From: Flaccisagitta enflata
Lineage: Eukaryota
Direction of reading: 5' to 3'
DNA: 64,000 nt
NCBI GenBank assembly: GCA_965153355.1
Contig: OZ231126.1
Span: 12,338,001-12,402,000 of the forward strand
In this document: positions 1-64,000 of the stretch, one piece after another
Layout: each line of letters begins with the position of its first letter
Position numbering within the stretch: the first letter of the stretch is position 1
Translations under genes and position numbers: made by a program
Notes under the pieces: model-generated
What the model saw: only the letters and a program-made list of their open reading frames with translations
The model's database searches: none
What the model was told of the DNA's origin: nothing

Positions 1-250
1 AGTGGAAAAACGAGTGTTTTAGAAACTTTTGTGCATGCATGCTTGTGTGGGTAAGTTAGGGGAAGGGGTGAAGATGGGGGTTGGATGCCCCTGCCCAAAC
101 TTACGCAACGATATTGTGACCTCGCGTAACTTGTTTTTTGTCTTTCCTTGTTTTAGTCTTTCTTTCTTTCTCTGTGAAAATATTCTATCTTTCTTTCTGG
201 CTTTTCCCTCTGTCTTTTCTTTTTGTTTTGTTTCGTTTTCCTTTTTTTCC

Positions 251-422
251 TTTTTAGTTGCGGACACGCAACTCTATAAGAGGCTTTGTCCGTCCGTTGG
301 CCGGTCCGTTGGTCAGTCCGTTGGTCGGTCCGTTGGTGAGCACGAGTCGAAAAGTGGGAAAACGCGCATTTCCGCCCCTGCCCACCCGTCCGCAACTGAT
401 GGCCGTGTATCCGGCCTTGTTT
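251..422 (+). mobile_element. HINE/DINE-1-like non-autonomous Helentron (reference copy)
   Basis: TTTTAG start, subterminal inverted repeat gttgcggac...gtccgcaac, GTCC/GTCG microsatellite, 3' hairpin ggccgtgtatccggcc then TTGTT; sits in a T run without TSD. A partial relative occupies 1-136. Confidence 0.75.
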
Positions 423-751
423 TTTTCTCTTTCTCTCATTCATTCATTCATTCATTCATTCATTCATTCATTCATTCATTCATTCTCTTTGTTATCTTTT
501 TCTACATTTTTTCCAGAGCTGGGGACTGTACCACGCCTAACCTCCAAAGCCACCGATCCCTAGGTCTTATCTTATGCCCTTTGTACCTATTGGGTATTCC
601 GGCTCGGATTTACATGTAAATTCAAAGAAACGGTACTCGATTAGCGAATAGCGTGAACGCTCTACGACGCGACCTCATATAGAACTCGAAAAAGGCAACG
701 AAAAGTTTTGAGCGCGATATTGGACTAACTTTCCTCGATATTTACAAGCTA

Positions 752-1180
752 CACTCTCTTTTTTTAGTAGGGACAAAGTTTATAAGGACATGAGGCTGAA
801 ATTTTGCCAAAAATTAAGGACATTTTAAGGACAAAGCACAGCCTCAGATTTATACAAAAAAAATTTTTGATTCAAAATTTAGATTGTCTTACGCAACTTT
901 TTAAAGAAAATAATCATATTTATAGGAATTAATAGCATTCATTTTTACTCGATAATATAATATTTTAGTAAGAACAACTACAAAGCAATTATTGTCACAT
1001 TTAACTTGTACTTTCTTATATTGAACATCAGTTATTTTAATGCATATAACATGATCAAAAGAAAATCATAAGAAAATATTAAGGACATGCAAAGGACATT
1101 TCAGCTTGAAATTTGCAAAAATCTAAGGACATCCCAGCCGCAGAAAAAATTAACTGGTCCTTATATATAAAAAAAGAGTG
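752..1180. mobile_element. TA-flanked MITE (Tc1/mariner-type)
   Basis: TA|cactct(c)ttttttt ... aaaaaaagagtg|TA termini; repeated internal aaggaca motifs. Confidence 0.6.
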
Positions 1181-1360
1181 TAGGCGGTGTAATGATATCG
1201 AGTCCGGTTAACCTGTAAATGCCTTTTGGCGTGTAAAACCAATTTTTTTTTGCGCTTCCCCAATTTTCGTTTTATGTAGGATAATATTTTGGGACATCGT
1301 TTCTTTTTCTTTGTCATTGACTTGACTGATATTTTCTAATCTCATCTTTTTTTCTGTATT

Positions 1361-1453
<93 letters not shown>

Positions 1454-1474
1454 TTTTTTTTTTCTTCATTGCCC

Positions 1475-2055
1475 TTTTTGGGCAGCGGCCCCGAAGGGGA
1501 CGATGTCCTGTAGAACACAGGGGGACTTTCGTTCGTCCGTTCGTTCGTTCGTTCGTTCGTTCGTGCGTCCCCCCCAGGCCCTCTCAGGCCTGAAATCTGC
1601 CTTCTCAGGGCTGAAATCTACCCTCTCAGGCCTGAAATCTGCCCTCTCAGGCCTTTAATCTGCCCTCTCAGGCCTGAAATCTGCCCTCTCAGGTCTAAAA
1701 TCTGCCCTCTCAGGCCTTGAATCTGCCCTCTCAGGCCTGAAATCTTCCCTCCCAGATCTAAAATCCGCCCTTTCAGGCCCTCTCAGGCCCTCTCAGGCCT
1801 TATGTCTACCCTCCCAGCCTGTCTACCCTCTCAGCCTGAGAGGGCAGATTTTAGGCCTGAGAGGGAAGATTTCAGGCTTGAGAGGGCAGATTCAAGGCCT
1901 TGGGGAGACATAAGGACGAACGAAAGTCCCCCTGTGTTCTACAGGACATCGTCCCCTTCGGGGCCGCTGCCCTGCTTCCCCTCACTCCAATTCACAATCA
2001 GGCAAAGCAGGGCAACGGGTATCGCTGACCACATATTGCCCTTGGGCGACCTGTT
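1475..2055 (+). mobile_element. Long-IR HINE-like element with 21-bp minisatellite core
   Basis: 59-bp inverted repeat 1480-1538 / 1914-1972, (ctctcaggcctgaaatctgcc)n core, about 80-bp 3' tail ending ctgtt; other copies at 41164, 51623 (minus, partial) and 57429. Confidence 0.8.
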
Positions 2056-2714
2056 CTGTTTTCCACTCGGATTGACTTCCTGTGGGTATTTCTCAGTCCT
2101 GGTTGTCAGTAATTCAGTCCCTCTGCTAGGATATTCCTACTTGTCCTTCTCCTCCGTGTCCTTCTACTCCTTGTCCTTCTCCTCCTCCTTCTTGAACCTC
2201 ACCTCCTTCGCCTTCTTCTTCTCCTGTCCTTCGGTTGGATATTCTACTTGTCCCTCTCCACCTTCTCCCTCTCCTCCCTCTTCTCCCTCCCCTCCTTTTC
2301 TCCTTCATCCCCTTCTTCCCCCCTCTCCCTCCCCCTCTCCCTCCCCCCTCTCTTCGTCCTCATTCTTGTCATGTCCATGACGCAAAACATCAAATCAAAC
2401 TTTTTTCATTTTTGCCTCAGAAATTCGCGAAAACCAGAATGAGAAACACGAAAGAAAGTTCACCTGAGTGGAAACTTCCCAACGGCAGTGGATAAGCAAA
2501 CTGACGGTGGTTGGGAGATGAGGATTGGAGAGATGGGCTTCGGATTTGATGAAGATAGAGGAGGGAGAGGGGGACGATATAAGTTGATACTTGACAGTAA
2601 GAAAGGGGTTGTGGGTAAAGGAAACCTGGAAAACTCTTGATGCTCACGGACGGCGGGGCAGAAGCAGAAGTATTCTTCAAGGAACTTTCGACGTCTTTTA
2701 AGCGGTTTATTGAC

Positions 2715-2803
2715 TTAGGGTTAGGGGTGGGATTAGGGTTAGGGATTGGGTTGGGATTAGTTTTAGGGTTAGGGCTAGCGGTAGGGTTAGCGATAGTGCT
2801 AGG
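2715..2803 (+). repeat. Degenerate TTAGGG-like hexamer repeat
   Basis: ttagggttaggggtgggattagggttagggattgggttggg... Confidence 0.6.
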
Positions 2804-3160
2804 ATGGGCAAGATTTCACAATCTACATGTAACAGTCCGAATCAGCTCGAATTGAAGCATCGCTCGGGCGGATGATGCCGAAAAAAAAATTGTTGAACAT
2901 TGCCGGAGCAGAAAACCTCAAATGTCGGCTTTGTGACCAACACGGACCGAGCGTCTCACGGACTGACCTCAAGAACTTCGCTATAGAATCACATACTTAT
3001 CGAGTGCTTTGAGCGATATCATGTTGAAGTTGGGTTTACAAGACACTGCCCACATGGCGATGACTCTAGGGGATTTTTATACGAGGAAGTCTGTTTCTGC
3101 TCAGGAGATGGTTATCCAGGTACTTATTACACTTTTGTCAATTATCATCATTCATAAGTA

Positions 3161-3327
3161 AACAAGGCCGGATACACGGCCAATACCAGTCGCAGACGGG
3201 TGGGCAGGGGCGGCAATGTGTGTTTTCCCACTTTTCGACTCGAGCGTGACGGACCGACCAACCAACCAACCGACCGACCAACAGACGGACAAAGCCTCTT
3301 ATAGAGTCGCTAGTCCGCGACTAAAAA
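3161..3327 (-). mobile_element. HINE-like element
   Basis: aacaaggccggatacacggcc ... gtccgcgactaaaaa; reverse-orientation relative of 251-422. Confidence 0.75.
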
Positions 3328-3707
3328 GAAAAAAAATCACTTGTTGTCAACGATTTTTTTTTATAAACACCTCTTAAATACTGAATAGTCTTGTACATAG
3401 ATAATTAGATTATGCTAATCGCACCGAGTGCCGATGACTTTTTCCGTCCCGCCGCCCACTAAGTTTGGTGGCCGTTTCTACTATACTAGTGCAAATTATC
3501 ATAATGATTTTGTTATCGCTTTTGTAATTTTCTTTGCCCGCATTACCACATGGAGTTTCTTGACGCCTCTTGCCCAGTCACTAATGTGATTTTTATTGAT
3601 CATCATTAGTATATATACTGTTGCCAATGACTAGAATAAAATGCGGAGAAGTATAGCCATTTGAAAAGCAACAAGTTACGCTATCGATTACAAGACTAAC
3701 ATTTTTT

Positions 3708-3708
3708 C

Positions 3709-3807
<99 letters not shown>

Positions 3808-3817
3808 AACCACAACT

Positions 3818-3848
<31 letters not shown>

Positions 3849-3865
3849 CCACAACAACAACAACA
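3708..3865. repeat. (CAA)n microsatellite just upstream of exon 1
   Basis: Directly visible. Confidence 0.95.
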
Positions 3866-3952
3866 TTGATATCTACAATTACAATCATTTCAATTGTAAC
3901 AACAATCACGACAATGTTCCTTTCCATTTTCCTGAGCGGCCGATCAGCGTCG

Positions 3953-4019
3953 ATGTCACCGAGTTTGCTTTTATTTCTATCAATCTGCTTTTGGCTTTGC
4001 TGCGTTGCTGAGGCCCCTG
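3953..4019 (+). CDS. Predicted exon 1 (signal peptide) of the LRR-TM-pseudokinase-KEN-Ubl receptor
   Basis: ATG at 3953 encodes MSPSLLLFLSICFWLCCVAEAP (hydrophobic core, small-residue end), then G|GTGAGT donor at 4020 (phase 1). It matches the phase-1 acceptor at 7166. A second in-frame ATG lies at 3914. Confidence 0.75.
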
Positions 4020-4551
4020 GTGAGTCTTCGATCGAAAAGAAATCGCTCCAAATAGCAAACTCGTCTTCAACGGCTTCCTCAACTACTGTGACAGGTACAC
4101 CAACTTGTCATACAAGGTTAAAAAAGAAGTGTCTGTGCCTCTCTTTAGGTCTGTAACTCCATATGTCCGTCCAACCGTCACCGGAAGAGTCGCCTTTATT
4201 GGTACGATCAGGGCCCGGCAGAGGAATTCGAGGCCCCTATACAATCCAAAAATCCGCCCCCCCCCCGGTAGGCGCAATCGCCAGCTTGAATAGTAACATA
4301 TGCAGTCTTAGTATACATCACTTTTCTGTCTTTATACACTAAGCAAAGAGCTTGGTTTTGCACTTCCTTGAATCAGAGGCCTTAGTTTGTATTGAGCCTT
4401 TGACTTTTTTTTTCTTTTTTTTTTTTTTCTCCCTATTTTTCTGTTTTTTTTTCTCCCTTTTTTCTTTCTTTCCTCTTTGTTTCTATAACAATTAAGGGGG
4501 TATAGGTTGTATAGGCCTCTGCGGGTCTCCGTACGATCATACCAACATACA

Positions 4552-6022
4552 TTAGCGTTCAGGGTCCCCCGTACAAAATTTCTAAAAAAAAAGAAAGAAA
4601 AAAAATGTACCAATTTCAATTTTTTAATAGAGGGGTCTTAAAAAATGTGAAGAATCAGAATATCATGTTTGTTTTAGTCTAACTTGGGCCAAAAAAAATT
4701 AAAAACAGTTTTTAGTGCAAAAAACAGTTATTTTTGCCATAATATCAGTACTTATGTACAAAATTTCCATATTTCTTTTTAGTCGCGTGCACGCGAGTCT
4801 ACAACCCCCTCTGTCCGTCGGTTGGTCGGTCGGTTGGTTGGTCGGTTGGTCCGTCACACTTTACTTTTTTTTATGATTTTATTTCTTGGACCTCACTGCT
4901 CCTGCCCACGTTGTCTAGTGACCTCAAATATGGCCCCTGCCCACCCGCACGCGACTTCGGTAGCCGTGTATCCGGCCTTGTTTAGAAACACTACGTTCTT
5001 GTAGTAACTGATATTTGAGTGAATTTGTAATATTGGACTATAAGCCTAAGGGGCCTAAAAATGGCTTTAAAAAGCCCAAAAATGGGGAAATCAGTCAAAT
5101 TTCTAAAATCTTTGAAAAAAAAAGCATTGGAAACAGTGTATTTGGGTAAAAAACATGCCAGGTATGAATTTTATCCATCTCATACAAAAATTAGGGGCGT
5201 TATAAGTGAAAATACAAAACCACAATATGCAAATGAGATCATAGTTCAATTTTTGAAAAAATGGCGTATACAATTAAGAAACCTCACTTTTTAGTTGCGG
5301 ACACGCAACTCTATAAGAGGCTTTGTCCGTCCGTCGGTCGGTCCGGCGGTCGGTCCGTCGGTCGGTCCGTCGGTCCCTCGGTAACCATCGAGTCGAAAAG
5401 TGGGAAAACGCGTATTTCCGCCCCTGCCCACCCATCCGCAACTGATGGCCGTGTATCCCGCCTTGTTATGTGAGCTACTCTAGCTGCCACAAAAAAGGAC
5501 AATTCTACACTCTATAGGCGATTCTTTGAAAAATCAAACTTTAATCTTATTTGCATATTGCAGTTTTGCATTTTTCACTCATAACGCCCCTATTTCTTTT
5601 AGTAGATGGATGAAATTCATACCTGATATGTTTTTTACCCAATTACACTGTTTCCAATGCTTGTTTTTTTTTTAAATTATAAAAAATTTGAATGATTTCC
5701 TAATATTGGGGCTTTTTAAGCCATTTTTAGGCCCCTGATGCACACAGTACAATGTTACAAACTCACTCAAATATCAATCACTACAAGAACTTTGTGTTTC
5801 TAAAAAAAGAATTTGAAAATTTTATAGACAAGTACTGATTCTATAGCAGAAATAGCTGCTTTTAGCACTAAAAACCGTTTCTAATTTTTTTGGCCCAAGT
5901 TAGACCAAAATGAATATCATATTCTGATTCTACACCCTTTTTAAGACCCCTCTGTAATAAAATTGAAATTCATACATTTTTTGTCTTTCATCTTATTTTC
6001 AATGGGGGACCCTGACCGTTAG
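4552..6022. mobile_element. Foldback element in intron 1, with HINEs inserted at 4776-4983 and 5289-5467
   Basis: Arms of about 500 bp are imperfect reverse complements (cagggtccccc...agaggggtcttaaaaa...aacttgggccaaaaaaaatt vs aatttttttggcccaagtt...ttaagacccctct...gggggaccctga). Confidence 0.8.
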
Positions 6023-6258
6023 GCCGGGTTGTTTTCGAGAATAAAGGTTTATTTTTATTTCTCATTTTCCTCGCACGGCCTTTAAAAGAATGCAAAATGC
6101 AAAATAGCCGATTATATCAAAACACTAGTGGGTAGTTATCATTTTGTCACCAGTAAAAGCGGGTTTCGCCGCGCGGAAAAAAAAGTTGGAAGCCACTGAA
6201 CCACTGAACTAGACCTGTTGTCCTCAGTGAGCAACAACATCAGAGTGTAATCAATTTA

Positions 6259-6822
6259 CAGGGTGTTTCATGTCAAATTAGATGTAAGAAAACGATGCCA
6301 TTTTGCTTCTAAAAATGCAAAAGTAATTCTGAAAAAAGATTCAAAGAGCACTTAAGCTCCAATTTTTTGTGATAAGAATTTCATGGGTTTGGGTCAAATA
6401 TCTTGGCCTCAACATCAATTTGAAGTAAAATGTGCATTTAAAGGAGAAGCTCTTTTCACATAGTTTTGATTTTGAAAGTTTTTCTTTGAAGTGCTTTCAT
6501 TTTTAAATAACTTGAGCCACAGATGCCAGATCGGTCTCAAATTAAAGAAAATTTGATAAGCTTTAATCTGAGACCAATCTGGTAACTGTTTAGAAATGGT
6601 AGCACTTCAAAGAGGAACTTTGAAATCAAAATTGTGTTAAAAGAGCCTCTCTTTTAAATGCTTATTTTACTTCAAATTGATGTAGACAAGGTATTTGACC
6701 CAAACCCAAAAAAATTTTACAAAAAAAATGGAGCTTAAGTCCTCTTTTTTAGAACTATTTTTGCATTTTTAAAAATAGAATAGCATCGTTTTCTTATATC
6801 TATTTTGGCATGAAACACCATG
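6259..6822. mobile_element. Palindromic Tc1/mariner-type MITE in intron 1
   Basis: TA|cagggtgtttcatgtcaaa ... tttggcatgaaacaccatg; internal arms also pair. Confidence 0.75.
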
Positions 6823-6848
6823 TTTCAAGTTCCCCAACATCCTCCTAA

Positions 6849-7057
6849 AGCAAGGCCAAGACCCTCACGTGCGAGACTTACATTTAGAATGACTTAGAAT
6901 AACTTAGTATGACTGATTATATTCTTAAATAGCCTAAAATGAATTAAGATTGATAAAAAAAGTGTAATGGACAGACTGATTGACTGACAGACTGACAGAC
7001 AGATGTACGGATGGACAGACAAAGCAAGGTGTAGAGTCGCGTGCACGCGACTAAAAA
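6849..7057 (-). mobile_element. HINE-like element
   Basis: caaggccaa...gtagagtcgcgtgcacgcgactaaaaa. Confidence 0.7.
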
Positions 7058-7166
7058 TGGAAAACCATGTTTCTCTGGAATAAGTCAAAAAGTCGAAGAG
7101 AACTTTTTTTCCCATTACGCTATTGAGTGTTGCCATGTTTTTGGTACTCTTTTTTGTCACGGACAG

Positions 7167-10100
7167 ATGCAAGCTCTTATAATTTCAACAAAGAGGAATT
7201 TGGTTTCAATTCATCCATTGCGTTGCCCTCTTCAATGTCGTATCGCAATGACGCAAGCAACAATGATATTATTGATGACAAGAAGGATCAACTTCTTCAA
7301 AAAGAATGCCGCTTGTATTGTGGATTTGAACGTAGTTCACAGTACTACGACATTATATTGCATGACATTTATTGCCAACCATTACCGGATATAGAAGTTT
7401 GCAATTTGATGACACGGAAATCTCTGCGCGATTCCATTCGTACCCAGTTCCATATGTTACCATCATATGATTTTAGTCTTCTTTTGTGGGCGCCTAACCA
7501 TACAAGTTTTCCGCGATTAGAAGATGGATTCATGACGGACTTAGTTACAGCTGATAAAAGAGTTACTATTGTAGAGGTTCATATGGCAATGGAGAGACAT
7601 AATTCATCTTTCACAACCCAAATCGGTAATCACACTTTTGATGGTCAAAGAGATGGGCTTGAGCTTATTTATATTGATGGCATAGGTCTGGATTACATCG
7701 ATAGTGGCGCATTTTATGGAATCAGACAGCTGAAGAACTTTTATGCTGGTAACAATAGACTCACAGAATTAAGTTTCTCAATTTTTCAAGAAAACGAGGA
7801 ACTGGCGTTTTTAAACGTTTCTTACAACTTGATAACAAAATTAAATGTGCCTATTTGCCTAAAAAGTCTCTTAGAGCTTAGTCTGAAAAACAATCGATTG
7901 ACCTCGATAGAACTAAAAAAGCTTCCACAACTCCAATACCTTGATCTAAGAAATAATCAATTGACCTCAGCAAAACTTCAACAACTTCCAAATCTCGAAA
8001 GGCTTTATCTAGGCAATAATCAATTGACCTCAATAGAACTTCAACAATTTCCAAATCTCATGTTCCTTGGTCTACGCAAAAATCGATTGACCTCAGTAAA
8101 ACTTCAACAACTTCCAAAACTGGAATTTCTTTATCTATCCAATGGTCAATTGAATTCAACAGAAAGTACACTATGCGTGAATTGTCCCAAGCTCTCATTT
8201 TTGGACGTGTCAAATAATCTCATCAGTGAGATTTCCGAGGATGCGTTTACCAGCTTGTTCAATTTGCGAGTGTTAGATTTAAGCTTTAATAAAATCAAGT
8301 CCTTGGAGTTTACGACAAGGTTAAATCGTCTGGAACTTCTTACTTTGAAAAATAATCTACTTGAAAAAGATTGCAATATTTCATTAAACACCCAACCATT
8401 TCAAAGAACCAAAATATCAAAGCTTGTTTTGAGCTATAATAAGATACAAACAGTCCGTATCATTGATCAGAGCCATGAAATTAACCCGCAACCCGTAATC
8501 CATGAATTACATGTTGATAACAACCAAATTACATTAATTGAAACTACTCCTGGTATTACTGTTTTGAACATCACTTCCAATAACATGAGCTGGGTTGATT
8601 CTTCTGAGATGGTCAGGATGAACGAGATTCTATCTTTGTCAATATCGAACAATCCATGGGAGTGTTCTTGCGAGGATGAATACAAAAACTTAACAAAGTT
8701 TTTATTGCGCCATGGGCAGATACCCTGTGCTCCATCAAAGTGTCAATCTTCAACCAATGGTATCTCAACTGTAACCATTGGCTGCAATGATCAAGATTTG
8801 AACTCACTCCCCAAGTGTCTACCCTATGCAGAGGTAACGCTTAATTACGCTGGTTGTGGATTGAAACATTTGAGTTTCTCAAAACATCAAGAAAACATTG
8901 TCTCACTCAACCTTCGAGGAAATCAAATAATCAGTATAAATGGGTCTACTTTTCATTTTCTAAAAAAGTTGAACAGACTTGATTTAAGGAACAACAGCAT
9001 TAAAAGATTACCAATGGAGATAAAGCATCTGAATGACACTGTCATCTATTTAGCGGGTAACCCATTGGCCTGTGGTGACTGCAAAATGATACATTTGCTT
9101 TGGAATATTACAGGAACAACATACACTTGTGCAGACGGAAGTCATTTCAATTTTTTCAGAATTTATTTGTTGTGCCACCTTGATAAAATATTATCTGCTC
9201 TAACCAGTATCTTAATGCTTGCAATTCTTTTACATTGTACTTCCAAAATGAATAAAAGAAGAAAGTTGGGAAAACAATACAGCAAAAAGTACTTTCCTAA
9301 GCTTCATCTTGCTAAAGAAATGACTGTCTTTCAAAAAGAAAAAGAAATTCGCAAGCTCATCAACCATGAGCGAATAAGAGAATTAGGGGGTGTGTTCATC
9401 AGTAGAACAATCACATGTAGTACTACTGGCATTTTCCATCTGGAAAAAGTTGAGTGCAGCCTTCATGAATATTCAAAACACTCTTTCCCAGTTCATTATG
9501 ACTATTCAGAGCTTGCCAGGGATCTCCTTCAAGCAGTTGACTATCTACATGTAGAAAAAGGCATTGTCCATGGAAATATTGGACCCAAATCTACATTTCT
9601 TCAATTGGACAGCACAAATCGCCATTGGCGTCTAAAACTGGGAGACTTCAGCCAAGCTCATCATTCTGTTACCGATCCATCCATTGGGGATCCTTTGTTA
9701 TTAGTTTCAGGATTTGCCGACATTGAGGGCGGATGTAGTTGTTTGAAAGAAGATTTAAGATCAGCTGCAAGAGTCATTTTTTGTTTGATAAGTGGTAAGG
9801 AGAATGAAAATGGATTGACCCACAAAAACATTGAAAAAGTTTCAGATGTAGACTTTGCCATTATTTTGCTGTCTTTGTGTGCCGGTCTGTCAGCTGATAG
9901 GGCTCTTCAGCTACCACCATACTGCAAAATTGTTAGAAATCTTTCTTTTTTGACAATGCTGGACAAGAGCAGAATACAGAACATCACAGATCATGCAAAC
10001 TATGTTGAAGGAAAATCTTTATGGAGCACATCTGCTCCAATGATTATGAAAGAATTTGAAATTCTATCAAGTTGTTTGGAGGTAACAGCTCTCCCTTATA

Positions 10101-11263
10101 TCCTCCATATGGCTTACGATCTGTGTGACATCCCCTTGAATGAAATCAAGCTAATGAAACGGTTATTAGAGGAGGTCTGCTTGAAAAAACAAATCATTCA
10201 ACAGGGGCAATTAATTCCAGAGTCGTTCAAGCTTGTCACTGACAGGAATGGCAACTGGAAAACAAATTTCAAACCTACAGCAGTATCGCACCAAAAAGAT
10301 GAGGTGGATACATGTTGTTCAAAAGCCGCTGCATCCCTCATTGACTTTCTCATGAACTGGAAGATGAGGGAGGAAAAACTTCAAGTCCACGATTTCTTAG
10401 ATGATGTCCATGATTCATTCAAGCTTGAAACTTGTATTTTGATACTGTCACTGCAGGAGGGATTGTCACCACAAGAGGCCTTGTTCACCCCTCTTTTCCA
10501 ACATGAACTAACCCAGAAATCAATTCTAGAAGAATTGAACGCATTCTTGAAGCAGATCAAGTGCGAAAAGAGTAAGCAAAAAAATGACTATAGGGCGAGC
10601 ATTTTACTTGAAGATGTCGAAATAAATTCACCACTTGTCATTGGTGGGGAGGGCGCATGGAATGTCAAACTGGTACCAGAACTTCTCGAGGAATTTGCTT
10701 CAAACAAGGGATACAGATTCAACATCACCTCTTTTGCAGATCTACTCCGTATCATTCGAAACATGTTCCAACATGGACATGAGAATCCCATCGCGATGCA
10801 GGCAGCTTTTGGCACCACAAATCCTTCTCCCACACAAATGATGACAGAATTTTTTGGTCAATTTTCATTTCTCTACCTTCATTCTCTCAGTTGCTTTTCC
10901 AAGCTGTTTCCACCAAGGCCTGATTCTGTGCCGAAATTGTACATTGACACCTATGATAGATTTGAAAGCGTCATTTGCGCCCAAGGCATGCAGAATGGCA
11001 CCATCAAACCACTTAGGAAAGATGGCTTCATCACATTGTCTTTTGAGTCAGCAACAGACGTCAGTTTCATGGAAGTTATCACTTTGGAAGGCAACACGCG
11101 ATCTTGTGTTGATTTTATTGTTGATGTTGCACCTCGTCTTGCTCAGAAATCACAAGAACATTGGCAAGACATTCCATCAACATCTCTCGTAGTCAGATGT
11201 TTTGACAAGATCGTGGATGTTTCAAAAGCAGAAGCCTTGAGCTTGCCGTCGACTAGCAAAAAG
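7167..11263 (+). CDS. Main exon 2: Toll-like LRR ectodomain, TM helix, IRE1/RNase L-like pseudokinase, degenerate duplicate module, KEN ribonuclease domain
   Basis: Lies in the 1381-codon open frame 7127-11272. Many LxxLxLxxN repeats; NPWECSC at 8651; NPLACGDC at 9059; TM ILSALTSILMLAILLHC 9188-9238 followed by KMNKRRK; YLHVEKGIVHGN (9569) and LKLGDFS (9644); DLLRIIRNMFQH 10739-10774. Acceptor tctttttgtcacggacag|7167; donor AAG|GTGTGG at 11264. Confidence 0.93.
7870..8160 (+). repeat. Coding tandem repeat, 63-bp period (about five 21-aa LRRs)
   Basis: aatc(g/a)attgacctc recurs at 7892, 7955, 8018, 8081, with a diverged copy at 8144. Confidence 0.9.
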
Positions 11264-11370
11264 GTGTGGTAGCCTTGTTTTGAAAAAAAACTTCATGGTG
11301 CTTCAAGTCAAGTCGAACCTGAATAATCAACGTAACTCTGCCTCTGCAGTAGATAAGTAAATGTTTTCAG

Positions 11371-11623
11371 TTTTTAGTCGCCTGCACGCGACTCTACATC
11401 GCACTCTGTCCGTCTGTCGGATGGTCCATCGGTCAGTCCATCGGTCGGTCTGCAACGCTTAGCTTTTTTTGGTCATTTTACCCTATTCTAAGTCATTTTG
11501 AATTATTTAAAGTCAATTTAAGTCAATTTACATTTAGTCTCTTAGTCTTTTGGTCTTATAGTCTTTTAGTTTTGGTCTAATGTTCTTAACAACCGCACGC
11601 GACTGTAGGCTGTTGGCCTTGTT
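11371..11623 (+). mobile_element. HINE-like element in predicted intron 2
   Basis: tttttagtcgcctgcacgcgactcta ... gcacgcgact...ggccttgtt. Confidence 0.7.
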
Positions 11624-11660
11624 TTCTCAAATAGCATGATAAAAAAATACATTAATTGTA

Positions 11661-12070
11661 CCACGCGTATCAATAAAAAAGACGCACTTTTGAATAGCTT
11701 ATTGTGGCAACGAATTTAAAAAAAACCTATTGAAATTTTAGACTATCAGATAGCCGTTTGAAAATACTTTCATTTGGTTTCAATCTGGTATTTCTATCTT
11801 TTTTCGTTTAGAAATGGCAGTCGTTTGAATAAAAACTTTGCATTTTCATTTTCACAAACGCTTTATGAAAAGCGCATTTCAGCAAAATGGAGCTTCTCTT
11901 TGAAAGGCTCTAGCTCCTAAACCGTTTGAGATACAAACCTGGGATTGGTCTAGATTAAAAGATTTTTTGAAAATCTTTTAGTATGAATTTTTTTAAAAAA
12001 AGTTTTATTTATTTTTTGTATCTGTTTTATCAATGAAAAGAAAAGTTTGTTTCTTTTTTTATACGCGTGG
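11661..12070. mobile_element. TA-flanked MITE in predicted intron 2
   Basis: TA|ccacgcgtat...atacgcgtgg|TA. Confidence 0.7.
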
Positions 12071-12167
12071 TATGCGTATTAAACTGTCAACCACCAAAGA
12101 TAAATAAGCTCTGCTTTATCATATTCCTAGTTCATTATATTCATGCATGTCTTTGATTGAATTCTAG

Positions 12168-12282
12168 GTTTCGTTGAAAGGACAAACAAATTCGGCCAAA
12201 CACTCATCAAAGCCAAACATTCCAAATGGTCATGGAACCGATGAAGTTGGCGCAAAAGTGGCCAAAATATTTTTGCCCGAAG
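12168..12282 (+). CDS. Predicted exon 3 of the receptor gene
   Basis: attctag| acceptor; open in phase 0 (VSLKGQTNSAKH...KIFLPE). Phase-1 donor GAAG|GTAGAG at 12283, with an alternative phase-1 donor CTTA|GTGAGT at 12295. Confidence 0.65.
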
Positions 12283-12477
12283 GTAGAGCACTTAGTGAGT
12301 CATTAGCAGTCCAATGTCAACGGGCAGTTCGCCCTCGCCTAAAATTACCGTAAACATCACCAATGTGCCGACGGTTGACTATTGTTTCGATAGATTGTGT
12401 CAGTTTCACTACTTGTACCAACGTTCAAATTGTCTGTGTCAATATTGATTTAAATGGTTTTAATCATTCCTCAACAG

Positions 12478-12620
12478 GCTCCACTATTCGTATCCTGAAA
12501 CCGGAGCTTTGGATGGAATTCCTTTCCTTTGATTCTCTAGCTGGTGAAACGGTTGCCCATAAGTTCAAACCGGGAGACAACGTCTTGTCCGTCAAAGGCT
12601 TTGCAGTGGATCGAATCAAG
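12478..12620 (+). CDS. Predicted exon 4 (start of ubiquitin-like domain)
   Basis: cattcctcaacag| phase-1 acceptor; encodes GSTIRILKPELWMEFLSFDSLAGETVAHKFKPGDNVLSVKGFAVDRIK; AAG|GTAATG phase-0 donor. Confidence 0.72.
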
Positions 12621-12916
12621 GTAATGCGCCTCTGGGATACTCTGTTCTGCTTAGTGCTGACCCCTGATAGCACTTAACTACGACGCATTAGAAAATGTCC
12701 CTGGAGACATGGCAGCATAAGACAAATTAAAACATTTTAGTTGGCTAGAGCAAGTTGCTCTGAGCAACTTCACATGACGTGATTTGTATGTTATTGTGAC
12801 CGTTGCTATGCCGTTCACCATCACCATTGTTTATCCTAAACGGAAAATTAAGATCCATGTGGCATTTCACATCAGATTTTATGCATTTGAAATTGAAAGC
12901 GGTTCACTTTTTTCAG

Positions 12917-13135
12917 GCGCATTTCTCCGCTGACGCACAAATGGATCCCAACGAAATCGCTGTTCTGAGCGGCCATGAGGAATTGAAAGCAGCCCAGTTG
13001 CTCGTCGATTTCGTCTTTCCAAAGTATCACAAACTCACAATTCGATATCCAGACCGTCAAATAACTTTTCGAGAAAGACAACCGTCTTTGGAAATTGAAG
13101 AAGACAACTTTTTCGCGTTGTTTGACAATGAATGA
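12917..13135 (+). CDS. Predicted terminal exon 5 (rest of ubiquitin-like domain plus acidic tail)
   Basis: ttcacttttttcag| phase-0 acceptor; AHFSADAQMDPNEIAVLSGHEELKAAQLLVDFVFPKYHKLTIRYP...EEDNFFALFDNE then TGA. The five exons sum to 4641 nt = 1547 codons. Confidence 0.72.
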   Translation, partial: AHFSADAQMDPNEIAVLSGHEELKAAQLLVDFVFPKYHKLTIRYPDRQITFRERQPSLEIEEDNFFALFDNE

Positions 13136-13276
13136 TGAATTGTTTAATTTGATTGCCTGTCATTGGTATAACCACTGTTACAGTTTCGCTTCAAGTTTCA
13201 ATTATGGCATGGGGTTGAGCATAATATTTTCGCATGTTTAATGCTTTGCTTATATTGAAGGAGACAGGTTCAATCA

Positions 13277-13428
13277 TTTTTAGTTGCGGACACGCAACTC
13301 TATGAGAGCGTTTGTCCGTCCGTCTTTCCGTCGGTCCGTCGGTCCGTTGGTCCATTGGTCCGCTGGTTGAAAAGTGTGAAAACGCCCATCCGTCCGCAAC
13401 TGGTATTGACCGTGTATACGGCCTTGTT
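13277..13428 (+). mobile_element. HINE-like element in predicted 3' UTR
   Basis: tttttagttgcggacacgcaactc ... gtccgcaact...cggccttgtt. Confidence 0.75.
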
Positions 13429-13550
13429 TTAAAAACTTTTGCGTCGCTTATTGTCAAGTTATCGACAGCCGCGGCAATTTGATGTTAAGCTATTGCGTAG
13501 AATCTCATAAGTCGGAGTGCAAACGAAGACAAAATCTGATTTTCAGGCAC

Positions 13551-13556
13551 AATAAA
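13551..13556 (+). promoter_or_regulatory. Candidate polyadenylation signal of the receptor gene
   Basis: AATAAA about 415 nt after the stop codon; the AT-rich context makes chance occurrence possible. Confidence 0.35.
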
Positions 13557-14143
13557 TTGTTATATAAAGTTATCTTAGTTACTGATAAGTTTTGAAATAA
13601 AAAAATTGTATTCCTTATTTCTTTAAAAATAAAAAAAATGATTACAATATAAAAAGGTCTTAATGTATGTTCATAAAAACTAAAGTTATTCTATAAAACA
13701 TGAAAATTTCTCCCAAAAATGAGAGGAAAAATTTAGAAAGCTGTTGGGTAAAATTATAATGCTGCCTCTGAATGCAAAATTTTGCATTTCCAAACACATG
13801 GCCCTGATCTTATGAGTGTTTAGAAAGACGCCATGTTTTTGAAAATGACAATTTTTGAATCTCTATGCAAAATTATAATTTTACCCAAGACATGTCAGAT
13901 TGTAAAATAGGATTTTCCTTGAAAACTTCCTCATTTTGGACGTTTATCCCTCCGTTTCACAATTACTTTGGACACAAAAATGGTTTTTATGCAAAAATAG
14001 TCTAAAACCAAACTAATAATTATTTTTCATTGATGAAATATACAAATTTACAACATCTATGATATTGCTAAAAACCATTTTGACTGATCAAATTTTGTCT
14101 TCGATTGCACCCCGACTTACTTTCATCGTGGTTGTTTCTCATC

Positions 14144-14209
<66 letters not shown>

Positions 14210-14456
14210 ATTTGGATGACGGTTGATGGGAAATGGGGAAAGGGGCTGGGGGATTTTGGAGGGAAAAAATTACTCAAGTCAGAGAGGAGAGATAGGATGG
14301 AAATTTGACTCTTCTTCAACTTCAGTTATCCTTTGATGTGTCGCATGATTCCTGTCCTTCTTTCTCCATCCTTGTCTGTCTGTCCGTCTCTCTGCCTCTT
14401 TGACTCTATGTTTTTCTTTTTCTGTCTGTCTGCATGCCTCATTGGCTCAATCTAGG

Positions 14457-14551
<95 letters not shown>

Positions 14552-15203
14552 AAAGCGAGGAAAGTTTCGCCTTAAGGCCCTTCCACTTGTTCATTTGATT
14601 CCAGTTGTTCTTTTGATACTTTTGCATGTTTTCTATCATGTTTTTTTTTTCAATTTTGTTCTTTTCCCCTTCCTTTATTCATGATGAGGAACATAAGCCG
14701 ACGGAATATTGAATTCCTTATCGGTTTGCAGGAAATTTGAGAAGAAAAGTAGCTCCTTTTGCTCAGGACCATTTTTTTTTGAACATTCAATGCCAACAAT
14801 TGAAGAATAAAGTTGTAGGCAGAGATCTATGGAGAATTTACAGTCGCGTGCATGCTATTGTACATGTATAACCCACTTGGTGCGTCAGAAAGTCGGCCCG
14901 TCTTTCCGTCCATAACATTGCGCTTAGAATTGGAATGTTGAAATTGTTGATGTAGGCTCATTATTCATTGGATTATGAAAAGTCAATGATTTCATTTTTG
15001 TTTCTTTTTTACTACAGAAGAAAATCATTCTAACGAACACGCTTCTTACGAAATTCCGCCTCTAACGAATATCTTTGGAAATCCCATCATTCTTTCTTCA
15101 GATTCTTTGTTAATAAAAATTGCCTAAAACGAACTGTCACTAACGAAAAACCGCCTGTAACAAAGTCTTTTCCAGTGAAAATGGTATTTCAGAGTGACGT
15201 TTA

Positions 15204-15731
15204 CAGTCAGCGGACAAAACACAATAGGTATATATATCACTCCGTTGGTTTTGATCTAACCCACTGATGTTGAACAGAATGCTGTAAACAATAACTGGTT
15301 GTTGAAATTACAGCCGGCTGTTAAGTTACGAAGTAGGCAAAAATTAAACTTTCACCAATTAGAATAAGACCTGCAGATTCATAATCCTGATGAAATTCTG
15401 AGAAGTTTGATATGTCACAACATATACTTGTATATGAAAATAATTTTTTTTTATTAATGTTTAATTCAATTATAACGCAATGTTAAAAGAAATATTTCTT
15501 ACAAAAAATATCAAGTGTGACATATCAAACTTCTCAGAATTTCATCAGGATTGTGAATCTGCTGGTCTCATTCTATTTGGTGAAAGTTGGATTTTTGCCA
15601 ACTTTGTAATATAACAGCCGGCTGTAATTTCAACAACCAATTATTGTTTACAGCATTCTGTTTGACATCATTGGGTTAGATCAAAACCAACGGAGTGATA
15701 TATATACCTATTGTGTTTTGTCCGCTGACTG
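15204..15731. mobile_element. Near-perfect palindromic MITE (about 530 bp)
   Basis: TA|cagtcagcggacaaaacacaataggtatatatatcactccgttgg mirrored at the right end; arms pair over about 215 bp. Confidence 0.9.
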
Positions 15732-15813
15732 TGTAACGAATTTTGTCATTGAGAGAGTAAGAAAGGAAAAAAAGGGAGAAAGGAAGAAAAAAGAAAGAAA
15801 GAAAGAAAGAAAA

Positions 15814-15854
<41 letters not shown>

Positions 15855-15943
15855 AAAAAAGAGAGAAAGAGAGAAAGAGAGAGAAAGAAAGATTGAAAGA
15901 AAGAAGAAGAAGAAAAAAAATGAAAGGATGAAAAGAAAGAAAG

Positions 15944-16250
15944 AAACAAGCCCGACCGGGTAAAGATGCGTCCGGGCTGTGTCTCTGTGTGTATTGAACA
16001 TGTGACATATATGGAGAGACAGATGGACAAACAGACAGATGAAACGACAAGAGTAGTAAAGGAAGCCTTCAAAACATGTTTGTCGATCATTTGATTCAGT
16101 ATAGGATCTCATCGTGGCCAAAAATAACCGAGGAACGCGGTTTTGGCACTTGCGTAACAGACAGACATACCGACGGACGGACGGACGGATGGACGGACGG
16201 ACGGACAGACCCTCTTATTGAGATGCGTTCCTGATGGACGCATCTAAAAA
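15944..16250 (-). mobile_element. HINE-like element (gatgcgtc subfamily)
   Basis: aacaagcccgaccggg...gatgcgtcc ... (ggac)n cctcttattgagatgcg...gacgcatctaaaaa; longer relative at 30049-31075. Confidence 0.7.
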
Positions 16251-16274
16251 CAAGTGATCCTAGAGAGAAGGACA

Positions 16275-16351
<77 letters not shown>

Positions 16352-17169
16352 TGTTTGTGTGTGTGTGTGTGTGTGGTATGCTATTTGTGTGTGTGTGTGT
16401 TATGCTATTTTACTTTTCTGTTGTCGTTCTAAATTGACAAAACAATTTTGAGGGACGTTTAAGCTTCTATAATACTAGCAATTGTTTCTCTATGGCTACA
16501 GCGAAATTAGCCTATAACGAAAAAATATCAGGTTCCCTTGGGCTTATTTAGAAAGGTTTTTAACTGTATGAACTGAGTAAAAACTATTTGTTTGACAAAT
16601 TTAGCATCACTGATTCTATTTTGATCAGTGTTAGCAGTGAAAGAATTGTTGTTGGGTCAAGGTTAGTATTGCTGTAGATACTAAACAGATGCAATGATCA
16701 TTAGTAAGTGGAAGTCAAAGGGGAAAAAAATTTGAAATGAGATCTGACTGGAGGATGATTAATGACAGAAATTACCTGATTTGACTTAAATCGGTCCCTC
16801 CTGCTGTCAACGCGACTCCGTGCCCAAGGCCCCGAATTTCAACGACAATCGACAATATCGAACTCTCTTTCTATATGACATGAGCCTGCTCAAACTTCTC
16901 TCCAATTCCATCGGGAGCGCAGATTATCAGTTCGATGATGTTTCGCTGAGTTAGCTACACTCTAACTTGCCTGTGTAGTTAGAGCAGTGAGGCAAGCCAC
17001 TGGCGGAGGCGAACGCGACACGACAAGATTCTATCTGTGGACGATGCAAAACATAAAAGGTGCACATTTTCAAACAGGCCTTAACTTACCAATAAAGGCG
17101 GCTAATCCCGTAGGAAAAAAGTCGTAAATGCTGCTCGAGAAAATGAGTGAGGAAAAGAGACAGGGAGAA

Positions 17170-17254
<85 letters not shown>

Positions 17255-17733
17255 CAGACAGACAGAAAGAGAGAGACCAAGAGAGGGAGAGACTTCAACT
17301 AACTCGATTCCGCGTTTTTGGGAAAAATGCGAACAATGCAAAAAAATAAAAAAAATTTAAAAAAATCATAGCTCCAAAACTATCGATCGCACAGAATTCT
17401 GCTTGGCGTCATCTGAAAGAGGAGAATTAGCTCTTTTTTAGCTATTGATTTCAGGCGTAGTCCCATTCTGCCCCCAAAATGCATCAACTTTCTCAAACGC
17501 TTCATAAAACAAAGGGAAATCCGCTTTTCTCTGCAGGACTCAAAAAGACCGAAGGGACTTTGTCTCTTCGACTTTTTTCCAAATTACTTATTGTGATTTT
17601 AGAGGTACCGAAACCTTACGACTGTAAGACCATTCCATTTTAAAAAGACGGAAAATGAGGGAAACAATGAACAACTGGATTTGTCGAGTAATCGGCTCTT
17701 AAAAGAGCTCACTTGCGTTTTTTTTTTGATGGA

Positions 17734-17872
17734 TTTTTAGGTGCGCCAAAGCACCTCTATAACTGGCTGTGTCCGTTGGTCGGTCGGTCGGTCGGTCGGT
17801 CCGTCTGTTGGTCAGTAACGCATTAGTTTGACGATCCACACGGCGCATCTTATTGGCGTAATTTGCCTTGTT
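17734..17872 (+). mobile_element. HINE-like element (ggtgcgcc subfamily)
   Basis: tttttaggtgcgccaaagcacctctataa...(gtcg)n...ggcgcatct...gccttgtt. Confidence 0.65.
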
Positions 17873-18151
17873 TAAAAGCATTTCCAATCCTGCCCAACCG
17901 CGAATTACTTACTGTGACCATATTTCTGCCTTGATTACTTCGAATTCGAGGACCATTCGAACTAATCAAGGTTCAGTAACATAGTTATGGCATAGTCTCG
18001 ATTCTCTTTGACCTATGATAAGCCGCGATTCACATGTCTATTTGTAGTATGTCCGTCCGTTTGACTGTCCATTCTTCGCTGTATCTGTCTGTCCGATCAC
18101 CCATGCTCGCGTTCCTCTTGATATCACACCAAACAATTTTTATTGCGTTCC

Positions 18152-20010
18152 TTTTTGTCCGCGACGGAATATCATTCCGACGCGGACTATAAGTCAAGGC
18201 GGGTGGGTGTCGTTGTCGTCGTCGTCGTCGTTGTCGTTAGGGATTTTAAAAAATGGATAACTTTTTAATGCTTTGATCGATTTGGTTGATATTTGGTGGG
18301 AAGTTGTACTAGGGTAGGGCGCTTTACATCCTATCCGATTTTTGCGATCCGACCAACCCAACCGGCCCAACCAGCCTACCAGCCTAAAAGTGAAAAACGT
18401 GCATAACTTTGGCATTTTTCAACCAATTTGGTTGAAATTTGGTATGGAGTCTCTAAATGGAAGGACTCAACATGTGTATGTGATTTATATGCATTTGAGC
18501 ATGCTAACCGGCCAAACCGACCTACCATCCAACCAGCCAACCAGCCTAAAAGTGAAAAACTTGCATAACTTTGGCATTTTTCAACTAATTTGGTTGAAAC
18601 TTGGTATGGGGTCTCTAAATGGAAGAACTCAACATATGCGCACTATTTATCCTGTCAAACCAGCCTACCACCCAACCAGCCTACCGGCCTAAAAGTGAAA
18701 AACGTGCATAACTTTGGCATTTTTCAACTGATTTGGTTGAAATTTGGTAAGGAGTCTTTAAATGGAAGGACTCAACATGTGTATGTGATTTATATGCATT
18801 TGAGCATGCTAACCGGCCAAACCGACCTACCACCCAACCAGCCAACCGGCCTAAAAGTGAAAAACTTGCATAACTTTGGCATTTTTCAACTAATTTGTTT
18901 GAAACTTGGTATGGGGTCTCTAAATGGAAGAACACAACATATGCGCACTATTTATCCTGTCAAACCAGCCTACCACCCAACCAGCCTACCGACTCAAAAG
19001 GGAAAAACGTACATAACTTTGGCATTTTTCAACCGATTTGGTTGAAATTTGGTATGGAGTCTCTGGCCCAATAGTGAAAAACTTGCTTAATAGGGTGGTC
19101 CCGAATTGGGTCAAATTTCATATATTGATATACTTGAGCCCTTTGCACAAATGTCCAATAAAAGAAGGATTCTCACAAGCTAGGGTGTGAAATCAAACAA
19201 GAAACCTTGTCGGCAAAACTATAGGGTTGCTATGGGGATTTTTTTATTGCCATAGAAAGCCTATAGTTTTGCCGCCATGGTTTAATCTTCAAATACAGAC
19301 CTCTACTTGTGGGAAAACCTTCTTTTTTGGTACATTTATGCAAAAAACTAGAGTATATCATTTTTTGAAATTTGACCCTATTTCGTGACCACCCTATTGC
19401 TTAACTTTGTCATTTTTCAACTAATTTGGTTGAAATTTGGTATTGGGTCTCTAAATGGAAGAACTCAACATATGCGCAATATCTATCCTGTCAAACCGGC
19501 CTACCACCCAACCAGCCTACCAACCAAAAAGTGATAAATGTGCATATCTTTGGCGTTTTTCAACCAATTTGGTTGAAATTTGATATTGAATCTCTAAATG
19601 GAAGGACTCAACACATGTATGTGATATATTCATGTTTGAGCATGCTAACCGGCCAAATCAACCTACCACCAAACCAGCTTACCGGCCTAAAAGTAAAAAC
19701 TTACATAAATTGGACATTTTTCAACTAAATTGGTTGAAACTTGGTATGGAGTCTCTAAATGGAAGAACTCAACATACGCACACTATTTATCTAAACCAGC
19801 CTACCACCCAACCACCCTACTAGCCTAAAAGTGAAAAACGTGCATAACTTTGTCATTTTTCAACGGATTTGCATGAAACTTTGTATGGCGGCTCTAAATG
19901 TAAAGACTTATAGTTTTGGCGAACTTACAGGGTTAGCGATCTTTTGGTCATAGCGATCTTACGGAGTTGGTGATCTTTAACCCCCTTCCGTCGCGGACCC
20001 AGATACTGTT
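18152..20010 (+). mobile_element. HINE-like element carrying a 305-bp (162+143) tandem array
   Basis: tttttgtccgcgacggaa ... ttccgtcgcggac-ccagatactgtt; cctaaaagtgaaaa at 18383, 18545, 18688, 18850. Confidence 0.7.
19091..19396. mobile_element. hAT-type MITE with 8-bp TSD
   Basis: ttgcttaa|TAGGGTGGTC...GACCACCCTA|ttgcttaa. Confidence 0.85.
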
Positions 20011-20243
20011 CAGATTTTTTTTCTCAATTCGATGTTTATTCCCAATATCTGACCTTATAAAGCAAACCACTTCTTCCTTCAAACGAAACGATGTCGTTGT
20101 ATTGAAAGGACTGTTCCTGAACGGAGAGAAAGCTGAAACGTTTTTTTTTCCTTCGGATTTTTCTTTTGATTTCTTCGTCGTTTTATGACTTATCCATTTG
20201 TTCTAATACCGGCTCATTAAATGAGTTCTATTCTTCGCTCTTC

Positions 20244-20334
<91 letters not shown>

Positions 20335-20656
20335 TTTTTAATGAGGCACTCAAATCATTCTTTATTTTCTGCATCTTTTTCTCTTTTAAATCAGACTGAT
20401 CTGTGTTTCTTCCTGTTTTTCTCTGTTATACACAAATAGTTCGAATGTTCGTTTCGGATTGTTAACTCGTCCAAATTATTTTTTACGATTTTTTACGATT
20501 TCGACTTCCTTTTCTTTTCTTTTTTACGGAAATCTTGTAAAAATTCTTGTCCGTAAAATCCACGTCTTTGTTTCTTCTTTGTTTCAAGTTGGTTTTGCCT
20601 TATGTTGCCCATTTTTATTTCAATGTCCTTTTTTATTAGTCTTCTGTGTGTGTGTG

Positions 20657-20721
<65 letters not shown>

Positions 20722-20974
20722 TTCTATCCTAATTTTGCATATGTCCTTATTGTCATACTGCACGACAAAAGATCGTTTGAAACAATCACAAAAAGCCATC
20801 AAGCTTACATAAGTTTTCTTAAAAATCGCTTTATATTAGGAATGACCACAGGCGAGGCACAATTTCTATAACTAGTTTAATTCATCTTTTATTTTTTTCA
20901 ACAAACAGGGAGCTGTTGTTATAAATGACTCACATAATGTGCCCAATTTCTTCACCTACTTTTTTCCTCTCCAT

Positions 20975-21190
20975 CTTCTTCTTCTTCTTCTTCTTCTTCT
21001 TCTTCTTCTTCTTCTTCTTCTTCATCTGATTCTTCTTCTTCTTCTGCTTCTTCTTATTCTCCTTCTTCTTCTCCTTCTTCTTCTTCTTCTTCTTCTTCTT
21101 CTTCTTCTTCTTCTTCTTCTTCTTCTTCTTCTTCTTCTTCTTCTTCTTCTTCTTCTTCTTCTTCTTCTTCTTCTTCTTCTTCTTCGTCTT
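20975..21190. repeat. (CTT)n microsatellite
   Basis: Directly visible. Confidence 0.95.
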
Positions 21191-21624
21191 CCTCCTCTTT
21201 TTCTCCTTCTTCTCCCCTCTCTTCTCCTTTTCCCTCTTTCTCTTCTTTAAATTCTGCCTACTTTTCTTGCCACTCAACCCACTACTCAAAGTAATCCCCA
21301 GGTCGTTACTTTACTACAGATGAGTGTGTTTAAGTGAGATTTATAGTGATTACCGACCTCTTCATGTACAATTATCCGTTTAATGACATGAGACTTACTA
21401 GTTCTCATTCAAGAAATTTACAGCTCCACCGAATTACGCCCTCGAAGTATACTTGTGTGGATAAACTACGTTTTAAGATCACCTGACCTAACAATTCCCC
21501 ATGTCTGTCCGTCGGTTGGTCGGTAACATTGATCTTTTTATGGACAATTTAGGGACATTGCGAATCCCCAAATGTGCGCGAATGCTTCTTTAGGTGACTA
21601 CGCCTGTATCAGACCTTTTTCATC

Positions 21625-21840
21625 ATACCAACACAAATACCGAAGTTGCGTACGGGTGGGCAGGGGCAGTTACAAAAAAGGCTAGCCAAGTATTTGGGCA
21701 GGAGCATTCATGCAAAAAAAAAAAAAAAAAAAAAAGAATTGCCCGAAAACGCCGAAAAAGCTAAGTGTGACCAATCAACCATCAAACCATCCGACCGACC
21801 GACATAGCGGGTTATAAAGTCGCGTGCACGCGACTAAAAA
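21625..21840 (-). mobile_element. HINE-like element
   Basis: cgggtgggcaggggc ... gtcgcgtgcacgcgactaaaaa. Confidence 0.65.
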
Positions 21841-22049
21841 GATTTGTCTAATTCTTTAAAATGATACACATTTATTAGTCTTTTTTCTAGTTGGTCTTTT
21901 TTCCTCCTCTGCCTTCTCTCGTTAGCGATGTCAGACGACCCCCCAGACGGATAATAACCCCCTTTTACGAAACCCCCAATAAGATAATGACCCCCTTTAT
22001 AACGCATCTCGTTAACGACGCAGACATCCCCCCTTCTTTCATCTTCCAC

Positions 22050-22124
<75 letters not shown>

Positions 22125-22162
22125 TCTGTCCTGTCCCGGGACCCGTTGATCTCTATATATAT

Positions 22163-22234
<72 letters not shown>

Positions 22235-22601
22235 TTCGTTACTTTGAAACACTTTTTTATATGATTAAATCTTGTGGGCCACCCAGGAAGTCAACCTTTG
22301 AAAACAGACAATTTTCACCAATAAAATCGACGCTTATTTCCTTTTTCTTTTATCTTATCTTTCTTTTTTTTCCCTTCCTTTGAATCTGTCTTTAACTCAT
22401 TTTTTTTCTCAACTCATTCCTAATTTTTCATTCATACATGCTATCTACTATATCTTAAGATATTCTATTCTGTATTGCATTGTCACGTTGTAGAGCACTT
22501 AATCATGCAACATGGCCGTAGTAACTAGTAAGGATTTGCTCATAGCACAATTTGATTTGCAATTGAAGTTTCTTGCTATGTGCCATGATGAAGTTTGTGG
22601 C

Positions 22602-22865
<264 letters not shown>

Positions 22866-23199
22866 TTTGATGTTGTAGTTACTGTGTATGCAGAAAAAGT
22901 TTTGTCGTTTCTTGCTGTTCAACATGTCTTTTCTCAAGAACAAATTTGTTCTTTTTTTCTTAGATGCCTTTTTATGGTTTTGATGGTGCCATTTCTTAAT
23001 GATTTTGAAGGTGTTATATCATGATTGGGAGCTATAAATCCTTTGAACCGATCATTTTTTTTGATCAACTTTTGTGTTTCATTTTTTTCCCTTTTTAGAA
23101 AAACAAGTCTTTTAACTTTAAGTACTCTTAGGCAATTATTTTTCTGAAAGAGGATTAAACGCCATCTAGCATCAATGACGACTTTTTAAATTGTATAAA

Positions 23200-23403
23200 A
23201 AACGAGGCCAACACTTAACACGTGCGAGACTTACATTTAGATGACTTAGAATGACTTAGTATATTATCAAATGACCGAAAATGACTTAAGGAAAAAATTG
23301 AAAAAAAAAAAGAATTGTTAAAAAAAAGTGTGATGGACCAACAGACCAACCAATGGACGGATGTACAAAGCGGGGTGTAGAGTCGCGTGCACGCGACTAA
23401 AAA
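23200..23403 (-). mobile_element. HINE-like element
   Basis: aggccaacac...gtagagtcgcgtgcacgcgactaaaaa. Confidence 0.7.
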
Positions 23404-23539
23404 GATTAGAGCGCGCCAAACTGAGCTGGAAAGGAAGAAGGGCCAAGTAAGGAGTTCCAATCCAGGTGGGCAATTGGACGTGGGGAGTAAGGAGTGATGG
23501 TGTTCTCTCAGGAAAACGTTAAGAAAGGGAGGAAGAAAA

Positions 23540-23595
<56 letters not shown>

Positions 23596-23620
23596 AAAAA
23601 AGAAAGAAAGAAAGAAAGAA

Positions 23621-23716
<96 letters not shown>

Positions 23717-23942
23717 AAGAAAGAAAGAAAAAATAGTCGTTTGTGCCCTTGAATGCGTGATCAGTCAGACCGACAGACAGACATGATCGGCAGTAAGGCG
23801 GACCGACCATGACCAACAGACGGACCAACAAACCGATGGATGGAGATGACCTCTCATAGATGATCCTCAAAGCATGTGAAATACTGGAAAAGACGTCTAG
23901 ATTTTGTGGAAGTAGCCTATGTGACCCTTTAACTGGAATGCT

Positions 23943-24472
23943 TTTTAGTTGCAGACACCCAACTCTATAGGAGGCTTTGTCAGTCTGTCCGTCCGTCCGT
24001 CTGTCCGTCAGTTCTTTGGTCCGCCAGCACGAGTTAAAAAGTGGGAAAAAAAGCGTTTTGAACCTTTTTGTGTGTGTGTCTGTGTTGGGTAGGGGGTTGG
24101 ATGGGGTGTTGGGTGTGGATGGGGGTGGGCCGCCCCTACCCATCCGTCCCGCGTCACTTGTTCTTTCAACAACTAATTCTTTAACACGTATTGTTCGTTG
24201 ATATTTTGCGTCTGTCTCTCTTTTTAGTTGTGGTCACGCAACTCTATAAAAGACTTTGTCCGTCCGTCGGTCTGTCCGTCCGTCGGTCCGTCGGACCGTT
24301 GGTCCGTTGGTCCGTCAGCACGAGTAGAAAAGTGGAAAAACGAGCGTTTTAGAACCTTAATGTGTATGTATCTGTGTTTGGAAGGGGGATGGGTGGGGCG
24401 TTGGGTGTAGATGAGGATTGGCCACCCATGCTCACCTGTCCGCAACGATATTGTGACTTCGCGTCACTTGTT
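23943..24472 (+). mobile_element. Two adjacent HINE-like elements (23943-24162, 24221-24472)
   Basis: Each runs tttttagttg..caactctata...(gtcc)n...cgcgtcacttgtt. Confidence 0.7.
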
Positions 24473-24568
24473 AACCATACACCCATGTATATAGAACAAG
24501 TAAAATATCTAATGACGACAAAAGAAAAGACAGAAAAAATGACAAAGATGAATCATGAGCTGTATATA

Positions 24569-25684
24569 CAGTAGATGTCGTCTAGACTTGGAAATACGGG
24601 GGAATTCATTACAGGAAGATAAATATACTTACAAGACTGACAGCCCTATGATGCTCCCTAGCAACCGCTAAACAAGCAATATTTTTACAGAACATATTGT
24701 GGGAGAGTTGTAGCAAATCTTATTTCAAATGATATTCCCTAAAAAACTTCTCTAAATATTGATACTTTAGCGTGAATACATGAAAATGTGTTTCCATGGC
24801 AACCAACACCCATAGGCAATAAAACATCCTTTCATTAACTTATGTCCTAAACATCAGCTTTTTAAGTTTATTTGTCTTCCTGTAAGGAATTCCCCTGTCT
24901 TTCCAAGTCTAGACAACATCTACTGTACCTCTTTTGAGGTTTTAGCCCCCGTTCCTCCCGCTTCCACATTTGGATTTTTTTTAACCTACCATTTGTTCAT
25001 GCAAAATTTCAAAGGACTAGCTCAAGCCGTATGGCTTCTACATGAAATTTTGAATGAAGTGAGATATTCTCCATAAGAGTATTTTTTAAGAATAGATTAA
25101 CTGACACTGTGACTGTAACGAATCAAGCAAAAATGACCAGATTTGTCTTGAAAAAAGGATATTAGTCTCAGTTTACGTATTTCTGTGGAAAAATATCAAA
25201 TTATTGAAATTTAAGAGGATAATCTAGGTTTTCTTTTGATTTTTTGAAGTTTGAGCAGGTTTCAAATGCATTTAAGGACCAAAATTTCTTATAAAATGGT
25301 GAAAAACTAAGGTGATACAAATTAAGTGTCAATTATTGACTATACATGACTTATTTGGTCATTCAAGCTCATAATGTGAAATGTTAATGAAGGTTCCTAG
25401 GTGCAAAATCGCTCAAAAATGTGTTTTTTATGCAAATTTTGCTTAAATTTCACCAAATTTCAAAAACATGTGGACGATAAACCGCTAGACCCATCATGAT
25501 GGTTATGTGCTTTTAGACAAAACCAACCGGATTTTCTAAAAATGAATACTTTATGCACAATAAAGTTTTTACTGGTAACACTTGCTTTTGAAAGCAGGGT
25601 ATATTCCAAATATCAGTCTTTTAAGTTTATTTGTCTTCCTGTAATGAATTCCCCCATATTTCCAAGTCTAGACGACATCTACTG
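24569..25684. mobile_element. Composite TA-flanked MITE with one left and two right TIRs
   Basis: TA|cagtagatgtcgtctagacttggaaa; reverse complement ends at both 24925 and 25684, each followed by TA; absent from the paralogous site near 59695. Confidence 0.8.
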
Positions 25685-25687
25685 TAT

Positions 25688-25883
25688 AACAAGGCCGGAT
25701 AGACAGCTATCCCAGTCGCGTGCGGGTCGGCAGGGGCCATATTCGAGGTCACTTGATCATTTGGGAAGGAGCAGTGAGGCCAAAAACCGCAAAATCCCAA
25801 AAAAAGTAAAGTGTGAAAGACGGACCGTCGGACGGACAAAGCGGGGTGTAGAGTCGCGTATCACGGCTATCACGCGACTAAAA
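25688..25883 (-). mobile_element. HINE-like element shared with the duplicate (59701-59888)
   Basis: Same element and same right flank in both copies. Confidence 0.75.
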
Positions 25884-26324
25884 AGAAGAAAAAAACCTGA
25901 AGATTTACGAGATGATTATGTTCCATAAAAAAAAGAAGAACAAGGTGCTTTATCAGGACAACGTGCCTGCTAGCTTGCTTACTTTAAAGTAAACACTCAT
26001 CTTGATGTCAAGTTAAGACAGAATGATACATGGGGGGGGGGGATAGAAAGTAAAAAGAAAGAAAGAAATAGAGAAAGCGGGAAAGAAACAAACACAGATG
26101 AAAAGAAAGAAATATAGATTGGTAGAAAGACAGAAAGGAAGGAAGGATGGAAGGAAGGAAGGAAGGAAGGAAGGAAGGAAGGAAGACAGAAAGAAAGAAA
26201 GAGAAAAGTAACAACGAAAGAAAGAAAGAAAGAAAAAAAAAGAAAGAAAAAGAAAACAAGAAAGAGAGGAAAAAGAAACAGGAAGCGAGTTATACACAAA
26301 AAGAAAAAGTAGAAAAGAAGAAAG

Positions 26325-27072
26325 AGGAAGAATGGAGACGGACGGGCGGGCGGACGGACAGACGGACAGGCCCCAGGACGGTTTCTCCCTCTTATAGAGT
26401 GCGAGGACGCATCTAATAATAGTTAGGGGTTTTGGGTGTGTGGGAGTGCGTAAACTGAATTTGAGAGAATGGGAGACGGACCGACGGACGGACGGACGGG
26501 CCGGACGGACGGACCACCCTCTTATAGAGATGCGAGGGCGCATCTAATGGTTAAGGGGTAGTTTTTGATGTGTGGGAGTGCATAAACTGAATTTGAGAGA
26601 ATGGGAGACAGACCGATGGGAGACGGACGGACGGACGGACAGACACACCCTCTTATAGAGAATGCGAGACGCATCTAATAATAGTTAAGGTAGTTTTAGT
26701 GCGTAAGTGCGTAAGCTGAATTTGAGAAGAAATGAGGAGACAGACCGACAGCCAGACAGACAGACAGACAGACGGACACACCCTCTTATAGAGATGCGGG
26801 CATCTAATGGTTAGGAGTGGTTTTTAGTGTGTGAGGAGTGCAGTAAGCTGGGTTTGAGAGAATGGGAGACGGACCGACGGACGGACCGGACGGACGGACG
26901 GACGGACACCCTCTTATAGAGATGCGAGGACGCATCTAATAATGATATTGAATGGTGTGCTTGTGAGTTATAAGTGCGTAAACTGAATTTGAGAGAATGG
27001 GGAGACGGACCGACGGGCCGGAGGCGGACAGACAGACGGACGGACACACCCTCTTATAGAATGCCAGGACGC
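26325..27072 (-). repeat. About 130-bp tandem array (about 6 units) of a HINE 5' end
   Basis: ccctcttatagagatgcg..gcatctaat recurs near 26411, 26542, 26673, 26802, 26934; partial unit near 27060. Confidence 0.85.
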
Positions 27073-27140
27073 GGCTGTTGCTGTTGTTGTTGTTGTTGTT
27101 GCTGTTGTTGTTGTTGTGGTTGTGGTTGTGGTTGTGGTTC

Positions 27141-27204
<64 letters not shown>

Positions 27205-27413
27205 GATTATTGTTGTCGTCGTCATTGACTTGTTCTCATACCTGGCAAAAAATAAGGACCTCGCAGTCAGGAAAAGCAGACATGATTGATACGTACAGGG
27301 AGCTAGGGTCAGAAAAGCAGGGTGGTCCAAAAAGTTCATGTTGTTATTTCCTTCTAATTTTCTTCATCATATCATGGATGGTGGCGGCACTGTCATTTCG
27401 TGCTTCGCCTACG

Positions 27414-27701
<288 letters not shown>

Positions 27702-27916
27702 GAGGGAGGAAGAGGGGGGACATTGACTGATGAGAAAAACTTTGACCGAAATAATTCTTACATGACATTCCTCGCTTGTTGCTTGTTTCTACAAAGGAAC
27801 GGTTTTGTTTTCTCTCATCTTTTTTATTCTTTTTTTTCTTTTTTAGTTTCGGCCGGAACTAACAAGAGGGCGTGTGGAACACAAGGAGAGAGTGGAAGGC
27901 TGCAAAAACATAGGCG

Positions 27917-28012
<96 letters not shown>

Positions 28013-28053
28013 TTGTTGTTGTTGCTGTTTTTGTTGCTCTTGTTGTTGTTGTT

Positions 28054-28085
<32 letters not shown>

Positions 28086-28101
28086 AGTTGTTGTTGTTGT
28101 T

Positions 28102-28170
<69 letters not shown>

Positions 28171-28311
28171 CTTGTTGGGCGCGACGCGGGGCCCCGAGGG
28201 TACAAAGTCTCAGGGCCCCGTGTCTCCATAATCTTCAGGGCCCAGAATTCGTTCCTATATTAATTATATTACTCTTTACTCCCTCTCTTTTAATCTTTGG
28301 ATTATTCTTCC

Positions 28312-28402
<91 letters not shown>

Positions 28403-29504
28403 CAACCGCATTACTGCCCGCTGTGTATCCAGCCTCATTTAACTTTGACATAGCAAACTGTTACTATTTACAAAAACTGAATAGTAGATTTGCTTCTTTC
28501 TCAAATCTTTGACTTTTACTAAGCGGATGAGCTGGAGTGAAGTAGTTGGGAAAAAAATCGAAAAACGAATTTTCGATTTTTTGAGTTTCGCTTAGGAATC
28601 AATTTTTTCCATTTTCGCTTGGAATGTTTTGGGGAAGTTGAGGAGCAACTAGGCTCGCAGGGCAGGGCACTGTCGGACCAATACTTTAGGCGCTATGAAT
28701 TTTTTAATCTTTTTTTATTTTTTCACATTTTCCGCATTTTTCTCAAAGATCTTTATTTTTCATCGATCTCAAATTTGAGCCTAAATAACTATAAAAATGA
28801 GTTCAGCAGAGGGCAGAGGAAGGGAGGGAGAGGGAGGGAGAGAGAGGGAAGGAGAGGGAGGGAAGGAGAGGGAGGGAGGAATAGGGAGGGTGGGAAAAGG
28901 AGTAAGGGAGGGTGGGAGAGGGAGGGAGAGGGGGACGGGGGAGGGAGGGAGAGGGAGGGAGGGAGGAAGAGGGAGAGTAGGAGGGAGAGGGGGAGGGGGA
29001 GGAAAAGGGAAGGAAAGAGAGAGGGGGAGGGAGGGACAGAGAGAGAGGGGGGGGGAGGGTTAGAGGGAGGGAAAAGAAGTAGTTGGATAGCTCATTCAGG
29101 CAAGTATTTTTAGTATTCCAAAGCCAGGACCAAAAATAGAAAAAAGTAAATAAATCAATTAAAAGAGTGAGGTTCATTATTTCAGATGAGCATGAGTTTA
29201 AATAAAGTAGTAAAAAAACGCTTCCATCCTTAAACTAAGTTTTTTTTTAATGATCTAGTGATCTCTTATCCACCTGCACGCAACTGGGGAGGGGGGAACC
29301 ACTCAAGTCCGAATCCAATTCCTAACATGAGGCCAGTAAGGTCTCTATCCACTCAAGTCAGAATCGGACTTGAGTGGTTTGGTAACTTAACTACCCATTC
29401 GGTCTTGAGTGGTTCTCCCAGTTACTCAGATCGGACTTGAGTGGGGTATATTCTTACTACCAGCTGGCTTATTGTGGCTAGTATTACTCTCTGTGAGGTC
29501 TGTG

Positions 29505-29556
<52 letters not shown>

Positions 29557-29861
29557 ATTCAACAAATCATTTCCGGGGCCACTTCAGTAATTTTCGATAC
29601 TAGAATCATGCAAGTATAGCATCTCGCTTTTTCTGTCGTAAATTTTTAGCTAAATTCTGCCCCATTGTTGAGGTTAAATCCTTTTCCTTTCTAGCTTGTA
29701 TTTTGTAACATGATCGTAGAAAATGTCTTAGCATTAGTTTGCGCAAATGTTTATACTTTACTCTGGGCTAGGGAAGCTTAGTTTTTAATGACTGATAAAG
29801 TTTGAGCCTTATAACTGGGTACCACTTCTTTGTTATTGTCGTTTTCAAGAATTTACGACAG

Positions 29862-29897
<36 letters not shown>

Positions 29898-30048
29898 TCG
29901 CTGACTGCTCAGTATCTTCTATCAAAGACTTAATAGTAAAAAAATGAGAGTGAGTTAATACACTGTTAATACACCGTTAATACACCATTTTGATTGTACT
30001 ACCAAGCAACTTACTGCTCACAACAATCAAGTGGCTAAGAGAGATAGA

Positions 30049-31075
30049 ACAAGCCCGACCGGGCAACGATGCGTCCGGACTGTGTCTCTACATGTATTGA
30101 TCATGTGACATATTTTTTTTTTCAGATTCATGTGACATATTTTTCAGATTCTGTTTGATGGAAAACAAGGAGTGGTGCGCGTATTAACTAGTCAGTGAGG
30201 GTTCACAAAACCCTTTTCCATTTATTTCAGTTTGGGTAAAGTGAGGGAAATTGTTCCACTTTTCATGCTACTCAGTACCTTGGATTGGAATGTCCGACGG
30301 TCGCATTAAGCTTGACCTTGATTCTTTCCTCTAAGACTAAGGGTATGGTTTCTTAACAATGTTACCCTCGGGTGATTTGTTAAATTTTGTTGTATGTTAT
30401 AATCATAACTCCTAATCTATTTTTGGTAAGCAGTTTGCTTTTGGGTTAGTTTGAGAAGGAGAGGGAATGTTTTTCAGATTCTGTTTCATGGAAAACTAGG
30501 AGTGGTGCGCACTACAGTCAGTGAGGGTTCACAAGGTCCTCTTCCGTTTGTTTCAGTTTGGGTATAGTGAGAGATATTGTTCCACTTTTCATATATGAAG
30601 TGATGGATGGATGAACAATGTTACCCTCAGGTGATTTGTTGAATTTTGGTTAAAAGGTTACAATCATTACCCTAACTACTTTTGGTAAGCAGTTTGCTTT
30701 TGGGTTAGTTTGAGAAAGAATGTTTTTCAGATTCTGTTTCATGGAAAACTAGGAGTGGTGCGCACTACAGTCAGTGAGGGTTCACAAGGTCCTCTTCCGT
30801 TTGTTTCAGTTTGGGTATAGTGAGAGATATTGTTCCACTTTTCATATATGAAGAGATGGATGGATGAACGGACGGGTGAAACGTCTGAGTAGAGGCTCTT
30901 AAGACATGTTGGTTGATCATTTGTCTCAGTATAGGATCTCACCGTGGCCGAAGAAAGCCGAGAAACTCGGTTTTTGCATAGGCGTAACAGACCGGCAGAC
31001 TGATGGACGGACGGACGGATGGACCAATGGACAAACCTTCTTATAGAGATATGATCCTGATGGATCGCAATCTGG
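30049..31075 (-). mobile_element. HINE-like element with three internal repeats of about 250-330 bp
   Basis: Ends match 15944-16250; ttttcagattctgttt..atggaaaac recurs near 30141, 30471 and 30724. Confidence 0.7.
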
Positions 31076-31136
31076 CGTGACCAGCTAATGATCTCTTGCT
31101 GTTGCTGTTGTTGTTGTTGTCGCTGCTGGTTGTTGC

Positions 31137-31188
<52 letters not shown>

Positions 31189-31269
31189 GCTGTTGTTGCT
31201 GCTGTTGTTGTTGCTGTTGTTGACGTTGTTGCTGGTGGTGCCAAGGTTGCCGCCGAAAACGTTGCGTCG

Positions 31270-31305
<36 letters not shown>

Positions 31306-31348
31306 TCTTGCTCTCTGTCATTATTAATTGTTGTTGTTGTTATTGTGG

Positions 31349-31389
<41 letters not shown>

Positions 31390-32021
31390 GCTGTTACAGT
31401 ATGGGTTGTTGTTGTTTTTGTTGCTGGTTTGCATGATCGGCTTCATTAACGAGATGATGGTGGGTTTGCGTTCCCTTAGGCCATACTTTTATCAAAGGAG
31501 CAACTAAGGATTGCTTTGCTTCTTTGATTTTTTTTCTTCTTTTCTCTATCATTCTTTCCCTCATTCGTTCATTCACCAGCATTCATTCATTCATTCATTC
31601 ATTCATTCATTCACTCGTTGCTTCATTTTCTTATTCATTCATTCATTCATTCATTCATTCATTCATTCATTCATTCATTCATTCATTCATTCATTCATTA
31701 ATTCATTCATTCATTCATTCATTCATTCATTCATTCATTCATTCATTCATTCATTCATTCATTCATTCATTCATTCATTCATTCATTCATTCATTTATTC
31801 ATTCATTCATTCATTCATTTACTTATTCCTTCTTTCGGAAAAACCTAAAACTGGAAACAAGAAAGGGTGGTTTCATTTAAAACATCTTCGCAGAGTTTCA
31901 AAATTGTCACAGATTTAGCTATATTTTTTATGTATTTATTGGCTGTAAACTAGTGACATACATTTTGTTTTGTTTTTTGATTTTCAACCTCTAGATCTAA
32001 TGAAACCGCACACATACAAAC

Positions 32022-32133
<112 letters not shown>

Positions 32134-33404
32134 GAAAACGAAAGAAATGGTGGTGGAAATAGAAAATTGCCATAAATCGGTGGTGATTGAAAACCCGAGT
32201 CACTCCCAACAGTACCCGCGTCACTTGTTCTTCTTCTTCCTCTGCATGATTTTTTCCTCCTAATCTTTCGACAATTTCACATCCTCTACATTACTTGTAA
32301 ATATAAGTAAAAACGTGTGAAAACACGCATATCAGCCTCTGTTCAGCTGCCCCCCCCCCCCCACAATAGCATTGCAACCCCGGGATGCTTTACCTCTTTA
32401 TCTTCTTCTTCTTTATCTTCTTCTATTTCTTCTTCTTCTTTATCTTCCTCTTTATCTTCTTCTACTTCTTCTTCTTCTTTATCTTCTTCTACTTCTTCTT
32501 CTTTTTCTACTGCTTCTTCTTCTTCTTCTTCTTCTTCTTCTTCTTCTTCTTCTTCTTCTTCTTCTTCTTCTTCTTCTTCTTCTTCTTCTTCTTCTTTCTC
32601 TTTCTTCTTCTCTTTCTTCTTCTCTTTCTTCTCTTTCTTCTTCTTCTTCTTCTTCTTCTTCTTCTTCTTCTTCTTCTTCTTCTTCTTCTTCTTCTTCTTC
32701 TTCTTCTTCTTCTTCTTCTTCTTCTCCTTCTTTTTCCTCTGAATGAATAAATGAATTCAATTTACGAATAAAGCATAAAAATTACAAAATATGCAACTGG
32801 ATACGCGTGTTTCGACGGTTAGCCTGAAAAACTTGTTTAAAGGTTTATCTGTTGTTATTTTTTCTGTAAGAGATGGGAAGGAAAACAACAAATAAATATA
32901 AAATTTCTGTTGTTACGTTTACTTTCATTTGCGTTACGGTATTAAGTATTCTTGTTATCAAATTTAATTTCTAAGAAGTCCGTCAGTTCTTTTTTTCTTC
33001 TTCCTCGCTTCATCTGAAGTTGACGAGTTTGTTGTTTTTTTTATAGAGTCGATCGAATCTGAGATTGTAACAACTGAAAAACTGTAAGCGGTTACAACAA
33101 AAGGCGCCGAGAGTTGGATCTTCATCCACCCAGACCCGGATGTAATTGATGTCCTATCGACAGAGATTTCATATGGATCAATGGGTGGTATATTCGGTCG
33201 ATAGAAAAACTAGATGAATGGACAATATTGAGGGTACATTATGTAATCTAGTGTAATAATTATGATAAAAGAAGAAGATTGGATGCGTGCATAAAAATTG
33301 ACTTGCGAAAGTGCTTTTCTTTTCTCCAAATTTTTTTCAAATGAAACAAAAGATGACGACATAACATGAAAACCAATAATGATAATCGAATTCTGTAAAA
33401 AACG

Positions 33405-33817
33405 CCTGGGAGAGAATGTTTTGGCATTTATTTGTACCAAATTTCAGCTTAAGGTCCCGAGTAGTTTAGCCTCAATCTCCTTTTGAAGTCAAATTATGAA
33501 TCTTACAAAACCACTTTTTTTATCAAACCCAGTAAAAAGTTTCGTGATTTTTTATATTTTTTCAGATGAATTGAACTCGTGAGTTTGAAAAAATATTACC
33601 TGCTATAAAATATTTTAAATTCATGGCTTGTTTAGGTAAACAGGTGTCATTCATGAAAAGAAATGAGAAATTCGGATGATTTTATCTCTGAATTTAGTGT
33701 GGAAATAGCATCAAGAAAAACTTGATACATATACTTCAAATGTAGATTAAAGCTAAACTAGTTGAGACGGAAAGCTGAAATTTGGCACAAATAAATGCCA
33801 AAACATACTATTTCAGG
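33405..33817. mobile_element. Degenerate foldback/MITE
   Basis: tgttttggcatttatttgtaccaaatttcagctt mirrored by aagctgaaatttggcacaaataaatgccaaaaca. Confidence 0.55.
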
Positions 33818-33938
33818 TGTTCTTTTCAAAAATGGATTACTTCTAATAGTTCTGGAGTTATGTCGTCATCTTTTGTTTCATTTGAAAAAAATCATACTGT
33901 ATGAATGAATGAAAGCAATAAAAATTTGGACCAAGTAA

Positions 33939-34883
33939 AACAAGGCCGGATACACGGCAATCCAGTCGCGGACGGTTGGGCAGGAGCAGTAATGCGAAAA
34001 TCGCTCGGAATTCAAGAATATGACCAACCGACCGACTGAAGGACGGACGGACCGACCGACACGGCAAGGTGTAGAGTCGCGTGTCCGCGACTAAAAATCT
34101 GTCTTCCTCTCATTTTAAGCCGTGTGATAAGTGGCATTACAGTCGACACCCCGCGTTGTCGGTCCGTTGGTCCATACATCCCATTTTTACAAATTATATA
34201 TTTTGCGGTCCTTGGTCTCACTGAACCTGCCGAAATAAACTAGTGACCTCAAGCAAGGGCCTACCCGCATGCGACTGGGGTAGATTTTGACTTAGCCTTA
34301 GCAAAAACAAGAGTCTTACAAAAAAGACCGTCGTAATCATTGAAGAAAATAAGTAAAATCCACAGCAAGCTTATACGGAACAAGACCGGATACACGGCTA
34401 CCGAAGTCGCGTGCGGGTGAGCAGAGGCCATATTTGATGTCACTAGACCATATGGGCAGGAACAGTGAGGTCCAAAAATAAAAATCATAAAAAAGTAAAT
34501 TGTGACCGACCGACCTACCGACTGACGGACAACGCGGAGTGTAGACTGTAGAGTCGCATGCACGCGATTATAAAAAGTATTTAAAAAAAAAAAAAAGATA
34601 TGAGGAAAAACGAACCCGGTCCTTCGCCTGGTAATCAGCCTTGTTTTCATGTCAATTTTTAGTCGCGTGCTACGCGACTCTACACCCCGCTTTGTCGGTC
34701 CGTCGGTCTGTCCGTCCGTCCGTCAGTCCGTCCGTCCGTTGGTCCGTCCGTCCGTCACACTTTACTTTTTTGGCGTTTATGGGGTTTTTGGTTATAACGC
34801 TCCTGCCCAAATGCTCCACTGACTTCAAATATGGCCCCTGCCCACCCGCACGCGACTGGGGTAGCTGTGTATCCGGCCTTGTT
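33939..34883. mobile_element. HINE cluster (33939-34096 minus, degenerate copy about 34115-34285 plus, 34379-34572 minus, 34657-34883 plus)
   Basis: Diagnostic gtcgcgtg..cgcgact and gtgtatccggccttgtt ends. Confidence 0.7.
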
Positions 34884-35030
34884 CCAGCACATCACACTTT
34901 TGGTCATTAACTTTGACTATAGAAGCTTTGTCTGTTCTTCCGTCCGTCTCTCACTCTGCCCATCCCTCGGTTTATCCCTTAGTCCATTCACCATTCGTCA
35001 ATCCATAACTCATGATTCCAGAAGTGTGAA

Positions 35031-35110
<80 letters not shown>

Positions 35111-35114
35111 GTGT

Positions 35115-35148
<34 letters not shown>

Positions 35149-35458
35149 TTGTGTGTGTGTGTTCGGAACATTTCAGTATCTTTGTTGGAATGCACTCATA
35201 TCTAATCTCATTATAAATCACGCATCCACGTACTTTTACACACACACACACGCATGCATCAAAGTTACTTGCATTTCAATTCACATCGGTCTCCTACTAC
35301 ACATGAACAAAACAACGCTATCAAGCAAAATGTGGGAAGGACAGACAGACACTGACATATAGACTGACATGAGCTCTGATAGACATACGGAGACGGTGGA
35401 CACATGTAAAAACGCTCGTTTATGGTGAAAGGTGAAGCACGTGAAGAAAAAATTAAAT

Positions 35459-35553
<95 letters not shown>

Positions 35554-35842
35554 AATGCAATGGGTAATTGGTTTTTTTTCCACATTGTCAAAATAGCAAA
35601 GTGTAGACTCTTTTTTCCTAATCCACTATAGGCCGAGTGCCAATGAGTGACGTTTTATTCCATTCCACTCATGGCCGAATCATGAAATGAGGGCAGTGAG
35701 CTCCCAATTAACTCAAGGCCGATTCGGCCTTGAGTGTTTGAAGTACTAACTCTTGTACGAAATTCGGACTTTAGATACCTCCTCCTGGGGAGGTTATGTG
35801 TCTAGGCCTTGTTTCTCTCATGAGGAGAGAGAGAAAGAGAGA

Positions 35843-35945
<103 letters not shown>

Positions 35946-36119
35946 AAAGAAAGAGAAAGAGAGGGAAAATATGATAATGCATTTTCTTGGGGCCCAGAAT
36001 TCTGGACATCACTAAAAAGGCAAAAATGGTACATCTCAAGGCACAGAATTCGGGGCAACGATACGCACTCGTTGTTGTTGTTGTTGTTGTGGTTGTTTTT
36101 ATCATTTTTGTTGTTTTTA

Positions 36120-36159
<40 letters not shown>

Positions 36160-36407
36160 CACGTAGGCAATGGGCTGGGTTTTAAGGGAATATAAATCGT
36201 TGATAACAGTGGGCTACACTATTTTGTCAAATGGGCAATGCGCAGAGTCGTAGGCTGACGCTTACATGTTGAATATGTACATCGATGGTAAAAAGAGGTC
36301 ACTCTAGATACACTGGATCAGGATGGAAAAAGAATTTCTTCCCAACGCCATTTTTTGCGCCCTTCAGTGCCAGAGGGTCGAAGCATAAAACGTTTACGAG
36401 CAGGTCC

Positions 36408-37832
<1,425 letters not shown>

Positions 37833-38191
37833 GGAACCATATAAAATTGGTCTTCTCATTTCTCATATAAAGCGAATCATGTTTTCTCCTTGCAAAAGCT
37901 GACGTTAACAACTTCTGCATGGGGGGGGGGGGTGGGGGGGGTGGGTGGGAAGGGGTTAGTATGAGCGGGATGAGCCGGATCGGAAGGGAGACCAAAGGGG
38001 GATGGCTGGCGGTATTGAGCCCGCTAGGGTCAGGGCGCGGAAGTGGGGATAAGTCAAAGGGGACGGGAATCTGAGGGGGAAGTGGGAACGAAATGATGAC
38101 GAGATTGAACTCAGGACGTAATGAGGATGAAGTAATGAACTGAAATACAGATTGTCCATCAACTATTGAAAACAAGATGAAATCAAAACAT

Positions 38192-38411
38192 AACAAGGCC
38201 AACACCTGTAAGTCGCCTGCGAGACTTACAGATTGACTTAGAATGACTTAGAATGACTCAGTATACTCTTAAATAACTTTAAATGACTTAAAGAAATAAA
38301 ATTGAGAAAAAAAGTAAAAGTGTGACGGACCAACAGACCGACCGACCGACCAACCAACCGACGGACGGACGGACAAAGCGGAGTGTAGAGTCGCGTGCAC
38401 GCGACTAAAAA
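38192..38411 (-). mobile_element. HINE-like element with demonstrable empty site
   Basis: Paralog at 63062-63086 reads aaatcaaaacataaaaaaacggctc with no element; insertion in an A/T run without a clear TSD. Confidence 0.85.
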
Positions 38412-38847
38412 GACGGCTCAAAATGCTTCGATACGTGCGACTAGTTTCGCTCGTCAGCTCTTTATAGACGTTTCTAAGTCTAGGCAAAGTGATAAGAAGA
38501 TGATGAGAACATCAATGCATTACTTTGAGAATGACGTTATTTGCACATTGCAGCCCTTAATCGTTCTTTCCCCCCGTCCGCGACTAAAGTGTAACCCCGC
38601 GTCACTTGTTTCGTCCAATGCAGTCTTGGGAACGACAATCAAAACGTCCAAGCAGACTATAGACTTAAAATGAAATTTGAATAACCCCCTCGTCGACCTA
38701 AAATGAGTTGCCTAAGTCCGAATTTCATTGTTTATTGTTCCCCACACATTCTTCATCGCTAATAAAGAGATTATTCAAACAAAAACTAAAAGTCAACTAA
38801 ATTTTTTCTACCGCCCCCAATAAATAAAAAAAAGAAATCCCCCAAAT

Positions 38848-38984
38848 GGGAGTTTGACGCAATCGAGAATTCGCAAAATTGACGCTACCGAGAATTGGTG
38901 TTTTTGACGCAATAGAGAATTCTCTATTGCGTCAAAATGGTAGAAAGATTTCCATACTCACAACTGAGAATTCCCACTCTCTCT

Positions 38985-39023
<39 letters not shown>

Positions 39024-40102
39024 TTTTTTTTGCTCTGTACTTCTTTCTTTTTTTCTTTTTTTCTTCCTTTCTTTTTTTCTTTTTTTCTTTTTTTTTCTTT
39101 CTTTCTTTCTTTCTTTCTTTCTCACTCACACACTTACTCATACATACGCTCACTCTCCCTACAGACAAGTACAATTAAAACCCAGAATAACACATGTTAA
39201 GGAAGCAATAAGTTGGATGGGTGGATGGATGGACAGAGGGATGGAAAGATAGATGGATGGATGGATGTATGGACAAACAAACAAATGGATGGATATGCAT
39301 CTTAAACCTGAATATAGCTGCTTATAGATGTATTGCAAATATATAGGGGGAGTTGACATAATCTATCTGGAAAAAATTGTAACCCTGAGTTTTATTAGTT
39401 TCTTTGCTTGATGGAATATGAAATAAAGTTGAAAATTAAAAAATAATCATAAAAATATTTCATGATTTTATCAAAAAATTACAGTGATTAACAATTCTTA
39501 AAAAAATCGAAAAATAAAAAGTGAATGATAAAAAATGAAAAATAAAAATGAAAAACTAAAAAAAGGTGAAGAATAAAAAGTGACGCTTGAAAAGAAAAAT
39601 TAAAAAAAATCATAAAAGTGAATAATGAAAATTCAAGAATGAACAGTAAAAAAAAGAAAAAGTTAATTAGAGATATAAAAGATGAAATATGACATGAATA
39701 AAAAAAGATTGAGTCTAAAGTAAAAAGTTGAATAAAGAGTGAAAATGAAATTTTAGAGATAAAGAATGAAGAATAAAAAAAAATTCACAAGTTACAGCTA
39801 AACAATATAAAACTTTGTAAAAAACCTAAGGATACATTTTTTTCCAGGTTGGTTTAGACTATTTGCTTAAGTCCCTCCAGTGATAAAAAAAAATTCAATG
39901 CATTGATATGTTTGCAATAAAACTTTTACAAAGAGAGAGAGAGAGAGAGGAGAAAACTATTTTCAGTAGTGTCAATCTTTAGTTTCCAAATCATCACAAT
40001 AGAGAATGGATATTGACGCTATGGAGAATTCTCAGTAGCGTCAAAATGTATAGTTGTCATCATTAACGCTACCGAGAATTCTCGGTAGCGTTAGCCACTC
40101 CC
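38848..40102 (+). mobile_element. Unclassified non-autonomous DNA element, 6-bp TSD, GGGAGT...ACTCCC ends
   Basis: ccaaat|gggagt ... actccc|ccaaat; empty site at 63501-63520; subterminal TGACGC..GAGAATTCTC..GCGTCA palindromes. Confidence 0.85.
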
Positions 40103-40109
40103 CCAAATA

Positions 40110-40261
<152 letters not shown>

Positions 40262-40471
40262 CTCTCTCATTCCTAATCTTATTCTCTCTCTCTCGATTGC
40301 AAAAATGGTAATAAAACAAATTTTTGGAAAAGGTGAAAAAAGTAAAACAAATTTTGCGGTTTAAACTTACGTCGGCCGATGAAATGTTAATTTGCTTAAA
40401 GATGTAAGGAAAAAAAAAGAAGGTGGAAACGGAACGAGACGGACAGCCTGTCTCCTTGGCGCCGGGGAGGG

Positions 40472-40531
<60 letters not shown>

Positions 40532-40786
40532 TGATTCATATTTTCATAATATTGTTATTCGTTATTGCATATTGTACCATGTTTTTCAGTGTGTTGTTGA
40601 TCTGTGCCACACATTCAACAGTAAATAGATGCCAGTTATCATATACTATATAATATAAACGTCATATGTAGACACTTGTCTGTGACTTTCTTTGTATGCC
40701 TGCCCACCTGCCATTCCAGCTGATAACTGAACTGGTTTTTGGTCATTTGGCAGAGATACCACTTTTAAGATCTTTCTGCCCAGTAG

Positions 40787-40838
<52 letters not shown>

Positions 40839-41163
40839 ATTATGGCGCCTGGTGTCGGAGTTGAATTTGCTGGCAATCGTCGGTTGCCGTGAAATATCTC
40901 TCGATCACCTTTTTCCAGGTCTCAAGACCAAGGGGTCAACAACACATGATGATGATGGTTTCAGGCAAGAGAGAGGGTGGGGGTGAAGGATGAGGAGACG
41001 GGGAGGAAGAGAAGGGGAATCCGGAGGAGAGGGAGAGGGAGGGAAGGTGAAGTGGGGGTGGGGGTTGGGGGTGAAGGATGAGGAGGGGTGAGGAAGAGGA
41101 GGAAGAGAAAGGGGAAGAAGTGGCAGAGGGAAGAATAGTGGTGGTAATTAGAGTAGTTGGTGG

Positions 41164-41783
41164 TTTTTGGGCAGCGGCCCCGAAGGGGACGAAGTCCTGT
41201 AGAACACAGGGGGACTTTCGTTCGTCCGTCCGTCCGTCCGTTCGTTCGTCCGTTCGTCCCCCCCTATCAGGCCCCTCAGGCCTTATATGTGGCCTCTCTG
41301 GCCTCAAATCTGGCCTCTCAGGCCTCAAATTTGGCCTCTTAGGCCTCAAATCTGGCCTCTTAGGCCTCAAATCTGGCCTCTCAGGCCTCAAATCTGGCCT
41401 ATCAGGCCTCAAATCTGGCTTCTCAGGCCTCGAATCCAGCCTCTCAGGCCTCAAACCAGCCTCTCAGGCCTCGAGTCAGCCTCTCGGGCCTCAAACAACC
41501 TCTCAGGCCTCAAATCCAGCCTCTCAGGCCTCAAATCTAGCCTCTTAGGCTTCGAAACCGGCCTTTCAGACCTCAAATCCAACCTCTCAGGCCTCAAACC
41601 TGGCCTCTCAGGCTATAGCATCTCATCCACTTGTTCAGGCAGGACGAACGAAAGTCCCCCTGTGTTCTACAGGACTTCGTCCCCTTCGGGGCCGCTGCCC
41701 TGCTTCCGCTCACTCCAATTCATAATCACTCAAAGCAGGGCAACGGGTATCGCTGACCACATATTGCCCTTGGGCGACCTGTT
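41164..41783 (+). mobile_element. Long-IR HINE-like element with 21-bp minisatellite
   Basis: IR 41169-41227 / 41642-41700; (ctctcaggcctcaaatctggc)n core; same tail as 1973-2055. Confidence 0.8.
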
Positions 41784-42002
41784 AAAAATCAAGTGAGGGG
41801 GATGCCAGGGGGAGAGAATGGAGGAAGTGGTAAAGGACCAAAGGACCAAGGTTAGTTGGAGAAGAAGAAAACGAGGAGCAGGAACAATGCCAAGGGCGTG
41901 AAGAGGAGAAGATGGAGGGGAAAGTTGGAAAGGAAAATCACGAGAAAATTAGAGAGAAATTGACGGGGGGAAAAGGATGAAGAGGGAGCGAATTCAGATA
42001 CA

Positions 42003-42037
<35 letters not shown>

Positions 42038-43025
42038 ATTATGAACAAACAGTAGAATGGACATAAAGAAAGAAACAGTAAGAAAGAATAACGCCAGACG
42101 GTATGAAAAACAAAAGATAAAACTATTATAGAGAGCGGGAAGCTGGTTGAAAAAAAGAAAGAAAACAAACTCTAGACATATGTATATAAATCTAAAATAG
42201 ACAGAGATTTGAAGTTGTCGAAAAACAAATGATAAGGAAGGTCTCTCATCTTTCTCTCATCGATGTTCTTTTGTCATATTTTCTAAAATTGAAATGTGTT
42301 GAAAAGCCGCCAGGAGCCGCAAGCAGTCGAAGAAAAGGAAAATGACGCCCAATAGAGTTATAATATCATATATACTATCCTATTAGACCATCCTATTGTG
42401 CTATACTATTTACGTCTTTTGTGTTTGCTACGCTTTGACAAATTCTTTTTAAAAGATGATAAATTTGGACTATTGCACCTCCTGCTACTGGTTCCCGCTT
42501 AAAGAAGGATTTTGTCAATGTTACATTCATACGATAATCAAGGTAGATATTACATAATAATATTTAATAATGAAAAATAATAATTTCATTTTGGCCGTGG
42601 TTAAGACAAGTTTGGCCCGAGGTTTAAAAAGAAAACTGAGATATCGATTCCCATAAGAGATGCATTTAAATCACTGTTTTACATTCGAATTATATGTTTG
42701 GATTGAACCGCGAAATATTATTGGGATTAAGGTGATGATTGATCCCAAATAGTTACGCCCTGCCAGAAAAGGCTCACTGAGGCATGAGTGCCGGAAAAGT
42801 GCCCGAAAATAAATTGCAATACCCTTTAGGACTCTGAAGTACCCTAAAGTATCCTAAAGTACCTTAAGTACCTAGAGTGCCTTTACTGCCTATAGTACCC
42901 TTAGGTACCCGCTAAAATACCCTGAAGTACCCTGGAGAACCCCAAAAAGTGCAAATTTTAAAGATGTTTCCGACGGACGGATCAACACAGCAAGTTCTGC
43001 TGTCGCGTGCACGCGACTAAAAATA

Positions 43026-43267
43026 AACAAGGCCGGATACACGGCTACCCCAGCCGTGTGCGGGTGGGCAGGGGCTGTAGTTGAGGTCACTTGATCATTT
43101 GGGCAGGAGCAGTGAGGCCAAAGACTACAAAAAAAAAACAAAAACAAAACAAAAAAAGTAAAGTGTGACGGACAGACCAACGGACGGACGTGCCCACGGA
43201 CGCACCGACGGACATACAGACGAACGGACAAAGCGGGCTGTAGAGTCGCGTAGCACGCTACTAAAAA
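43026..43267 (-). mobile_element. HINE-like element (another abuts it, ending at 43022)
   Basis: aacaaggccggatacacggc ... gtcgcgtagcacgctactaaaaa. Confidence 0.7.
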
Positions 43268-43493
43268 CGCCAGGCGCACCATTCGCCTTTTGCATTGTTT
43301 ACAGCAAACTGTACACTTATGTAGATACAGGTAAGGTTCACTAAAGCGCATTTCAGCTAGAAGTATTCCTTGTAGTGAATCTTTGATGGGACATAAAGTT
43401 CCATGTCTTATAGGCGGGCATGTTCGCTAAAGCGGTTTTCCACAATTTAAAGTTGTGTTATTGAGAAAAGGTAACACGGAGCACACAACTGTT

Positions 43494-43642
43494 TCGAGTG
43501 ACTGACGCTACCGAGAATTCTCGGTAGCGTCAACGATGACAACTACACATTTTGACGCTACTGAGAATTCTCCATAGCATCAATATCCATTCTCTATTGT
43601 GATGATTTGGAAACTAATAATTGACACTACTGAGAATAGTTT

Positions 43643-43730
<88 letters not shown>

Positions 43731-46217
43731 AAGTTTTATTGCAAACATATTTATGCATTGAATTTTTTTTTATCAGTGGAGGGATTTAAGCAGATAATCT
43801 AAACCAACCTGGAAAAAAATATATCCTCAGGTTTTTTAAATAGTTTTATATTGTTTAGCAGTAACTTGTAACTTTTTTCTATTCTTTATTCTCTATCTCA
43901 TATATTTCATTTTTACTCTTTATTCAACTTTTTACTTTGGACTTATTTTTTTTTATTCATGTCATATTTCATCTTTTACATCTCCAATTTACTTTTCTTA
44001 TTTCTTACTATTAGGGCCAACGGTTTTTGCATCAAATCAATTGAACACCCCAGCCTGCAGCTTTTTTAAACAGACTATGTCTATACTGTTGAAAACCACT
44101 CGCTATATGACTTTTCTCTGTGATTTAGAGGTGCCAGATTTGATATTTTGATCATAACTTGATGGTGGTTGTGGTAAAAATGTCAAATTAAGGTCATTTT
44201 GGCTGCCAAATTGGGCCACGTAGCCTTAGAAATCAGACCTAAAATCCATGAGATTATAAAACTACAGCTCAAGATCTCACTAGGGGTGCAATCCGCATGT
44301 TTCTATCATTTTTCGTTTAGATTTGAGAGCATTTCAAAGATGAAAGGGTTTGAAGGGAAAATTGCGGCTTCAATTTCAGTGGCAATTTTGACATTTTTCA
44401 CAAATTTCAATATTTTGCGGCTTTGGATGGACCAATCTGCATAAAATTGGTGATCAAATTGAAGAGTTTTTCCTGTTCTAGCTGATGGTAAAAAAATTTT
44501 TGATCGATATTCCCCCAAAAAAATTTTAGAGACTGTAGAAGCAGGTGCAAAAAAGTCGATTTTTTTGCAAATTGGTCAATTTTGGATGAAAAATTAGGCC
44601 ACTTCCAATTCATAAAAAGACTTAAAATCCATGAGCAAAATAAAGTACTGCTCAGGAGCTAACCAGTGGTGCAATCGGCGTGTCAATATGTTTTTGCATT
44701 TAGATTTTATAGAACTTCAAAGATTAAAATACAAAAATTGTTACTTTGACATACCCTTAGATCTTTGAAATTCTATAAAATCTAAATGCAAAACATATTG
44801 AACATATTCTAATTTACAGGCAATACTATTTTGCTCATAATTTCAATCTTTATGAATTGAAGTGAGCATAATTTTCATCAAAATGACCATTCCCAAAAAA
44901 TCATTGTTGCTCACTGCTCTACAGTCTAAAAAGAGTCTTTGGGAATATTGATCAAAAGAACATCAGCTAGAATTTGAACTCTTCAGATTTGATCACCAAT
45001 TTTAATAGTTAACAAAAAAGTAACCAGAATTTGTGAAAAAGTTCAAAATTGCCGCATAAATGAGTATATTTTCCCCTTCAAACCCTTTCTCTTGCAATGG
45101 CTCTGATCTAAATGAAAAATAATAGAAAGCTATGCAGATTGCCACTGTGAATCTTAATGAATTTATAATCTCATAATTAGGTTTTGATTTTAATTAAGTA
45201 ATAATTTGTAGCCGTATTCCTAAGAACTGACATTTTACCTGTAATCATCAAGTTATGATCAAAATATCAAATCTGGCACCTCTAGATCACGGAGAAAAGT
45301 CATATAACGAATAGTAGTTAATAGTATAGACATAATCTGTTTAAAAAAGCTGCAGGCTGGGAAGTTCAAGTGATTTGATGTCTAATTTACTTTTCTTATT
45401 TCTTACTATTTTGGAATTTTCATTTTTCATTTTTATGTTTTTTTTTTTCAATTTTTTTGTCACTTTTCAAGCATCACTTTTTATTCTTCACCTTTTTTAG
45501 TTTTTTATTTCTAAATTTTGTTTTTTATTATTCATTTTTTCTTTTTTTTTTTCAAGTTCTTAATCATTGTATTTTTCTAATAAAATTGGCATATATTTTG
45601 ATGATTCTTTTTTTAACTTTCAACATTTTTTTTTATTCCATCAAGCAAAGAAACCAATAAAACTCAGGGTTACAATTTTTTCTAAATAGATTTTGTCAAA
45701 TCCCCTTCTATATTTACAATACATTTATAAGTAGCTATATGCAGGTTTAGGATGCATCCTCCTATGTCTGTCAGAGAGTATATCCATCTATTTGTTCATT
45801 TGTCCATCCATCAATCCATCCATCCATCTATCTTTCCATCCCTCTGTCCATCTATCCACCCATCCAACTGGTTGCTTCCCTAACATCCATTATTCTGTAT
45901 GAGTAAGTGTGTGAGTGAAAGAGAAAGAAAGAAAGAAAGAAAGAAAGAAAAAAGGAAAGTAAGAACAAAGGAAGGAAAAAAGAAAAAAAGAGGATAAAAC
46001 AATGATAGAAAGAAAAAAAAGAAAAAAAAAGGAAAGAAGTACAGAGCAAAAAAAAGGAAGAGAGAGAGAGAGAGAGAATAAGAGAAAGTGAGAATTCTCA
46101 GTTGTGAGTATGGAAATCTTTCTACCATTTTGACGCAATAGAGAATTCTCTATTGCGTCAAAAACACCAATTCTCGGTAGCGTCAATTTTGCGAATTCTC
46201 TATTGCGTCAAACTCCC
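43494..46217 (-). mobile_element. Second, inverted copy of the 6-bp-TSD element
   Basis: actgtt|tcgagtg ... aaactccc|actgtt; reverse complement of 38848-40102 apart from an internal insertion. Confidence 0.85.
44012..45383. mobile_element. Foldback element (about 1.37 kb) nested in the 6-bp-TSD element
   Basis: cccagcctgcagcttttttaaacaga mirrored by tctgtttaaaaaagctgcaggctggg; symmetry centre near 44745; TAGGG left end. Confidence 0.75.
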
Positions 46218-46596
46218 ACTGTTTCACTGTTGGGTTCGTAAATAATCAAACACAGAAACAGTTTTTGATATTTTTTAAGCAAAAAGCTTCATCGAGCAAA
46301 AGTTATGTTGGTATCTACTATCTTCATGTTGGCAAAATTCGTTGGTAGTTGCTAATTGATCCTACTCTCCAGAGGTTCAACAAGAATGAAAAAAAAAGTT
46401 GGAATGATGTTATTGATGGAATTTATTTCCCACTTTTCACCCTCTTTTTATTCTGTAAAAAAAAAAAAAAGAGAAATCAAGTGAGAATAATTCTGTTGGT
46501 GTTAATTCAGGATTGAGATGCAATTCATTTAACACTCACACTTCAGGTTTTGTTCAGAAATTTGATATCCATTTTCTCACTATTTTGATCTCAATC

Positions 46597-46650
<54 letters not shown>

Positions 46651-46802
46651 CATATTTTGGGTTCATTTAGGTCCATTTTTGTCCATTTTGGCCCTTTTTG
46701 TCCGTGTCCCCGGACCGAGAACTCTGGGTTTTGTCATATTTGCACTCCACCAACATTTTCCAAGTTTGATGATGGCTGGAAAGACGAGACACAAAAAGGA
46801 CA

Positions 46803-46842
<40 letters not shown>

Positions 46843-46964
46843 TAAACGAACGACAAAGATCAAGTTGTACATGGAATTTTCGCAGGTTAGACTTTGAAAA
46901 ATTTGGTGTTGATGGAACCAAAAATCAAATATGAACTAAAAAAAAGTATAAAATACAGGTTTGG

Positions 46965-47000
<36 letters not shown>

Positions 47001-47785
47001 TAATCGGCAGCCATGCTGGCGGCCGAATATCGAATATGACTTTTCATTATGTTTGGTTTAAAGTTGAAACCTTTTGAGGGGAAATTTTTTTTCTCTATCA
47101 TTGAGGGGGATTTCTTTTCTTTAATATTTCTTTTTTTCCTCTTCTTCTTCCTATTCCCCTTTTGTTTAAATGTTTCTCCTCTGATTATTTGCAGACTTTT
47201 TGAGCCAAACAATGGTTTTGGAAAAGGGAGACAAGATCTCAGATTTCCATCTCTCTCTTTTTTTTATTCTATTTTGCCTGTCAGCACTCAGAGAGACAGA
47301 TAATAACAAGCAGATCTGCAGAGATGGATGGAGGAAGGGGGAGAAGGTGAAAGGGAGGAAATGAATACACAGATAAATATATTTGTTGACTGCTTGATCA
47401 TCACCACCGTTGTTTATATTCATGAAATGTTGATTGCTTGACCATCACCAATCATTAAATGTTAATTTAGTGCAAAAAAAAAAAAAAAGAAATAAAAAAA
47501 CTGGAAAAAAAGTGGATTCTTATACTGTTATATCAAGATCAATCATGTCAAAATCAACAATGCAACACAAGGATATGATGACATGACGATGGGAAAAAAG
47601 ACATTGATTTTGGGATTTTCATTCGTGTTGGAAATTCTTCACGGTGTTAAAAACTTAAGGAGTAAATCCCAGTAACAATTTCGTGTTTTTGCTTTTCAAC
47701 TTGAATTTCACATTTTAGTCGCTTCCATTTGACTCTAGTATAGTGAATCCTCAATGATTATTCCATTATAATTATAATTGCACCT

Positions 47786-47948
<163 letters not shown>

Positions 47949-48197
47949 CTCTCAATTACTACGCGTATATTCTGCGGGTTTCTTTAATCTCTTTCCTAAA
48001 AACACGGACAATTCCATTCTTCATAAACTTTCTTCTTTTCTTTCTTAAAAAAAATTTCTTTCATCTTTCTTTGGGTTATTTTGACGTTTTGCGTGGCTCC
48101 TTTTATGTATTTTTAGCCTTTTTAAGCGTCTTTGAATGATAAAAACGCGACAAAAATTCTTGTATCCTCACCTAACATAACGGACATACACAGGAGA

Positions 48198-48304
<107 letters not shown>

Positions 48305-48814
48305 GCGGGCTCTGCGACTCTGTACCCCACTTTGTGTATCCATCGGTCAATCCGTCACACCTTACTTTTGAGTTACGGACACGCAACTCTATTGGAGGCT
48401 TTTTGCTTCCGTCAGACCGTCCATCTGTTGGTGCATAATGATTGAGTCAAAAAGTTTGAAAACGCACATTCAAGATGTGCTTGTAGGTTGTATGTGGTGT
48501 GGATTGGGGGTTGTATTCCCCTGCTCACCCGTCCGCGACGAGCTTCAATGTGTTGAGAAGTGAAGTAAAAAGAGTTTAAAAGATGTAAAAAGAGTTAAAT
48601 AGGTTTAAAAAAAAAGAATGAAAATGATGAAAAGATGTCTATGTCTTCAGTATCAACAATTGCATTTAGTCATTTACGTCTAGCATGCGACCTATAGGTG
48701 TTGGCCTTGTTTCTAGCTCCCCCCCACTTACCAATTGCCCCTCATTTGATCATAGTGTTAACTCACTCTTCGTCCCCTCCTCCCTCACACCCTCCCCGTG
48801 CTTAGTCACTTATA

Positions 48815-48908
<94 letters not shown>

Positions 48909-50374
48909 CTATTTTACTTTCTCTCACTTTCGAGTCTCTTATGTTTGTTCTTTTGTGTAAAGTCTGTCTGGCATCAATTTGGCTCCTCCCATTCTGCTCC
49001 TCTCTCCCACTGATTTGCTTCTCTTCCTCTTTTTAACCTCACCCCCTTTTTCACCCTCTCTCCCTCTGCTTTACACCTCTTCCTCTTTTTAACTAGGCAA
49101 CCTTTTAATCACGAAAATCATGAGTAAGTTGTAATCATTTCCACTGAAGCACGACGTTGTGCATCAGTGGAATGAAGAATAACTGATGCTCTTTGAAATT
49201 TGAGCTTCAGTGGAATTGGAAATAACTGAATTTGTCATATTAGCAAATACATTCAAAATAATCTTTATTTACTTTTATCTGAGGAAATCATCTTCTTTCT
49301 TTTTACCTCTACATAATTGTTAATTCCAGCAAAAACCTGCAAAATGTTTGTCATGTATTTTTCTAGGTTGACGTTTTTTCCTTAAAATGGGACATCTGTA
49401 ACGAACCGCCGCGTCAGACAGACTGCACTGATAGACGGACCGACTCAGCCTGCAACCAGCAGCGCAGCGTAAAGCCTAAAATTGCTTAATATGGCGCGTA
49501 GATGATGCTCAATGAATTGAAGGATACAAAAGTGATTGATTTTCATGCCGCTTCCACCGCCTCCGCTTTTGCTTCCGCTTCCATTTTACAAATACTGCTG
49601 GCTATCCACCTACTAATTTAGAAGCAGTCAACCGCACCCACACGCACATCTCTACTTGCCAGGGATTTACACTTTAGTTAAGGGTCAAAAAATGCTTAAA
49701 GAAATTTTGATTGTTGCACCACTTATTCTTAGATCATTGGAACACGGTTGCGATGCGATCAAAAATTGTTTTCTGCATAAAAATTACTTATCCAAAGGTT
49801 TTGAATTTCAGTAACCACTAAATCTAGGTCGTACCTAAAATTGGATATGTAAGTATATGAGTGGAAGCATATACTATACAGAAATGAGTAGCTTTTGAAT
49901 GTTTTATTTTACTTTTATATGTTAAGTCTATTTTTCAAAAACATTTTTCTAAAGTTTTTTGTTAAATACTTTTTGTTGCACATTTCATAAAATAACATTT
50001 AAAAAAAAGTTGTAACGCCATCCTTTTGCACTGTTTGACATTGTCCAGTAAGTCAATTTTAACAAGAAGAAATGAAGTTGATTTTGCTGCTTTTATTCTG
50101 TTCAACAAGAGTAGGCGTTTTTTTTAGTTGATATTCTAAGAGTTCATCAAGTTCTCCCAGAAGATCAAGTTGGTTCATTCAACAACAATTAGTTTGTTTG
50201 TCGCACCTTTAGAAATTCTATCATTATCCTTTTTTTGCCATTACTCAGTCTAATTGCGAGCCAAAACTTTGCTCTACTTGTTTTTATTTGCCTCTACCAC
50301 TCTCTCTGTTTCTCCTCCTCATGTTCTTTGTTTTCGCCTTCTTCTTTTTCTCTTCTTCTAATTTTCTTTGTCGT

Positions 50375-51180
50375 CTTCTTCTCCTTCTTCTTCTTCTTCT
50401 TCTTCTTCTTCTTCTTCTTCTTTTTCTTTTTCTTTTTCTTTTTCTTTTTCTTTTTCTTCTTCTTCTTCTTCTTCTTCTCCTTCTTCCTCCCCTTCTTCCC
50501 CTTCTTCCTTCTTATTCTTCTTCTTCTTCTTCTTCTTCTTCTTCTTCTTCTTCTTCTTCTTCTTCTTCTTCTTCTTCTTCTTTTTCTTCTTCTCCTTCTT
50601 CTTCTTCTTCTTCTTCTTCTTCTTCTTCTTCTTCTTCCCCTTTTTTCCCTTCTTCCTTCTTCTTCTTCTTCTTCTTCTTCTTCTTCTTCTTCTTCTTCTT
50701 CTTCTTCTTCTTCTTCTTCTTCTTCTTCTTTTTCTCTTCTTCTTCTTCTTCTTCTTCTTCTTCTTCTTCTTCTTCTTCTTCTTCTTCTTCTTCTTCTTCT
50801 TCTTCTTCTTCTTCTTCTTCTTCTTCTTCTTCTTCTTCTTCTTCTTCTTCTTCTTCTTCTTCTTCTTCTTCTTCTTCTTCTTCTTCTTCTTCTTCTTCTT
50901 CTTCTTCTTCTTCTTCTTCTTCTACTTCTCCTTTTTCTTCCCCTTATTCTTTCTTCTTCTTCTTCTTCTTTTTCTTCTTCTTCTTCTTCTTCTTCTTCTT
51001 CTTCTTCTTCTTCTTCTTCTTCTTCTTCTTCTTCTTCTTCTTCTTCTTCTTTTTCTTCTTCTTCTTCTTCTTCTTTTTCTTTTCTTTTTCTTTTTCTTCT
51101 TCTTCTTCTTCTTCTTCTTCTTCTTCTTCTTCTTCTTCTTCTTCTTCTTCTTCTTCTTCTTCTTCTTCTTCTTCTTCTCC
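50375..51180. repeat. 0.8-kb (CTT)n tract
   Basis: Directly visible. Confidence 0.95.
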
Positions 51181-51622
51181 CTCATCCTCATCCTCCTCTT
51201 CTATCTCCCCCTCCATCACGCCGCCGGAGCACTACAATGGCGCCAAGGGAAACATTTTTGCCGTTTTTCTCAGGTTCTGATCTTTTGCGGGAATTCTTTT
51301 TTTTTCTTCTTTTGGATCTGTTCTTTTTTTTTCTCTCTTTTTTCTCTCTTTTTTTTTCTTTTCTTTTCCTTTTGCGGCCACCAACTCAGAAGACAGAAAA
51401 ATCGATCTCATTTCACAAATATCAGCTGGTATCGTTTCTTGGGTATCTTATCTGAGCTCAGCTAATTTGATGAGAGTTCATCATACTTTGGCAATGATCA
51501 TTGATCAGTTTATCTGGCCTTAACTCGTAAATCAATGTGATTAATCATTCATGGAAGAAATAGACATGACAGAATTGTATGGCCAGTTCTGACTTGAACC
51601 AAGTCTAACTTTTTACATAAGA

Positions 51623-51930
51623 ACAGGTCGGCCAAGGGCAATATATGTGGTCAGCGATACCCGTTGCCCCGCTTTGCAAGATTGTGAAATAAAGTGGGAG
51701 GAAGCAGGGCAGCAGCCCCAAAGGGGACGATTCCTGTAGACCACAAGGGTACTTTTTCCGTCTATCCGTCCAGTTTGAGGTCTAAGAGGGCAGATTTGAG
51801 GCCTGAGAGCAGATTTGAGGTCTGAGGGCTGAATTGATGGCAGACAAGCCAGATTTGAAGCCTGAAAGGGCTAATTTGGGGCCTGGGGCTGAGAGGAAAG
51901 GCAGATTTCAGGCCTGAATGGGCAGATTTC
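51623..51930 (-). mobile_element. Partial long-IR minisatellite element
   Basis: aacaggtcggccaagggcaatat...gggcagcagccccaaaggggacga followed by 21-bp units. Confidence 0.65.
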
Positions 51931-52537
51931 CTCCCCAAGAGGGTTGGGGAGGAAATTTTTTGGAAGTAACACAAGGCTCATATGTTGGGATTGTTGGCAT
52001 GCTTGGCCTTGTTAACTTACCATTAGCAACTCTCCATGTAAATGAAGGGAATCTTCAGGACGCTGAAATTTTGATCACCAGCTCATCAATTTCATTTGAA
52101 AAGCGATATTTTGCCAATCAGCACGAAATTGCAAAACCAATTCGCCATTTTCTTATCATAAGCGAACCTTGCTAACCGTCACAAATGGCTCTGATACGTA
52201 CGCAGTATCGTGGCATGTTTTACTAACAGACCTAGAGAGACAGACAAAGGGACAGAGAAAGACCAAATGAGACAGAAAGACCGACAGAGAGAGAAAGACC
52301 AAGAGAGATAAAAGAAGCGAAAGTAAATGATAAATGGGATCCCGCCCAAAGCCCTTGCCAAAGCTAATAACTGAATGATAATAAACGCCTCAAAAAAGTG
52401 TCAACCGCAGTAATAAGATTATGAAATTCATATTTTTGTAACAAAAACATGCGCTCCGAATTTCCAAAAACAAAATGTCTTTGAAGCATAATGTGACAAA
52501 GTACAAGGTTTACGTTAGTCCGTCCGCCATGGCGGTG

Positions 52538-52619
<82 letters not shown>

Positions 52620-53019
52620 CTATGAATAATAGAAATGGGATTTTTCATATTTGTCCAATTAAAACAGTTATGCGCTTCATGTCTTGGCCTATCTACTCAA
52701 ATTCAATTCTTTTCTTTTTTTTCAAAGGTTATTTTTACCAATTATCATTTTTTGGTGAATGTGAAAAAAAGAATGTTCTGAGGACAAGAGGACACTCAGA
52801 GTTCATCCAGGGATGACATTACGAGAAAAAAAAAAAAGTATTGACAAGATTGTTGATAAAAGAATGAAAGCCTTTGGGTTTGCAACATTTCTTGAAATCA
52901 GGTACATGAGCTAAATTTTTCTAAATGTTCTCTTTGGAAGAACATCGTTTGCTAAAATATTGCCATGGTAGATCATCCAGCTTAACCATTTAAAGAAATG
53001 CTGACCAAATAAGCACAAA

Positions 53020-53915
<896 letters not shown>

Positions 53916-54174
53916 TGATGTTGGTGAAGGTCGTAATAGTTGTGGTGATAATGAGGGTGATGGCAAACATGCAAGAGTTAATGGCGTTGGTATCAGTAAC
54001 CATCGAAAGTAAAGGTGGTGGTGGAGCTAGAGGTGTGTTGAATGTTGAAAAAAGCATTCATGAATGTCTCCCTTCATTAGGTTTCTCTCGTTCTCAATCT
54101 TCAATACGCAAAAACATTTTGAGTTCTGCTAACTGGTGACATTTGATATTCTTTTTTTAGAGGATCTTCTTTTT

Positions 54175-54279
<105 letters not shown>

Positions 54280-54378
54280 GACCATAACGAGGTTAGCAAT
54301 AATACACCAATCAATTACGCATCCATAAATTCTGATGAAAGTTTTTCATTTTTTACAATTTTTCATCATTTAAACGAC

Positions 54379-54515
54379 TTTTAGTTGCGTGCACGCCACT
54401 ATACAACCCGCTCTGCCCCACTGTCTGTCTGTCGGTCGGTCGGTCACACTCTGCTTTTTTTCTTCGCCCCTGCCCACCCGCACGCGACTAAGCTAGCCGT
54501 GTATCCGGCCTTGTT
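54379..54515 (+). mobile_element. HINE-like element
   Basis: ttttagttgcgtgcacg...gcacgcgact...gtgtatccggccttgtt. Confidence 0.7.
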
Positions 54516-54599
54516 TTTATCAGTATCGCCACGACGTCTACTACGTCTCTCTCCCCCTTTCTGTCTCTGTCTATGTTTGTCTGTCTGTCTTTCTGCCTT

Positions 54600-54651
<52 letters not shown>

Positions 54652-54744
54652 CCATGTCATTCGGCATTTCTACCTTTCTGTCTGTCTGTATTTCAGTCTG
54701 TGTGTCTGCGGTCTGTTTTTCTGTCTGTGTGTCTGTGTGTCTGT

Positions 54745-54819
<75 letters not shown>

Positions 54820-54853
54820 TTTGTTTGTTTGTTTGTTTGTTTGTTTGTTTGTT

Positions 54854-54886
<33 letters not shown>

Positions 54887-55870
54887 CTGTGTCTGTGCGT
54901 CTGTGTGTGTGTTTGTTGTCTGTTTTTCTCTCAGTCTTTCTGTCTGTCACTGTATTTAATGATTCCAAAAATCGAGTCATTCCATCAGCCTTGCCAAGAC
55001 GAGCCGTGCCGTGAGGTTCAGTTAGTAGTTATCAGTTATCAGTTATCAGTTCAGTTTTCAGTTAGTAGCCATAAGTCTTGTTCAATGTTAATCTGAATAT
55101 AGGAGAAACAATTAATAAATTGCCTTATGGTTAAAACATCGAGTAAAAGGAGTCAAAGGACTCAAAGGACTCAAAGCAAATTCAAAAATCAGTGAATTCG
55201 CTTTCGTTTGATTGGTTTGTATTTTGAAAAATGGCCTTTATAAGCCAGTACCTGTGTTGAAAGAGTGCCACCTCACAAAAAAATAAACCGCATTTAAATA
55301 TGGACGAGCTGCATTAGGCAATTCTACCCGAAGAAAAAGATCAAATCAGACTGCACCGTAGCCCGTGAGCAGTTGCGACTCATCAAGCGGTCGCTAGGAG
55401 AGAACTGATAGAGATCGATGACGAAACAAGCAAGCATTTCCACCGGTGGACATTCACTCAGAGACTCTTTCATGCCGATACACCAGATAGGTTCGGAATC
55501 ATAACACATGTTTAACAATTATTGTCAATGAAGTTCTAAAACTGTAAGTTCTTTATCACTGCTGGTGAGAAACATTATGAATACCTCATGTAAGTACAGT
55601 GGGACCCCGCAATAACGGATCCAAGAGTAACGGAAACCCAGCAGTAGCGGAAGGATTTCATTAGTCCTTGCATTTTCTATTTTATTTCCTTGTATGAAAA
55701 TCCCGCTAGAATCGGTTTCGCCTGTATCGAAAAGTTCGTCTAATCCGCATGACCTGAGCGGTCCAGAGGCCAGTAATCTCTAGGCCAATAACGGAAAATC
55801 GGCATCCATCAATGGCAATCGCCGCGAAGCTAGTGGTGAAATTGTTGGCATCAATAGGATTTCGCGAAAT

Positions 55871-56028
<158 letters not shown>

Positions 56029-56061
56029 TCTGCCGCATGTATGACTGACGCACTACTCATT

Positions 56062-56670
56062 TAACAGTGGCAAAAAAAAAACCGGACGCTGCTTATTTCT
56101 ATCATAACTTGGTGCTGCTTTTGAAAAAGTACATAAAATCTATGACCATTCTAAAGAGCTTCAAAAAATCTTCGATTTGAGTCGTTGAACGAAATTCTAA
56201 CTTAAAAACTGTAGAAGTTATGTTAATTTGAAAAAAGAGTATCAAATTGAAATCTGCCAGATATGACGTTTTTTTCTAACTTGAATTCATGGACTAAATG
56301 TCTTTATTTGATTACCATTTCTAAACGGATTGACTCAAAAATGTCCGCTTGGCGCCATTTTGTAGATAATGAGTTGTATTTTCATTTTCTCTTTAATTTT
56401 TCTTAGTTTTGTTTTGTCAGATATGTTTTATATGCTTTTAAAGACAGAATTACAAGTACAGAATTCCTTCTATTGACAGATTATGGTGATGCTCACTTCA
56501 AACTGTTGCCATTTCTAAACGATTTGAGCTAAAACTTTCTGCTTGGTCTAGATTTGAAGAACTTTCGAAGATCTTTCAAACGGTCACTGATTTTTTTGTA
56601 TTTTCATTGAGACTGAGCCGGTCAAAGGCATCAAAAACCGCCATGTCCGGTTTTTTTTTGGCCATTGTTA
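56062..56670. mobile_element. Nested MITE
   Basis: taacagtggcaaaaaaaaaaccggac ... gtccggtttttttttggccattgtta. Confidence 0.7.
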
Positions 56671-56937
56671 CTTAATCCATTTCCAACATCTAACAAAATG
56701 AATTCAGCAAAGATTCAGAAGATTTGTTTTTCTACACCAAAAAAGTGGAGATACTCGATATTTTATGAAGAGAAAACCCGCGTGCAGACATGACATTTGT
56801 CCACTACAAGGCACACACATTTTATATGTTGTGTAACATTTGTAAACATTTGTAACATTTGTAAATTGGAGAATTCTGGCCTCCTTTTGTAAGGGCAATG
56901 CTGTTTCAAATTTCATAAGCAAGGTTTATCGCTTCTT

Positions 56938-57298
56938 TCTAGACGCGGACACACGACTCTACACCTTGTTATGTCGGTTTATCTGTCGGTCCATCGATCC
57001 GTCACAAATATTTTTGAATTGCAAGCTATTTTTGCACTACGGCCCCTGCCCAACCATCCGCAACTGTCTCGCCGTGTATCTGGCCTTGTTTATTTCTTAG
57101 TTTGTCTGTCTCTCAATTTTTTTTCTTTTTGTTTTTTTGTCGCAGACACGCGACTCTACATCTTGCCGTGTCGGTTGGTCGGTAGGTTGGTCGGTATGTC
57201 CATCCATCCGTCCGTCCGTCACATATTTGATTTCGGAGCGGTTTTTGCGCTTCTGCTCCTGCCCAACCGTCCACGACTGGATTGTATCCGACCTTGTT
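56938..57298 (+). mobile_element. Two HINE-like elements (56938-57090, 57133-57298)
   Basis: cgc(g/a)gacacacgact or cacgcgact starts; ccttgtt ends. Confidence 0.65.
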
Positions 57299-57428
57299 TT
57301 TCTGCATGTCTCTTGGTCTTTTTATCTGCCTATTGGGGTTCGTTCAAATGTCAATCTTCCTGTCTCCTTAACGGCTTTTCTTCCTGTCTGTCTGTCTGTC
57401 TGTTGGCCAGTCTGTCATGCTGACATTC

Positions 57429-57853
57429 TTTTTGGGCAGCGGCCCCAAAGGGCCGATGTCCTGTAGGACACAGGGGTGAACCGTTACGTCCGTCTGACAT
57501 TACGTACGTACGTACGTACGTCCCCCCCCTCCGAAGCTTCTCAAGCCTCTCAGGCCTCAAATCTGGCCTCTCAGGCCTCAATTCTGGCCTCTCAGGACTC
57601 ACATCCAGCCTCTTGGGCCTCAATTCCACCCTCTTGGGCTTCAAATCCAGCCTCTTGGGCCCTAGATCCAGCCTCTCAGACCTCAAATTCTCATTGAATA
57701 ATATGTCAGACAGACGTAACGGTTCACCCCTGTGTCCTACAGGACATCGGCCCTTTGGGGCCGCTGCCCTGCTCTCACTCCACTTCTTCAGCTAATCACT
57801 CCAAGCAGGGCATCGGGTACCGCTGACCATGTGCGATCCTTGGATGACTTGTT
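57429..57853 (+). mobile_element. Long-IR HINE-like element, divergent subfamily
   Basis: IR 57434-57500 / 57703-57769, 21-bp core, tail ending cttgtt. Confidence 0.8.
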
Positions 57854-59673
57854 ACCTTATACCTATTTGTACCAATTTATTGTCATTATCGCTTTTCACG
57901 TTATCTTTTTGTTAGAAGATTTGCTCTATCTCCCCGCGTCAAAGTTTTGGTTATTCTTTGCTAAATCATGATCAAGATTAGTCAAATTGGTAACACCGGA
58001 ATTCGGCACAACCGGAAAAAAACACCTAGTCCCTTGAGATCCGTTATTGCGGGGTTCCACTGTATAATGTAAGTACTTCCTGTTATGTTCTACATCAATT
58101 TCCATATTTTGCTTGTTTTTAACTTCATCACCTTCTGACCACTGGCTAGCAGTACTCAGGTATCAAATTTTCTTCGACATTAGTTTGAATTTTGAAGACA
58201 TTCACCTTTACAAAATCATTCAAAATCTATGGGCAAACTAAAGAACTTTTCATTAGTTTTTTAGTCGTGAAATTTGCATCTGATTATCTATCTTCATATA
58301 GATTTGGAAAAAATTTGAAGTTGATGAGATTTTTCTGGTAATTTTGCAGATTCGCATGGGGAATGTTTTTACATTTCTTTATCTAATTCCATTTTGCCTA
58401 AAGCAATCTAGGTAAAATTTATGAGCAAAATAAAGATTTTTTTCAAGCTCAAACTGATGGAAAAATCTGCATATAGTTAAATATCTCCGTTCAGATTTGA
58501 CGGTGCTTCAATCTTTTGACAATAGTTATTAAACAGGTGTTATAACAATCATTGCAGGGTTGGTATAACTTCTGTCCATACAAATCTTTATAAAAACAAA
58601 CCTTTTCCTCCGTTTATGCGCAAAAAATCTATCATTTGAATTATTGCACTCGGCTACATTTCTATCTTCGACAAATTAGACAGCGAAATAATAACGACTG
58701 CATTAGGCAAATTAAGTATTGGCATTATCTTTTCCCAATATCCACTGCTCTCCGCGTATTTGTTTTGTCATATGATTTCATTCACCACAAATATAGTCAA
58801 GACTGTAAGTGGGGTTGTTAGTGGGGCTGTTACAGGGGTGATACAGCGTAAAGGGTGTTAACTTCTTGTAATTTCGTTCTCTTTCCCGCGGGGGGAGACA
58901 AAAGGGGGAGGAAAGGAAACGTGAGAAAAGTAATTGACAACAATGACAGAAACAAGTATTAAATTATGTGAAAAAAGGGTGTAAGAAAACGAAAAGGGTC
59001 GTTAAGAAAGAAGGAAGCTGTTGATCATTACATCAATTTCAAAGAAAAAAAAAATCCAACACCGAGGCGGTTTATTTTTTTGGTCAATGATTGTCTCCGC
59101 CACGAAAAAAGATTTTCCGACTCTCAATAACCAATTTCTCAAATGTCAACAAATACTCAGGAAAACGTTTTTCATTGGACGTGGGATGAAAAGCACTGAA
59201 TTGAGTCATAAGGGCCATTACAGATGAAAGAGTGTTATATTGAATGATGTGGATTGCAAGAGACCTGAATTGAGTCAAGTAGGATACTTGAAAAATGATC
59301 TGAGTCGTACCCAGAATAAAGTGGACTAAATTGAGTCGCACAGATTCTGTTTTATGGAAAATTAGGAGTGATGGGTTCACAAGGCCTATTCATTTCACTT
59401 TGGGTATAATGAGGGATATTATTTCGCTTATCATACATTTACATCTGAATTCATATGTACTAAGAAAAGACATTTAGGCTTATGTGGATCAAAATAGATC
59501 ATGATGGATGCAATAAGAAATTAGTAATATGAAATGGCATGACAATGACATGTATGACAATATATTTGTATAAGTGATATGGGAGGGAAAAGGACTAAGG
59601 ATGAGTTGTTGGGAAAAAAATCGAAAAACGTTTTTCAATTTTTTGAGTTCCGGGTTAGGAATTAAAGTTTCCC

Positions 59674-64000
<4,327 letters not shown>

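What the first reader, a model, noticed from the sequence alone, without database searches (positions are those of the whole stretch)
3953..13135. Toll-like LRR receptor wired to an IRE1/RNase L pseudokinase-KEN ribonuclease instead of a TIR domain
Seen: one continuous frame joins an LRR ectodomain (caps NPWECSC and NPLACGDC, Cys-rich linker, second short LRR block), a TM helix with basic stop-transfer, a kinase fold and a KEN motif; no TIR motifs are recognisable. Established: the two-cap ectodomain is the multiple-cysteine-cluster Toll layout; kinase+KEN defines IRE1 (luminal sensor) and RNase L (ankyrin sensor), and both RNases are activated by dimerisation. Inference: a surface or endosomal pattern-recognition receptor whose ligand-induced dimerisation switches on RNA cleavage directly (RNA decay, cell death or unconventional splicing). 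I do not recognise this architecture from characterised animal proteins, but cannot confirm novelty without a search.
Basis: partly seen in the sequence, partly recalled or inferred. Interest (0 to 1): 0.95.

Follow-up and report, generated by a model that had tools for sequence, protein, structure and literature searches.

The report
LRR receptor with IRE1-like RNase
An intact animal-type gene encodes a membrane receptor with a Toll-style leucine-rich-repeat exterior and, inside, a dead-kinase-plus-ribonuclease module of the IRE1/RNase L type, a combination I could not find described in the literature searched.

Summary
One 4.1-kb exon carries the LRR ectodomain, the TM helix, the kinase-like domain and the KEN domain, so contiguity does not depend on splicing.

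Main results:
- Pfam scores the KEN domain above its cutoff.
- The catalytic R-N-xxx-H block is kept here and across the family.
- The family profile and two structure models match IRE1 best, then RNase L.
- The kinase has lost HRD, DFG, APE and the glycine loop.
- No TIR, ankyrin or IRE1 luminal domain is present.

New details:
- The ~190-aa stretch between kinase and KEN is a degenerate, catalytically dead KEN duplicate.
- Two ubiquitin-like domains follow the KEN; the second lies on exons 3-5.

Relatives:
- Two full-length and several partial unnamed proteins share the LRR-TM-pseudokinase-KEN order.
- One puts the same cassette behind an LRR-Roc sensor; another is soluble with an intact kinase.

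"Toll-like" applies to layout only. The proposed mechanism, ligand-driven clustering that switches on RNA cleavage, is inferred and untested. Expression was not shown. Nine literature searches found no description. Verdict: a real new variant of the kinase-KEN nucleases.

The parts
3953..4019 (+). Exon 1: start codon and signal peptide (22 codons plus 1 base); GTGAGT donor at 4020
   Evidence: Sequence read. Hydrophobic peak of 2.08 at residues 1-19. The phase-1 join to 7167 gives codon GAT.
7167..11263 (+). Exon 2 (4097 nt): ectodomain, TM, pseudokinase, dead KEN duplicate, KEN and first ubiquitin-like domain in one exon
   Evidence: ORF. CAG acceptor and GTGTGG donor.
7307..8746 (+). N-terminal Cys-rich cap, first LRR block (cores from about 7802), LRRCT-type cap NPWECSC (8651-8671) and Cys-rich linker (from 8726)
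   Evidence: Pfam LRR_8 1.1e-34 in 7 stretches and LRR_4 1.4e-25. Motif coordinates. There are 16 LRR-core motifs in the ectodomain against 4 in the cytoplasmic part.
8747..9142 (+). Second short LRR block and second cap NPLACGDC (9059-9082)
   Evidence: Best LRR_8 stretch at P0001 residues 590-647. Coordinates.
9188..9265 (+). Single TM helix (9188-9244) followed by the basic stretch KMNKRRK
   Evidence: Hydrophobicity 1.96 at model residues 697-715. N-glycosylation sequons: 14 outside, 4 inside.
9254..9922 (+). Kinase-like domain with HGN in place of HRD (9563-9592), DFS in place of DFG (9638-9658), no glycine loop and no APE
   Evidence: Pfam Pkinase 32.3 and 31.2 bits against a cutoff of 31.7. 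Motif alignment with P0034, which has canonical motifs. Foldseek matches to IRE1.
9851..10129 (+). Degenerate duplicate of the C-lobe end plus the first half of KEN; the helix that corresponds to the catalytic one reads ILHMAYDLCD, with R, N and H lost
   Evidence: hhalign of the insert profile against the KEN profile: probability 97.4%, E 1.5e-11, 87 columns. BLASTP supports only the 19-aa helix motif, E 0.014.
10436..11002 (+). Second C-lobe-end helix motif and the KEN ribonuclease domain; catalytic block RNMFQH at 10757-10774
   Evidence: Pfam Ribonuc_2-5A 37.9 and 39.8 bits against a cutoff of 23.3. Family profile against IRE1: E 2.6e-8. Model pLDDT 85-97 over this part. In the family alignment R is 14/15, N 14/15 and H 15/15.
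11021..11215 (+). First ubiquitin-like (beta-grasp) domain
   Evidence: Strand-strand-helix-strand-strand pattern at model residues 598-662 with pLDDT of about 90. The same element appears in the P0009 model at residues 387-452.
12168..12282 (+). Exon 3 (115 nt): linker ending in ...IFLPEG, which matches the relatives' VPEG motif
   Evidence: TAG acceptor and GTAGAG donor. Alignment with P0007, P0009 and P0019.
12478..12620 (+). Exon 4 (143 nt): first half of the second ubiquitin-like domain
   Evidence: tblastn of P0007 residues 1372-1410 onto 12477-12602, E 0.005. Exons 3-5 hit the tails of P0023 (2e-8), P0047 (2e-8), P0015 (2e-7) and P0007 (1e-6).
12917..13135 (+). Exon 5: second half of the second ubiquitin-like domain, and the stop codon
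   Evidence: CAG acceptor in phase 0. Alignment. Relative P0015 scores Pfam ubiquitin E 3.3e-4 (20.8 bits, below the 25.4 cutoff) over the homologous tail.

Best explanation
This is an intact gene for a type I membrane receptor.

Shown:
- The domain order is signal peptide, LRR ectodomain with two Cys caps, one TM helix, a kinase-fold domain that has lost its phosphotransfer motifs, a dead partial KEN duplicate, a KEN endoribonuclease domain with its R-N-xxx-H site intact, and two ubiquitin-like domains.
- The pseudokinase-KEN unit has the fold of the IRE1/RNase L kinase-RNase unit.
- The same cassette is used by relatives with other front ends.

Inferred:
- A ligand binds the LRR ectodomain at the cell surface, or in an endosome or the ER lumen.
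- Binding clusters the receptors and brings the pseudokinase-KEN units together. In IRE1 and RNase L that step is what switches the RNase on.
- Because the kinase is dead, activation would be independent of phosphorylation, as in RNase L.
- The output would be metal-independent cleavage of RNA near the membrane.
- The likely role is innate defence or stress signalling.
- The role of the ubiquitin-like domains is unknown.
For: - Architecture and gene model.
- KEN above the Pfam cutoff: 37.9 bits against 23.3.
- Family profile against solved chains: yeast IRE1 E 2.6e-8, human IRE1 2e-6, RNase L 0.045.
- Foldseek of the window model: every listed row is IRE1, best E 1.2e-5.
- Insert-free relative P0009: model pLDDT 91.9 and pTM 0.87. 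It superposes on IRE1 kinase-RNase over 355-409 columns, with target-normalised TM 0.59-0.68 and E down to 9e-14. RNase L is at rank 47.
- Catalytic columns in alignment A2: R 14/15, N 14/15, H 15/15. In yeast Ire1, H1061 is worth at least 3x10^5-fold, and R1056 and N1057 hold the scissile phosphate (PMC3149027, passages read).
- Pseudokinase motifs: HGN, DFS, no APE, and only about 11 residues between the TM helix and the putative beta-3 Lys. Soluble relative P0034 keeps VAVK, HRD, DFG and APE.
- Same architecture in relatives: P0007 (1457 aa) and P0029 (1393 aa) have LRR plus weak Pkinase plus Ribonuc_2-5A. A TM segment lies directly before the pseudokinase in P0003, P0006, P0007, P0029, P0031, P0056 and P0068.
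- P0074 puts the cassette behind LRR and Roc domains.
Against: - Transcription of this locus is not shown.
- No RNA cleavage, ligand, self-association or localisation was tested.
- The residue aligned to the IRE1 catalytic Tyr is Phe here. The family has Y in 8 of 11, and F, H and Q once each. Y1043F costs yeast Ire1 about tenfold.
- The window protein's own kinase-like and insert regions modelled poorly, with pLDDT mostly 35-75.
- The Pfam kinase score is borderline.
- The ectodomain is not specifically TLR-like by sequence.
- An immune role is argued only from analogy.
- The family is small and mostly fragments: 67 hits at E<=0.001 among 1.84 billion representatives. None of the clusters of the 10 proteins looked up carries a name (21 members listed).
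- The organism is unknown and its genome is not held.
Confidence: 0.6

Rival explanations
1. The KEN domain is a non-catalytic or very weak scaffold. The receptor would signal by recruiting partners through its pseudokinase, dead KEN duplicate and ubiquitin-like domains, not by cutting RNA.
For: The position aligned to the catalytic Tyr is Phe. The protein already carries one dead KEN copy and a dead kinase, so loss of catalysis has happened repeatedly in this cassette. Ubiquitin-like domains are typical interaction modules (established knowledge).
Against: R, N and H of the active site are kept in 14/15, 14/15 and 15/15 family members, and that helix is the best-conserved block of the family consensus. 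In yeast Ire1 the Tyr-to-Phe change costs only about tenfold, against at least 3x10^5-fold for the His.
Confidence: 0.15
2. The protein is an active receptor-RNase whose job is not pathogen sensing. It could be a developmental, adhesion or neuronal LRR receptor that controls local mRNA stability, or an ER-lumen stress sensor parallel to IRE1.
For: By sequence the ectodomain is closest to generic LRR proteins such as IGFALS, LGR4/5, LRIG1 and LRRTM2. Only 1 of 120 listed relatives carries TIR. IRE1 is itself a type I membrane protein of the ER (established knowledge).
Against: No IRE1 luminal-domain family was found in the ectodomain. The family is small and patchy, its members diverge fast (41-45% identity to the closest), and it swaps sensor modules (LRR-TM, LRR-Roc, none). 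That pattern is more usual for defence genes than for core developmental genes, but this is an inference.
Confidence: 0.17
3. The locus is an unexpressed or decaying gene copy whose open frame is only recently out of use.
For: No transcript evidence was obtained here. The gene sits in a very repeat-rich 64 kb with no other gene, and copies of an interspersed repeat flank exon 2.
Against: There are 1546 codons over five exons with no stop, intact GT-AG sites and matching phases. The chance of the 1381-codon exon frame alone is about 10^-40.6. The catalytic and structural motifs are kept.
Confidence: 0.05

Closest known systems
IRE1 (ERN1/Ire1p), the ER unfolded-protein sensor
   Same: Type I membrane topology with the sensor domain outside the cytosol, one TM helix, then a kinase fold fused directly to a KEN RNase. 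This is the best profile match (E 2.6e-8) and the best fold match. The R-N-xxx-H site is kept.
   Different: The ectodomain is LRR, not the IRE1 luminal domain. The kinase lacks HRD, DFG, APE and the glycine loop, so the trans-autophosphorylation step of IRE1 cannot apply. There are also an extra dead KEN duplicate and two ubiquitin-like domains. The Tyr position is Phe.
RNase L
   Same: A pseudokinase plus KEN unit that is activated without phosphotransfer (established knowledge). It is a fold match at rank 47, E 8e-11, and a weak profile match, E 0.045.
   Different: This protein has no ankyrin repeats and no 2-5A sensor. It is membrane-anchored with an extracellular or luminal LRR sensor. 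Its sequence is closer to IRE1 than to RNase L.
Toll / multiple-cysteine-cluster Toll-like receptors
   Same: Signal peptide, a long LRR block, a C-terminal cap, a Cys-rich linker, a short LRR block, a second cap and a single TM helix. The naming of this layout is recalled.
   Different: No TIR domain. The LRRs are not specifically TLR-like by sequence. The output module is a nuclease, not an adaptor-binding domain.
LRR receptor kinases and pseudokinases (for example plant LRR-RLKs)
   Same: An LRR ectodomain, a TM helix and a cytoplasmic kinase fold. ERL1 and ERL2 ectodomains are among the solved matches.
   Different: The kinase is dead and is followed by a KEN RNase and ubiquitin-like domains. 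No relationship beyond the shared domain types was shown.
ROCO proteins (LRR-Roc), relevant to relative P0074 only
   Same: P0074 carries LRR and Roc domains in front of the same pseudokinase-KEN-ubiquitin-like cassette.
   Different: The window's protein has no Roc domain. In P0074 the Roc hit is just under the Pfam cutoff (26.3 bits against 27).

Membership tests
KEN / Ribonuc_2-5A (PF06479) nucleases | Profile match above the curated cutoff | tested here: met
   37.9 bits (whole exon) and 39.8 bits (cytoplasmic part) against a cutoff of 23.3.
KEN / Ribonuc_2-5A (PF06479) nucleases | Catalytic R, N and H (R-N-xxx-H) | tested here: met
   RNMFQH at 10757-10774 aligns to the yeast IRE1 RNKYHH block. 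Family columns: R 14/15, N 14/15, H 15/15.
KEN / Ribonuc_2-5A (PF06479) nucleases | Catalytic Tyr (yeast Y1043) | tested here: inconclusive
   The aligned column holds F here, with a Y two residues upstream. The family has Y in 8 of 11. The model coordinates could not be inspected.
KEN / Ribonuc_2-5A (PF06479) nucleases | Kinase fold directly N-terminal, forming one unit with the KEN | tested here: met
   The P0009 model aligns to IRE1 kinase-RNase over 355-409 columns in one superposition. In the window protein a dead KEN duplicate is inserted between the two.
IRE1 orthologues | IRE1 luminal sensor domain | tested here: not met
   The Pfam scan of the ectodomain gives only LRR families at E<=1.
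IRE1 orthologues | Active kinase motifs (glycine loop, HRD, DFG, APE) | tested here: not met
   HGN, DFS, no APE and no glycine loop, whereas P0034 has all of them.
RNase L | N-terminal ankyrin repeats that bind 2-5A | tested here: not met
   No ankyrin family at E<=1. The N-terminal part is an extracellular LRR domain.
Toll-like receptors | Cytoplasmic TIR domain | tested here: not met
   No TIR family at E<=1 in exon 2 or in exons 3-5, and none at E<=0.01 in full-length relatives P0007 and P0029.
Toll-like receptors | LRR ectodomain with cap(s) and a single TM helix | tested here: met
   This feature is shared with many non-TLR LRR receptors.
Ubiquitin-like (beta-grasp) domains | Beta-grasp secondary-structure order and a profile match | tested here: inconclusive
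   The secondary-structure pattern fits in two models. The profile hits are weak: RAD23B UBL E 0.16, and Pfam ubiquitin E 3.3e-4 in P0015 and 0.009 in P0074, both below the cutoff. The window's own exons 3-5 give no Pfam hit.

The most novel reading that the evidence does not exclude
Pseudokinase-KEN-2xUBL would be a portable 'RNA-cutting' output cassette of an animal innate immune system. It is plugged behind surface LRR receptors (this gene, P0007, P0029), behind intracellular LRR-Roc sensors (P0074), and used alone with a live kinase (P0034). This gene would then be a pattern-recognition receptor that turns ligand binding outside the cell directly into RNA cleavage inside, with no adaptor or kinase cascade. 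In this subfamily the dead KEN copy could act as an in-chain partner or brake for the live KEN.
Probability: 0.35. Interest if true: 0.9.

Novelty: new variant of a known kind. Interest (0 to 1): 0.72.

Why it matters
Kinase-KEN nucleases are known with two sensors: the IRE1 luminal domain and the RNase L ankyrin/2-5A module. A third sensor, an LRR ectodomain, would show that the dimerisation-activated RNase is a general receptor output. It would also give a direct route from ligand recognition at a membrane to RNA cleavage.

The family offers a natural series for studying how the KEN switch works without phosphorylation: a live kinase, a dead kinase, and a dead kinase with a dead KEN duplicate. 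The fusion to ubiquitin-like domains is also unexplained.

Tried and rejected
- RNA evidence: no RNA holder was listed for the exon. One RNA-Seq run of the same study was offered. When laid on 3800-13400, about 6 in 100 of the run was read. 34 reads were laid, all only partly fitting and none on any exon. They sit on repeat copies near 5084-5404 and 13109-13400. This gives no information on expression.
- Complex prediction on two copies of the KEN plus first ubiquitin-like part (cytoplasmic residues 356-678): no verdict. The score was 0.00 and the controls were not run.
- Single-sequence phmmer of the KEN part against solved chains: 0 hits at E<=10. The family profile was needed.
- Single-sequence phmmer of the cytoplasmic part: only weak kinase hits, best DAPK3 at E 0.001.
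- Third homology search (profile A2, longer proteins): only P0002, so no named organism was obtained.
- Cluster look-up of 10 relatives: no names. The sources are ENA and Logan only.
- ESM Atlas: kinase and IRE1-like clusters at 0.88-0.90, which are leads only.
The single-protein query found no relative.
- The window's own genome is not held, so paralogues and the canonical IRE1 could not be counted.
- Rfam at gathering thresholds: 0 matches in the window.
- Literature: nine searches found no paper describing an LRR-TM-KEN protein. PMC7333395 (one passage) only lists Ribonuc_2-5A among extra domains of plant RLKs. PMC11797021 (one passage) is irrelevant. Supplements were not seen. Table S9 of PMC7333395 and Additional file 1 of PMC3710099 could hold architectures I could not check.
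- Rejected reading, a fusion artefact of two genes: LRR, TM, kinase and KEN lie in one exon.
- Rejected reading, the gene ends at the stop at 11270: relatives P0003 and P0002 appear to end there. However, P0003 ends in ...KV, as expected from reading through the conserved AAG|GT donor. P0007, P0009, P0019, P0015 and P0023 continue into a tail that matches exons 3-5.

Full report
**Observation**

Window 7127..11272 (+) is one open frame of 1381 codons. From the window's base composition, the chance of no stop in 1381 codons is about 10^-40.6.

Reading the flanks gives a five-exon model:
- Exon 1: 3953-4019, with a GTGAGT donor.
- Exon 2: 7167-11263, with a CAG acceptor and a GTGTGG donor.
- Exon 3: 12168-12282, TAG acceptor and GTAGAG donor.
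- Exon 4: 12478-12620, CAG acceptor and GTAATG donor.
- Exon 5: 12917-13132, CAG acceptor, with the stop at 13133-13135.

The phases fit and there is no internal stop. The LRR block, TM helix, kinase-like domain and KEN domain all lie in exon 2.

**Domains**

- Pfam on the exon-2 product gives LRR_8 (E 1.1e-34, 7 stretches), LRR_4 (1.4e-25) and Ribonuc_2-5A (E 2.2e-9). The KEN score is 37.9 bits against a cutoff of 23.3, at DNA 10571-10885. No TIR, ankyrin or IRE1 luminal family appears at E<=1.
- The kinase match is borderline: 32.3 bits for a 447-aa piece and 31.2 bits for the 678-aa piece, against a cutoff of 31.7.
- The topology fits a type I membrane protein. There is a hydrophobic N-terminus and one TM helix at model residues 697-715. 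There are 14 N-glycosylation sequons outside against 4 inside.

**The nuclease**

- A profile of 32 family sequences matches the KEN region of yeast IRE1 (E 2.6e-8) and human IRE1 (2e-6), and RNase L only weakly (0.045). The alignment puts the window's LLRIIRNMFQH on yeast LLRALRNKYHH.
- In the family alignment the catalytic columns are R 14/15, N 14/15 and H 15/15. The one exception lies at the ragged start of a fragment.
- The column aligned to yeast Y1043 is Y in 8 of 11 members but F in the window protein, which has a Y two residues upstream.
- In yeast Ire1, H1061 contributes at least 3x10^5-fold. Y1043F costs about tenfold. R1056 and N1057 hold the scissile phosphate (PMC3149027, abstract and passages read). 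The Phe therefore argues for attenuation at most, not for a dead enzyme.

**The kinase-like domain**

- Aligned with soluble relative P0034, which keeps VAVK, HRD, DFG and APE, the receptor forms read differently. They have HGN, HGK, HCK, HLN or HGG in place of HRD, and DFS, DFT, CFE or NFS in place of DFG. They have no APE.
- Only about 11 residues separate the TM helix from the putative beta-3 Lys, so there is no room for a glycine loop. By the usual motif criteria this is a pseudokinase.
- The window protein's own model is confident for the KEN and the first ubiquitin-like domain (pLDDT 85-97), but weak over the kinase-like part and the insert. Every listed Foldseek hit is still IRE1, with best E 1.2e-5.
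- I therefore folded P0009, an insert-free relative that covers the whole cytoplasmic cassette. Its model has mean pLDDT 91.9 and pTM 0.87.
- The P0009 model superposes on IRE1 kinase-RNase structures over 355-409 columns, with target-normalised TM 0.59-0.68 and E down to 9e-14. RNase L appears at rank 47.
- In that model the N-lobe has one strand, the C-helix and two more strands, with no beta1-beta2 hairpin.

**New details**

1. The ~190 residues between the kinase core and the KEN occur only in the window protein and in P0003, P0006, P0002 and P0010.
   - They are a degenerate duplicate of the C-lobe end plus the first half of KEN. hhalign of the insert profile against the KEN profile gives probability 97.4%, E 1.5e-11, over 87 columns. 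BLASTP alone supports only the duplicated 19-aa helix motif, E 0.014.
   - The helix corresponding to the catalytic one reads ILHMAYDLCD, with R, N and H all lost.
2. Two beta-grasp domains follow the KEN.
   - The first is in exon 2, at model residues 598-662.
   - The second is on exons 3-5. Their 158 residues hit the tails of P0023 (2e-8), P0047 (2e-8), P0015 (2e-7) and P0007 (1e-6).
   - Ubiquitin-type profile hits are weak: RAD23B E 0.16, and Pfam ubiquitin E 3.3e-4 in P0015 and 0.009 in P0074.

**Relatives**

- An exhaustive HMMER search of 1.84 billion representatives with the cytoplasmic part found 67 proteins at E<=0.001. Of these, 34 are at E<=1e-10 and 13 at E<=1e-30, and many are fragments.
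- P0007 (1457 aa) and P0029 (1393 aa) have the same LRR, TM, weak Pkinase and Ribonuc_2-5A order.
- A TM segment lies directly before the pseudokinase in P0003, P0006, P0007, P0029, P0031, P0056 and P0068.
- P0074 (1599 aa) carries LRR and Roc domains in front of the same cassette.
- P0034 (534 aa) is soluble with a canonical kinase.
- P0002 has the pseudokinase and dead-KEN unit twice.
- None of the clusters of the 10 proteins looked up has a name or an NCBI or UniRef record (21 members listed). They come from ENA or Logan assemblies.
- Several sit on contigs barely longer than their ORF. P0007 carries the whole tail contiguously, whereas the window splits it over exons 2-5. That is what a transcript would look like, though this is an inference.

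**Toll-likeness**

- The layout (a long LRR block, a cap, a Cys-rich linker, a short LRR block, a cap and a TM helix) is that of multiple-cysteine-cluster Tolls. The naming is recalled.
- By sequence the ectodomain is a generic LRR. Only 1 of the 120 listed relatives (P0174) carries TIR.
- The best solved matches are IGFALS, a Leptospira LRR protein, LGR5, LRIG1 and SHOC2. TLRs come lower in the list.

**Mechanism**

- Shown: the architecture, the fold of the pseudokinase-KEN unit, the intact R-N-xxx-H site, the dead kinase, the dead KEN copy, and the reuse of the cassette with other front ends.
- Inferred from IRE1 and RNase L biology (established knowledge): ligand binding to the LRR domain clusters the receptors. 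The pseudokinase-KEN units then pair, the RNase switches on without phosphorylation, and RNA near the membrane is cut.
- Whether this happens at the cell surface, in an endosome or in the ER was not testable.
- I put 0.6 on this reading, 0.15 on a non-catalytic scaffold, 0.17 on a non-immune role for an active receptor-RNase, and 0.05 on a silent copy.

**Comparison and novelty**

- This is not an IRE1 orthologue: it has no luminal domain and its kinase is dead.
- It is not RNase L: it has no ankyrin module and it is membrane-bound.
- It is not a TLR: it has no TIR domain.
- It works most like IRE1 in topology and like RNase L in being kinase-dead.
- The 2013 HEPN survey lists KEN fused to kinase, ankyrin, CCCH, UBI (in rice) and BRCT, with lineage-specific expansions in Oikopleura and monocots. 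No LRR-TM form appears in the passages I read (PMC3710099). Its additional files were not seen.
- Nine full-text searches found no description of this architecture.
- I could not query InterPro architectures, so the architecture may be listed there uncharacterised.
- I rate this a new variant of a known kind.

Attempts that gave no information (RNA reads, the complex prediction, the genome and locus scans) are listed under Tried and rejected.

Noticed in passing
window 4781-4798, 7035-7052, 11376-11393, 21818-21835, 23381-23398, 34075-34092, 34552-34569, 38389-38406, 43001-43018, 54383-54400: An interspersed repeat with the palindromic core GTCGCGTGCACGCGACT occurs at 10 sites, where 0 are expected by chance. 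Two copies flank exon 2, about 115 nt upstream of its acceptor and about 110 nt downstream of its donor. The few RNA-seq reads that were laid sit on repeat copies near 5084-5404, with loose ends.
   Followed up: partly
window 14000-64000: The remaining 50 kb shows no other convincing gene. All ORFs of at least 150 codons are low-complexity or repeat-derived translations, for example (GA)n across about 36273-37900, and long trinucleotide runs at 22503-23024, 50193-51465, 53161-54057 and 60117-61497. There are no Rfam matches at gathering thresholds.
   Followed up: partly
P0074 (relative, 1599 aa): The same pseudokinase-KEN-ubiquitin-like cassette sits behind LRR and Roc domains (Roc 26.3 bits, just under the cutoff of 27). 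Two very hydrophobic segments, near residues 635 and 733, flank a Thr/Pro-rich stretch. The topology is unclear.
   Followed up: partly
P0002 (relative, 955 aa): The pseudokinase plus dead-KEN unit is present twice in tandem before the live KEN: the insert matches residues 72-256 and 421-568.
   Followed up: partly
P0034 (relative, 534 aa): This is a soluble family member with canonical kinase motifs (Pkinase 109.5 bits; VAVK, HRD, DFG, APE) in front of the KEN and one tail domain. It may resemble the ancestral state of the cassette. Its KEN scores below the Pfam cutoff (17.2 bits).
   Followed up: partly
window 12917-13132 (exon 5): The second ubiquitin-like domain of the window protein carries about 26 extra residues near its C-terminus that P0007, P0009, P0019, P0074 and P0029 lack in the alignment.
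   Followed up: no
window 3700-3890: A long trinucleotide run, which reads as poly-Thr, poly-Asn or poly-Val depending on the frame, lies directly upstream of the start codon at 3953, in the presumed promoter or 5'UTR.
   Followed up: no

What the first reader, a model, noticed from the sequence alone, without database searches (positions are those of the whole stretch)
10460..10910. KEN/HEPN catalytic motif intact despite a dead kinase
Seen: SFADLLRIIRNMFQHGHENP...FG...EFFGQFSFLYLH, preceded by EALFTPLF and IGGEGAW. Established: IRE1 has SVRDLLRAMRNKKHHY...YFTSRFPHLL and RNase L has DLLKFIRNLGEH; Arg, Asn and His of RNxxxH are catalytic, and all three align here. The upstream catalytic Tyr position is ambiguous (Phe in register, Tyr two residues earlier in GYRFN). 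Inference: probably an active endoribonuclease with altered specificity.
Basis: partly seen in the sequence, partly recalled or inferred. Interest (0 to 1): 0.8.

Follow-up and report, generated by a model that had tools for sequence, protein, structure and literature searches.

The report
LRR receptor carrying IRE1-type RNase domain
The flagged stretch is a genuine IRE1-like ribonuclease (KEN) domain at the tail of a large membrane receptor with a leucine-rich-repeat outside and a dead kinase inside, so a receptor may turn an outside signal directly into RNA cutting, but this copy has lost one of its four catalytic residues.

Summary
A single 1381-codon ORF (7127-11272, +) encodes an LRR ectodomain, one transmembrane helix, a degenerate kinase (HGN for HRD, DFS for DFG), a KEN domain and a small beta-rich tail. 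The KEN domain passes Pfam's cut-off (37.9 bits against 23.3). A family profile finds only IRE1 among solved structures, and an AlphaFold model matches IRE1 kinase-RNase best. R1211, N1212 and H1216 align with yeast Ire1 R1056, N1057 and H1061 and are among the most conserved columns of a small family (60 hits in 1.84 billion representatives). The fourth catalytic position (Ire1 Y1043) is Phe1198 here. It is Tyr in 26 and His in 6 of 36 aligned domains, and Phe only in the window protein. Published Y1043F costs yeast Ire1 about tenfold in rate. So the RNase is probably competent but weakened. "Altered specificity" is untested. A dead kinase with a live KEN is not paradoxical, because RNase L is built that way. 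The LRR-TM-pseudokinase-KEN architecture recurs in two full-length relatives, and I found no paper describing it. Both ends of the gene model are unresolved, and dimerisation and activity remain untested.

The parts
7127..11272 (+). Single uninterrupted ORF of 1381 codons (P0001). It is the main coding exon of the gene. It has no in-frame ATG before codon 37 and no signal peptide in frame.
   Evidence: tblastn finds no second copy in the window
7694..9166 (+). Leucine-rich-repeat ectodomain (aa ~190-680). It has two LRR blocks, each closed by a Cys-rich cap (NPWECSC at 8651-8671). It holds 14 N-x-S/T sites, against 4 in the cytoplasmic part.
   Evidence: Pfam LRR_8 E 1.1e-34, LRR_4 1.4e-25; PDB hits are extracellular LRR proteins: ALS 5e-27, LGR5, LRIG1, TLR3/9
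9188..9244 (+). Single transmembrane helix (aa 688-706, ILSALTSILMLAILLH...)
   Evidence: highest Kyte-Doolittle 19-residue window of the protein (1.96)
9245..9922 (+). Degenerate protein-kinase fold (aa 707-932). HGN (9569-9577) replaces HRD and DFS (9644-9652) replaces DFG. There is no Gly-rich loop.
   Evidence: Pkinase E 1.8e-6, 28.0 bits, below the cut-off of 31.7; alignment to DAPK3; motif scan; model
9758..9922 (+). Kinase C-lobe end, copy 1 (aa 878-932, ...IILLSLCAGLSADRALQLPPY)
   Evidence: 34% identical over 59 aa to copy 2, E 4e-6
9923..10315 (+). Helical middle region (aa 933-1063). It sits where a KEN domain would follow copy 1 and may be a degenerate KEN duplicate without catalytic residues. 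It is absent from relative P0007.
   Evidence: pLDDT 50-70; hhalign to the KEN alignment is in register but weak, P 0.031, probability 1.6%
10322..10498 (+). Kinase C-lobe end, copy 2 (aa 1066-1124, ...ILILSLQEGLSPQEALFTPLF), leading directly into the KEN domain
   Evidence: aligned to the IRE1 kinase end '...HPLFW/HPFFW'
10502..10996 (+). KEN (kinase-extension nuclease, HEPN superfamily) domain, aa ~1126-1290. The Pfam match covers aa 1149-1253 (nt 10571-10885).
   Evidence: pLDDT >90; Foldseek top hits are IRE1
10718..10720 (+). Phe1198 (ttc) at the position of the Ire1 catalytic Tyr (yeast Y1043). It is Tyr in 26 and His in 6 of 36 aligned domains.
10757..10762 (+). Arg1211-Asn1212 of the RNxxxH motif (yeast Ire1 R1056, N1057)
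   Evidence: R in 38 of 39 and N in 37 of 39 occupied rows
10772..10774 (+). His1216 (cat), the key catalytic His (yeast Ire1 H1061)
   Evidence: H in 38 of 39 occupied rows
11021..11236 (+). Conserved C-terminal domain (aa ~1299-1370) with strand-strand-helix-strand-strand order, possibly a ubiquitin-like beta-grasp
   Evidence: pLDDT ~90 in the large model and 78 alone; conserved in relatives; Foldseek found nothing significant, best E 0.66
12477..12619 (+). Exon-like piece 1.2 kb downstream (GSTIRILKPEL...KGFAV). It resembles the start of a second C-terminal module present in relatives P0007, P0015, P0023 and P0047. It ends at a gtaatg donor-like site.
   Evidence: tblastn E 1.3e-4 to 5e-3; sequence; no clean in-frame splice to the ORF end was found

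Best explanation
The region is the nuclease end of a single-pass receptor-like protein. The domain order is LRR ectodomain, transmembrane helix, pseudokinase, IRE1-type KEN ribonuclease, then a small beta-rich tail. Shown: the domains, their order, the intact Arg-Asn-His of the HEPN active site, and Phe at the Tyr position. Inferred: like IRE1 and RNase L, the cytoplasmic pseudokinase-KEN part is inactive as a monomer. It would cut RNA, metal-independently, leaving 2',3'-cyclic phosphate ends, when two receptors are brought together back to back. Here the trigger would be ligand binding or clustering of the LRR ectodomain rather than unfolded protein or 2-5A. The kinase fold would act only as a dimerisation scaffold. 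Because Phe1198 replaces the proton-transfer partner of His1216, this copy is expected to be a weakened but not dead RNase. By analogy with yeast Ire1 Y1043F, the loss would be roughly tenfold.
For: The KEN domain is above the Pfam cut-off. A family profile without any IRE1-like row finds only IRE1 chains in the PDB, 16 of 16 hits at E<=1, best 1.1e-5. With the kinase part included, the best hit is 1.7e-35. The AlphaFold model has mean pLDDT 80.3 with the KEN part above 90, and Foldseek ranks IRE1 kinase-RNase structures first, 6xdf_A at 8.1e-8. R1211, N1212 and H1216 are kept in 38, 37 and 38 of 39 occupied rows, and are among the 16 most conserved columns of the 40-row KEN alignment. This argues for selection on catalysis across the family, although nearly all members have a dead kinase (HGN/HGK/HCK/HGD/HGH plus DFS). 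The Tyr position is Tyr or His, both able to transfer protons, in 32 of 36 rows. Y1043F in yeast Ire1 leaves k2 at 0.022 against 0.25 per s, whereas H1061N costs at least 3e5-fold (PMC3149027, passages). RNase L shows that a pseudokinase can drive KEN activation (PMC4730318, passages). The same LRR + kinase-like + KEN order is seen in P0007 (1457 aa) and P0029 (1393 aa), and P0001 and P0007 are collinear from the LRRs to the tail. Relatives come from short ENA contigs of 0.5-4.3 kb. I read these as transcript assemblies, but that is an inference. A 1381-codon open frame in DNA of about 37% G+C is not expected by chance.
Against: The window protein is the only one of 36 aligned domains with Phe at the Tyr position, so this copy may be relaxed or inactive. 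No in-frame ATG precedes codon 37, and no signal peptide is in frame, so the topology is inferred, not shown. The downstream exon-like piece cannot be joined to the ORF end through a good donor and acceptor in frame. The stretch aa 860-1060 is modelled at low confidence, so it is not clear which of the two C-lobe ends completes the kinase fold. Dimerisation, ligand, substrate and activity are all untested. Expression of this particular gene is not shown.
Confidence: 0.5

Rival explanations
1. This copy is a catalytically impaired member of an otherwise active family. It would work as a non-cutting partner, for example a regulatory or decoy subunit that pairs with active paralogues, or an RNA-binding signalling scaffold.
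For: Phe1198 is unique among 36 aligned domains. Y1043F lowers both the rate and the RNA binding of yeast Ire1. [quoted passage not shown] The family has several diverged paralogues.
Against: Arg, Asn and His are all kept, and the published Tyr-to-Phe loss is only about tenfold. Nothing else in the KEN domain looks degraded: the window protein carries the majority residue in every one of the 16 columns printed as at least 80% conserved. No partner is known.
Confidence: 0.25
2. The locus is a recently disabled gene (pseudogene or relic). The frame is still open, but the start is lost, the C-terminal exons are uncoupled and a catalytic residue is mutated.
For: A stop lies at 7124-7126, directly before the frame, and there is no ATG until codon 37. 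An ATG at 7135 followed by hydrophobic codons (MFLVLFFV) is in another frame. The downstream homologous piece at 12477-12619 has no in-frame splice to a good donor. Phe sits at the catalytic Tyr position.
Against: 4143 nt lack a stop while every other frame is broken. All conserved family columns are kept. An acceptor-like cag at 7164-7166 behind a T-rich tract allows an upstream signal-peptide exon. The relatives' own ends vary, and the ORF's own stop may be genuine.
Confidence: 0.15
3. The RNxxxH string and its flanking similarities are a chance resemblance in a non-KEN helical region.
For: phmmer of the region alone against PDB sequences found nothing at E<=10.
Against: The Pfam match is E 2.2e-9 and above the cut-off. 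The profile-to-IRE1 alignment runs over the whole domain. The fold match is to IRE1. There are 60 homologues sharing the motif block.
Confidence: 0.01

Closest known systems
IRE1 (yeast Ire1p, human IRE1alpha): ER transmembrane kinase/endoribonuclease
   Same: Single-pass membrane protein with the sensor on one side and a kinase fold plus KEN on the other. The whole KEN domain aligns, including RN...H, and so does the end of the kinase C-lobe. IRE1 is the best structural match. Two IRE1-like proteins (P0055, P0060) are the only canonical relatives among the 60 hits.
   Different: The sensor is an LRR ectodomain, not the IRE1 lumenal domain. The kinase lacks the catalytic Asp, the DFG Gly and the Gly-rich loop, so activation by trans-autophosphorylation is not expected. 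The catalytic Tyr is Phe. The C-lobe end is duplicated with a 130-aa insert. There is an extra C-terminal domain. Sequence identity to IRE1 in the Foldseek alignments is only 10-13%.
RNase L (2-5A-dependent ribonuclease)
   Same: A pseudokinase followed by an active KEN nuclease, activated by dimerisation through the pseudokinase and linked to innate immunity (PMC4730318, passages).
   Different: RNase L is soluble, with nine ankyrin repeats that bind 2-5A. Here there are no ankyrin repeats, but LRRs and a membrane helix. The family profile does not reach RNase L at E<=1, and the first RNase L structure ranks 43rd in Foldseek.
Toll-like receptors and other LRR single-pass receptors
   Same: An extracellular-type LRR ectodomain with Cys-rich caps, then one membrane helix. 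TLR3 and TLR9 ectodomains are among the PDB hits.
   Different: No TIR domain was found at E<=1. The effector is a pseudokinase-RNase. The best LRR hits are not TLRs: ALS, LGR5 and LRIG1 rank higher.
KEN domains in other fusions listed by the 2013 HEPN survey (PMC3710099, Table 1)
   Same: KEN is reported fused to kinase, ankyrin, CCCH, ubiquitin-like (UBI) and BRCT domains. Lineage-specific expansions are proposed to be defensive RNases (passages). A ubiquitin-like tail would have that precedent.
   Different: No LRR ectodomain or receptor-like KEN protein is named in the passages I read. The survey's full supplementary lists were not available: only a 4-kb text file is held.

Membership tests
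KEN domain (Pfam PF06479, Ribonuc_2-5A) | Match to the family model above the curated cut-off | tested here: met
   37.9 bits against a cut-off of 23.3, E 2.2e-9, aa 1149-1253; 41.0 bits on the isolated region
KEN domain (Pfam PF06479, Ribonuc_2-5A) | Lies directly C-terminal of a protein-kinase fold | tested here: met
   The kinase-end motif ...SPQEALFTPLF runs into the KEN domain and aligns to the IRE1 '...HPLFW'. The kinase-like region is recognised. Caveat: the C-lobe end occurs twice.
KEN domain (Pfam PF06479, Ribonuc_2-5A) | IRE1-like kinase-plus-KEN fold | tested here: met
   AlphaFold pLDDT above 90 over the KEN part. All but two of the Foldseek rows printed (ranks 1-50) are IRE1 kinase-RNase structures; the exceptions are RNase L at rank 43 and ULK2 at rank 48. 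TMt is 0.49-0.61.
HEPN superfamily / KEN active site | R-x4-6-H motif with a polar residue after the Arg (RNxxxH) | tested here: met
   R1211, N1212 and H1216 align to yeast Ire1 R1056, N1057 and H1061 (residue numbers from PMC3149027)
HEPN superfamily / KEN active site | Tyr partner of the catalytic His (yeast Ire1 Y1043) | tested here: not met
   Phe1198 in the window protein; Tyr in 26 and His in 6 of 36 aligned domains
HEPN superfamily / KEN active site | Back-to-back dimer that forms the active RNase | not testable with these tools
   No usable result was obtained here. It needs biophysics or a structure.
HEPN superfamily / KEN active site | Metal-independent RNA cleavage | not testable with these tools
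   Needs an enzyme assay.
IRE1 orthologue | IRE1-type lumenal sensor domain | tested here: not met
   The N-terminal 700 aa match only LRR families in Pfam, apart from one sub-cut-off DUF4362 line at E 0.083, and LRR proteins in the PDB.
IRE1 orthologue | Catalytically competent kinase (HRD Asp, DFG, Gly-rich loop) | tested here: not met
   HGN, DFS, no GxGxxG
RNase L | N-terminal ankyrin repeats that bind 2-5A | tested here: not met
   No ankyrin family at E<=1 in Pfam
RNase L | Pseudokinase preceding KEN | tested here: met
Toll-like receptor | Cytoplasmic TIR domain | tested here: not met
   No TIR match in Pfam at E<=1

The most novel reading that the evidence does not exclude
This family is a so far undescribed class of animal receptor that couples a TLR-like LRR ectodomain directly to an IRE1-type ribonuclease, so that ligand sensing at a membrane is answered by local RNA cleavage with no kinase or adaptor cascade. 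In the window's clade a tandem duplication has placed a degenerate, non-catalytic KEN-like module in front of the active one. The two could then form a HEPN pair within one chain, as the two HEPN domains of Cas13 do (Cas13 is recalled, not tested here). One competent His per pair would suffice, as in Ire1.
Probability: 0.2. Interest if true: 0.85.

Novelty: new variant of a known kind. Interest (0 to 1): 0.6.

Why it matters
IRE1 and RNase L are the two well-studied kinase-extension nucleases. Yeast Ire1 work calls RNase L the only known Ire1 homologue (PMC3149027, background passage). Each couples one sensor, unfolded protein or 2-5A, to RNA cleavage. A third sensor type on the same effector, an extracellular-type LRR domain, would show that the pseudokinase-KEN module is a portable output device. 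It would point to a receptor that answers an outside ligand by cutting RNA, which is of interest for invertebrate innate immunity. The family also gives natural variants at the debated Tyr position (Tyr, His, Gln, Phe) that could test the general acid/base model of KEN catalysis. For this particular copy the practical message is narrower: three of the four catalytic residues are intact and one is not.

Tried and rejected
(1) phmmer of the KEN region alone against PDB sequences gave 0 hits at E<=10. Profiles were needed.

(2) Complex prediction with two copies of aa 1054-1374 gave 'no answer', with the controls not run and my alignment not used. It is not evidence either way. met a full queue.

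(3) The ESM Atlas look-up of the KEN+tail region gave no usable hit.

The three word-index searches returned only unnamed 'ena' or 'lgn' records. The organism of the window was not determined.

(5) Foldseek of the isolated tail domain found nothing significant, best E 0.66. Ubiquitin-like domains recur at TM 0.4-0.5, so 'ubiquitin-like' stays a suggestion.

(6) The middle region as a degenerate KEN: hhalign is in register but weak, at P 0.031 and probability 1.6%. The supports are positional, plus a low-identity BLAST extension into the KEN start of P0007. It is kept only as the novel reading.

(7) Gene model. I enumerated 9 donors x 7 acceptors between the ORF end and the 12477 piece. Only 5 in-frame combinations exist, none pairing the good donor (AAG|GTGTGG, last exon base 11263) with the good acceptor (first exon base 12478). 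A third candidate exon at 12917-13132 has no similarity to relatives, E 2.6-3.9.

(8) Rfam on the whole window gave 0 matches. Of the 44 ORFs of at least 90 aa that passed a complexity filter, I sent 32 to Pfam, and none reached a curated cut-off.

(9) Literature. Searches found no paper describing a KEN domain on an LRR receptor. This covers only the open-access library searched.

Full report
**What is at the coordinates.** The window is eukaryotic-looking DNA, about 31-49% G+C and full of microsatellites. The finding lies in the only long open frame, 7127..11272 on the + strand, 1381 codons. EALFTPLF ends at 10498, IGGEGAW is 10640-10660, GYRFN 10709-10723, RIIRNMFQH 10748-10774 and FFGQFSFLYLH 10850-10882. 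The His codon cat is at 10772-10774.

**Is it a KEN domain?** Yes, on three independent levels.
- Pfam's Ribonuc_2-5A model matches aa 1149-1253 at E 2.2e-9, 37.9 bits against a curated cut-off of 23.3.
- A profile of the KEN+tail region, built from 26 family members and holding no IRE1-like row, finds only IRE1 chains among 177,635 distinct PDB sequences. All 16 hits at E<=1 are IRE1, best yeast 2rio at 1.1e-5 and human 3p23 at 8.4e-5. RNase L is not reached. With the kinase part and two IRE1-like rows included, the score rises to 1.7e-35.
- An AlphaFold model of aa 720-1381 has mean pLDDT 80.3, pTM 0.72, and the KEN part above 90. Foldseek ranks IRE1 kinase-RNase structures first (6xdf_A, E 8.1e-8). 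The first RNase L entry ranks 43rd.
- The single sequence alone finds nothing in the PDB, so the domain is very diverged.

**The catalytic residues.** In the HMM alignments the window's R1211, N1212 and H1216 fall on the RN...H of yeast and human IRE1, and F1198 falls on the Tyr 14 residues before the Asn. The passages I read of Korennykh et al. 2011 (PMC3149027) name these residues in yeast Ire1:
- H1061 and Y1043 form the general acid/base pair.
- R1056 and N1057 are the phosphate ligands.
- H1061N costs at least 3x10^5-fold.
- Y1043F lowers k2 from 0.25 to 0.022 per s and also weakens RNA binding.

So three of the four catalytic residues are intact and the fourth is the very substitution tested in that paper. 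The codon is ttc, one base from tac.

**Conservation in relatives.** An exhaustive HMMER scan of 1.84 billion representatives with aa 720-1381 found only 60 proteins at E<=1e-3, 13 of them at E<=1e-30. Word-index searches added five more. From the 66 proteins held, phmmer at E<=1e-3 with a minimum length of 60 gave 40 KEN segments. The column counts include the window row:

| Position | Count among occupied rows |
|---|---|
| R1211 | Arg in 38 of 39 |
| N1212 | Asn in 37 of 39 |
| H1216 | His in 38 of 39 |
| W1178 | Trp in 34 of 34 |
| F1198 | Tyr 26, His 6, Gln 1, Phe 1 of 36 (two others not printed) |

- One exception row is P0045, a fragment whose first residues do not fit the family.
- The single Phe is the window protein. 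All eight of its closest relatives (P0002-P0005, P0062-P0065) have Tyr there.
- The Tyr two residues upstream (Y1196) is also present in four of those relatives, in a GYGY string. It is therefore ancestral to the clade and not a compensating novelty.
- Selection on the active site is thus visible across the family. It holds although the kinase is dead in most members with the region visible: HGN/HGK/HCK/HGD/HGH with DFS. Only P0034 and P0058 keep HRD...DFG.

**The rest of the protein.**
- Ectodomain: aa ~190-680 are leucine-rich repeats (LRR_8 1.1e-34), with Cys-rich caps and 14 N-x-S/T sites. The nearest solved relatives are extracellular LRR proteins (ALS, LGR5, LRIG1, TLR3/9).
- Membrane helix: aa 688-706 is the most hydrophobic 19-residue window of the protein.
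- Kinase fold: it starts some 20 residues later, without a Gly-rich loop, and has HGN for HRD and DFS for DFG.
- Duplication: the end of the kinase C-lobe occurs twice, at aa 878-932 and 1066-1124 (34% identity over 59 residues, E 4e-6). The second copy leads into the KEN domain.
- Middle region: the 130 residues after the first copy occupy the place of a KEN domain and align to it in register. The support is weak (hhalign P 0.031), and Tyr, Asp and Ile would sit at the Arg, Asn and His positions. Relative P0007 lacks this insert and is otherwise collinear from the LRRs to the tail.
- Tail: after KEN comes a conserved ~70-residue domain with strand-strand-helix-strand-strand order. Its Foldseek matches are not significant, but many are ubiquitin-like.
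- The LRR + kinase-like + KEN order recurs in P0007 and P0029. P0003 begins within the last LRRs and continues through the membrane helix, kinase and KEN.

**Gene model caveats.**
- 5' end: a stop lies immediately before the frame, and the first in-frame ATG is codon 37. No signal peptide is in frame. An acceptor-like cag behind a T-rich tract at 7164-7166 suggests an upstream exon. An ATG at 7135 with hydrophobic codons is out of frame.
- 3' end: the stretch 12477-12619 resembles the start of a second C-terminal module that P0007, P0015, P0023 and P0047 carry (tblastn E 1.3e-4 to 5e-3). I found no good donor-acceptor pair that joins it in frame.
- Whether these are annotation problems, assembly errors or decay cannot be settled without transcripts.

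**How it most likely works.**
- Shown: the architecture and the residues.
- Inferred from IRE1 and RNase L: the pseudokinase-KEN part would be switched on by dimerisation. Here the LRR ectodomain would drive it. The kinase fold would serve only as a scaffold, as in RNase L (PMC4730318, passages).
- Expected for this copy: reduced but not abolished activity, because of Phe1198.
- I put this at 0.5. An impaired, regulatory copy gets 0.25, a recently disabled gene 0.15, and a chance motif about 0.01.
- 'Altered specificity' cannot be judged from the data.

**Comparison and novelty.**
- Not an IRE1 orthologue: no IRE1 lumenal domain and no live kinase.
- Not RNase L: no ankyrin repeats, membrane-bound, and the KEN profile prefers IRE1.
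- Not a TLR: no TIR domain.
- It is a member of the KEN/HEPN nuclease family by model score, position, fold and Rx4H motif, with the Tyr feature not met.
- The passages I read of the 2013 HEPN survey list KEN fusions to kinase, ankyrin, CCCH, ubiquitin-like and BRCT domains, and predict defensive roles for expanded KEN families. They name no LRR receptor form (PMC3710099). Its supplementary lists were not available.
- Seven full-text searches found no description of such a protein. Domain databases and subscription journals were not searchable.
- I therefore rate it a new variant of a known kind.

Noticed in passing
window 12477-12619 (+): An exon-like stretch 1.2 kb beyond the ORF's stop encodes GSTIRILKPEL...KGFAV. 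It resembles the second C-terminal module of relatives P0007, P0015, P0023 and P0047 and ends at a gtaatg donor-like site. It cannot be spliced in frame to the best donor at the ORF end.
   Followed up: partly
window 7120-7170 (+): The ORF has no usable start. A stop lies at 7124-7126 and the first in-frame ATG is at codon 37. An out-of-frame ATG at 7135 opens MFLVLFFV..., which looks like the start of a signal peptide, next to T-runs. An acceptor-like cag is at 7164-7166.
   Followed up: partly
window 9758-9922 and 10322-10498 (+): An internal duplication of the kinase C-lobe end (34% identity over 59 aa, E 4e-6). Relative P0002 carries this LSLQEGL-type motif four times, so module duplication is recurrent in this clade.
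   Followed up: partly
relatives P0007, P0009, P0015, P0042, P0046, P0066: A subfamily has His instead of Tyr at the Ire1 Y1043 position, and P0023 has Gln. These are natural variants of the proposed proton-transfer partner.
   Followed up: no
window 11021-11236 (+): A conserved C-terminal domain with beta-grasp-like order of elements follows the KEN domain. Some relatives have two such modules. Ubiquitin-like folds recur among the non-significant Foldseek matches.
   Followed up: partly
whole window, e.g. 22512-23024, 27210-28442, 36285-38205, 50235-51465, 53161-54057, 60002-61497: Very dense and long microsatellites (AG/CT, GT, trinucleotide runs) give spurious ORFs of up to 600 codons on both strands. 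Outside the receptor gene I sent 32 of the 44 complexity-filtered ORFs to Pfam, and none reached a curated cut-off. Rfam found nothing in the window.
   Followed up: partly
window 6940-7060 and 11327-11455: Short (CAGA/CTGA)n-like repeats followed by a shared 'gtgtagagtcgcgtgcacgcgactaaaaatgga'-type sequence lie just upstream of the ORF. Read on the other strand, the repeat part (giving QTDRWTDR...) seems to recur just downstream. This may be a dispersed repeat family flanking the gene.
   Followed up: no
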